Assembly: GCF_036321535.1 (NCBI RefSeq)
Contig: NC_087459.1
Coordinates: 28,954,001-29,018,000, forward strand
Source of the DNA: Camelus dromedarius
Taxonomy: Eukaryota
Length of the DNA: 64,000 nucleotides
Direction of reading: 5' to 3'
Shown: in pieces, positions 1 through 64,000 of the stretch
Numbering within the stretch: position 1 is the first letter of the stretch
How the letters are laid out: each line of letters begins with the position of its first letter
The notes under the pieces: generated by a model
Told to the model about the DNA's origin: nothing
Databases searched by the model: none
The model's input: only the letters and a program-made list of their open reading frames with translations
Translations under genes and position numbers: made by a program

Positions 1-989
1 CCAGTTCTAAACTTCTATTTTTGTTATTAGCTGGAAGAGTTCTATTAAAAAAAAAAACTTCCCTTCATCGGCTATCTGATAAAGGCAGATAGAGGCTTGA
101 TTTTCCCCTTTACTTAGCAGTTTTCAGAATAATGAATCGATTCTCTGGCATCCTCCAAAAGTGAGCATTTGGGGGGTCATTATGAACTCATGAATTTAAC
201 CGTATTTGTCTTTCAATCCATTGCAGTTCTTACCCTTCTTGGTGCTTGAATTACCCTATCCTTTGGCCTATGGGAGCCTCTTCAAGTTTGCTCCTGAGTC
301 TTTTTGACATTATCCTGGTGATCTTTGATAGACATCTCTCTTCAGAGCTGAAATATGATCTCCATGGGCAAAATGGGCCAGGAAAGATAAGGCAGGATAT
401 TATTTCTGAAGTCTTTTTCTCTTCTCCCCTTGGGTTTGAAAGTCTTCCCTCCCCCATGAAGGCCTCCCTGACCCAGCTCTTTTCTCCTCTCCCAGCTCCC
501 TCTCACCTCTGGCTATGCTGCCCTAGAGTTCTCTGCTTTACCGGAGTTTCAAAAGGTGGAAAGTCAGCATTGGAGGTGGCTTAGTGACCCCAGGAAGGGA
601 TGTGGAATCCGAGGTGAGTTTTACCTGGTGTCAGGCAGGCAGGGCTGGGTCCAGGCCGACTTCCCAGGGGATGCTCATCCCTCCAGCCTCCATGTGAGGT
701 TCATAGTGCCAGCACACCCTAAGTTCTTTCAGCTTCTAACTCGTCACAGCCCTCCAATTCTTGTACATCCAGCAGAAGGGCTTCGTAGCCCTGGCTCATG
801 GCAGCCTTAAACGCCTGCCTTTGCCTGAGCCCCTCCAAGCCTGACTCTGTCCACTCCCACCTCTCACTCCAGGTTTGCTGGAGTCTGGTCTCTCTCTCTC
901 ATCTCCCCCATCTCTGTCTCTATCCCCACCCATCTCTCTTCAGCCTCATGGGAGGCACTGCACCATCTTATTCAGTCTCCTCAACAACC

Positions 990-1085
990 CTCTAATCATT
1001 CCTATTTTACAGATAAGGAAGGTGAGAAACTTAGCTCTCAGTGTGGATCTGGGATTTGAACCCACACATGTTGGCTCCTCAATGC
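990..1085 (-). mobile_element. MIR fragment
   Basis: cctattttacagataagga...gggatttgaaccc. Confidence 0.6.
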
Positions 1086-1179
1086 CTGACACCTGTTTCC
1101 TACCTCTGCTTCTTGTCACTGAGCATAATCCCTGTCCCGTCTTCCTCCTCCTTGAACAGTTAACTACTTTTTAAAAAAA

Positions 1180-2830
1180 AAAAATATATATCTATTTTTC
1201 TGATTTCAGAATGAAGATGTACACATAAAAATTCAAGCAATATAAATTTCCTATTTTTTAAAAGACAAATTAAGCCCTCTCTCAGACCTCAAAATAATTA
1301 CCATCAACTATTTGGTACATTTCCTTCCGGACCTATATAAAAATTTATGAATAAATAATTTTTCTAAAAATGTACTTTCTCTGTATGCACTTTTCTGGCA
1401 ATTGCTTTATTCACTTATTAATTTATTGTGAACTACTTCTTGTGTTTAGAACATCTATATCTTCTGCATTCTATTTAACAGCTTCAGTTTTCCATTGTTA
1501 ACATAAATTATTTAGTCAGTGCCATACTGATGAATTGGTTGTTTCCAGTTTTTCATTATTTCAAACAATGCTGCAGTTAGCACCCTTGTGCATTTAGCTC
1601 TGCACACTTGTGTGACTGTTTCCATAGGATAAATTCCTGGAAATGGAATTTCTGAGTCAAAACTATGCACATTTAAAATTTTAATAAATATTTTAAAACT
1701 GACCTCCAGAGAGACTGTATTAATTTACATTTACACAATGAGTGCCTGTTTTCTGCACATATTTGCCAGATTGATGTTTTGAATTTTTTTCAGATTTGTC
1801 TGATAGGTGAAACTATTTTATTATTGCTATGTTTTGCATTACGTATTAAGGATGAACATGTTTGTTGGTAATTTCTGTTTCTTGGGTGAGTTGTCTGTTC
1901 ACGGCCTTTTTTCACATTTGTTTGGGTTGTTTTTCCTTTTTTCTTATCAACACAAATCTTTCTTATTATTACATCAATATTTTTCATATGTGTTAGAAGT
2001 ATTTTCCTAGTTTAATGTTTGTAGTTTGACTTTGCCATATAGAAGTTTTAGCTGTGAAGGGGATCAAACTTAAAAGTCTTTTGGTTTATTTGTTTCTGGT
2101 TTTCATGTCATTTAATTTACTTATTTATTTATTGGCTGAATGGATTGTTCTTTTCTTTAATAATTGATCCATGTCATTTTAGAAGGGCCTCCTCCCTCTT
2201 AAGTCTATAAGAATGTTCACCCACTTTTCCCTTTTCATGTTTTGTTTTTACATTTAAATTTTTGGTATAGTGAATGAAATAGAAATCCAGCTTCCCACAC
2301 TCTCCCTTGACTGGCTAATTGTTCAAGAAACAATTGTCAATATAATGTTTTCCCCACCACTGAAGTGCCACTTTTATCATATAGGTGCTAAATTTCCATG
2401 TGCGTTTGCCACTATTTCTGGACTCGGTTCTGATGGACCGTGCCAGTCCTGTGCCAATCCCAGCTCACTATGCTTTTATTTCAACCTACAGTATTTGGTA
2501 GCCAGGTCTCCCTGTTTACTCATCTGTTTCAGAGTGTTCTGGTTTTTCTCATTTTCATTCTTGGTGAACTTCTGAGTTATTTTGTCAAGTTTCCCAAATT
2601 ATCCTTTTGGGATTTAGAGACTGACTGCATTGAATTTTATGGATTTAGGGAAAACTTACATCTTTTATTGTCTTCTTATCAAAGAACTAGTTATTACTCT
2701 GTTTATTCAAGTCTTCTTTGGTTGAATCACTCAGAGGACTTCAGTTTTATTGACTGATCAAATATAGGTCATGTACATTTCTTGTTAAAGTTACTCCTAG
2801 ATATTTTACTTTTCACTCTTGTAAATGAGA
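1180..2830 (-). mobile_element. Old L1 (L1M-type) fragments
   Basis: AT-rich, with recognisable antisense L1 3' phrases (e.g. ggttgtttccagtttttcattatttcaaacaatgctgca). Boundaries approximate. Confidence 0.6.
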
Positions 2831-2869
2831 TATTTCCTTCCATTAATTTTTTAACTAATCATTAAAAAG

Positions 2870-3260
2870 CTGCTGGAAATCCTGTTACTTTTCAACAACA
2901 TGGATGGAACTTGAAAGCATAATGCTAAGTGAAATAAGTCAGAGAAACACAAATACTGTATGATCTCACTAATATGTGGAATCAAGGAAAAAAAAAAAAA
3001 AAAGAAAACCAAACTCAAAGATAAGAACAGATTGGTGGCTGTCTGAGGTTGGGGGGGGGGGGGATGGATGAAGGTAGTGAAAAGGTCCAAACTTCCAGTT
3101 ATGAGATAATTAAGTCCTGGGGACATAATGTACAGCATGGTGACTACAGTTAACAATACTGTATTGTACATTTGAAAGTTGCAAAGAGAGTAGATCTTAA
3201 AAGTCCTTATCACCAGAAAAAAACTGTAACTATTTGTGATGATGGATGTTAACTAAACTT
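2870..3260 (+). mobile_element. L1 3' end (L1MA-like)
   Basis: caacatggatggaacttgaaagcataatgctaagtgaaataagtcag...cagcatggtgactacagttaacaatactgtattg, typical L1 ORF2-end/3'UTR. Confidence 0.8.
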
Positions 3261-3261
3261 A

Positions 3262-3385
3262 CTGGGGTGTAAGTTTTTGTAACTGAGATATAACTGACAT
3301 ATAACACTGTAGGTGTACAACATAATGATTTGCTATATGTATATATTGTGAAATGATCACCCCAATAAGTGTGATCTCTGTCCAC
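3262..3385 (-). mobile_element. L1 3' terminal fragment, opposite orientation
   Basis: ttgtaactgagatataactgacatataacactgt...gtacaacataatgattt, an antisense L1 tail. Confidence 0.6.
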
Positions 3386-4179
3386 ACCTTCTCTTTTGGA
3401 GCTCAGTCTTGGCCTTGAGTACCATTTTTGTGTTGATGACTTGTAATGTCCATAGTCTTGTCTTCTCTCCCAAACCATCAACATTTTCTGTCTAACTTGT
3501 TTCCTAAATTTCAAAAATTCTCATACCACTGTCATAATTTTTCATATTCTGTATACCACCTGTACTATTATTTATTTGTTTCCTATTTCTCTTTAAATCA
3601 ACTCATTAAAAATAAATTTAGCCTTCTCTTGTGCAATGACAGCTGTGAAACTACAAATAGTCTGATGTGCTGATTATAATGTTTCTAATATGAATGAAAA
3701 TAAATAAAAAACTATTAAAGCTTTAAAAAAATTCTTCATACCTCTTAAAAACATCTCTGGTATCATCCATTTTTGAATCTCTGGTCTAGCTGGCAGCAAA
3801 TCTTTCAACCTGAATATTCACCATTGCTTCAAATTCCACGGTCTTCCCTCAAAGTCCTGCTCAACCCCAAGTTCCAGGCTTTGTCAAGGTGATCATTTCC
3901 TCAATCATATGAGCTCCAAACTTGGGCTTCGCAGATGCCCCATTTGGCTCCTTCATCCCCATCCGGAGGATGTTTTCTTTCAGCTGCATCTTGCAAACTG
4001 TCCCTTGCCTTCCATTCTCCGAGACACTCTTTTTATCCTCCTCCCTGGATTCCTTCCTGAGGACCAGCATCTTGCTTTGAGGCCCATCTTTCTGAACCAA
4101 CTTCATCAAGGTTGACTCACTGCCCTCTGCATTATTTAAACACAGTTGCTGCCCCGACCCCATCCCCGCGGATAATCAT

Positions 4180-4440
4180 ACTGTGATCTGGGAACTTTCC
4201 CTCCCACCCCTGCTCCTCCAAACCTTACCTGTCCTTTGAGGCTCACTGTCCAGGAAGCCTTGTCGGATGAGTCCAGCCCTCTCCCTCTCTTACTCCTGGA
4301 GCACTGTCCAGTGTCGGCTCAGGTATCTCATCTCCCTGAATAGACTATAAGCTGATTGAGGACAGGCTTCAGTCTGAATCTTCCTTCTGCATCGGCGCAT
4401 GGCCATGCATACATCAGATGCTCAGTAAATGCTTGCTGGG
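4180..4440 (+). mobile_element. L2 3' fragment
   Basis: tagactataagctgattgaggacagg...gatgctcagtaaatgcttgctg resembles the L2 3' end. Confidence 0.55.
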
Positions 4441-4624
4441 TGACTTCCTGGTGGCATTCCCAAAGACTTACCTCCAACTCCACCTCTCCCCGTCACTTGC
4501 CATAGTAACCCTCCCTGCACAACCTCCAACTCCCACCAAGCCAGGGCGAGAGGGAAAACGAAACAGGTGTAAGAAAGACGGAGCACACTGAAATAGAAGA
4601 AGCCGGTTCTAGGATCGTTAGTCT

Positions 4625-4630
4625 TTTAAT
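4625..4630 (-). terminator. Probable NYAP1 poly(A) signal (ATTAAA)
   Basis: TTTAAT on the + strand about 900 nt past the NYAP1 stop, at the end of an AT-rich 3'UTR segment. Position is inferred. Confidence 0.55.
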
Positions 4631-5536
4631 ATATTATTCTGAAAAGAAAGGAATTTAAAAAAAAGTTCCTGACATCTCTTCTGTGTGTTTTTTTAAATTT
4701 AAATAAATACCCTGCCCGCCCCCCACCCGCTAAAATTTCCCTCCTTCCCAATCATCCCGCCCATCCCTGGTGCTAGTCCCTCACCCTCCCCAGCTAAGTA
4801 AGATGCCTGTTTCAGAGCAGGCCAGGCTCACTACCAAATACTGGCACCTTGTAAATACTGCAAATGAGTCCTCTGGCCCTCAGCTCACCAGGGCCTCTCC
4901 GGTCTCCTGTTCCACCCCGCCTTGCAGACCAGTCCCCAGCTTTAGGTGGGGCATGGATAGTGGGGCCTTTAGGCATTGGGGAGAGTGAGTACCAACTTGA
5001 TTCCCTTTACTTGCCTGCGATTCCCCACTCCCTGTTCAGGAGTAGGCCAGAAGGGCCCAGAATTGCCCTCCGGACTAAAATAAATAACAAAATAAATACC
5101 ACCTCCCCCATCCCCCACTCTCTAAAAGGGCCCCTCTACCTCTCACTCTCTAGTCCCTGTCCGTCACTGACCCTCCCCCCTTCTTCCTCCCTAGCCCTTC
5201 CCTCCTCCCGCGTGCTGATCTCCAGCTTGGCCTTCGCCCTCTCCAGAGGAGGGATCTACTTCGCTCAGTGGGGAGAGCAGCCGAGGGCCTCACTCCCAAC
5301 CTTGAGCAAACCCTCCCCCAAATTCCTGGGGGTTGCTGCTTGGCGCCCCAAGCCCAGTGGGCCCGGCAGACTCCCGTCTCGGGGGTTAGGGTGGAGGGCA
5401 GGGGTTCTCCCTGGCTCGCTCTCACCTGGTCCTTCAAGCGTCCCTCTTTCAAGGCAAGTTTCCGGGAGGGCCGGTCACCTCTGCCCCGCCTCGCCCCGCC
5501 CCGCCCCCCGGCCGGTGCCCCGGCCTCCCGCCCTCC

Positions 5537-11616
<6,080 letters not shown>

Positions 11617-12879
11617 TCAGCACCACCAGGCCCGGGGGGCGGCCCTCCCTGGGTCCCGGATCCACTTGGTGGGGGGGGGGGGTGGAAAGGAAAAAAAGAA
11701 AGATGTGGGGTGGGTGGGGGCCAGGAATGAATGAGAGAGAGAAAGGAGCAGAGACGTGACTCGGGTCCTCAGAGAGAGGAAAACAGATGGAGGCACAGAA
11801 AACCCAATACCGCCTCCAGGCCCCACAGACAGACAGACATAAACGGACGTGTATACACAGAGTCACACACCCTGACAAAGGTGTTCAGAGCCACGGATAC
11901 ACACACTTGAGAGATCAGATCCACACAGACTCCCGTTCTGTAAATACATCCTGATTCCCCATACAGTCCCCACAAACGCACAGCAACCCCACAGCCACAC
12001 ACACACATTCAGACACACAAACCACCAGGCCACAGATTCGTGTCTACAAGCAGAGGACCAGATACGCAGAGTGGCATAGGTAAACACAACCTAGGAACAG
12101 CCAGACACACAGACATAAACACCCTGACACACCCACAGCACACACAGACCTCCAGACGCACACAGATCAACTGCACCGAACTGGACGTACCTATAGACAA
12201 GGAGTTATGCCGGGGCCTACTCGCCTACACTGCACCCCACTGGGGAAGGGGGAGACAGTCAGACACCCTACCCCCTCTTGGGGCCTGAGGCTGGGGGGTG
12301 TCATGAGGGCAAGGCGGGGATGCTGGAGAAAGGGTGGGGGCACTCTGAGTCAGGCACCTACAAGACCACTCATCCATTCCCTGCCGTCCCCTTCTCCAGT
12401 CCTTCGCCTGGGCCCGGGCTCTGGTCCACCCCTGTTCCTGCACCCTGGCCCCTCAGCGATGGTCTCCGCCTCCCTCGCTGATGGCCCAAATCACCTTCCT
12501 CTTCCAGGATCTGGGAGGCTCCTGGCTTCCCTCTCCCAGTCCCCGCCCCTCCAGCCCACCCCGGGGTCTCCAGTCTGGCCCCTTAGCTACCTTCCGAGCG
12601 TCGGCCTCCATACCTGCTCTGGTTTCCCTTCTCCCAAACACTCTCCTTTGCGCCTTCAGCCTCACCTCTCTTCCTAGGCGCCCCTCCTCACTGCCGTCCT
12701 CTCCCTTCCCTGTTTGTTCCAAACCTGGCCGGCTTCATCCCCTTCTCCATCCAAGAGCCCCAGGTTCCCGGGCACCCCTCCCCTTCCCCTTGTCCTGCTA
12801 TCCTGGGTTTCTCCGTCTCTCGCCCCGCCGATCCTCCCTACCCCTTGTCCCCCATCCCACCTCCCCGCACCAAGCCTCC

Positions 12880-13700
12880 CCAGTTTCTACATCACCGTAC
12901 CTGGCCTGCCGGGCGCCGGCCCCCCCATGCCGGGCTCCGCCCGGAGCAGGAGGAGGGAGGACGAGAGACAGAGAGAGACCGGGGGGAGCCGAGCAGGGCC
13001 CTGCCGCAGAGACAGCCCCGCCTCCGGGTCCGCCCCCAGACCCGCCCCCGGCCCCAAACCCACCCTTCCACACCCTCCAAGGACGGAGCGGGAGCGGCCG
13101 CGCAGCGCTACGCCGCTAGGCTGGGGTGGGGGGGTTGGGGCACGGGGCCAGCGGTGTCCGCGGGGGAACTCGGAGAAAGGTCGTGGGGCGCGGGGGACCC
13201 CGCGCCAGCCCGCCCCGGCTTTGGGGCGTCCGCTCCTCGCCTTCCCTCGCCCTTGCCCGGTCGGGCCGTGCTGGGTTCGATGTCCAAGGCCCCGGCGGAG
13301 CGAAGCGGGACGCGGCGCGCAGCGGCGCCCTCCAGCGGCGGCCCGGGGCCTGCACCCACGCGCGTACCCCGTGCACCAGGCGCTCCCCGGGTGCGCACCC
13401 CGCGTCCGGCCGGGGCGAGGCTGCGGCTGCGGAGCCCGGGATGCAGTGAGGCGGCGAGGCCGGCAGGGGGGGCCTGTTTCCGGGCCGAGGGGCTCCCGAG
13501 AGTGGGGAGCCGAACCATCCGCGTCTTTGTCCAGCAGGGGGCGTGCTCCCTTGGCCTTGCCCCGTCTTCCAGACGCCCCCCAGGTACGGGGAGGGAACAG
13601 GAGTTGGCTCGCTTGGTGCTCGTCGCCTATTCCTGCAGCCTCTCAGGCGTTCAGACCTTGTTTCACCGCCTAGGCTCAAAATCTCTTGCCTGTCTGCCCC
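12880..13700. promoter_or_regulatory. CpG-island promoter of NYAP1
   Basis: Very GC- and CpG-rich, with multiple GGGCGG boxes, upstream of NYAP1 on the - strand. Confidence 0.75.
12901..13080 (-). other. NYAP1: Probable non-coding exon 1 of NYAP1 (TSS end approximate); splices to an acceptor at 11664
   Basis: Minus-strand donor CAG|GTACGG at 12901/12900 inside a CpG island. A long pyrimidine tract plus AAG acceptor lies at 11665/11664, upstream of the ATG at 11580. Confidence 0.55.
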
Positions 13701-14384
13701 TGCGGTCTCAAGTAACCTTTGACTCGGCGAAATAATGAATGCAAAGAGCTTTATAAGTCGTAAAGGGCCCCATACATTAAAAGGCTATTATAAATACCCT
13801 TGGGAGACGTAACACATAAAAATACATAACAGTCCTTTCCCATGTGAATAAACTTTTATTTATTAATTCAACAAACATTTCCACAGAGACCAACAATGTC
13901 CCGTAGACAAGGAGGAGTCCAAGTTGAAGTTGAGCGTCTGAGTGAGTCGGTGGGAAGGGGAGGATCCAAAGATAAGTTTGAATAGTTTGTAGCGAGTCAG
14001 CGCCGAAAGAAGGAGGATCTGGGGGCGGAGCAGCGGGGCTGTGTTCTGAATATTGCCAGAGGGGAGAGAGTCTGGGGCGAGTGGCGGGGGTTGTGTGGGA
14101 GGCTGCTTCCTGGACCTCACCACTTGGGAGGCCTCAGGATCTGACGATGGTAGTAGCCACTGTTACCGTGAAGGGAGAGAAACAGGCGTGCAGATGCATT
14201 TCAACAAAGAGATAAAGAAGAAATACATAAACTAGGGGCAAGGGGTTTTGCTTCATGTGTTTTTGCCTAACCCTAAAGAATGGTTAAAAATTTCCATGAG
14301 CTAAAGCTGAGGAAGGAAGGGTGTGTCAGACAGCCCATAGGTAGTCTCAGTGCCATCAAATGCTAGCTCTGAGGCCTTGGCAAA

Positions 14385-14480
14385 TAGCCCAACGCCTGTG
14401 AGCCTCAGTTTCCTCAGCAGAACACTGGAGCTTGGAACCACCCCATCTGCCCAGGGCTGTTTTGAGAAACCGTTGAGATA
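14385..14480 (+). mobile_element. MIR fragment
   Basis: ccttggcaaat...tgagcctcagtttcctca. Confidence 0.6.
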
Positions 14481-15399
14481 GTTACGTGGAGTGGGCAAAT
14501 ATGAGGAATTTTAATATGCTTGAAAAGAGTTCCATATGACCAAAATTAATTAGAATCCATTTCCTTCTGACCCTGGGAGTGAAGGCAGTTGTGGTCATTA
14601 GATGCTGCTTTTGCTAAAATAATGCCTGTCAGAAAGTTGCTTGGGAGATCAAAAAAGAGAAAATGGCAGTTGGAGATTTATTCTTCACGCCAAAGCACAT
14701 AGTAGGCCCTTTATGAGTGTGTGTGGATTCTCCATAGTGAGCAAGGAACGAGATGGGGAGGTGGGAAGGGTGGAATATGGATGGAAAGGGTCCAGGCATT
14801 GTGGCCAGCCTGGTTCCTCATCAGGCCGGTGCATCTGTATGGGTGACTGTGTGTGATCAACGACTGGAGAGAAAATGCAAGTCAGCACCTTCGTGAACAA
14901 GTCTTCGTTGTTTCTTTATATTGGGAGCCAGACAAGGACACACCTGAGTGTGTGAAATGTCCCTGCTCTACCGCTGACAGCCTTTCTGAACCTCCTGGCT
15001 CTCAATTTCCACATCCAAGAAAAGGAATAATACGATGTTTGGGATTTGCTTCAAATACTCCAGCACAATACAACAAAGGATACTGGGGGTATAGACCGAA
15101 CAATTTGGCGGTGAGTTGATAATTGTTCATGCTGGGTACCTGGGAGATCATGATACCATTCTCTCTACTTTGGGGCCTGTTTGAAAATTGTCCTAAGAGT
15201 CCACTTTAAAAAATTAGGACAGGGGAGAAAAACAGGTTCTTCCTCATACAGTTACTGTGAAAACCAGCGAAGATATGACAATAACAGCTGCAGCGGCACC
15301 ATAACAATTTACTGGGCGCTTATGGGGTGGCAGGCACCCAGCAGAATCCTGGTTAACTTCCTTCCCACTCTTCTGCGTGTCTGTAGGCCAATGGCAGCA

Positions 15400-16300
15400 A
15401 GTGTCTACAAGTAAGGGAATCCCTGGCCTCCCCGCTAACTCCTCCCCCCTAACTCCTCCCCCTTTCTCTCCGCCCTCCACGGCCCCTCCCTCCGAGGAAG
15501 AGCTGGGCTAGGGCCCAGCAGGTGTGGGGTTAAGGCAGCCTGTTCCGGGCCCCTGGAACAGCAGCGGCGGCAGCAACTGCACCAGCAGCGGCGGTGGCAG
15601 GCCTGGCCCCGGGCCAGTTGGCCGGGAGCCCCAGGAGCGAGAGAGGGCGGAGGAAGAGGAGGAGGAGGAGGAGGAGGAGAGGAGCAGTCAGCAGGCCCGA
15701 GGAGGCAGGACTTCCTGGTGTGGGGGTTGTCAACAGCCCAGAAAGAGAGACTGAGAGGAGCGGAGGAGCGGAGAGAGACCCAGCGGTGCCACGCGGGAGG
15801 AGGCTTGGGAGAGCCGCTCGCCGCGACCACCGAGGCGGCTCCACCTAGAGGATTGGGGGGCTGAGCCGCCCCCTCCCGCGTCCGTCCGCAGACCTTCGGG
15901 GACTTAAGAGGCCGCGCCTGGGTTCCGCCAAGGAGGCGGGGGTTCCTTCTTTTCTGGACAGCAAACTTTCCGCGGAGATGCCTTGTGGGGCGAGGTGCGG
16001 CCCCCAAAGAGGGCTGGACAGCCTCTGATCGCCGCCTGCGCCCCTCCAGCCCCAGCAGCTGGGGCCAGGAGGCCCCAGGGAGAGAACAGCCCAACAGCTT
16101 AGGCGGCTGGGACCCCCGGCCCAGCTGTGTGGCCGCGGCCGAGAGGTAGGGCTCTGGACTGGGCGGGGCGTGGCGCTGGGGCGGCAGGGCAGGGCCTGCC
16201 CCGGGGATGGGGGAGCTGGGGCGCGGGGGGGGGCCTCGGGGGCCCAGCAGAGGTCTCCCGGAGGCCTGATCAGGCTGAGGAGCGGCTTCACCCCTGTTCA
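15400..16300. promoter_or_regulatory. CpG-island promoter and non-coding exon 1 of TSC22D4 (candidate donor GAG|GTGCGG at 15994/15995)
   Basis: CpG-rich, with GC boxes, ETS site ACTTCCTGG at 15710, (GAG)8 at 15656-15679 and a 14-bp tandem duplication CTAACTCCTCCCCC at 15435-15462. Exon 2 acceptor TTTTTCTAG| at 16580/16581. Confidence 0.7.
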
Positions 16301-16854
16301 CCCAAGACTTGAAGCCCTTGCCCTTGGGTGGGACGGCTTGGGTCCCGTAAGTTTGAATCTCAGCGAGAAATGCTCAGCTTTGGATCTGGGCTGCCTCTTC
16401 CTGCTCTCTGTGACCTCCCCAATCTGTCCCCTCTGCTCTGGTCTCTGTCATCTCTGTCTCTTTGTCTCTGGGTCTCTGGCGGTTTCCCCTTCCTCCCTCA
16501 CTCTGCTCCCCAGAGAGGAAGCCCCGGAGATGGCCTGCCCACTGCTTTCTCATACACACACACTCTCTCTCTTTTTCTAGTTTGCAAACTCAGCTCTGGA
16601 GTTCGGCAGCAACAGCAGCAGGAAAAACCTGCCCCTGCCCCCCCTACTCCCGCCGCCTCCCCTACCCTCTTCTCCCTTCACCAACCAGGCACCCACAGTT
16701 CCCGCCAGGCCCTTCTGCCATGTTGGACCCAGACGTCGCCCGGGGCCCTGATGTCCCCGCCATGTGGCCCCCCTGTTCCAGGGGCGCCTGAGCCCCTCGA
16801 AGAGCCATCACCGCCCCCCTGCCCACCTTGGCCCAGTCCTGAGCCCCAGGGACC

Positions 16855-19800
16855 ATGAGTGGGGGCAAGAAGAAGAGTAGTTTCCAAATCACCAGCGTCA
16901 CCACGGACTATGAGGGTCCAGGGAGCCCAGGGGCTTCAGATCCCCCTGCCCTGCCAGGCCCCACCGGGCTCCAGCCCCGCCTGCCCAATGGGGAGCCCAA
17001 CCCTGAGCCAGGGGGCAAGGGCACCCCCCGGAACGGCTCCCCACCGCCTGGGGCCCCCGCCTCCCGTTTCCGGGTGGTGAAGCTGCCCCAAGGCCTGGGA
17101 GAGCCTTATCGCCGGGGCCGCTGGACATGTGTGGATGTTTACGAGAGAGACCTGGAGCCCCCTAGCTTCGGCCGGCTCCTGGAGGGAATTCGAGGGGCCT
17201 CAGGGGGCACCGGGGGCAGATCTTTGGATTCCAGGTTGGAGCTGGCCAGCTTGGGCCTGGGCGCCCCTATCCCACAGCCAGGCCTGTCTCAGGGCCCCAC
17301 CTCCTGGCTCCGCCCGCCCCCCACCTCCCCTGGACCTCAGGCCCGCTCCTTCACCGGGGGTCTGGGCCAACTGGCAGTGCCTGGCAAGGCCAAGGTGGAG
17401 ACACCCCCTCTGTCGGCCTCCCCACCCCAGCAGCGCCCCCCAGAGCCCGGGACAGGGGATAGCACGGGCACTTCCCGGGCCGCCACACCCCTGCCCTCAT
17501 TGAGGGTAGAAGGGGAGGCAGGGGGCTCAACAGCGGGAACCCCTCCACTGTCCCGTGCAAAGGATGGAGCCTTGCGGCTGAGGATGGAGTTGGTTGCTCC
17601 GGAGGAGATGGGGCAGGTAAGAGCTGGGTTCCAGGGTTGGGGAGACACCTGAGGGGTGGTGCTTGTCCATCTCGACCTTGGCCTCCACATCCATACTGCC
17701 CTCTCCCTGCTCCAGCGTCACCTGTCTGTCAGATCAGACAGCTCCTCTTTTTCCTGCCTGCCATCTCACTTAGAAGTTCATTCCTACTCCTCACATGGTC
17801 CTTGTTTTCTCTCTTAGGTTCCTTCTTCCCCACATTCTACACTTTCTTTCTCTTTGGCCTTTGATTTGTTGCTTTTGGTCCAAGTCTCCATCAGGTAGCC
17901 CAGTCCCGTCTCTCCATCATGGAGATGTGACTTCTTCCCTTTGGCCTTCATCTTCTGTCTTGGCCTCACTTCTTCAGGCATTCAGGGATAGAGGCCCCAG
18001 GCAGGGCTAGGGTGGTTGGGCTTTTGGGAGGGGAGCTGCCAGGGTTGGAGGTGAGGGGTAAAAAGTTGGCATTCCACTGTAAATCTCTCCTTTGTAGTCC
18101 CATGTCCAAGTGCGGTGGGCAACGGCAGGCCAGGGTGGGGAGAGGTCTTCCTTCTTTCTTCTTGTCATCCATCCCAGCCCCATCTCCAGCTTTGTCCAAA
18201 GTCAAATTTCTCAGAGACATTGAGGAATTGAGTTGGGGTGAGGGGACCCTTTACAAGGGTTTGGCTGGTTCATCCTTTCTACCCCAGTTGTCTATCTCAG
18301 TTCCCTGCATCTGGGCCTCTCCAGGATCAATCACTGAGGGTGGCCACCATGGAGTGGGAGAGAGGTGGGAAGCAGCCGAGAAAGACAAATCCTTTGCTCT
18401 TTCTGCTTCCTGTCTCCAAAAGAGGAACAAGTCTGGGCTGGGGGGCAGGAGGCCTGGGTCCTTGGGGTGGGGGGCAGGTAGCCAGGGATGTTGGATGTGT
18501 CTGTCCTGAAGGAGAAAATAACACCTTGGACACAGGAGGAAAGGCAGGGGGTGTGAGGATGAGAACTTTCCCCCTTCCTGGCCTTGGGCACAAACCACAG
18601 TATAAAAATAACCTGAGACTGTGTGTCTGGGCCCTGTCAAGACCGGTCAGGACCGGCTCCCCCCACCCCCTCCTTGCCTCAAACTCACATCTCTCATACC
18701 ACCCCCCAACTTTCCTTGAGTTCTTTCATTCAGTTCCTACCCCAGGGGAGAAGATGCTGTTTCCTTTACTGGTCCCTGTCCCCACACTCTTCCAAAGCAA
18801 GCCCTGTTTGCCCCCAACCTTGGCCCTCTCTATCCTTAGGCCCTGCCTGAGCTTCCCTTGGGCCTGCAATCCCTGCCCCTCTTTCCTCTGTGCTCCTAGC
18901 CCCCTTTCCTTCCCTCACACCATGATCTCTTCCTGAGTACATGCATCTGTGCTGCTGTTTCCCTGCCCCAAAGTCTGTCTTCCTTCTATACTCCCCCATG
19001 CCTCTTCTCCTAGGTTACCTCTAACAGGGGCCTGGAGGAGGGCCGGGAGCACTACCTGGGCTCCCTTCCTCTGTGTTGTCCCTCTAACCACCCTGGACTC
19101 TCTGTTCTTGGCTTTTCTGAGAAGCTGGGGCCTCCCGGGGCCTCACAGAAGCGTCTTGTTCCTGTGGCCCCCGCCCTTTTGCAGCCACCCCCAGCGCCTG
19201 TTGGCCTGTGTGGGTCCCCGCCCAGGCTCCGCCTCCCTCCATCCCAGAAACCACTCTCCCCTCATCCCTCCCCACAAGAGCCGACAGCGGGAGCAGAACT
19301 TCACCTGAGTCCGGAGAAGTTTGAGAACGAGAAGCTAGAATGGATAGAGGAGGGTTGGGGGAGGGAGGTGGAGGACCAGTTTCTGAGGATTCATTCATTC
19401 TACAAATAGCTATTGAACAAATTATAAGCTCTGTCCTCTGGAGCTTACCTTCCTGCAGCAGAGAGGCAAAAATACTTTAATTTCAGTAATATTAGATGCT
19501 ATAAAAAAATAGAGTTCAGTGGAATTCACTAGTCAAAGGATGGGGAAGTGCCTCTCTGAGGAAGTGATATTTGAGTCGCTTTAAGAAGTCAAGTGACAGA
19601 AGGCAGACACTCTCTGACTGGCCTCTGATTAGGGGTCCTGGTTCAGGTGGTGGAAGGATTTAGGAGTACAGACCAGAGCCCCTCTCTGGTACCCCATGAG
19701 CCATTTTTTGGAAGCCACTCACCCAGTCCTCAGGATGGTTGCTGTTTCCCTTGCCTCTAATACCTGCCCAATGCCTTCCCCAGAGCTGGGGGAAAGAAGG

Positions 19801-22800
19801 GCTGTAGGGGCAGGATGCCTGGGTCCTAAGTCCTTGTAAGACAGGGGATGTGTGGGGAGAGGTGGGAAGGGAGGAAGACCATTAGGTAAACGGTAAGGTG
19901 GCTGGATCTTTCTCTTGCTCGATGTGATGGTTCCTACCTCTCTATCTCCAGGTGCCCCCACTCGACTCTCGCCCCAGCTCCCCTGCCCTCTACTTCTTCC
20001 CTGATGCCAGTCTGGTTCACAAGTCTCCAGACCCCTTTGGAGCAGCGGCTGCCCAGAGCCTCAGCCTCGCCCGCTCCATGCTGGCCATCAGTGGCCACCT
20101 GGACAGCGATGATGATAGGTAGGTGGGCTCAGGCTCCCCACCCAGCATTTGGGATAGCCGCATGAAACTGCCTGGTGTCCTTCCCCCAACCTGAACTTGG
20201 AGAGGACTTCTTAAACAGAGAAGCCTGGCTTGGGCATAACACACTGGACAGTTGATTTGAGACCTACTCCCTCTCTGTGGAGAGAGCTGGGTGGAACTCC
20301 CTGGCTAGGATTGTCAAATCGTAGACTTTTTTAGAGTTTGAAGGGAGTCATTGTTGTCAAATTCCAGAGCTCTTGCAGATTTAGCGATCATCTGGCCAGT
20401 CCTAAGAATTTACTGGCAAATGTGCTGGAGAGGAGAATAGGGAGTCAGCCACCTCCCAGTTCTCCCTCTCCCTATGGAGGGCAATGGGATGCCTGTCTTT
20501 AGAGGTAACATCTTTATAGTCCATGCCAACTACTTTAGGATCCCGGGACCTCTAGTACCAAGAAAGCATGTCTCTAAGGTTTTGTTCTCTGCACTAGGAT
20601 CACCAAGGGGGCTGAGCCCTCCCCTGCAGCCAAGGCCAAGCCAAAGCTATGGCGAGGTGGGCTATTGGTGGCAGGGAAGGCATAAGAGACCAGGATCTGC
20701 TGAGGTTTGCCCTTCAGGGGAGAATGCCCTGTTCATGGCACGGTGGGCAGAACTTCCTGTTTCGAGGGCCAGGTTTCAACACAGGAGTGTCAGCAAGCTG
20801 AAGGGAGGAACAAAATCGCAAGTCAGATAGCCAAGCTGCTCCCTTCTGCCTGTGGACTGCTAGGAACCCACGCGAAGTGCCAGGGAGTCGCCCCTTTTAT
20901 TTTGGAGGGAGGAGTGGGACTTCCTGTTTGCAGCCCTCGGTGGGGAGGGACTTCCTGTTTGGAAGGCAGTAGGGGGCGGGGCTTAGTGGGTTCTGGGGGC
21001 CCTAGTCTGGAGGGGCGGAGGGGCGTCTCTCCTTCCTGCCTTCAACTCTCATGGCGCCACCCTCCCCAGAATCAGGGACTGAGTCCCACCAAAGAAGAGG
21101 GTCTGGGGCCTTGAGAGATAGCCGGGAGCCAGAGAGGAGAGGGAGTGATAGGAGGCGATGGGATGGAGGGCCAGGGGCCTGGTCCGGGGCGTGGGGAATG
21201 GAGGACAGAGCAAGGCTGGGCACAGCCGCTTCTGGGCTCCTTGCTCTAAGGAATGTGTGAGGTGTGAGGTCGGCCAGGGCCGAGAGAGTCACCTGCCCTC
21301 ATCGCTGCTATTCTCAGCACTTCCCACCCGCTCCCCCTCCCACTTGGGAGGTTCCCTGGCACAGGGCTCGCGTCCCTCCCCCACCCCTGTTGATTTCAGA
21401 GGCCAGCCTCCTGCTTTCTCTTAGAGAGTTTTGCCTCCAGAAGCCTCCGCAGCTCTGTTCTTTTTGGCTTGTCCCCTCCCTCCCTTCCTCCTCCTGTCCC
21501 ACCCCCTCGAACACCCCAGTCTGACCGGTCCGCCTCCCAGCCTCCACTTTACCCTGCTGAGCTCCAAGCCTCTGGGGCTTAAGCCCAGCCCAGCCCCTTC
21601 TGCTCCACCCTGCTGGGCCAGAGGATTTGGGCTGGGCCACCTCCTTGGCCCCCTGGAATGGGGCATGTAGCCCCCACCGCACCTCTCTTGTGTGCCCAGA
21701 GCTGGCAGAACAGGGTCTAAGTGGCATGAACCCTCCCTTTTGAGAGGGAAGGTGTGTTGGGGTGTTAAGTGCCTGAATCTCAAAGCTGGGGATACCTGAT
21801 CAATCCTAGAGTCTGGGGATAGGAGAACAGAGGGTGCATGGTAAGTTCAAGCTGGTCACACGCTCCTGGGTTGCCAAGAACCTTCATGTCCCCAACAGGG
21901 TCTGGCAGTTGGGAGGTACTTGAATAAGTTGATGGATGGGTGAGGGGATGGTTGGATGGCCCACATGGGGGATCCAGGCATTATACAGAATGAATTCCAG
22001 GAACTCAGGAAAGAAAATGTACATTTATTTATCCAGTGCTTCCTTGGGGTCAGGTGCTACCTCTTATCTCACATAATCCTAAGAGCAACCCCATGATCCC
22101 CACTTCCCAGATAAAGAAACTGAGACGCTGAGGAGGAAGATTCTAGAAACTTGCCTAAGGTCACCCAGCTAGTAAGTGGCAGGACTGCTGTCGGAGCCTA
22201 GGTCTGACCCCAAAGCCATATTCTCTCCACTTTCCTACTGGGATGCCTGTGTCCCAAGAGAAGAGGAGGAGGCAACCATCTCTGGGATGCCCTTTCTCTC
22301 CAGGACAGAAGCAGAGACAGCTCTCCCAATCCAGGCAAGGAGCCATCTTCCCCTCCTCCCTGCCCCGGTCCCGCCCCAAAGGCACCACAGATCCGGGAGG
22401 GAGTGTAGACAGGGCAGCCGGATGCCACTTTGTTGGCCTCAGGCCCAGCCCCTGGGGGCTCCTCAAAACACAGTGAGGGAGCAGGGCTGGCCCTTGTTCC
22501 CAGGATCAGAACCTCCCCACCTCTCCCAGGTGTCCTGCTTCTTTATCTTATCCTCATTTTGAGGCTGTTTCCTTTGACCTTCAAAAAGGAAGACCAACCT
22601 CTACCGCTGTCCTTGTCCCAGGACCTAAGAGTCCTGCAGGGCCAGAGCCCCCTGTTGTGCACGTCTCACACTGCACAGCTCCAGGGGGCGCCACTTACAT
22701 TTGAAGTCACTGTCGACACTTGAAGTCATGACAGTTTTCTGGAAGATGGCAATAAGTGTCTTGAAGAAGGGGGCATTTTGTTCTCTGACAAAGTTGCTTT

Positions 22801-24228
22801 GAGTTCTTGTGTGAAAGCTGATCTCATCCAGTCAACCCCAGGCTTCCTGCTCCTGACCCTGCTCAGGGATTCCAGTACAGTGCTGGTCCAAACAGAGGGC
22901 TTGGGTTGCCAGAGTCCTGGTCCCTTGAAGTGTTAATGTTAGAATGTGACAGCGGAAAAGTGCTGTCGAAAACTCTCCAGCGCTAGATAAACAGGAGATA
23001 ATCATCTTTTAGCCAACAAATGTTTATTGTTGTCTTATTCCTTTATTTCTGGCCAGCAGGAACAACTTAGTTGGCATCTTTACTGAGCATCCGCCAAGCA
23101 AGGCCAGTGTTCCTGTTCCTGTGAACCTGCCCCTCTTTGGTCTCTGTGTGTCCTGGGGGAGGGGGGACTCTGTGACACCCAGTCTCCACCCCAGTGTCTC
23201 AGATTGAAATAGCTTGAAAACTGTTTTGACTCTTCAGCTGGCTGGCCCGCCCTCCACTCAAACTTGTCCTCTCCCCCCAACCCCAGGAGTCCCAGATGTC
23301 CTTGCCCCAGCCCACCCTGTCCTGCTCTCTCAGGCCTGGTCACCCTCTTGGTTATTCCACCTGTCAGCGCCTTCTGCACCCAGAGCCTGGATGGGAAATG
23401 GAAAATTCCCAGTGCCCTCGTTCTCCCTTCCTTGCTGCAGGGCCTCATCCAAGGGTCACCTTGGATTGAGTGCTAATTCCCCCCACAGGGAAGCAGGTTG
23501 GAACTGACAACTAGGAGAGAGGGCTTGATAAGGGAGCACAAGGGTTGGGGCCGCCTTCTCGGAGAGGGGTGAAGCGGGGGGCTGGAGATCAGGACTGATG
23601 CTCCTGCAGTACTGGGGGGCATGGGTGGAGGGCTGGCCCTGGGGCTGGGGCAGCTGAGGCAGAAGCTGGACAAGGGTGGGTGGTGAGACATGGGGTGAGG
23701 CAGGAACATGGGCTGAGTGGTGGGGAGAGGGAGCCTTGGAGGATAGGACAGGGTGCAAAGGACTGTGCAGGCCCTGGGCCACAGAGAGACAGGCTTGAGG
23801 GAGAGCCAGGTACAGGACCCAGAGACTGGCTCTGGGGACCGTTGAGCCAGGCCTGAGTCGACCTCTGGTGGCCACTTAACAAACTGCAGCCAGACCCGCT
23901 CTCCCTGTCTTCCGCTCCCAGGGGTCTTCAAAGCCCCTGCTCCTGGTCCCAGTATCCCACCTGCAGACTCACCGTCCCATCCTCTCCTCAAGCTCTTGTG
24001 CCCTGCGAGGCCCCAGACACCAGACTCCGGTCCCAGGCTCAGACTGTGCTTGTCTTGTAGGCTCGGTCTCCGTTGCCATGGTAACCTTTTTCATTCCTCC
24101 TCACCCTTACCATGGGAGATGGGGGACCCTCTAGCTAGGCCCCATGGATCACCTGTGATATGGGCTTTGTGTTTTGGGGAGATGCTCATAGTCCCAAGAA
24201 GACTGCAGGCACATTAGAGACACCCCCT

Positions 24229-24268
<40 letters not shown>

Positions 24269-25924
24269 CCCATCAGCGCCACTCACTTTCTTCCCTCCCA
24301 GCTGGGAGCAGCTGCAGCCTCGAGGGAGGCCAGTGTTCATCCAGAGGGGTCAAGATGGGGTCAGAGGTGGGAAGAGGCTTCCCAGGAGCAGTCTCTCCCT
24401 CACCCTTCACACCCCTCCCTGGCCCAGGCCTCTGGCCCCGCAGCCCCTCCTCCATCCCGGCCCACCAGCTGACTTTCCTCAGCCGGCCCCCTCCCCTCTG
24501 CTCTGGGATTGGTGCCAGGGTGAGAAGGGGACACTGGCACTGACCGTGTCTGGGAATTCCCGCCCACCATGGAGCTGGCGGGAGGGGGTCCCCGTGTCCC
24601 TGAGGAGCCAATAGCAGCCAGGCTTTGCCCTGTGGGGTGGTGTATATCTTTCAGGCCAGCACCCCCTAGGCACCATCTCCTTTCTGCCTGCCTGGCACCA
24701 GCCAGACTCTACTCTGCCCGGGGGGCTTTGAGCCCCCCAGGCAGTCCTGATATAGCCTTCTCCCTCTGGGGAGGCCTGAGGACCCTTTCCCCTTGGGGAT
24801 GGCCCAGCCAGGGGTCTCTGTCAAGTCCCTGGTGTCCTCATATGAGACCCGGGTAGTGGGGATGGCTCCAGGGCCTCCCCGGAAAAGGGGCTGTGTCTCC
24901 TCTCCTTGCTCCCCTCGGGGAGCATCCCCCATCCGAGGGCCATCTGGACCCCCACCCTACCGGGGCCCAGGGGGGCCCGGACAGCGGCCCTCACCCCGCC
25001 GGGGGATGGACAAAACCCTTCTCTCCCTGATTCTCTACTGTCACAGGTACAGGCAGGGATGTGGGTGGGAGGCTGCAGTGAATGGGGCTTGTGGAGGAGG
25101 CCAGAGCCTGCTCTGAGAAGCACCTGGAAGGCAGCAGGCTGGGGTATCCAGACACCTGGCTTGGCACCTGCTCCTCCTCTTCCTCCTGCTCCTCCTCCTC
25201 CTCACCTCTCGTCTCCCTGTGTCTCTCCAGTGGCTCCGGAAGCCTGGTTGGCATTGACAACAAGATCGAACAAGCCATGGTAAGAGAAGCCATTCTGGTC
25301 CTAGCAGGTCCCAGCTCACGTGCTGAATCCCAGGCCCTGCGTCCATTAGCCGGCCCAATGCTCCATCCCTGCTGTCCTCATTATTAGGGAATACTGACTC
25401 CCAGCTCCTCAGCCTGCTCCTAGTTGAGTTCCTGCACCCCCTTGCCTCCACCTGAGCCCTTTACGTTTCTTGGTTCCCACCCTGGCTCCTGGCCCCCATG
25501 TCTGTCTTTGGCCCTGGCCTTCCCTCTGTCCAGCATCCATGCCCACCTTCATACCCCACGCCCTGTCCCTTCCCTGTTTTACTTCTTCCCCAGTGGTCCC
25601 CCATCATCTGGGAGCAGGAGGCTCTCTCACACCCAGCTCCTCAAGGCACTGGGCAGGTGATGAGGTTGGGGTGGCCTGGGACCCCTGACGTTTTGCCTGT
25701 CCCTGGACCCCCAGGATTTGGTGAAGTCCCACCTCATGTTTGCGGTCCGGGAGGAGGTGGAGGTGCTGAAGGAGCAGATCCGGGACCTGGCTGAGCGGAA
25801 TGCCGCGCTGGAGCAGGAGAATGGACTGCTGCGTGCCTTGGCCAGCCCCGAGCAGCTGGCCCAGCTGCCTTCCTCCGGGGTTCCGCGGCTTGGGCCCCCG
25901 GCGCCCAACGGGCCCTCCGTCTGA
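16855..25924 (+). CDS. TSC22D4: TSC22 domain family member 4, long isoform (395 aa); coding exons 16855-17616, 19952-20118, 25231-25279, 25715-25924
   Basis: N-terminal motifs [15 protein letters not shown] and RFRVVKL...[14 protein letters not shown] box and leucine zipper [52 protein letters not shown] junctions with phases 0,2,0 sum to 395 codons plus stop. Confidence 0.98.
22060..22210 (-). mobile_element. MIR fragment
   Basis: cagataaagaaactgagacg...cttgcctaaggtcacccagctagtaagtggcag. Confidence 0.7.
24072..24085. promoter_or_regulatory. RFX X-box in TSC22D4 intron 3
   Basis: GTTGCCATGGTAAC. Confidence 0.6.
24231..24266. repeat. (AC)18 microsatellite
   Basis: Directly visible, in TSC22D4 intron 3. 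Confidence 0.95.
24799..25046 (+). CDS. TSC22D4: Putative alternative first coding exon of TSC22D4 ([18 protein letters not shown]...[13 protein letters not shown]|S), giving a 168-aa short isoform
   Basis: Strong Kozak gggATGg, 82 open codons, then CACAG|GTACAG donor in phase 2, matching the phase-2 acceptor at 25231. The C-terminal end resembles the long TSC22D3 isoform exon as recalled. Confidence 0.7.
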
Positions 25925-26345
25925 GCCTCCCTTCCCTCACAATGTGCCTTTGGGGGCTGCCACAGCTGCTGGGCCCTGCGCCAGCTGCCTGCCCCCTCTT
26001 CCTATGCAGCTTTAATGCCCCCGATCCCCAGGGATGGGAGTTGAAGGCTCAGAGGTGGCCTGCCCCTCACCCTTCCTTGATCTCCCAATAGTGCCCAGGG
26101 ACTGGGTTGGGACATCCCCGGGCATCGATGGAGGAAGGAGGGCATCAGGACGGGGTGTTAGATGGAGCCCTTCTTCCTCCCTCCCTAGGTGTCAGTGCTC
26201 TGGGACCCCTGGCAGTAGATGGCTTGAGGGAGTTGGAGGCTCCCTGGCAGACACCCCATCCCCACCTTGTTCCCTCGAGTGCCCCCCTCTCCTCTGAGGG
26301 GAGGGAATATGGACAGTGTCTGGAAGTTCTGGGATTCAGGTTGTT

Positions 26346-26369
26346 ATTAAAATAATAATTATAATTAAA
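26346..26369 (+). terminator. TSC22D4 poly(A) signals (two ATTAAA)
   Basis: ATTAAA at 26346-26351 and 26364-26369 in an AT-rich patch about 420 nt after the stop. Confidence 0.7.
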
Positions 26370-27601
26370 AAATCCGAAGAAACTTGAATCTGGAGGTTGG
26401 CATCTCATTGCTTGTGTCCAGAGGGACCTGCACCAACAGTGTCCACATGTGGGAGAAAAACCCAGTCTCCGGGCTCCCCTGGAGGTTTTGTCCGGCCTGG
26501 GGAGGTCTAACGTGGCTCAGAGTGGAGGTGCGGGAAGACAAGGGAGCCAGCGTCCTGGGTCCTGGGAAGGGGCAGGCGAGGCGAGGCAGAGGGAGTGGAG
26601 GGGGAGGGGGGCGTCGGCCCACGTGCTGGTGGGGGACAGGGAAACAATGAGGCCTTTGGTGATTGTGCCGGATCCACCCCCAACTTCCCAGCGTGTCCCC
26701 TCTGCGGGCTGGATCCGGGTGGTTGCTTGGGGGCGGGGCGGGGGGCCTTGAATGGGCGCCTTGTCTGAGCGCTGGGTGTGGGCCAGGCTCCCTGGGCACA
26801 CGGTGCCCTCGCCAGGCCTGGCTAGCCTCCGTGGCTTCCACCCCCAGCTGGCTGAGGATGGGGCCCTGTGGGTGAGCAGTCCCCTCCTTGACAGCCTCGG
26901 CTTGGCTCCCAGGCAGAAGAGGCAGGTAGGGAGAAGGACCCCATCTAGTGGGGAAGGGGGGAAAGCAGCAGCCTCCACTTCAGGAGAACCCTGGAGACGG
27001 GGACCTGCGGAGAGCAGGATACTGGAGGCCGGCCTGGGTTGGACTCCCGCCCTGGGGCTCCCAAGATTTACAAGACTTACGACTTGGGCAGATTCTTTGG
27101 TTTTTCTGAATCTTGTCTTCCTCATGGGTAAAATGGCACTGATGGTAATACCTACCTGACGGGCAACTGGGAGGGTTACATGACACACATGGGAAATGCC
27201 CAGTGAGTACCAGGTGCTCAGTAAATGTTAGGTTCCCTTCCCTGGATCTGGGGGAAGAAAGGTGAAGGTGAAGGGATTGGCTCTGGGGGTTTTGGAAAGG
27301 CCTCGGGGGTTGGGGTCAGGGCCAGGCAAGCTCTCACAATGGGCTAGAATTCTCCCTCCCTCTGGGTTCTCATCCACTTTTGACTCCTCTCCCTGTCCCA
27401 GGGAGGGGAGGAAGGGCCTAGGGTGAGTCACTGTGGGGATCTTTCCTCCTGGATTCTCTATTTCTTTCTTCACTGCTGTGCTTGAAGCTCCCGAAAGACC
27501 CCTTAGGTGGCGGCCATTGGCCTGCAGCCTGTCCCCCTCCCCTTCCCTACTGAACTAAATGCTGATTCTGCCCCCTACCTGGGGCTTGTGTATCTGGAGA
27601 G

Positions 27602-30127
27602 ATGGCTGCGGTTGTGAGGTTTTTCCGATGGATTTGGCGCAAGATTAGTCGCTGGGTGAGTTTCAGAGACTGCCTCTTCCTCTTGACATGCTGGGGTGAG
27701 CAATACTGGTCCATGACCTTTAGATCACAGAACCCCATCCCCCACTCCCTCACCTGGCCTCCCTCTCCTCCTGGCCTCCTGTGGCCAAACAAGACGGGGA
27801 AGGAGGAGGTGAGGGACAGGACTATCGGGGAGGAGGCCAGGACAGTCACTGCCCCTTCTCCTCTGGGTCTTCTCTTCTGCTCACTGTTGTCTCTTGATCT
27901 GCCCCCTCTCCTGTCTCTCCTTGTCTTAGCTTTTCTTCTGGAAACACAAAGCTAAGTCAACCGTCATAGAACACACTGATTCCAAGAAAAATGTTTCGAA
28001 GGTAGATAAGGCTTCCAAGGTGGTTGAGACTTTGAAGTTGGTTGAGCCCGCCAAAGAGGCTAAGGCCTCCAAGATGGATGTGTCCCCCAAAGTGGCTGAT
28101 CCCTGCACGTTGGCCAAGACCACCACGGATGGAGCTGCGGTGGAAGCAGGCCAAGGGAGAAGATCGCTGTTGCAGCTGCCACAGACTGCTGTCAAATCCG
28201 TCTCCGCGCTCATGGTCTCAGCCCTGCAGTCTGGCTGGCAGATGTGCAGCTGGAAGGTCAGCACCATAACTCCTTGTCCCCAACAGCCCTCCCACCCCCC
28301 CATCTCCCATCACTCATTCATGCTGGTCAGAGTATCAAATGGTGTGGTCACTCTGGAAAAACAGTTTGGTTGGTTCTTATAAAACTAAACCTACAATTAT
28401 CATATGGCCCAGTGAGTGTACTCTTGGGTGTTTATCCCCAGATATATGAGATTTTACGTTCACACAAAAATCTGGATTTGAATGGTTATAGCAGCTTTGT
28501 TCATCACAGTCCAAACCAACCCAAATGTCCTTCAGTGGGTGGATGGTTAAACTGTGATAATCCATACCGTGGAATGCTTCTCCGCCATAAAAAGGGACAA
28601 ACTGCAACAACTTGGATGGATCTCAAAGGAATTATGCTGAGTGAAAACCACCAGTCCCCAAAGGTTATAGATCGTATGATTCTATTTATATTATATACCA
28701 TTCTTGCAATAACAAAATGATAGAAGTGAGCTCCAATTAGTGGTTTAGTGGTCGCCAGGGGCTGCGTGCGGAGGGGGAGAGAGGGGAGGTGAGTTGGTTA
28801 CAAATGGGCAACATGAGGAATCTTTGTGTTGCTGTAAATCTCCTGTGTCTTGAATATGGCAGTTAGATACATGAACCTGCACATGTGATATAAAATTGGG
28901 TAGAATTCAACACACGTGCACACACACACACACAAAGTACAAAGTAAAACTGGGAAATAGGAATACATTCAGATCAGTGTATTGTATTGATGTCAGTATC
29001 CTCTGATATTGTACTAGAGTTTTGAAAGATTTTACTTTGGGGGAAATGGTTAAAGAGTATACACAAACTCTATTATTTCTCACAACTGCATGTCGATCAA
29101 TAATTATCTCCAAGTCACAATTTTCATTTTAAAAAGGGAAGGTCTAGATCACTGCCAAGTAAGCTTATTTGGCCTTGAATAAAGTACTACTGCATTACCA
29201 ATAATTTTCAAAAGTTTACCTGACTGCCCTGTGGAGGGAAGTCAGAAGGGGCCAAGATGAGACAGGCAGGAGGATCCATTGGAGGTGTTGCAGGCCAGGC
29301 TCAGAGGAAAGAATGTTCTGGATGGGGAGAGAGGCACCAGGTAGAACAAGTTAATGGATCAGAGCGATATTTAAAAGGTGGAATTGTTGTACTGGGTGGT
29401 TGATTGGGTGACAGTGAGGGGAGAGGGAGAGACAGAAGTCAGAGCAGGATGGAGACATTCACTGAGAGCAGGGGCAGACTTAGGGGAGAAAGTGACACGT
29501 TTAGGGTGGACATCTGCAGGGAGATGTCTAGGAGGCAGTGGGATATACAGGCCTGGAGGTCAGGAGAGAGCTTTGGGTTGGAGACAGAGGTCAGGGTGAC
29601 CTTTATTTTGATATGCTCTCCATGGAACCCTGGTGGGGACTCAGACAAGGTCCCTGTCTTCCAGAAGGTTGTATTCTTCTATTGAAAACATGAATCTACA
29701 GAACAAATAATGTAGAAAATGTGGTATGGGTGAACACAAGAGTAGAGACAGCCCAAGAAGGCTTCCCGGAGGAGGCAGTGCCAAGCTGAGGCCTGACAGA
29801 GGAGGTGGAATTAGAAAAACCTTTGCTGTTTATCTGCAGGTGGTTCCACCAGCACCATGCTATTCATGTGTGCTTATCTTCTCTCTTTCACAGTCATCCG
29901 TGAGTTCTACCTCAGTTGCCTCCCAAATGAAGACTGGATCCCCTTTGGAGTCGCGGGAGGCTGAGATGCTACGGGAAGTGTACTTGGTGCTGTGGGCCAT
30001 TCGGAAACAACTGCGGCAGCTGGCCCGCAGGCAGGAGAGGCGGCGAAGGCGCTACATCCGGGCCCACACTTGCTCCCAAACTGACCCAGTTCAGGGCCTG
30101 AAACAGGATGCCCGGAGTCCTCTCTAG
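27602..30127 (+). CDS. SPACDR: Sperm acrosome developmental regulator (C7orf61 orthologue, 204 aa); exons 27602-27655, 27930-28256, 29894-30127
   Basis: MAAVVRFFRWIWRKISRW|LFFWKHK...SLLQLPQTAVKSVSALMVSALQSGWQMCSWK|SSVSS...EVYLVLWAIRKQL... matches the recalled human C7orf61. GT-AG junctions, all phase 0, and syntenic position. Confidence 0.92.
28330..29130 (+). mobile_element. L1 (L1MB/MC-like) 3' fragment in SPACDR intron 2
   Basis: ctggaaaaacagtttggttggttcttataaaactaaac...ccaaatgtccttcagtggg...tggatggatctcaaaggaattatgctgagtgaaa. Confidence 0.75.
29200..29600 (-). mobile_element. L2 fragment
   Basis: ggagatgtctaggaggcagtgggatatacaggcctggaggtcaggagag is a typical antisense L2 phrase. Confidence 0.5.
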
Positions 30128-30332
30128 GGGAGCCCCACATCCTCAGAAAGCCCCCACCTCACTCTTAGGTAAGGTTGGAACAGAAGTCAGGGCAGCAGTC
30201 CAGGAGTTGTGAGTGAGGAGAAGTGTTCATTACTGTCACCTCTCATCAGGACCCCAAGGCCTGGCCTGGGGTCCCACATACTCCCCTTCATTCCTTTTAT
30301 TCAGTTTGTAAAAAATTATCAAAATGTTGGGA

Positions 30333-30338
30333 AATAAA
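30333..30338 (+). terminator. SPACDR poly(A) signal AATAAA
   Basis: First canonical hexamer after the SPACDR stop, followed by GT-rich sequence. Confidence 0.7.
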
Positions 30339-30539
30339 TTTCAGGTATTTCTGAGTAGATGTAGAGTGTGTTTGTGGATGGCCAGAGGCAAGCAGGGGAA
30401 CTTGGGTGGCACAGGGAGGAGCACCTGAGGTGGTGGCCCAGATATGAATGGGAGTAACTTCTGCGCCTGCTGTTGGGGGGGTGGGGGTGGCGGGGAGGGT
30501 CAAATGGCCAGGCTTTGGGCTCACGCACACTTCTAGGGG

Positions 30540-31041
30540 CCGAACTGCCGTTGGCCAATCAGCCCGGCCAGTCACGACAGCATCAGCACCGACCGGTTCA
30601 TTGGTTGGGTACCAGGTGCCGAGCCCGCGCTCTCCCTGGAAATCCTACAACAGACTGTTGTAGATGTTACGGGACTTGTCCAAGACCCCACGGCGAACAA
30701 GACCTCGCTGGAAACTTCGTCTCCGAAGCCAACCCACTGCCCGGCCTCTCTGGCGCTCTTGGGCTCAGCCATGGAGAGGGTCAGTGTCTTCCACGTGGCG
30801 GCCGCCGACTCTCATCAGGCTGTGCGAGCCCCGCCCCCGCCGAGAGCGGCCAAAAACTACACCTCCCAGGGTTCCCGGCGGCGGGGCGGGGCCGCGGGGC
30901 AGAAGGCGAGGGCGGGGGCCCTGGGGTCGCGGTCGGAGGAATCGGAAGGATTTTCGTCTGGCCCCGTGGGACCAGCGGCCGGGCGTGAGGCGCTGGCGAT
31001 CTGGAGGGAGGTTCGGGGGCGGGGGTCAACACGAGGTGAGA
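30540..31041. promoter_or_regulatory. Orphan CpG-island promoter-like element
   Basis: CCAAT 30555-30559, ATTGG 30600-30604, CACGTG 30792-30797, GC boxes, ZNF143-type AACTACACCTCCCAG 30855-30869, and + strand donor GAG|GTGAGA at 31035/31036. Confidence 0.65.
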
Positions 31042-31784
31042 CCGTGGGGCCTCAAGTCCCCTCTCTGGCTTAGCCTGACCTCTTGCCAGGCTACGCAAAG
31101 GCGCAGAGGTGGCTCCGCAAGGAAAAGCAGAGCTATTTCACAAGACGGCAAAATTCGGGGATGTCAGAGTTCATAAAGCTTGGAGGTGTGGGGAGGAGCG
31201 AGCGTTAGCATCAGGACCGAGCCTAGGGGGCAGCAGAGGCCCCGGGAGCGGAGGAGGGATGAGTGTGCCGATGGGTCTTGCTCCCAGAGAGGTTAGTTTG
31301 AGTAGCAGGCGGTGGGCGCTAGTAAAGCTGGGGGCCAGTGAAGAGCAACAGGGATGGTTTGCTGGAAGGACTCAGTATATTAGAGAAGTCAGCAAACTCT
31401 CCCCTACCCCCCACCCCAACCCCCGTCTCTCTCCCACCCGCAGCTCTGGCCTAGTTGGGCCCCATTGCTGGGATTTGGGGTGGCTTATCCCCAAAGCCCT
31501 GAGCAGCATGGGGGCTGCCCCGCCCTACACCCTACAGCTCTGCTACCCTGAGCCTGTTGGCTGTACACCACAGAGCAACATCATCCACCACTTATGAAAC
31601 CCCCACTGAGACTACGTTTGTGTTTTGTTCTAAGTAATTCTCACACAATGGCTTTCTGATGAAGAATTATCACTTCCATTTTTTAAAGAGGAAAACTGAG
31701 GGACAGGAAGGTCATGTTTATGGTTGTGCAGCTTTCATCCATCAAACAAATGAGTCTTGCTCACACAGGACATGCTACATACAC

Positions 31785-31788
<4 letters not shown>

Positions 31789-31832
<44 letters not shown>
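31789..31832. repeat. (CA)22 microsatellite
   Basis: Directly visible. Confidence 0.95.
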
Positions 31833-31834
<2 letters not shown>

Positions 31835-33309
31835 CGTGTTATGTAGCAGGTGTTCCATTCCTTCTCTAGGAATCTGTCCTGAGTTTAACCTGAAGCCAGG
31901 CAGGGTCTCAAAACATTCTAATACACAGGGGCTCAATTCTGGGACGTTCGGTCACCACTTATTCACCACATTTCCATTATGTGTCAGGAACTTTTCTGGG
32001 GCCAAACAGGCAATGCAGGGTCAGTGTCCCAGGAAGCCTGGGGGTTTAATGGCTCCCAGGGCTATGGAGTATGGCCTTACTGCCTAAGATCCAGAATCAG
32101 CCCCTCCAAGTCCTTAGAGGTGTGCTTTTCTTCCTTGGGGACCTAAGATTTCAGTGAGAGTTGGGTAGGGCAGTGTGAAGGCTGAGCCGCCCTGAGGGTC
32201 ACTGGTAAACAGCCTTGCAAGTAGCAACAGATCCAGGAGCCAATGGGCTTGAGGCTGTGGGCTTAGGAGAAGGAATACTGCTTCCATTCTTCTTTGGCTT
32301 CTTCAGCATCTTGGGAACAGGAGGGGAGGAAAGAAAGAAGGTGAGTTCAGCCAGCAGCTCCACAGCCCAGGGAGCTGCTGGCACCTCCCACCGTCTCTTG
32401 CTCCCCAGACATGATGGAGTCCTGTCTGGGCTTGGCCAAGCGGGGGCAGGAGACGTGGGAGAGACAAAGGGCCAGGGTGGAGGGGGAAAGTCCACAGAAC
32501 TTGCTTTTCCTAAATTTCTCAGTGCACCCAGGTGGCCACCTTTCTCCCCATCCTAAGTAATCCAGTCCAGAGCCCTGGCCTGTGTTGGGACGTGAGGAAG
32601 AACTTCCCAACTGGGAGGAAAACATAGGCTCTCCTGGGGTGGAGATTTGTGGTGATGGTGGGGGGAGGAATCTTACCCACCCAGCCCTTTCTGGTGGAGA
32701 GCAGTGAGGGACAGTGTGACCCCTGGGGAAATCTGCCTCCTGATGACAAACTTGAGCAAAAATCCCGTCTTGGACACCTTCCCCCCCTGTCCCCGTCAGG
32801 CCCCAGGCACTTCCCCTCCCTCAAGGCTGCTGGACTCCACGGGGCAGAAGTGGTAAGACTATGGGTGAGGAAGAGTACTGGTCACAGGTCCCCCTGCTCT
32901 ATTCTCAGTCCTGCCCCCTCTCCCCTCTCCCCTTTCATAATCAGATTTCCTGAAAATTTCAGATCTCTTCTGCTTTCCCCCAGGAATCCCCCTACAATCT
33001 ATTCATCACAGAGCGAAACCTGTCACTCCCCTGCTTAAACCTTCCATCACCCTTGGGAAAAAACCAAACTGTCCCCTTTGTCTAAAATGCCCCTCTCTCA
33101 GATCTTGGCATGGAGGGTTCCTTGCCCCTCTGGAGTCTGTACAGATGTCATTACATCTTCGTGGACTCTTTCCCTGACCACCTGACCTAGAGATTGGGAG
33201 ACAGCCGCTGTCAAGATCGTCCTCTATCTCTCACCATGCTTTATATTTTCTTAGTACTTAGCAGGGTCTGAAATTATCATACTGATTTGTTTACCAGTAT
33301 ACTTGGGTA

Positions 33310-33530
33310 GCAGCAGTGGAATGCAGTAGTTAAGAGCGTGGGAAGTGGTTTAAACTAACACTTCCTGGATGTGTAAGCTTGGGTAAATTGGTTAACCTCT
33401 CTGAGCCTCGGTTTTCTCATTTGTAAAGTGGGCATGGTAGTAGTACCCGTGTCCTACCTAGGTCTGTTGTGAAGGTCAGGGAGACGGTGCCTGGCATACC
33501 AGAAGGACTCCGTAAATGTGAGCTGCTATT
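33310..33530 (+). mobile_element. MIR
   Basis: gcagtagttaagagcgtggg...aacctctctgagcctcggttttctcatttgtaaagtggg. Confidence 0.75.
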
Positions 33531-34281
33531 ATTGTGCGAGTGGTTGTGATCTGCGGGTTATGATTACTCTCTCCATGGCCTCAAACAGTGCTGAGTGAAC
33601 CAGAAGGTAAACCTTCACCTTGTGTGTGGGGTGCACCCTCCAAACAGCTGTCTCGTGGAGGGGACACCACTTGGAAGTGACAAAGAATGTGTTGTGCAGT
33701 GAGGAGCAGGACGAGCACTTGAGACAGTCAGGCGACCCTGGTCGTGGTCTCAATATTGGTATCACTACTGCGGGACTCCACTGAGTCCCTTTCCTTCCTC
33801 AGAGACTCTTCAAATATAATGATGTAATCTGCGCCCTGCCAGGGTCCAGGGGCTCCAGTTGGGCCCAGTGCTTCCTTATCCACTGCACACTCTTCAGGGT
33901 TGGGGACGCATGGTGCCTCCAACTCCCTCAGCTCGGCTTCCTGACAGTTCAAAGCTGCCACAGAGAGAGTTGACCGGGGTGAAATATTCTCGGTTTAAGC
34001 CTTTGAACCCAGAGACAAAGTTCCAGTCCTGGACACCGGATCTTCTTTCTACTCATGTTCTTCCCTCCCCTTCAGCCTCATCCACTTTTGTATTTGAGCC
34101 CCGCAGAGGAGAGCCAGCCCTGCCGCGGGGTGGGCACAGGCATGGAGGCCTTGGCCTCAGAGTGATTCAGACATGCAGTCAGGGTGCGTGTACAGTGGGG
34201 AGTACACAGATGCCTGAGTGAACCTGTGGGTCTCTGTAGTTTTAACTTGTTCCTGCTTTCCTCGCAGTAGCAGGACTGAGA

Positions 34282-34398
34282 TTTTTAATAGAGGTGATTA
34301 GGTTTTTATTTATTTATTTTTAATAGAGGTACTGGGTCTTGAACCTGGGACCTTGTGCATGCTAAGCTTGTACTCTACCACTGTGCTATACCCTCCCC
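34282..34398 (-). mobile_element. tRNA-Ala-derived SINE (camelid Vic-1-like)
   Basis: The reverse complement resembles GGGGAGGGTATAGCTCAGTGGTAGAG...CTTAGCATGCACAAGGTCCCAGGTTCAA...CAGTACCTC, followed by an (AAAT)n tail. Confidence 0.8.
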
Positions 34399-35309
34399 GC
34401 CCAGAACTGAGATTAATCAGAGGAAAAGACCGTAGGATGGTACGGCTGGTATTCTCTATGTTCTGCCTGAGGGAAGAAGTCGCCTGTCAAATGAGATGTT
34501 AGTCTCTAGGACTGTTGTGGGGCTAGCTTCCTTTGTCTGCCCTGCCCCCAACCCCAAGATATGGCCATTGTTCACCAGGCCTTGGGGAGGAGGGAGATGG
34601 GAGGGGAGCACCTGGGGGACTCAGAGGGCTAGAGCCTTCCCAAGGGACCAGGAAGGCTGCAGGCCTGGGAGCAGGTATTGCTGGTGGTGGCCTCATACTG
34701 AGTCCTTTGTCCCCTGGGTCATTGCTGCCAGATTTGCAGAACTGCCCACTCCGTGCTGGAGCTGCCAGTCTGCTCACTGGGTCAGTCTGGGGGACTGGGC
34801 AGACAGCTGACAAAATCTCCAAGGGGGAGATGGACTAAGGCAGGGGGCCTCCTCTTCCATTCTCAGTCCTCTTTGTTTGCAGAAGCTGAGCCCATCTGCC
34901 CCACACCTGTCTCCCAGCTCACCTGGGATGCAGTGTCTGTCTCCACGTTAAAGCTGAGGCATGGCCTTCTGCCTGTTTCCCTTTCCCTCAGTGCCTCCTG
35001 GAGCGGGTGGCTGTAGAGAGGCAGGTGTTAGAAGGCGAGGCTTGGTCTTTTTGTGTTGAAGGAGGAGTCTGCGCCTTGTGCAATGAGGTGTGGCATGGGC
35101 TGGGCTTGCCCAAGCTGGGGCAGAGAGGCCGTTGAAAACGCTGGTGCCTGGGGTATGGGGAGGTCTGCATCACCCTTCTGCAGTTTTCTCTCCTCTCCTC
35201 TAAGTTTCGGACCCATTTGTTTTTCCTTTATTGTTTATATGTGCTGACAAACTTTTGTCCTGGGCTGTGGGTCTTTTCTAGAGACCCACAGATTTTCATA
35301 TGGAGTTTA

Positions 35310-35520
35310 AGAGCTTTCATTCTAAAGCCAGACTGCTGGACTTTGAATCCTGGCTCTACCACTTACTAGCTGTATGGCCCTGGGCCAGTTCTTAACTCTC
35401 TGTGCCTTAGTGCCTCACCTGTAAAATGGAGAGGACATAGGATTATTGTGAGGATTTAATGAGTTAATGCATCCAAAAACTTAGAATAGTACTTGCCACA
35501 TATTACATACTGTATACATG
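35310..35520 (+). mobile_element. MIR
   Basis: ttgaatcctggctctaccacttactagctgt...cctcacctgtaaaatggag. Confidence 0.75.
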
Positions 35521-35589
35521 TTTGGATTTGCTATTATTCCTTTGATGTCTAGAAGTTCTTTTTACGTAAAGGACATTAGCCCTTTATGA

Positions 35590-37910
35590 GTGGCAAATAT
35601 TTTAACACAGTCCTCTGTTTTCTTTTTTTTTTTTTTAACTTTTTATTTTGAAATAATGTGGATTCACATGCAATCGTCCAAAATAATACAGAGCTCTTGT
35701 ATACCCTTCATCCAGTTTCCTTCAGTGATAACATCTTGCATAACTATAGTACAATTTCACCACCACAAAATTGACATTAATGCGACCCACTGACCTTATT
35801 CAGATTCACCCATTTTACATGTCCTTATTTGTATGTGCCTGTGTGTGCATATTTAGTTCCTTGTAATTTTATGACTTGTAGATTTGTGACCACCACCGCC
35901 ACATACAAGATCCAGAACAGTTCCATCAGAGGGATATCTTGTGCTACACTTTGATAGCCTTCACCGCTTCTTTCCCTCTCCCCTCCCTAATTTTTGGCAA
36001 CTACTAACCTGTTTTCCCTTTCTATAATTTTGTCATTTCAAGAATATAAGTGGAGTTATATAAGTGGAGTTGTAGAGTTGATAGCCTTTTGGGGTTGCCT
36101 TTATTTTCATACAACATAATTCCCTTGAAATTCATCCAAGTTGTTGCATGTATCAGAAGCATGGTCCTTTTTTGTTTTCGTTTTCGTTTTGGTGGGGGAA
36201 GAGGTAATTAAGTTTACTTATTTATTTACTTATTTTAACGGAGGTACTTACTGGGGATTGAAACTGGGACCTTGTGCATGCTAAGCGTACACTCTACCAC
36301 TAAGCTATACCCTCCCCCACCATGTTTTATTGGTGAGTAGTATTCCAAGGTATGGATGATCCACAGTTTGTTTAACCAGCCATTGAAGGACATTTGGGGG
36401 CTCTTACAGATAAAGCTTGTAGGGACATTTGTGTACAGATGATTTTTGTGTAAGTTTTCATTTCATGCCCAAGGGTGCAATGGATGGGTCATAAGCTAAG
36501 TGCATGTTTCATTTTGTAAGAAACTGCCATACTCTTTTCCAGAGCAGCTGGACCATTTTACGTTCCTGCCATCAGTGTGNNNNNNNNNNNNNNNNNNNNN
36601 NNNNNNNNNNNNNNNNNNNNNNNNNNNNNNNNNNNNNNNNNNNNNNNNNNNNNNNNNNNNNNNNNNNNNNNNNNNNNNNNNNNNNNNNNNNNNNNNNNNN
36701 NNNNNNNNNNNNNNNNNNNNNNNNNNNNNNNNNNNNNNNNNNNNNNNNNNNNNNNNNNNNNNNNNNNNNNNNNNNNNNNNNNNNNNNNGCCTGTATTTTA
36801 ATTGGATTGTTTGTTGTTGTTTTTAGAGTTTTGCAAGTTTAAAAAAATATTCTAGATATATATAAGTACTTTGTTGGAGATATCATTTCCAAATATGTTC
36901 TCCCAGTCTATAGCTGTCATTTCTTTCTCATGGCAGGGTCTTTCACAAAGTATAAATTTTTTATTTTGATGAGGTCCAATTTATCAAGTTTTCCTTTTAT
37001 GGGTTGCGTCTTTGGTGTCAAGTCTAAGAACTCTTCCCCTAGCTATAGGTTCTGAAGATTTTTGTCTATTTTTTCCCCTGCATTTTCTAATTTTACACTG
37101 AAGTCTGTGGTACGTTTTTTAAAATTGAAGTATAGTCGATTTACAATGTTGTGTCAGTCTCTGGTGTACAGCACGGTGATTCAGTTATACACACACATAT
37201 ATATATTCTTTTTCATTATAGGTTACTATAAGATATTGAATATAATTCCCTGTGCTATACAGTAAGGCTTTGTTGTTTGAACTCTCTGATATATTTGGAG
37301 TTAATTTTTGTATAAGGTATGAGATTTAGGGCAACGTTCATTTTTTTGGTTATGGATGTGCAATTGTTCCAGCACCATTTATTGAAAAGGTCATCCTTTT
37401 GTCACTGAATTCCTTTCGGGCCTTTGTCAAAAATCAGTTGGGCATATCTGTGTGGGTCTGTGGATCTAATTTCTGAGTTCTCTGTCTGTCCCATTGATCA
37501 ACGTGTCTGTCCCTTGCTAATACCTCCCTCTCTTGATTACTGTAATGAGCCCTAACATTGAGTAGCGTGATTCTTCCCACTTTATTCTTCTTTGCAAAAA
37601 TTGTTTTAACTGTTATTTTATTATTTTTCAAATATACAATACAGTGTTATTAACTATAGTCACCATGCTGTACATGACATCCCCAGGACGTGTTTATTCT
37701 ATAACTGGAAGTCTGTGCCTTTTGACCACCTTCACCCATTTTGCCCATCCCCTGTTGTCCCACCTCTGGCAACCACCAATCTGTTCTTTGTATCTATGAG
37801 TTCGTTTTATTACTGTTATTATTCTACATATAAGTGAGATCATACGATATTTGTTTTTCTCTGTCTGACTTATTTTACTTAGCATAATGCCTTCAAGGTC
37901 CATCCATGTT
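35590..37910 (-). mobile_element. Nested L1 fragments (old L1M with younger L1 3' ends at about 37100-37290 and 37620-37910); contains N gap 36580-36788
   Basis: Antisense L1 ORF2/3'UTR phrases throughout (e.g. caattgttccagcaccatttattgaaaagg; cttagcataatgccttcaaggtccatccatgttg). Confidence 0.8.
36168..36318 (-). mobile_element. tRNA-Ala-derived SINE (camelid Vic-1-like) nested in L1
   Basis: Same consensus as the copy at 34282, with an extended composite A-rich tail. Confidence 0.8.
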
Positions 37911-38945
37911 GACCTGCCCACTTGATGACTTCAGCATTGGCTTCAAGGTTCAGACTCCCTCCCTTTGGGGTCCTGTCTCTGGCTCCCCTACTGTGCTCCC
38001 TCTCCGGGCTGTGCTCTCTTCCCCAAGAGGACCTTTAAGGCCCAGGAGCCAGTGAGGAGAGGCAGAGGAGAATGCGCACGGCCCCAGGAGGCTGCCGACC
38101 CCCTGACGCAGGTTCACTCTGCAAACATGGGAGTTGGGTGACAAGGGAGAAACCTGGGTCTGAAGTGGACAGGAGCAGGAAGTCACAGGTGGGACACCTC
38201 AGCCCTAACAGCCCACCTAGATTTGTTACTTTCCTCACCACACTGTCCTACCCCTGAGGGACCCACTGAAATGTGCTTCTCAACCCCCAACCCCGTCAAC
38301 AGCTGTGGCTTGATCTGTGCGTCCCTGACCCTAAGGACTGGCTTCCGTCTGGGATCTATCTGGGCAAAACCTCCAGGCAGCACTGACAAGGTACCTGAGC
38401 ACCTGTGTGATACCACCTCTCCTTTCTCTTCTCAGGACCTGGTGGTCCTACCTCTCTCCTGCTCTTCCTGTGGCATCCAAGTATCCTCCTTTCTGCTAGT
38501 CCCAGGTGATCTATCCAGAAAACTCTTTCTGGAGCCAGAGCAAAGTCAGGGGAACTTCCACTCCTAATGTGAAGGAAAGAGCGGTCAGGACCACATGATG
38601 AGTGGGTTTCTCTGTCCTCTCTTCATGCACTCTCTGGGCAGAAAAACTGGTACGCAGTTGTCCACCAAGTTCACTTTCTGCTGGGCTACCCAGACCCTGC
38701 CTGCAGTCCCCTCTATCTTTCTGGCCCCAAACCAACCCAGCCTCAACCCTTTGTTGCCAGAGTAACAGCCTTTCTTCTGCCTGGGATGCCAGCGGGGAAT
38801 CTACTGGGCACTGGGGATTTTCTCAGGTTGAAGGACTGACACCGTGTGTGTAGGGGGCTAGGTCTCAATTCCTAGGGCTCTGCCAGCAGCCTAGGTTTCC
38901 ACAGACTCTGTGTCTAAGGTCTCGGTTTCCTGAGCACCTGTCCTG

Positions 38946-38959
38946 GTTGCCATGGCAAC
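38946..38959. promoter_or_regulatory. Perfect palindromic RFX X-box
   Basis: GTTGCCATGGCAAC, with ATTGG at 38979-38983. Confidence 0.6.
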
Positions 38960-39451
38960 TGTGCACTAGCCGAGCATGATTGGTAACCAGCTGTGTGGCC
39001 ACCCCCAGAACCTTAAGATCTTGGAGGCCACCAGATGGGCATGACTGAACATAGACCTTCCCCATCAGGGAAGGTCTGTCACACAACAGGACCTCTCCAC
39101 GGTCACCCCAACCCCTGTGCTGTCATGGCTTCCCCTTCCTTCTCCCCGACAGAGCGACCTGCACCCAGTCATCCTCTATAATCCCAACACCAGGCTCCCT
39201 TCCCCAATGCCTCCAACACCTGTCTCCCACCATGCCCACCCTTTCTCCTCCTGCCTTCACCCCAGTTTCCCTTGGAGCCTGGAGAAGCCTTCAAAGGAAG
39301 AAATGGCCCTTCATGGCTAGATCCTTCCCACAACAGGGCCTCCAATCCCAGCCCCCCAGGAACAGAGGTACCACCAAGGTGAAGGTGTGAGCGAGATCCT
39401 GGGGGACACAGTGGACTGAGCCTGACGTGCGGCCCAGATCTTTCCCCCAGC

Positions 39452-39810
39452 TGTATGAGTGTTCTGGAGCTGCCGTAACAAATTTCCACCAACTCGGTGG
39501 CTGAAAACAACAGAAATTCATTCTCTCAGGGTTCTGGAAACCAGAAGTTGGCAATCAGTTTCACTGAGCTGAAATCAAGGTGTGAGCAAAGCTGTGCTCC
39601 CTTCAGGACCTCTAAAGGAGAATCTGTTCCTGCGTCATCCAGCCTCTGGTGGGCGCACCACTCCAATCTCTGCCTTTGTCACATTGTCCCTTTTTCTTCT
39701 GTATCAAGTCTCCTGCTGCTTCCCTCTTTTAAAGACACTTGGGATTGGACCTGACATCTTTGGCAGATCATCATTACACCAGCCTTCCCCCAAATACACA
39801 GGTAAGTGTT
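39452..39810 (-). mobile_element. MaLR LTR (MLT1-like)
   Basis: gctgccgtaacaaatttccaccaactcggtggctgaaaacaacagaaattcattctctca...gttctgga is the antisense MLT1 3' end. Confidence 0.75.
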
Positions 39811-40126
39811 GATCACTTAATCTTATGAGTTGTGGTAATCAGCCAGGAGAGGAGTTGAGAAGTAGGAGGAAGGGTCTCAGGAGCAGTTCTAGGCCATAAC
39901 TCTCAGTAGCCTCCAGGCAGGCCCACCTGGGGTCAGGGTAGGGGGCAGCAGGAAAGACCAGAGGGGATGACTGCCTTTCTCCCCAAGCTGCGCAAGCAGA
40001 ACTTAGCTAAAGGCTTCCTTCATGCCACTTGCTCTGCTCTCAGGTTAAGAAGCACTAGGGATTGTGTGTAAGAGCCTGGGCAGTCAGACAGACCTGGGTT
40101 TAGACTGAGGCCTCACCACTTACTAG

Positions 40127-40307
40127 CTGTGGTTCTCAGAGTGTGGACCAGCAGCCAGCAGCATCAGCATCTCCTGGGTGTTTATTAGAAATGCAGTTTC
40201 TAGGGCCGCACCACAGACGTACTGAATCAGAAACTGAGGGGAGCACACCATTGTGTTCAGCAGCCCTCCAGGAGATCCTGATACCCGCTGGAGTTTGAAA
40301 ACCACTG
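40127..40307. mobile_element. MER5A hAT-Charlie MITE
   Basis: Terminal inverted repeats ctgtggttctcaga / tttgaaaaccactg; internal gcagcatcagcatc...ttattagaaatgcag. Confidence 0.8.
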
Positions 40308-43300
40308 TTTTAGATTCCTCCTTTAAATTTTTTGTTTACAGCAAACACACAGTGATTGGTAGGATTAACCAAAGTTACGTTCACAGAGGACTTACTGCAG
40401 TGCCTGGATCTTCAGAGTAGGTGCTCAGTGCATATTTGTGGGATGAATGAAAGCTTTAAAATGAGTGATGGAATACCATTGGTGAGGTTTCATTCGCTCA
40501 GCAAACATTTACTGAGTGCTAGGTCCTGCCTGGGGCGATTTTACAGGTGATTCACTCCAGTCCAGCCCACAATTGAGAGGGTAAATTGATAGTCCCAGCG
40601 CAGGGTGAGAAGTGCTCCAGCTGAGGGGTGTTCAGATGGGTTGAGGGAGGCCGAAGATGGAAGGAAGGAAGGAAACCATTGTTGATTTAGGTGCTCTCAC
40701 ACATGCATTATCTTTTAGATCTAAGAAAAGCATTCGAGTGTAGTTCATTTCCTATACCTGCTTGCTGTGTGACTTTGAGCAAATCACTTGGCCTCTGTAT
40801 GCGGCTATATTTCCCCATCTGCAGAATGGGAATAATACCACTGAGTTTTGTTTCAAGCAGCTAGCACAAGCCCTAGGGGATAGTAGGTTCTGAAAGATGA
40901 TATATATCTTCCTGTAATCCTCCCAGCAATCCTGTGATATAGTGTTATATTCACTTTTGAAAATACAGAAGGAGCTAAACATGCTAGAAACCTAGGCCAA
41001 GGTCAGTTACTGCAGTCTGGCCCAAACTTTAGCATTGAGCTCCCTGGCAGCTATGGCAGAGAAGGAAAAGTGATGGTTACCAGGAGAGTTGTTTAATTTA
41101 CAGAACAAAAGGAGACCACCCAGCAATTTGGGGGACCCTAAACAGGGCTACCCCAAGGCTGGCTCTACCTGCCCTCTCTCCTGCTCCACTTCCCAGCGAG
41201 TGGGGGTGGTTGGCTTGTCAGAAGCAGAATTGTTTCAGTGAAGGCCCCACTTGACTCACAAGTCTGATCAGATTCAAGGGGAGGGGACATAGACCCTGCC
41301 TCTCAATGGAAGGACTCTCAAAGAAATTTTGACCAATTAAAAAAAATCATATCACTTGATATCCCAGGTTGTCAGAATTAGGATAGTGTTTAAAACCTGA
41401 AAAGGGTAGTTTCCTCTTATTTGACAAATATTTATTTTCTTTCCCTGTGGTGGTCCTGTGCTGGGCTCTGGGGAACATGGCCACCCCCTTGTCTGAGCAT
41501 CAGTGGCAGAGTGGGTGTGGGGAGAGGAAGGGTGGGGCCCCACGCAGGCTGGTGCCCTGGGCTCAGGTCCTGGCTCTGCACTTACCAGCTGGTGACCCTG
41601 GGTCCGTTTTCTCATGAGCTCTAAGATCCCCTCTGTGTTACAGTTTTTAGGAGAGGGCTCGGTCTGTGCCTGGGCACCTCTTGAGGGCAGCTTGGGGGAG
41701 GTGGGGACAGTGTAGGGGTAGAGATACAGGTTGAGATAAAGGGGGAGGGTTCGGGGAGCTGGCTTGAGCTTTGGACAAGGGAGAGTGGTGGTCTGCGGAG
41801 GCTGGGGCCCCTTGTCCCAGTAGTTTGGGGGAGAAGAGTCCTGTTGCCCCACCCAAGCTTCCCACAGCCTCAGCTGTGGGTACCAGTGAGCTGCAAGCCA
41901 TGTTTCCTTCTCCACCATCTTGAAACCTTCTTGCAGCCTCAGGACCAAGGCAGGACTTCAGAGCTTCAGTTCCCTCTCAGGCCTTCTCCCTTTCACCCCC
42001 AGCCCTGGTCTCTCCTCAGTTTCTGTACAGCTGCCCAAGCTGAGGTTATTGCTGGGGACTGTGGTCACCACCTGTTGGTCACTTCGTGATGTGCCAGCCC
42101 CCAGTTCCTTGTCTCTGCCCCCTTGACTCCCATCTCTCCTCTGCCTAGGGCACCTCTCACTCCTACCTGGCAACTTTCTGTTTCCCGTCCCTTCCAGCCT
42201 CCCCCTTCCTCTCCTTCCCCTGCCCCTACCTGGCCTTTTCCTGTTGGATTGGCATTTGGCAGATGGTGCTGGGGCTATTGCAGAGAGTGGAGTCCGAGGG
42301 ACTCTGATCCTTCTCTTCCACTAGCCATCCTCAGGCCGTGAAAGGACCTCACACGAGCATCTCCTTGTCTGATCTAGAGGCTTCCACAAAATCATCCTTC
42401 ATCCCTGAGGTCCCCCAGCATATCCTGTGTGCCCACCCTCACTGAGTAACAGACAGTCCCCATCCCATTTTTTTGAGGCCCTGACTCCCTGCCAGGGAGA
42501 GATCTGTCTGGACCTGTACCCCAGGGTAAGGCCAGCAGTTTATCACATGTCCCTCTGCATAGTTGAATTCCCCCTACCCATGGCCCCATCTTCCTGGTTT
42601 ATGGCCACGTGTTTAACAGCTCTAACTCCACCCACGTTGCTCACCTTGTCTTTATCACCTTTCTTAAAGTAGTTTTTGACCAGCTTCTCCCCAGGCTCTT
42701 TTAAGCCCTAACCAACTAGCACCAACTTCTATTCCCCACATTGACATCAAAGACATCCCTTCCCCAGCAAGCGCAGGACCCCTCAGTCCAATATGCTCCC
42801 CTTTGCTGAGCCCAGTTCCACTGAATTCTCTACACCTCCAACCCTGAAAATCTATTTCTTTCTGTTTTCCTGGCTTCATCCAATTTCTCCTTCTTCTACC
42901 CCACCCACACTGTGACATCTTCCGAATGAGACCTTCCCTACCCTCAGCTCTCCTTCCTCCCAGAAGCTGGCCTCATCCCATATCCCTGGAGACTGAGACA
43001 TAAGGGGTGTCTTCCTGGCTCTCCTGTTCCTTTCCTTGCTGCTAGAGGGGCCAGGCCAAGGGCCTCGGGGTCAGTGTTTTGTCCTGCACCTGGACCTATG
43101 CCCTCCCCTCTGGATCTCGGGCTGTTCTTTCTGGGCTGAGATTAAGGAGTGGTGGGCTCAGGCCTGACCTTCTGCTGGTTGTGGGGGTGGGGGAGCAGTG
43201 TGGGTTTACCCCACCAACTCCTGAGATTTGGTAGATGGGAAAGCACACTGGGGCTGAGAGCCTGGATGTGTGTGTAGCTGGGGGGTGAGTTACAGCTGTT

Positions 43301-45054
43301 GAAGTTCAAGTCAGTCACTCCCATTTTCCAGCACGCCCATGTGATAGGAACACAGTGTGGGGGTATCTCTGGGTTGACCCATAAGCAGCAGCCAATTCAG
43401 GAGTGGGAGATGGGAGATGAGGGGTCCCTGCACATGGGGTGGTGGTGGTTTGCTGCCTCATTTCCTTGACTTGTCTTGACCCTATTGGAGGGTGCCTTCC
43501 TGGACAGAACCTTTGCTCTTCCCCTGCCTCCTCAGCCCTGGCAGACCTTCCTAGCTGTCCTCTGCTGTGGTCCCAGCCATACCATGGATGACTGCCCTGG
43601 ATGCATCATAGTGCTACTCAGCAGCATGGTCCCTTGAAGGACCTCTGACCCTGTCCTGTCTCCTGACCCACATCAGCCCACCCATAGCAGAACCTCAGGG
43701 ATGACTCTGAATGATCCCTTCCAGCACCTAGACTTGTCTTTCCCAAACCAGGATCCAGATCTGGGGTTGCCTGGCCCAGGTGACTAAAGGGAACTTCACT
43801 ACCTGGTGGGTCTAACCCATCAAGACAGAGCCTAAGAGCCTAGAGCATGACCTCTTCCTGGGGGTCTTCTGGTGCCTCTTTCCCTCTTCCTTCAGTATCC
43901 ACTTTTCTCTCCTCTCCCACCCTCCCCTGGATGGGCGATGATTCACAGGTGGGACCTCCCCAGCGTGGAGAGTAGAGGGAGGGGCTGGCTAATGAGGGCT
44001 GGGGATGGGCACCCTCACTTGGCAATCTCAGGTAGTAGAGTCAGGGAAGCTTCTCTGATTCTCCCCTCCTTTGCTGTGAGTAGAGGGGTGTCAGTTCCTG
44101 GACCATATTTACAATTTCTCTTCTCTCTTCCCTCCTCCTGGGTTCCCCCTTCCCACCTTCTACTGCCCCCAGTCAGGGCTTGGTTTGGTGTGACATGTAA
44201 TTGGAATCCATCTTTGGCAGAAGAGGGTACAGCTCTAGAACACACTGCCAGGAGGAGTTTCTAAAGTTAAGGATAGAGAAGGAATTGTCCTCATTTAGCA
44301 GTAACTTCTTAAAGGGGGAAATTTTTTTTTTTTTTTTTTTTTTTTAGGGAAAAGCAATCCCAGGGCTCTCAGCCTGATCCAGCCAAAAAAAAAAAAAAAA
44401 AAAAAATCATAGGAAGAGTCGGGGCAGGACTGAGACCCCTCACTCCCTCACCCCCACCCACCCATCCTCATATTCATATTGTTTCTTTAAAGTCATTCGA
44501 TGAACTTTCCACTTCCTGGAGGCCCATAACATAAGCTGGCAAACAGAATGGCTTATTTTTATCTCTGTGTCCGGGCCTGGGAAGTGGTAGTGGCTAGATT
44601 TTAAGTCTGAGGAATGGAGTTTACTGAACTCACACTGAACTCACTTTCAGTAGGGCCTTTCTATCCATCAGCACAGCCAGGGCGTGGGGTGGGTGAGGCA
44701 AAGTCTCAAGTTTCAGCTCCAACACTTCCTGGGTGCCAAAGCTATCTCATCCTCCTTAAAAAAAAAAAGACAACCCCAAAAGTTTTAATCATACAAATAG
44801 TCCAATGTATATATATAAGTAAAGAAAATATTATGATAACCCCCATGGACCCATCACCCAGCTACGACAGTCCTCCACCCTTGGCTAATCTTGTTTGCTC
44901 TCTACACCCACCCTCACACACTGCCCCTCTTCCCAAACCCAACATTACTTTTAATTAAAATTTTTATTGAGATCTTGGTAAATTTGTATGTAGTTGTAAG
45001 AAATAATTCAGAAAGATCCCTTGTACACTTTCCCCCATCTTCCCCCATGATAAC

Positions 45055-45395
45055 TGCTATAGACTAAATGAATATTTGTGTCCCCTGAAGATTTATATGT
45101 TTAAATCTCATCCCCAGTGTGTTGGTATTTGGAGGTGGAGCCTTTGGGAAGTGACTAGGTGATTAGTGCCCTTATAAAGACAGCCGGGAGAGCTGCTTTG
45201 CCTCTCCCACCACGTGGGCACACTGTGACAAGATGGGTATCCATGAACCAGGAAGTGGTTCCTCATCAGACATGGAATCCGCCAGTGCCCTGACCTTGGG
45301 CTTCACAGCCTCCAGGACTGTGAGAAGTCAATTTTTGTTGTTTAGCCACCCAGTCTATAGTATTTTGTGAATAGAAGCATGAATGGACTAAAGCA
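45055..45395 (+). mobile_element. Solo MaLR LTR (MLT1A/B-like) with 5-bp target-site duplication
   Basis: TG...CA ends; flanks ATAAC (45050-45054) and GTAAC (45396-45400); internal cagcctccaggactgtgaga...ttgttgtttagccacccagtctat. Confidence 0.85.
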
Positions 45396-45757
45396 GTAAC
45401 ATTTTGCAAAACTATTCTATACTATGACAACCAGGATATTGACATTCACATAATCCACCAATCACATTCACATTTTCCAGTTTTGTACACATGTGTGTAT
45501 TAGTATTAAGTTCTATATAATTTTATTACTTGTGTAGGTTCCTGTATCCACCACCACAGTAAGGGAAACAAGCAGTTCAACACCAAAGACAAACTCTGGT
45601 GCTACCCTTTAATGACCACACCCAGCTCCCTCCCACCACCTCCCCTTCTTCCACTTCATCCCTGACACTTGGCAATCTGTCTTCCATTTCTAAATTCTTG
45701 TCATTTATAAAATGTTGTATAAATGGAACCATTCAGCATGTTAAATGTTTAAAAATG

Positions 45758-45847
45758 TTTTATTTTTTTAATAAAAGTACTGGGGATTGAACTGAGGACC
45801 TCGTGCATGCTAGGAACATGCTCTACCACTGAGCTATTTCCCTCCCC
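45758..45847 (-). mobile_element. tRNA-Ala-derived SINE (camelid Vic-1-like) nested in L1
   Basis: A-box TAGCTCAGTGG and B-box-like AGTTCAATCC, plus an A-rich tail. Confidence 0.8.
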
Positions 45848-46655
45848 TACAGTGTGTAATTTTGGGGGATGGCTTTTTTGCTCAGCATAATAACCTGGCA
45901 ATTCATTCAAGGGGTTGTGTGAATCAATAGTGTGCACCATTTGATTGCTGAGTAGTATTTGATGGTGTGGGTAAATCACAGTTTAACTCTTTACCTGTTG
46001 AAGGACATTGGGTTGTTTTCAGTTTTTGGCCATTATGAATCAAGCTGCTATGAACATTTGTGTATAGTTTTTGAAATGCCCAGAGATATGGAATTAGTTA
46101 CCACATTCTGAGGGCCAGGGGTGCTCACTGGGTCCATTATTGTTTCTAAGGGCTTTTCAGTGCACAGAATTAGTATATACTTTAAAAATTAAGCTAAAAA
46201 ACTAAGCTAAAATACAACATGGGTTAATAAGATACATCCTAAATTTAATATAGGTAATTTGCACAGCATCAGTGAGTTTATATTTGTATGTCTTCTCTCC
46301 TATTCCAATATTCCAGTTGAGATAACATCAAGATAATTATGCTCTAACCTACCCATTTTCACCTATTCCCAACAATATGACTACTGAATACAATTTAAGA
46401 TTTTATGGCAGTTTTTTTTTAATAGCAGTAAATTTTGTCCTTAGGGTAGATCTTTGGGATGTATAGCTAAATTACTTTGTTTCCAAGTCATTCAGAAGAC
46501 TTTTCTTCTGTGTAGTTAGGCTACCAACTAGATATACATTTAGATTCGTTTTTACTTTCAACTTTTAGAGACTGAGTTTTTAAAATTAATTTTTATCATA
46601 TAATCATGTAAAACATATATGTTTCCAAAGTCAGATATACAAAACAATGTATATA

Positions 46656-47108
46656 CAGATGGTCCCCGACCTTATAATGGTTTGACTTAAAATTTTTCGA
46701 CTTTATGATGGTGTGAAAGCAATAAGCATTCAGTAGAAACTGTACTTCAAATTTTAAATTTTGATCTTTCTCCCGGGCTAGTGGTATGTGGTACAATATG
46801 CTCCTGTGATGACACTGGGCAGAGGCAGTGAGCTGCAGCTTCTGGTCAGCCTTGCAGTCACTAACCATTCTGTACCCATACACTTTCAGCACAGTAGTCA
46901 ATAAATTACATGAGGTGTTCAGCACTTTATTATAAAACAGGCTTTGTGTTAGATGGTTCTGCCCAACTATAGGCTAATGTAAATGTTCTCCGCACATTTA
47001 AGGTAGGCTAAGTTATGATGTTCAGTAGGTTATCTGTATTAAATGCATTTTTGACTTTTAGGATATTTTTATCTCGACATAACCCTACCATAAGTCCAAG
47101 AAGATCTG
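46656..47108. mobile_element. Tigger2a/MER28-like Tc1-mariner deletion derivative
   Basis: Starts TA|CAGATGGTCCCCGAC and ends ...AGATCTG (inverted termini); internal ttttcgactttatgatggtgtgaaagc. Confidence 0.8.
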
Positions 47109-47849
47109 CAGTGGAGGGAATGGGCGTACTTTCCTCTTCCTGACTAGCAGGAAAGCCTCTAGTTTCACCACTGAGAGCCTCAAAACTTTTTTTTTTTCTA
47201 AAATGTGGTAACGCCATCCATTGTTGATCTTCCACAGCATTTCTTGAGAAGATAAAGGATGTGAAAAGAAACTGAAAAGTGGCACACAAACATGTCTGTT
47301 GACTAAGTATTAACCACTCTGGGAGCGCCTTAGGAGAGTTGAACCCAACTTAGTACATTTTACACAAGAAGAAAGAGGCTCACAGAACTGAGAGGACCTG
47401 CCCCCAGGAACGGCGAGAGCTCCAGTCTCCTGCCCTGCAGTCCAGGGTTCCAGGATATGTCCACAAAGCCTTTCTTTTTTAAAACTGTACTCAACATAAA
47501 CATTTATTGTTCATACAGATGAATATTTTACGGACCCCTCGAAGAGGAAAAAGTCACAAAAGGCCGTAGGGCTGAATGAGGCAGTTACCGCTCGGCCAAC
47601 CACGATCGCCCAGGGTCCTAGGACAGAGCCCAGGGTTGGGGTCAGCGAGCCACGCCCCCACTCATAGTAGGGGGGCTCCGGTCGTGGTTCAGGAATGACC
47701 GAAAGCCTGGAGATGCTGTGGAGGCATAGAGTAGGGAGGTCCGACGCGGGGGCGCTGGATCGTTAAGTTAAAGCTGTCCTATCTGGTGCCCCAACAGAAA
47801 GGACTGACACATTCCGGATTCCAGCAGAAGCCAGTTGACGTTTCGACCA

Positions 47850-48168
47850 GGCAAGGATGCCGTAACACAGGTTTCAGAAGGCGAAATGGTCCTGATGAGG
47901 ACCCGTAGGGTTTCGCCGGGCGTCAGCTCTAAAACCCCAGCCTAGAGGCGGGGCGAGGTTCTGCAGGCGGAAGCCCGCCGGGAGACAGGGGGCGGAGGAA
48001 CGGAAATGACGGTTAGGAGCATCAATGGGGCGGGGGAGGGCTTGTCTCTCCGTCCCCTTGCGTACGGTTTTCGGTAGCGGCGTCTGAGAGGGGCGGGGGA
48101 AAGGTGGCCAGTTCGAGTCCTGCGACCCTTGGCCCCCAGCGATCCCGCATTTTTGCAGACATTCCAAG
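47850..48168 (+). promoter_or_regulatory. PPP1R35 CpG-island promoter
   Basis: GC boxes and an ETS/CRE-like composite CGGAAATGACG at 48001-48011 directly upstream of the ATG. Confidence 0.65.
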
Positions 48169-49241
48169 ATGATGGGCTGTGAGAAGTCAGAGCTAGAGTC
48201 GGTGGGAGGGGGCGGGGCCTTGGCGGCCCCAGGGCCACCCCCAGAACCTCGCGCCCCGGACCCCGCAGTCCCAGTGCCCGAGCCCGGTCTGGACCTGAGC
48301 CTGAGCCTGAGCCTGAGCCCGCGGTCAGAGAGCCCTGGGCTGTCCACCCGCAGCCCGGGACAGCGGAAGGGGCGGGCGGCCCGGCGTGGCGGGGCCCGCA
48401 AGGGGCGGCAGGTGACCTAGGGGAAGGCTTGGCCGCCAGCCCGCTGACGACCCCGCGCCCGCCTCTTCACCGTCCCGCTCTCTGCTCCCAGGTCCGCTTC
48501 CGCCTGGCGCCGCCCTCCCCGGTCCGGTTCGAGCCGCCGCCGGCCGCCGCCCCACCGAGCGAGAAGCCCGCGGCGCCGAAGGACCTGGGGACGCCCTCGC
48601 AACAGAGCAGCCTGGCCCTGAGCCTCGAGCTGCAGGCCGCGCGGGCCGCAGCCGGGGGACAGTTTGATGCCGCGAAGGCCGTGGAGGAACAGCTGAGAAA
48701 GTCGTTCCAGACCCGCTGCGGCCTGGAGGAGAGCGTGGCCGAGGGTGAGGGGGGCAGGCGGCTGGCCGGGCGCGGGAGTCGGGGCGAGAGGCTCCGCTCA
48801 CCTCCGCTCCTCCCGCGGTCTCAGGGTTGAATGTGCCGCGCTCCAAGCGGCTCTTCCGGGACCTGGTGAGCCTGCAGGTACCCGAGGAACAGGTTCTGAA
48901 CGCCGCGCTGAGGGAGAAATTGGCGCTTCTGCCGCCGCAGGCCCGAGCCCCGCTCCCAAAGGTGAGGGACCTTGGCTTGAGGACCCCCCGACCCCGTTCC
49001 CCCTTCTCCCTCACTGCCGCGGGTTTTGTCCCCTCCCCGAGTGTAACCTTGCTTTGGGCTCCAACAGGAGCCGCCTGGGCCAGGGCCAGACATGACCATT
49101 TTGTGTGATCCAGATACATTATTTTATGAATCTCCACACCTGACCCTGGAAGGTTTGCCCCCTCTCCGGCTTCAACTCCGGCCCCGCCCTTCAGAGGATA
49201 CTTTTCTCATGCATCGGACACTGAGACGATGGGAAGCATAG
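48169..49241 (+). CDS. PPP1R35: Protein phosphatase 1 regulatory subunit 35 (268 aa); exons 48169-48411, 48492-48744, 48825-48961, 49068-49241
   Basis: MMGCEKSEL...; PP1-docking motif RQ|VRF; [15 protein letters not shown]; [28 protein letters not shown]; ends [16 protein letters not shown] phases 0,1,0. Confidence 0.96.
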
Positions 49242-49295
49242 ACTTGGCGGCTCCCTGGATTGCTAGTTCATATTTTTGTTTAAACTATTTATCAG

Positions 49296-49301
49296 AATAA
49301 A
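49296..49301 (+). terminator. PPP1R35 poly(A) signal AATAAA
   Basis: 54 nt after the stop codon. Confidence 0.8.
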
Positions 49302-49534
49302 GCGGTTTTGCTAACAAATGGGACTCTTCTTGGGAGCCTTAAGATAGGGTAAAGCCTCAGGTTGGAAGCTGCCAGGAAGTCAAGGTTTTGGCCCCCTTTT
49401 AAAGGAACTTGGTAGCGATGAGAAGTAGAAAACACTGCCCAAGGCGGATTTACATACCCTCCCAACCTCTTACCCTGACTTCAGTCACAGATACCACCTT
49501 TGTTTTTGATGACATCACATATTCCTTGCACGAC

Positions 49535-49626
49535 TTTATTATTATTTTAATGGAGGTACTGGGGATTGAATCCAGGACTTCGTGCATGCTAATCGTTTGC
49601 TCTACCACTGAGCTATACCCACCCCC
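49535..49626 (-). mobile_element. tRNA-Ala-derived SINE (camelid Vic-1-like)
   Basis: Same family; lies between the convergent 3' ends of PPP1R35 and MEPCE. Confidence 0.8.
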
Positions 49627-50319
49627 ACGACTTATTTCTGATCACTCTAACATGTAGGGCTCAACCTACATGTTGCACTTTGGGGGAAGCCTTTCCTCAA
49701 AACCTGGCTCAAGGAGCCTACAAGGCAGCTGCTAGCACCTAGTTAGGGAAATTACCTCCTTTTACCTTTAAGGGCCTGGCCCATCTGTATACCCCTGACC
49801 CAGGAGCGCTCAGTATTTGCTGAATGAATGTTCAAAGCTCCAGGAACACTTGACAAGCTGCAGAAGAGCTTCATGTTAATTAAATTGCCCATTAGCCTGG
49901 TTCCACACCGCAGGCACAAACAAAAGGTGGGTGGTAGGTCCCAGAGCAGGTAGGTGGCTTGGTCCAAGCGCTTCTTCTGGTTCCACTTCAACTCCACTGT
50001 TAACTCTTCCAAAGTTAGTCTTCTGCCCAAAGTTCCCACAAAAAATTTTTGTCAGTGGGTTTTTTTGGGGGGAGGGTAGATGGACTCTTCTAGTTTCACA
50101 TCAAAATTCACAATATGACCCCTTTCCCTGACCTAGGGTTCTGTATACTTGTGTACAAGTCTCACTAGCATTCAACAATGCTAACCCAACCACAGAAAAA
50201 CCTCTTCCTTAAGACTAGTCTAGGCAGACAAGATAGGTTCTACTGGGAGGTACCATTCCCACCCCCACCAAGAGAATGCTCCAGACACAGGTGTGGGGGC
50301 CACTGCCCTAAACATCAAG

Positions 50320-50325
50320 TTTATT
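50320..50325 (-). terminator. MEPCE poly(A) signal AATAAA
   Basis: TTTATT on the + strand about 515 nt past the MEPCE stop. Confidence 0.75.
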
Positions 50326-50839
50326 GTGCTGTTCTCACATTCCAAACCCAACCCCCTTTCCCAATGGGGGACAGCAGAGGGAAGGATTTTCACAGTACCT
50401 GCATGCCTCCCCACCAACTTCCCCTTTTTAACCCTCAGTCCATCTATCCGTGGTCCACTGAAACGCAGCTAGGGACAAGAGCCAAGGAGAAATGAGAATC
50501 TCTCCTTGGGAGAACAGGAGAAAAAGGCTAGAGAACTTGATACCCCCCACCTCCCGTGCCCTAGGAGAACAGAGGTCAGCAAACAGTCCATGCCATCCAG
50601 CCCAGTGGGCTAGGGGAGAGGAAGATGATGGTAACTCCAGCACAGCTGGGCTTGCTGCTTAGGTGCCAGAGATGTAGGGAAGAGGCTGGGGCAGCAACAC
50701 AGGAAAAGCTTTCGTTGCAGATCCAAGAAAGGAAACTATTTTTGGAGCCAGAAAGGAAAGACCTTGGGATACTTTCCTCTTCCCCCAGGTCCTTAGGAGC
50801 AGCAGGCAGCTTCTGCACACTTTCTGTTCAGAAGGCCAC

Positions 50840-53800
50840 TTAGTGGCTGGGGGAACGGGCCTTGTGGAACAGGTACACAGGACGCTGGAAGCCTGAAAGA
50901 AGAGTGTAATCAGGAGGGATTGGCAGGACTGTAAGACTCTCCACAAGGTCTTTACCCTACACCAGGACTGGCCTCCCTTCCTCTCCCAACAAAATAAGCC
51001 AACCTTACCTTTGGAGGTGTTGTGGGGTGTGGCCACAAGCTCATAGCTGGAGAAGCCCACCTCTGGGGATGTCAGGTAGGAACTGAACTGCTCTGGCTTC
51101 AGCTGGATTCGATAGTAGTTCTTGTAGATTGTTTCCTAGGGAGGAGGGCAGGGGACCACTTCAGCTTGTTGCCTTCTCAGACGGTAGAAGAGGATGCCCA
51201 CCTGGGGGGCCTCTTCACCTTAATTCAGGAAGTCCTTCCCTTTCTGCTTCCTTGCCTCAACTAAAGAAAGGAGAGTCCCAATTTCCACAGAAACCTCAAC
51301 TCACCGTAAGGGTCTTTCTCTTGCCGTAAGATGACCAAGGTTGGGGCTCCAGGACCAGGATGCCCCCAGGACGTAGGTGCCGGTAGATCCGGCGAAACAT
51401 ACGCTTCAGCCCCTCGTCTCCCCAGTTCAGATGCACCCACTTGGTGAGGCTGAGGCAGAGCACCACATCGTACTCTGGTGTTTGGGCCTCCACCAGCTCA
51501 TCTCGATCCAGCACATAGTTACCCTGAGGGCAAGAATCGGGGATGAGGTCAACAGAGGCATGAAAACCCCTGCTGCCACAGAACTTACTCTATGGCCTGA
51601 CTTTAGTCTTTGGCCACCATCTCCTGATACTCCTCAGAATAACTCCCAGATGGCGCCCTCTCTGAGTCTCATTCTCTTGGTTTCTATTGGTGGTAAGCCA
51701 ATCAAACATAAAAAGGGAGCCAGGGTAATTTTAAATTGAGCAAATTACCTATGAGATCACCAAAGAGGGGGTCAGACTGCAGAGAAAGAATGCTGGGGTT
51801 CTCTCAAGACCCTGTCCAGTACTTTATTCCCACTCCAAAAGCATTAAGCTGAGTGACTGAACATTCTGCAGACGGACCTAATCCAGGTTTGAAAGGGAGA
51901 ACTGTGGGGTCCTTCCCTGTGGTTAGGGCTGGCAGTTTCAGACCTAGTCTCCCCTTTCTCCCAGAGAAATGAGCCCACTCCCTCAGGAAACCTTTCCTAG
52001 ATGAGCAGCTCATTACCACCCTCCATAATGTCCATTCTTCAAGGTGGAACCCAACACACTGCCAGCTATTCCTGCAGGTGGCCTAACTGGGGCACTTTAT
52101 GGGGAGCCGTGTGCGGTTCGGGGCCAGACACTGAAAAACATGGTACGCTTGCATGCAGAGGACTTTCTGATTTTTCCCCATCCCACCATCTGGGGTCAGT
52201 GTGGAGATGATCTAAGGCCAAGTCACTTAGGTCCCTGGCCAGACACTGTTTAACCAACTCTACCATCTAATGCAAACAGGTCCCTATTGAAGAACAGAAA
52301 CTACCCCTACCCCAAGACACTGCATGTCTGCCACTTATCCCTTCATGCACCTTCAGTAGGTTGGAGGACAAGTTTTCATGTGGACCAAATCCCCTAGAGA
52401 GCAGCAGCCCCTATCAGATGGTGGACAGGTCTGGATTACAGCACAGGATCGGAGCAGGGCACAAGGAGTCAGCCCTATCTTGGGGCTTGTAGTTATGAGA
52501 AGAGACCCCAGGTAGAGCCCCCACCTTTCCAGGTTATAAGAGGGGAGAGACACCCAGTGAATCAGTCGCAGATTCAGACCCTTCTCTTGAGGGTTTGGTT
52601 CTCCTATGGAGGGGTGCATGCACAGAAACCCCCTGGGTCATAACCTGGCCCTGCCATGTTCCCAGTTAGTCTCTTCATCATTCCTGGCCCCACCCCAAGA
52701 GCCTGCAGACCCTCTTACCGTGACGAAGACAACATTGTTGGGGAAGACGGATGTGTCAGCTCCATCCAAGGGCACTTGGGGTGCAGCAATGGGACCCCGA
52801 CTGGCTGACAGTGAGGCTGGGAAGCAGCTCCTCTTTCGGATGGGTGTGGTCCCTTCCTCACTCTCTGCTCCTGGGTCCCCTTCAGAAGTCTGGGGTGGCA
52901 GACGCAGCTCTTCGGACAGGTAGTGTCGGATGTTTTGGCGGGCAGAGTGGATGAGCCGGGCATCAATATCCAGGCCCACCATGCGGGATGGGCCCCACTT
53001 ACAGGCAATGCTCAGGGTCAGGTGGCCCACATTGCAGCCCAGATCTAGGACGTCCCGACCCCGAAACCACTCAGGTTTCAATACCCGAAGGCGACCATCC
53101 TCACAAGAAGGATTGCGGTACCCATAGTACTTGCAGTAATTCCCATACTGGAACTTGCGCTGTTGCTTTTTGAAACCTGCTGCAGGTAGTGGGTGGACCT
53201 GGTGGCGGCCTCCCCCACTCCCTCGGCCCTTTTCCTTGGGACCCTGGCCTCCACCCCGAGCCCCTGCCTCTGACTTGCTGGAAGTCCTGCGACGTTTGCG
53301 ATGTCGTGAGGAGGAAGATGGGGGTGCAGAGGTAACTGAGGCAGCTGGAGGGGCTGAAAGGGAGCCTGAGGGACCCTGCAGGGCAGATGGAAGGGGTGAC
53401 ACGACCTCATCCCTGCAGTTGATGGCTGTGTTGAGTTCATAGGGTTGGGGGACGTCCCGGTTCTGGCCCCTATGCCGCTGCTGCTGTATGGTGCCCTCCC
53501 CATGGAGTGAGGGAGTGAGGGGGGCTGTGGGCAGCACGGAGTGGCTATCGTTCCCTCCAGTTGCCGCCTGCTGCTGCTGCTGCTGCTGCTGCTGGTGGTG
53601 CTGTCCCCGGTGTCTATGCCGCTTCCGACCAGTCTTGAGTGGTGAAGCAAGAACTACTTGGGCCTCATCAGTGCAAGTATTCAGACTGAGAGGGTCAGTA
53701 ATATCTTTGGGGATGAGGATCTCCACTGGATCTCGCCCCTTGGCCGGAAGTGGGGATGACTTAGGGGTCTCTGCATTGAGTGCGCGGCTCACTTCCTCAT

Positions 53801-54290
53801 CCAGGAGGCTATTCAGGTTCAGTGGATCAAAGATATTGCCCCCCAGGAGGAAGTTGGAAGGTAAGACAGAGTCACAGTCCGAATTAACCCGCCTGCGCCT
53901 CTTGAAGGCCGGATGTTTGAAGCCTCCACCACCTCCCCCTACATTACAGCTATTTCTCCTCTTCCCCCCACCTCCCCCAGGGGGTCGGTGGGGCTGATAG
54001 CCATTACGGGGTCGAGGCGGGGCAGGGGGGCCCAGTTCTGTTCCGCCCCCTCCCCGTCGCTCCTCCCCCACGTCCGGGGGAGCGGCTCGCCCGTGGGGAT
54101 CCGACAAGCGGGCCTCCCCGTGCGACTGCGCCTGGGGGCCGCCCCCTCGTTGCTGCTGCGACTGGCCAAACCGAGGGGTGGATACAGCCCCGGGGCTCTC
54201 CTTGCCAGTCCCAGAAGCCGGGGACCCCGCCGAGTGCGCGCGCGGGCCCGGCCCACGCTGCGTCCCGCCGCGGAGCTCCCCGGAGGCGGC
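50840..54290 (-). CDS. MEPCE: 7SK snRNA methylphosphate capping enzyme; coding exons (start inside gap) 54290-52719, 51523-51305, 51135-51009, 50892-50840
   Basis: The frame is open from the gap edge (AASGELRGG...). SAM motif VLDLGCNVG, Bin3 motif [21 protein letters not shown], ends [16 protein letters not shown] phases 0,0,1. The true ATG should lie in the N gap 54291-54430; the listed ORF start at 54107 (TTG) is not the start. Confidence 0.98.
53568..53594 (-). repeat. (CAG)9 coding polyglutamine repeat in MEPCE
   Basis: (CTG)9 on the + strand, in frame as Q9. Confidence 0.95.
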
Positions 54291-54429
54291 NNNNNNNNNN
54301 NNNNNNNNNNNNNNNNNNNNNNNNNNNNNNNNNNNNNNNNNNNNNNNNNNNNNNNNNNNNNNNNNNNNNNNNNNNNNNNNNNNNNNNNNNNNNNNNNNNN
54401 NNNNNNNNNNNNNNNNNNNNNNNNNNNNN

Positions 54430-56600
54430 NGAAACCAGGGGGGACTAGGGGACTTAACCCCCCTTTCTAGACCCCGCTCCCTTCCCTTTCCCGAGTGCGC
54501 GCACAGCTCTGCTCTTCTCGCCTAGTCTCGCGCCCAAGCGCCTCCCCCGAAGCGCGCCCCACTCGCCCGCGAGATCAAAACAAGATGCCCGCGAGACCCG
54601 AACAACTCGAGGAATCAACCGCGCTTGCGCCGACCCCTTTCTCCTCTACCACTACCGCTTCGCCGCGAGCGCGCACTGCTGGAGCGCGTTCCTCTCGTCC
54701 CGGAATCACGCATGCGCACTCCGCCACCACCCTGGTTGCGCGCGCATCTGAGTACGAAGCAACTTAACGGCTCCGGGAGTTTAAATATAGCCTCCCTCAG
54801 CCCCCCCCAAAAAAGCCCACCACCCGAAACTGACACCCTACTTCCCTTCGCAGCTATGTCCGTCCCTACTGATATCCTTTGTGCCGCGCGATCCCACCCA
54901 CCGTAGGCGGGGGTCGGGGAGCTGGAGTGAAAAGGTCTCCTTGACACCCGACCCTTGTTCCTGAGGAATGAGTCTCAGCGGTCTCCGCCCGGCTCTAAAA
55001 CCAGCAACCTCCCTACCCCGCCTCCTTCCTCCCCCTAGCGGGCAGCGCCTGCGCACACCCTTTTGGACTTGCGCGGGTAGATGCAGCACGTGCTGGAGAT
55101 GACGCCCCGCCCTGCGTCCGAGGGGGCGGGGACTGTTACGTCGCTTCCTCAGGTTTGGTACACGAAACGTGCGTCAGCACGATTCGGAAGGGCGTGAGGG
55201 AGGAACGGGGCGGCCCTCATGAATTATTCATAACTTGCTGCCCCCTTTGCCCACCTATTTAGAAGGGTTTGCGAGGGAGCGGAGGAGTGAATCTAAAAGT
55301 AGGGGGTAAGGAAAGAGCGGAGCGTACTAACCGTCTTCCTACAAACTGTTCTCAATATAATACGATAGATCATTTTAACTCACCCCCCCTGGAAAATATT
55401 CTCTGCTGAACTGGAAAAAAAAAGGCAATAAAACAACCGATGTTACAGTCCAACTTCCTCTTCCCCGAAACGGCCGAGTGGTTTTCTCGCTCCCCAGCCT
55501 TCCCCCAATCACGATCACCTGGGGACACCACGCCCTCTCCTCCGTCTCCTCCGCCTCCACCGCCCCTACACCAACGCCTCCACCCACCACCCGACGCCTG
55601 CGCACGAGCCTCCCAGCCCGCGGACAACGACCCCGGCGCCCACCACAGCCACCAATAGCTGTACATCCACCAACACTGCCACCGCCCCCTCGTACACAGG
55701 CATTCCCAAGCGCGCGCTGCGGCTTCGCGCCGCCTTATATAAAAACGAATGTGGGCGGGGAAGAGGTTTCGGCCTGCTTTGGGCCCCCTGCCTCAGCCAA
55801 TGGGAAAGAAGCTACTTAACGCCCTTTCCAAGGGGGTACTAGGTGGCCCGTTCTCCCTGCCTACAGCACTTGGGGGTGCAGGTCCTGTGGCTGAGAAGAG
55901 GGTAGAAGAGACGAGAGTGGGGTTAAGGATAGTCTCAAAATATCAAATTAAGGGCGTAGAGGAGACTAAAAGGAATAATGGGAATCAGGGAACGAAAAGA
56001 GGAAGGAAAAGGCAGTCTGGAGCAGAGAGAAAAATTAGTAAAAGGAAGATAGGCTTTCTGAACGATCAGGCGCTATTCTGCAACCTAAGAACAGTGGCCA
56101 ACGAGGATTATGGGATTTGTAGTTTTACACGGCCTTCGGTTGGAAGATGGCAGCAATAACACTGCTGCGCAAACGCAGAAGCGGCTTCCAGCTGCGCATG
56201 CCCCCCAGCCCTGCGCGCACGCCGCTGTTGGGGGTGGGGGTGGAGCTCGTGCGTGGCCTCGCGCCTTTCCTTGGTGGCGGGAAAACTGGGTCGAGGTTGG
56301 AGGAGCTTTTGGAATCACGGCAGTAGCTCGTTCTGCTCCTCGCTCTTAGGTCCTCTTCGCTTCGGAAGGTACCTAGTGCTTCTCCGGTTGCAGCTGAAGG
56401 TTCTAGGTGCGGCCAATCCTGGTATCTGTCTTCTGAGGAGAAGTTTTCTCTTCAGGGCGACGACCGACTCTTACTCCTCTCCTTAGAATCTAAACGCAAA
56501 CTCACTCCCAACAAACAAGAGTAACCCAATATCAAGGGCTGAGCGAGAATGAGGATCCTCGTGCCTCCGCGGGGTGGGGGCGGGGAGGGGGAGCTGAGGG
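54430..56600. promoter_or_regulatory. Bidirectional CpG-island promoter region shared by MEPCE and ZCWPW1
   Basis: NRF1-like ACGCATGCGCA 54708-54718; TATA/GC/CCAAT group 55734-55801; ZNF143 motif TGGGATTTGTAGTT 56111-56124; YY1 motif AAGATGGC 56144-56151; head-to-head genes. Confidence 0.8.
56140..56368 (+). other. ZCWPW1: Probable ZCWPW1 non-coding exon 1
   Basis: Follows the ZNF143/YY1 motifs and ends at donor AAG|GTACCT 56368/56369. The TSS is inferred. Confidence 0.45.
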
Positions 56601-57586
56601 GAAATTCTCTCATTCTGGGATTCTTGATGGAGAAGAGAGGCTAGAAAGCCACTGTTTTACCCTTTGAGGGGAGTCAAGGACTTTTGACCCGGTGGTATAT
56701 CCCATGTTAATTGCTGTTCTTAAGACACAATTGGTGAGGAAAGAGAGGGAAAATGCGGATAGCAGGAAATTCTTCCCTCTGGCTTTAAAGGCAGGAGGAG
56801 GCCTTTTAGCGTTCCAAACCTTGTCACTCTGTGAGGAAAAAAAATGGTACAGGGGTCTGGGAGTTCGTGGGCATGTGCCCTTTTCTGTGTTGTGAAAATA
56901 ACATAAAAAGGCTACTTTGAGGTCGAGAACAGTTAGGGGCACCCATGGAAGCATTTCAGGGAGTTAAGGGTGTGAACAAAGACAGGGTCCCAATAGAGAG
57001 TCCGTTTTGGTGGTAAGTGGCCCTATCTCATTCCTTCCTTGCACTCTCTGAACCAAGAAGCCTTAGGTCACCGTAGATTCTGTAAAAGATTTAGTTCAAG
57101 TAGTTATGACAGTGAATGTCTTGTTACGTAGTCTAATATGGGCAGTAACAGTAGCTGGGATCATTTCTTTCTGTCTTTGTTCAAAGTTTTAAATCATGCT
57201 TGCTGAGTGCACACACATGAAAAAAAGAAAAAGAAAAGAAAACTTCCTAATGGAGGCATGAAAATAACAGAGGCCTACATGCCATTAATGACATAGGGAA
57301 ATCAAACTCCAGCTTAAAGGAGATGTTAAATATGGTCTTTAAATACAGGTTTTGTTTGTTTGTTTGTTTGTTTTTTAAGGTTGACAGGATCTGTGTTAGA
57401 GGACAATTCTAAAGGGTTTACTTTTGTTCTCTTAGACCAAGGGTTCAAGGGACAATATAAAGAAGGAAAAACTGGATAGTTAGGAGGAGGGAAATTTGTA
57501 AGCACATTCTAAATGGGGGTGGGTGGGTGGAGGGATTAATGCTTTTTGAAAAATATTGACAAAATTGAGTTAACTTGTTTGGCTAG

Positions 57587-58024
57587 ATCAGTTCTCAAAC
57601 TTGCTAGTCTCAGAACCCTTTTATAATCTTAAAAATTATGGAGGACTCCAAAGATTGGTTTATCTCTATTTATGCATCTATTGATATTAATATATTAGGT
57701 ATTAAACTGAGAAAAAATTAAATATTAACTTTAAAGTAACATTAATAAACCTGTTATGTATTAACATAGATAACATTCTAATGAAAAAAATATTTTCCTA
57801 AATGAAAGAAATTTAGTGTGGAGAATGGTGTTATTTTACATTTCTGCAAATCTCTTTCATGTTTGGCTTAATAGAAAACAGCTGGATTTTCTTCTGTTTC
57901 TGAAATCAATCTGTTTTGTTTGTTTTGGTTGAAGAATATGAGAAAACCCAGCCTAACACAGATAAGTAGTTGGAAAAGGGAGGGGACCCCCCAGAGGTTC
58001 TTTGGATCACACTGAGAACGCTGA
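57587..58024. mobile_element. hAT-Charlie-type DNA transposon fossil
   Basis: Termini cagttctcaaact / actgagaacgctg and an AT-rich interior. Subfamily uncertain. Confidence 0.55.
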
Positions 58025-58389
58025 ACTAGATAATTTCATCTTAAAATAAGAGTGATGATTTTTAGTGTTCTAAGTGAAAGGAAACTCTATCTTTTGAAAC
58101 ACCTGATTTGGTTTCCTTTATTACTTCTAAGTTGTTTTTCTCTCCTTATCCACCCTTCTTTCTTATGTCAGTTAAGTGGTTAGGATGTGGTTATAGAACT
58201 TTCTTTTACTTTCACATGTAAAGGTTTATTGGATTTTTTTCCTCTCTTTTTCGTCCCAAGTAGGAAAAGAGAAACTAAAACCTCAAATATTCCTATGTCT
58301 AGAGCCCCCAGTCATTTAGCTGGTCAGATGGAAGTTGGTATGTTGTGTATTTATTAACTGTCTTTAAAATTGTTTTTCTCTCTCTGAAG

Positions 58390-58497
58390 TAGATTTCAGT
58401 ATTTGCTATTGTGGAAGAAAATACTTCATCCAAAACAGAAGAGCAGAGACGAGTTGTCAGACAGAGACTTCCTGGCTTTCCCTTCTCTATTGATCAG
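58390..58497 (+). other. ZCWPW1: Probable ZCWPW1 non-coding exon 2
   Basis: Pyrimidine tract plus GAAG| acceptor and CAG|GTTAGA donor. Purine-rich exon-like block in non-repetitive sequence. Confidence 0.4.
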
Positions 58498-60149
58498 GTT
58501 AGAGATTTTTTTAAAAAATAAAGTTCTTCATCACACCCTTACTGTATCTTATTAACTCAACAATGATCCACAATTTTATTTAGTTAGTTGGGGCTCCAGT
58601 AACACATTTTGGCCTAGAGAGGTCAGTATACGTTTATGTAATGATTTAAGCCTAAATATTGGAAAAGTTTTACCTTGATCAAAATACTCTTAATTTTCTT
58701 TAAAGAAGTTAGAATTTTAAAAAATCACTTTGAAATGATGAAGTATGTATAAAATGCTGGAGTTACACAAGGGGTTACAGTAGAAAGCTCCCTTCCACCC
58801 CCAGCCACCCAATTCCATTCCCCGAGAGGCACTTTTGTCAGTTTCTTGTGTATTCTTCCAGAGCTAGTTTATGGATACACAAGCATATTATATAGATATA
58901 CATTTTAAAAAATCAAATTTTGTCATTTCAAATACACTAATTTTCATTTTGCTTTTCTCATAAAGCTCTTATAATTCTCATTACATTCATAGGGACTTCT
59001 CATGATCATTTTTGGAATTCTAGTCTTGGAGAAGATATGTTTGTCATTTGTGGTAAAATTATTGTTCATTTTGCAGCCTAATTTTATGCAGTTTCTAGCT
59101 TCTATTTAGAATTATTATAAAGAAGGCAAGAATGGAAACAGTGAGAAGGTGTGCTCCTTAATATAAAGGAAAAGTAGTGACTTTAGAACAGCACATTTGA
59201 ATTATTTGCATTTATATAATTAAGAAAAGGAACAGAAAAATACCAAAGACATAATTTAAAAATACTTTACATTCAGCCATGCAGTGACCACACTAAGTCA
59301 AATCCCCAATATCTTTTGAATTCATCTGGGGACTGGAGGGAGGAATTCTACAACCTGAATGCCTGAGTGTTTAGCTTGATCATTTGAGGGTCTTAAAATT
59401 CTCAGATCCTTGGAGGGAAGAATATATGAACCAAAAGATCAATTCTATGCTGCTTTTGGATCTCTTTATAATGGGAGATGGCAGAGTTGGAAGATTGAGT
59501 TTCAGGTCCAGGGCACTCAAAGTACTTAAAACCAACAGCCAGAAATAAGATCATTGAGAAGAATAGACGTGTTATTAGAATTTAGAAACCAAAGGCCCGG
59601 ATTCATCTTGGCTCTACCATGTGTTAACACTGAGGCTTTGGGCCAACCACTTAACCTCTCTTTACATATTTTGTCATCTGTTAAAAAGGAGAAATGGCAC
59701 ATTATGACCTGTAAAGACTTTCCTAGAGCTGTAATGCTTATTATAAATGTTACAAAAATAAGAATGGCTTATATACTCTAAGCCTAAAGAAAACTGGGTA
59801 GAAAGGTTATAAGAAATTTAGGCTGATAAAACAAAAGGCAGTTCTCTTCTAACAGCTGAGTAGAAATAATATCAATAATGGAACGTATAAACTGGAAAAA
59901 TGTATAAGTTCTTAGAACATCACAAGATAAGTCATGGCACTGTGCGGGGCCACTAATGACTTATAGCTGTGTAGAAATACTCTTCAACCTCTCTTATGGC
60001 TGGATACCTCTGACTCTTACTCCTCAGTTGTCTATGGCTGTGAGCAGCCTTTGACCCCAGAGAACCTAGAAATATAATTTTCTGTGTGTTTCAATGTGTA
60101 CTTTTAATGTATACTTTACACATATGCTGTGATATTAAAACAGAGTGAA

Positions 60150-60380
60150 GGACTGAACTACTGAACTAGAATATTGGGATGTCGTGTAGCACAGCTCATA
60201 GTACAAACGTATAAATCAGACCACTTCTAATCCTGATTTTACTATTTATCAATTACTTAAAATCTCTAAATTCCTCTAAGCCTCAATTTCCCCAAGTGTA
60301 TAATGGAATCTATCTCATAGATTTATTGGGAGAATTGAATGAGATGACATATTCAAGAATATAGTCAGTGCTGAAGAAGT
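60150..60380 (+). mobile_element. MIR
   Basis: ctctaagcctcaatttccccaagtgtataatgg...gggagaattgaatgagatga. Confidence 0.55.
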
Positions 60381-60945
60381 GCTACCCACTATCATTAGTC
60401 ACAATTTTGGTAGAAATAATGAAGCATATTGATGTCGTGTAGAGCATCTGTGAGTAGACAGCTATAGATAAACTATGGATAAGAGTGAAGGTGCTAGATT
60501 CTTATTATTAGCTTCTGTGGAGACCTCTGCTGGTTACCAAATATTTCTGAGCCATGAATAGAAATGGATAGAATCCAGCACATTGGGAAATGTATTGGAC
60601 TAGAGGAGCTAAGTAAAGGGGATGCATGTTATAGTGATGTTTAAAAGGTGGTTCTCCAAATATATGTATGCATATGCATGACTGAGACATTGTGCTAGAC
60701 ACCAGAAATAGACACATTATAACTGACTGTACTTCAATAAATAAAATAAACGGTGATTCTCTGTGCCTAAGGGACCTCTGAATTAGGTTGGAGAATTGCC
60801 AATTTGTGTTTTAGCATTTAGGAGAACCTTGTGAAATGAGGTTATCTTGCTGAAGAAAATGCTCACTCTTTAACTCCTAGGACTGTCCACACCCTACTAC
60901 TACTACTCTACTACTCCTTATACTTCCGTCTTCTAAAACATGTCT

Positions 60946-61340
60946 TGTTTTAATAAGAGGCCCCTAATGGGGTCACTTACGCTAAGCCCTATGTCACCAA
61001 ACCAAGACTTAATTACAGTTTGGCTTTCCCAGAAATGGAATCTTAAACCAGTCAATCAGGAATTGCTTGATCAGCACTAGTTAGGTAATCCTGATAGACT
61101 CCAGGAATCCGCTAAAGGAAAGTCACCTTGGATAACCAATCTGCCTTTTTTTTTTTTTGCCTAGTGTTATTTCCTGCTTCTGCTCCTTTTTGCCTGTAGA
61201 AATCTTTAATTTTGTCCAGCTCTTTGGAGCTCCTATCTATCTGCTGGATTGGATGCTGTCTGATTCAGCATCCAATGTATTGTTTAATAAAGCCAGTAAG
61301 ATCCTCAAAATTTACTCAGCTGAATTTTGTTTTTTTAACA
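60946..61340 (+). mobile_element. Solo ERV LTR (MER34-like), sense to ZCWPW1
   Basis: TG...CA ends; flanks TGTCT/TATCT; CCAAT 61136-61140; AATAAA 61286-61291; U5-like end ...ctgaattttgtttttttaaca. Confidence 0.7.
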
Positions 61341-61658
61341 TATCTCTACCACTACCATTTCCACCTACTTACAATTACCTACTTCATGTTGGACATGGTT
61401 CTAGGCACTTAAAACACTAAGGATTGTTGCTTATCTTTAAAACAATAACTCTCATTATCCTCCAGCATGTAACTGGCACTACTGAGGAGTAGAATTGTAG
61501 TCAAGAAGGCAGAAAATGTAGTACAGGCATCCCAGTCAAAGCTATTCTGAACCCAAGAAGACAAGGAGAGAAGAAAGTTATGAAGTCATGTTCATTCAGA
61601 GTCATAGCTGTTTCTTTTTTCTGCTAGAGGCATAAAGAAAGTATAGCTTCTGAGCTGA

Positions 61659-63259
61659 ATGATGACAACCTTGCAGAGTAAAGAAGGTGAGTCAAGAGTC
61701 ATTTTCCTCCCCTTTCTCAGCCTGTGATCAATTTGGACACCCTTCTCACCAAAGAGAAGCTCAGTTCACATATATTTTGTGTCCACTGTTAAAGTTACTA
61801 CTTTTTAGACTCTCTGAGTGAAGTATGTATGACTTAGAAACAATCTTGCTCAAGTAATATATGAACTCATAGGTAGAGAAGAGACATTTAAATATTTATA
61901 ACATAGATTTGAATGTGGTAAATGCCATGGGATAGGTGCAAAGTATTATGGAAGCTCAGAAGAAAGATATATTACTTATACTTGGGAGGATCATTATAAT
62001 TTTCATTACATCATTTGTAGATTTTGACCATTTAAAAAAAATTTCTGATTTCCCATAAAATTTTGCACAAAGTTAAAATAAGCAAATTTTAAAAATTTTC
62101 ACATTTGAATACTTCAGTTTCCTGTGTGCTTATATTTGTCACCTTTGAATTAGTCAGTGGTTCCTAAACCTGGAAGTGCATCAGAATCATCTAGATAGCC
62201 TTGTAAAATGACAGATTCCTAGGCTTCACTTCAAACAGCTTCATCAGAATCTCAGGGCAGGGGTGAGAGGGTGGGGAGCTGGGGGTGTTGAATGAGGAGA
62301 GAGGCCTAGGAATCTGAACTTGTTGAAAGCTCTCTCCAGGTGAGTCTGATATGGTCAATCATTGAGCAATGTTTGGCAATTTTTGTGCTAGATTCCATGT
62401 TTAATAAATTCCATTTGATGATCAAATTTCTTTCAGAAGGTGGGAAGGGACCGAAGAAAACTTTTGCCCCACCTGCACAAAAATTGCATAGCCTGATGCC
62501 CTGTAGCCTTAACTCATCTAAGGAGGAGATCCTGGGGATCAGTTCCCCAGAGGCAGAGGCCAGGCCAAGCCTGCTACAGGCCAGGTTAGAGAAGAAAGAG
62601 GAGAAAGCAACCACAGAAAATGGTCCAGGCGGTGGCCAGGAAATAAAAAGAAAGGCCCAAAACGAGAAGAAAGCAGAGAAGAAAGAAAAGGTAAAAGTTA
62701 CATGGATGGGCTCTAGTGGGACAATTTCTCCTAGTCACCCAGCCTAGGCAAACAGAATCTTTTCATTTCAGAAGAGACATTTAAATATTTATAACATAAA
62801 TTTGAATGTGGTAAATGCCACAGGGGAAATTCATTTTGTAGTTTCAGTTTTTTATTCCTTTTTGGGGGCTTCCATTTTCTTCTCAAGGAGGTAAAAAATG
62901 CTTTGATGAAAGCATTTAGTAGGGAATGCCAGGTAGGTCGGGGCTGAGGTGGGATACAGGTTGAGAGTAGAAGTAGCCAGAGACTTTATAAACTTTCTCC
63001 TTTTCTTTGACTCCTTTACTCCCAGGAATTGTTGGATAGAATTTATGGAATCCTTAGGTTAACTTCATGCTCTCAGCCTTATGAACTTACTGCCTCATCT
63101 AAAGGCAGCTTCCTCGGCTAGTCAGAGAGGAGGACCGGGGAAAGATGAGCAGTTTTTCTCCCCTACCCTTCTCTCTGCAGGAAAAATCAAGTCTTACAGA
63201 TGCAGAATTTGAAGAGATTGTCCAGATTGTGCTACGGAAGTCCCTCCAGGAGTGCCTGG
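61659..63259 (+). CDS. ZCWPW1: Zinc finger CW-type and PWWP domain protein 1, 5' partial; coding exons 61659-61686, 62437-62690, 63181-63259 (continues beyond the window)
   Basis: MMTTLQSKE|EGGKGPKKTFAPPAQK...EKKEK|EKSSLTDAEFEEIVQIVLRKSLQECL matches the recalled human N-terminus. GT-AG phases 1,0,1; syntenic with MEPCE. Confidence 0.93.
62156..62360. mobile_element. MER5-like hAT MITE
   Basis: cagtggttcctaaacctgg...gcatcagaatcatct...cctaggaatctg...ccaggtgagtctgat. Confidence 0.6.
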
Positions 63260-64000
63260 GTATGGCTTATAGAGAGAGTAAAAGAGTCTCAGTTAGGCAA
63301 AGAAACTTATCTGAGGGGTACAGTAAATTTATATCTTCTCTCCTTCCCTCTGTCTTTCTAAGTAAGGAAGTATTAGATGGGACTTTGAAATATTTTTAAA
63401 TCTTCATCTTCTATTAACAGGACTATAGCTAAACCACCTTAGGTGGTAAAGACTTTTAGAAACATAGATTATATTGACTTTAGAATATAAATATAATCTT
63501 GCCTAGATTTTTAAAATATAACTTAAATTTATTTTTACATGTTTACAACCTACTTACAAAAGATAAGTTGTTTTTCCCATATTTGAAGAACTTAGTCTCC
63601 ATCTACCCTTGCATATTTTTGTTTCCAATACTGTTTTAACATATGCTCAGGAATTTGAGTTTTAGAATAAGGAATTCTATAGCATAGGCCCTGAGGCCTT
63701 CTCCATAAAGTAATGGGGCTAAGAAAAATGGTTTGACATTTTCAGCTACTCTTAGGTATAGCTGGAGAAAGTTTGAGAAGGAAATGATATAAAAACACGG
63801 TACATAAAATTTCTGTAATGTACACAAAATAAAATTAACATTACCTGACTATCCTAGAATAGGCAGATCAATCTGGAAAGGCTTGCAAAAGGATATAGAT
63901 TTGCAGTTTTTCCTGAGAATTAAAAAACTTAAAAGTTATATGGTGTGACAAAAGTCCAAAGGTAAGCTCTTCTTGGCAACTAATGGGAGATATTTTAGTG

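Follow-up and report, generated by a model that had tools for sequence, protein, structure and literature searches.

Does TSC22D4 carry, upstream of the exon that encodes its TSC box, a first exon of its own for a short protein, and is such an exon related to the first coding exon of the long GILZ isoform (L-GILZ) of TSC22D3? We addressed this question in a stretch of 64,000 nucleotides of Camelus dromedarius (contig NC_087459.1, positions 28,954,001 to 29,018,000 of the forward strand; hereafter, the window), starting from an original prediction that described positions 24799-25046 as a hidden, L-GILZ-like first exon. This segment forms the coding portion of an alternative TSC22D4 first exon, and the short protein that begins in it has 168 residues. 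The reading as a whole, that is, a TSC22D4 first exon driven by an internal promoter, spliced 25046>25231>25715 and yielding a 168-aa isoform with an L-GILZ-like end of the private exon and a proposed damping role, is in our assessment highly probable.

The elements from which the original prediction was assembled, namely an ATG in a strong Kozak context, 82 open codons, an AG/GTACAG donor and a phase match to the exon at 25231, are all present. On the plus strand, ATG 24799-24801 lies within GGGGATGG, with G at both −3 and +4, and is followed by 82 sense codons, the last of which is CAC (His) at 25042-25044, and then by AG/GTACAG, with the donor GT at 25047-25048. An in-frame TGA is located 16 codons 5′ of this ATG (24748-24750), and no ATG was found within 24660-24798. 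When 25046 is joined to 25231, AG and T form a split Ser codon in phase with the TSC-box exon, and splicing of 24799-25046, 25231-25279 and 25715-25924 gives the predicted 168 aa, identical residue for residue to the annotated Camelus protein XP_074201896.1 / KAB1263100.1 (P0026). The long form, rebuilt from 16855-17616, 19952-20118 and the two common exons, has 395 aa and one terminal stop; its exon 19952-20118, which ends in ...SGHLDSDDD, is the long-form exon that had been missing, and the rodent-conserved blocks 23320-23526 and 23822-23899, considered as coding exons, contain no open frame.

Table 1 Features of the TSC22D4 locus in the camel window, in window positions
Feature	Position	Strand	Remarks
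Long isoform, first coding exon; skipped by the short isoform	16855-17616	+	Holds RFRV and RWTC
Long isoform, second coding exon	19952-20118	+	Enters 25231 in the phase used by the alternative exon
Palindromic RFX-type X-box GTTGCCATGGTAAC	24072-24085	.	Strict pattern match; about 570 nt 5′ of the TATA-like box
κB-like perfect palindrome GGGAATTCCC, followed by a GC box	24552-24561	.	Identical in camel, sheep, bat, Onychomys and rat
CCAAT box of the predicted internal promoter	24608-24612	+	Kept in 5 of 6 genomic sequences
TATA-like element TATATCT	24643-24649	+	GGTGTATATCT conserved in 5 species
Alternative first exon, 5′ untranslated part	24663-24798	+	Contig 5′ ends; start approximate
Alternative first exon, coding part	24799-25046	+	82 codons and 2 nt of the split Ser codon
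Intron between alternative exon and TSC-box exon, 184 nt, GT...AG	25047-25230	+	Absent from all 11 mRNA contigs
TSC-box exon, common to short and long isoforms	25231-25279	+	Translation, mRNA contigs
Last coding exon, common to both isoforms: leucine zipper, 69 codons and stop	25715-25924	+	
3′ UTR of TSC22D4	ends at about 26388	+	ATTAAA at 26346 and 26364

Splicing of the alternative exon was observed in 11 Logan contigs from 11 sequencing runs of other mammals (L002, L003, L011-L019), all of which join 25046>25231>25715 and share 87-94% nucleotide identity with the window over the alternative exon. Seven of these contigs (L002, L011-L013, L015-L017) reach the leader, with 5′ ends that map to 24663-24713 and are ends of contigs rather than mapped cap sites; none of the 11 extends 5′ of 24663 or is joined to upstream exons. 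The contigs start 20-70 nt 3′ of the TATA-like element, which would put the onset of transcription at approximately 24663-24713, directly 3′ of a predicted CCAAT/TATA-like promoter that lies within the final long intron of the long form. Camel, sheep, bat, Onychomys and rat all share the conserved promoter block, whose κB-like palindrome (24552), CCAAT box (24608) and TATA-like box (24643) have the anatomy of a predicted internal promoter. The κB-like palindrome lies about 90 nt 5′ of the TATA-like box within this conserved block and may be a functional site; a second κB-like match, GGGGGTCCCC, occurs at 24584. In Fukomys damarensis (KN121214.1, L007:1-1500), the sequence 5′ of the ATG fails to align with the promoter block that the other five species share, which may reflect an assembly join or a lineage-specific replacement.

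As to the tissue in which the short isoform is made, the X-box that the original prediction had noted upstream is indeed present, with one-mismatch versions at the corresponding site of sheep, bat and rat, and its suggested tie to testis is conjectural. What hints there are favour brain: contig L015 was assembled from run SRR13731458, a metagenomic data set of a rabid cat, from which brain tissue alone was available (PMC8540014). For the camel itself, 14 runs that are probably RNA contain 95-100% of the exon words sampled, and these words could also derive from pre-mRNA; expression of the short isoform in this species is thus supported by orthologues, the RefSeq annotation and these 14 runs.

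An open frame of 82 codons is by itself weak evidence of coding because, at 66.5% GC, the chance that such a stretch contains no stop is about 14% by a hand estimate; conservation of the frame and the spliced mRNA contigs lift it above chance. Orthologous exons from the sheep, horseshoe bat, Onychomys, Fukomys and rat genomes were analyzed together with the mRNA contigs. In the proposed frame, pairwise dN/dS (Nei-Gojobori) ranged from 0.04 to 0.27; in the two other frames it ranged from 0.65 to 8.4 and was mostly above 1. For codons 1-69 taken separately, the median was 0.14. Variable sites are distributed over the three codon positions as 24/13/57 among 13 distinct sequences, the 246 nt of the exon are free of indels in 15 mammalian sequences, and the AG/GTAC donor is kept in 6 genomes and in a turtle. 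The original prediction had named conservation of the ORF with dN/dS below 1 across mammals as one of its checks, and these values agree with it.

The same values bear on the possibility that the frame is open by chance, within an intronic promoter or a non-coding first exon rich in GC, and that translation starts at Met70 or does not occur at all. Open stretches of this length are not rare at this base composition, and gene callers run on the Logan contigs reported only a 99-aa product from Met70. However, dN/dS is far below 1 in the proposed frame only, and this includes codons 1-69, which precede Met70; Met70 itself is replaced by Val, Ala or Ile in several species, so that the start is assigned to Met1; and ATG 24799 and its context are conserved between species, whereas the leader 5′ of it contains a 1-nt indel (alignment A3), as fits non-coding sequence. 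A chance ORF is therefore very hard to credit, and the alternative exon is coding and subject to purifying selection. The ATG at 24569-24571 was rejected as a start because in the window it does not share the frame of the alternative exon and is located 5′ of the TATA-like box. The 246-aa sheep RefSeq model XP_070145590.1 (L004) starts at the ATG that matches 24569 (MEPAGGG...), which is in frame in bovids, and its N-terminal extension is not conserved.

Protein searches detected the same exon in Tasmanian devil and platypus, and a diverged copy, located 5′ of the TSC-box exon and the last exon and ending in the same AG/GTAC donor, was found in the turtle Platysternon; thus, the exon, present in mammals including devil and platypus as well as in a turtle, is at least amniote-wide. 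The turtle copy (Platysternon megacephalum, GCA_003942145.1, L001:3001-3275) is deposited as TFJ98469.1, 'transmembrane protein PVRIG-like'; the record actually represents the alternative first exon of TSC22D4, translated beyond its donor.

Contrary to the description of the exon as hidden, it is already included in RefSeq, Ensembl and UniProt, and the expectation that it may exist as an annotated minor isoform was borne out in many species, Camelus and human included. The 168-aa isoform is listed for human (UniProt H7BZ77), chimpanzee, gorilla, macaques and New World monkeys, for bear, alpaca, pangolin, bats, donkey, squirrels, beaver, guinea pig, chinchilla and mole rats, and also for devil and platypus; the rat entry has 174 aa. 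The entries for alpaca (XP_072799313.1, isoform X2), pangolin (XP_036867707.1, isoform X3), rat (EDM13241.1) and human (H7BZ77) represent the same object, and the other annotated entries aligned with the window product (alignment A4) are 87-96% identical to it. The annotated 168-aa entries show no structural difference from the window product and are automatic or unreviewed. Most TSC22D4 short isoforms (P0002, P0003, P0017 and others) are auto-named 'TSC22 domain family protein 3' in UniProt/UniRef, which is the wrong paralogue.

Thus, the exon and its product are already known and do not constitute a new gene feature. In the literature searched (for the isoform, H7BZ77 and peptide strings), no paper describing a short TSC22D4 isoform was found, and a published isoform table gives 395, 310 and 195 aa as the only TSC22D4 forms (PMC8536140). 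Exact look-ups of three of the protein sequences (P0026, P0027, P0015) among contigs gave no match, and the Atlas search gave family-level matches only. What is added here is support for the automatic models, in the form of purifying selection, evidence of spliced transcripts, conservation of the predicted promoter and the depth of the exon in amniotes, together with a tested link between the terminal helix of the exon and the L-GILZ exon. About 2 kb 3′ of TSC22D4 and on the same (plus) strand lies the C7orf61 orthologue (window positions 27933-28367 and 29927-30124). In Ensembl-derived proteins of dog and meerkat (P0053, P0054; 284 aa), the alternative exon and the TSC-box exon are followed by C7orf61 (PF15775/DUF4703); these proteins are read-through chimeras in which the leucine zipper is replaced.

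In the 168-aa product, the single Pfam match is PF01166 at residues 99-153 (E = 3.4 × 10−28; 98 bits against a cut-off of 30), in keeping with the original claim that the TSC box and zipper are retained. The further claim, that the NRBP1/WNK-docking motifs are lost, also holds: in a regular-expression scan, R-φ motifs, which tie long TSC22D proteins to NRBP1/WNK (PMC12266109), were present only in the long form (RFRV at 71 and RWTC at 89), and none was found in the 168-aa product. The product accordingly has the make-up of the short-isoform class, with the TSC box and zipper, a private first exon and neither the N-terminal boxes of the long isoforms nor R-φ motifs. In an AlphaFold2 model built on a 26-sequence alignment, residues 1-70 are predicted to be disordered, the conserved motif forms a short helix (72-82, pLDDT about 69), and a Ser/Gly linker leads from it to the TSC-box/zipper helix (88-141, pLDDT 82-96). 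Within the disordered part, R30-G31-C32, S35-P36, R40, S43-P44 and R46 do not vary between turtle and mammals.

The end of the L-GILZ private exon, as given in the original prediction, was compared with actual sequences. In a scan of metagenome contigs with a degenerate DNA pattern for this motif, one match (L010) proved to be the first exon of a fish TSC22D3; the second match of the same scan (L009) was a chance match. With the L010 exon as query, 402 L-GILZ-type proteins were found, and among those inspected that are spliced to the TSC-box exon, all end the private exon with ...NIDQTMLSILLFFH, which confirms the original prediction on this point. The supposedly common 'MAQ' start proved to be coincidental, given that fish L-GILZ starts with MSD or MTE and turtle TSC22D4 with MALE. 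L-GILZ is similar to the TSC22D4 short isoform in that a private first coding exon enters a homologous TSC-box exon in the same phase, and the two share an exon end of the form I/M-D-Q/K-T-M/L-L-S-I/L-L/I-L-F/Y-F/C-H (fish P0181, P0191, P0086 and others, and L010); the TSC22D4 exon has an end of the I-D-Q-T-M-L-S-I-L-L-F-F-H type directly before the TSC-box exon.

When 14 TSC22D4 exons (alignment A1) were compared with 13 L-GILZ exons (alignment A2) using hhalign, only the last 15 columns aligned (P = 2.9 × 10−5, probability 74%). The end-anchored BLOSUM62 score, 40 for camel and 51 for turtle, was reached by none of 200,000 shuffles, and D71, L75 and H82 are invariant in the joint TSC22D4/L-GILZ alignment. 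The turtle exon is the best match to the L-GILZ HMM (E = 4.3 × 10−6 for one sequence) and contains RGCGCCS, a weak collinear match to the L-GILZ Cys cluster (i-E = 0.011) in a segment that is absent in mammals. The cluster proper, CRSPxGLDCCSCCLDL, is missing from all mammalian TSC22D4 copies, with a weak CC motif in turtle only, and the central block of L-GILZ, HFRQLR...NLNTDKLNNIMRQDSLESVVRDPCFLLNEGIC, has no counterpart in the TSC22D4 exon by either hhalign or hmmsearch. Unlike L-GILZ, the mammalian TSC22D4 exon is Pro/Ser/Arg/Gly-rich and predicted to be disordered. Given that nothing aligns beyond the terminal motif, the TSC22D4 exon is to be regarded as a paralogue with a common terminal helix and not as the L-GILZ orthologue. 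At the level of sequence, the L-GILZ resemblance is real and, in mammals, limited to the last 15 or so residues.

Two explanations of this resemblance have to be weighed. The TSC22D4 and L-GILZ exons probably descend from one ancestral alternative first exon, the rest of which has diverged; common descent is likely because of the same position, the same phase, the specific terminal motif and the turtle intermediate. Alternatively, the likeness could be convergent, with a hydrophobic helix favoured in front of the TSC box and the two exons arising independently. The short extent of the similarity is compatible with convergence, inasmuch as 14-17 residues align in mammals and no likeness is detectable in the rest of the 82 aa; phmmer with the 82-aa exon against 1.84 billion representatives retrieved TSC22D4 copies only and no TSC22D3, and residues 58-100 of the bear isoform, used as query in a word-index search, likewise gave no TSC22D3. 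In addition, the motif is predicted to form a helix adjoining that of the TSC box, which makes a structural constraint plausible. The long-form exon, however, meets the same junction and ends differently (...SGHLDSDDD), and no 14-mer of the long-form N-terminus scores above 13, compared to 40-51 for the motif of the alternative exon. The identity of exon boundary and phase, and the turtle copy, which is nearer to L-GILZ and has a collinear G-x-x-C-C-S motif, also speak against independent origins, and convergence appears improbable. With common descent as the preferred explanation, the original proposal of a paralogous exon kept from the family duplications is supported by the same junction, phase and terminal motif, and is weakened by the restriction of the alignment to about 15 terminal residues in mammals.

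In having a TSC box and zipper and in lacking the long disordered, R-φ-containing N-terminus, the short TSC22D4 isoform resembles the classical short isoforms of the family, TSC22D1.2 (TSC-22) and GILZ (TSC22D3-2), which are internal-promoter products. The private exons of TSC22D1.2 and GILZ carry a motif of the F-S-I-S-F-F/L-S-S-L-L-G type, unlike the TSC22D4 alternative exon. It is the end of the long-form exon 19952-20118 that presumably resembles the F-S-I-S-F-F-S-S-L-L-G motif of TSC-22 and GILZ; if this resemblance holds, TSC22D4 would carry relatives of both kinds of N-terminal motif of the family.

With regard to function, the short protein would dimerize through its zipper with long TSC22D proteins and, as it is devoid of the NRBP1/WNK-docking motifs, would damp or divert their action. 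Short TSC22D isoforms are reported to oppose long ones (PMC12266109), and the functional model used here is that of Drosophila Bunched, in which the short BunB and BunC, products, like the TSC22D4 short form, of a single TSC22-family locus, interfere with the long BunA in a dominant-negative manner (PMC2253523). This antagonism is established in flies and is an analogy for TSC22D4, and we give dimerization with damping or diversion a chance that approaches even. Conceivably, the short isoform is not mainly an antagonist and has a function of its own through the conserved disordered N-terminus, for example, as a phospho-regulated docking region with the core R-K-R-G-C..S-P-C-S-P-R-G.S-P-I-R, in parallel to L-GILZ with its own partners. 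Codons 1-69 are constrained like the motif, with the median dN/dS given above, and the Arg, Cys and Ser-Pro positions listed above are invariant from turtle to mammals; such constraint on the N-terminus goes beyond the needs of a pure zipper-only blocker. L-GILZ is, moreover, reported to bind p53/MDM2, according to work cited in PMC12838652. Against such a function stand the lack of any Pfam family match in the N-terminal region and its predicted disorder. We see an independent function of this kind as a possibility worth keeping in mind, with the balance of probability somewhat against it. The strong constraint on the disordered N-terminus suggests that the short form has partners of its own as well.

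The WNK/NRBP1 field treats TSC22D4 as a 'long' adaptor only, and recent studies use the 395-aa form. A broader picture, in which an amniote-wide, possibly brain-enriched short TSC22D4 with its own promoter, bearing a helix that is a relic of the time before the TSC22D3/TSC22D4 split, would act as a brake on TSC22D-NRBP1-WNK scaffolds, is tentative and, taken in full, rather doubtful. As a modest lead, a conserved short form without R-φ motifs is a reasonable candidate for a modulator of cell-volume and WNK signalling.
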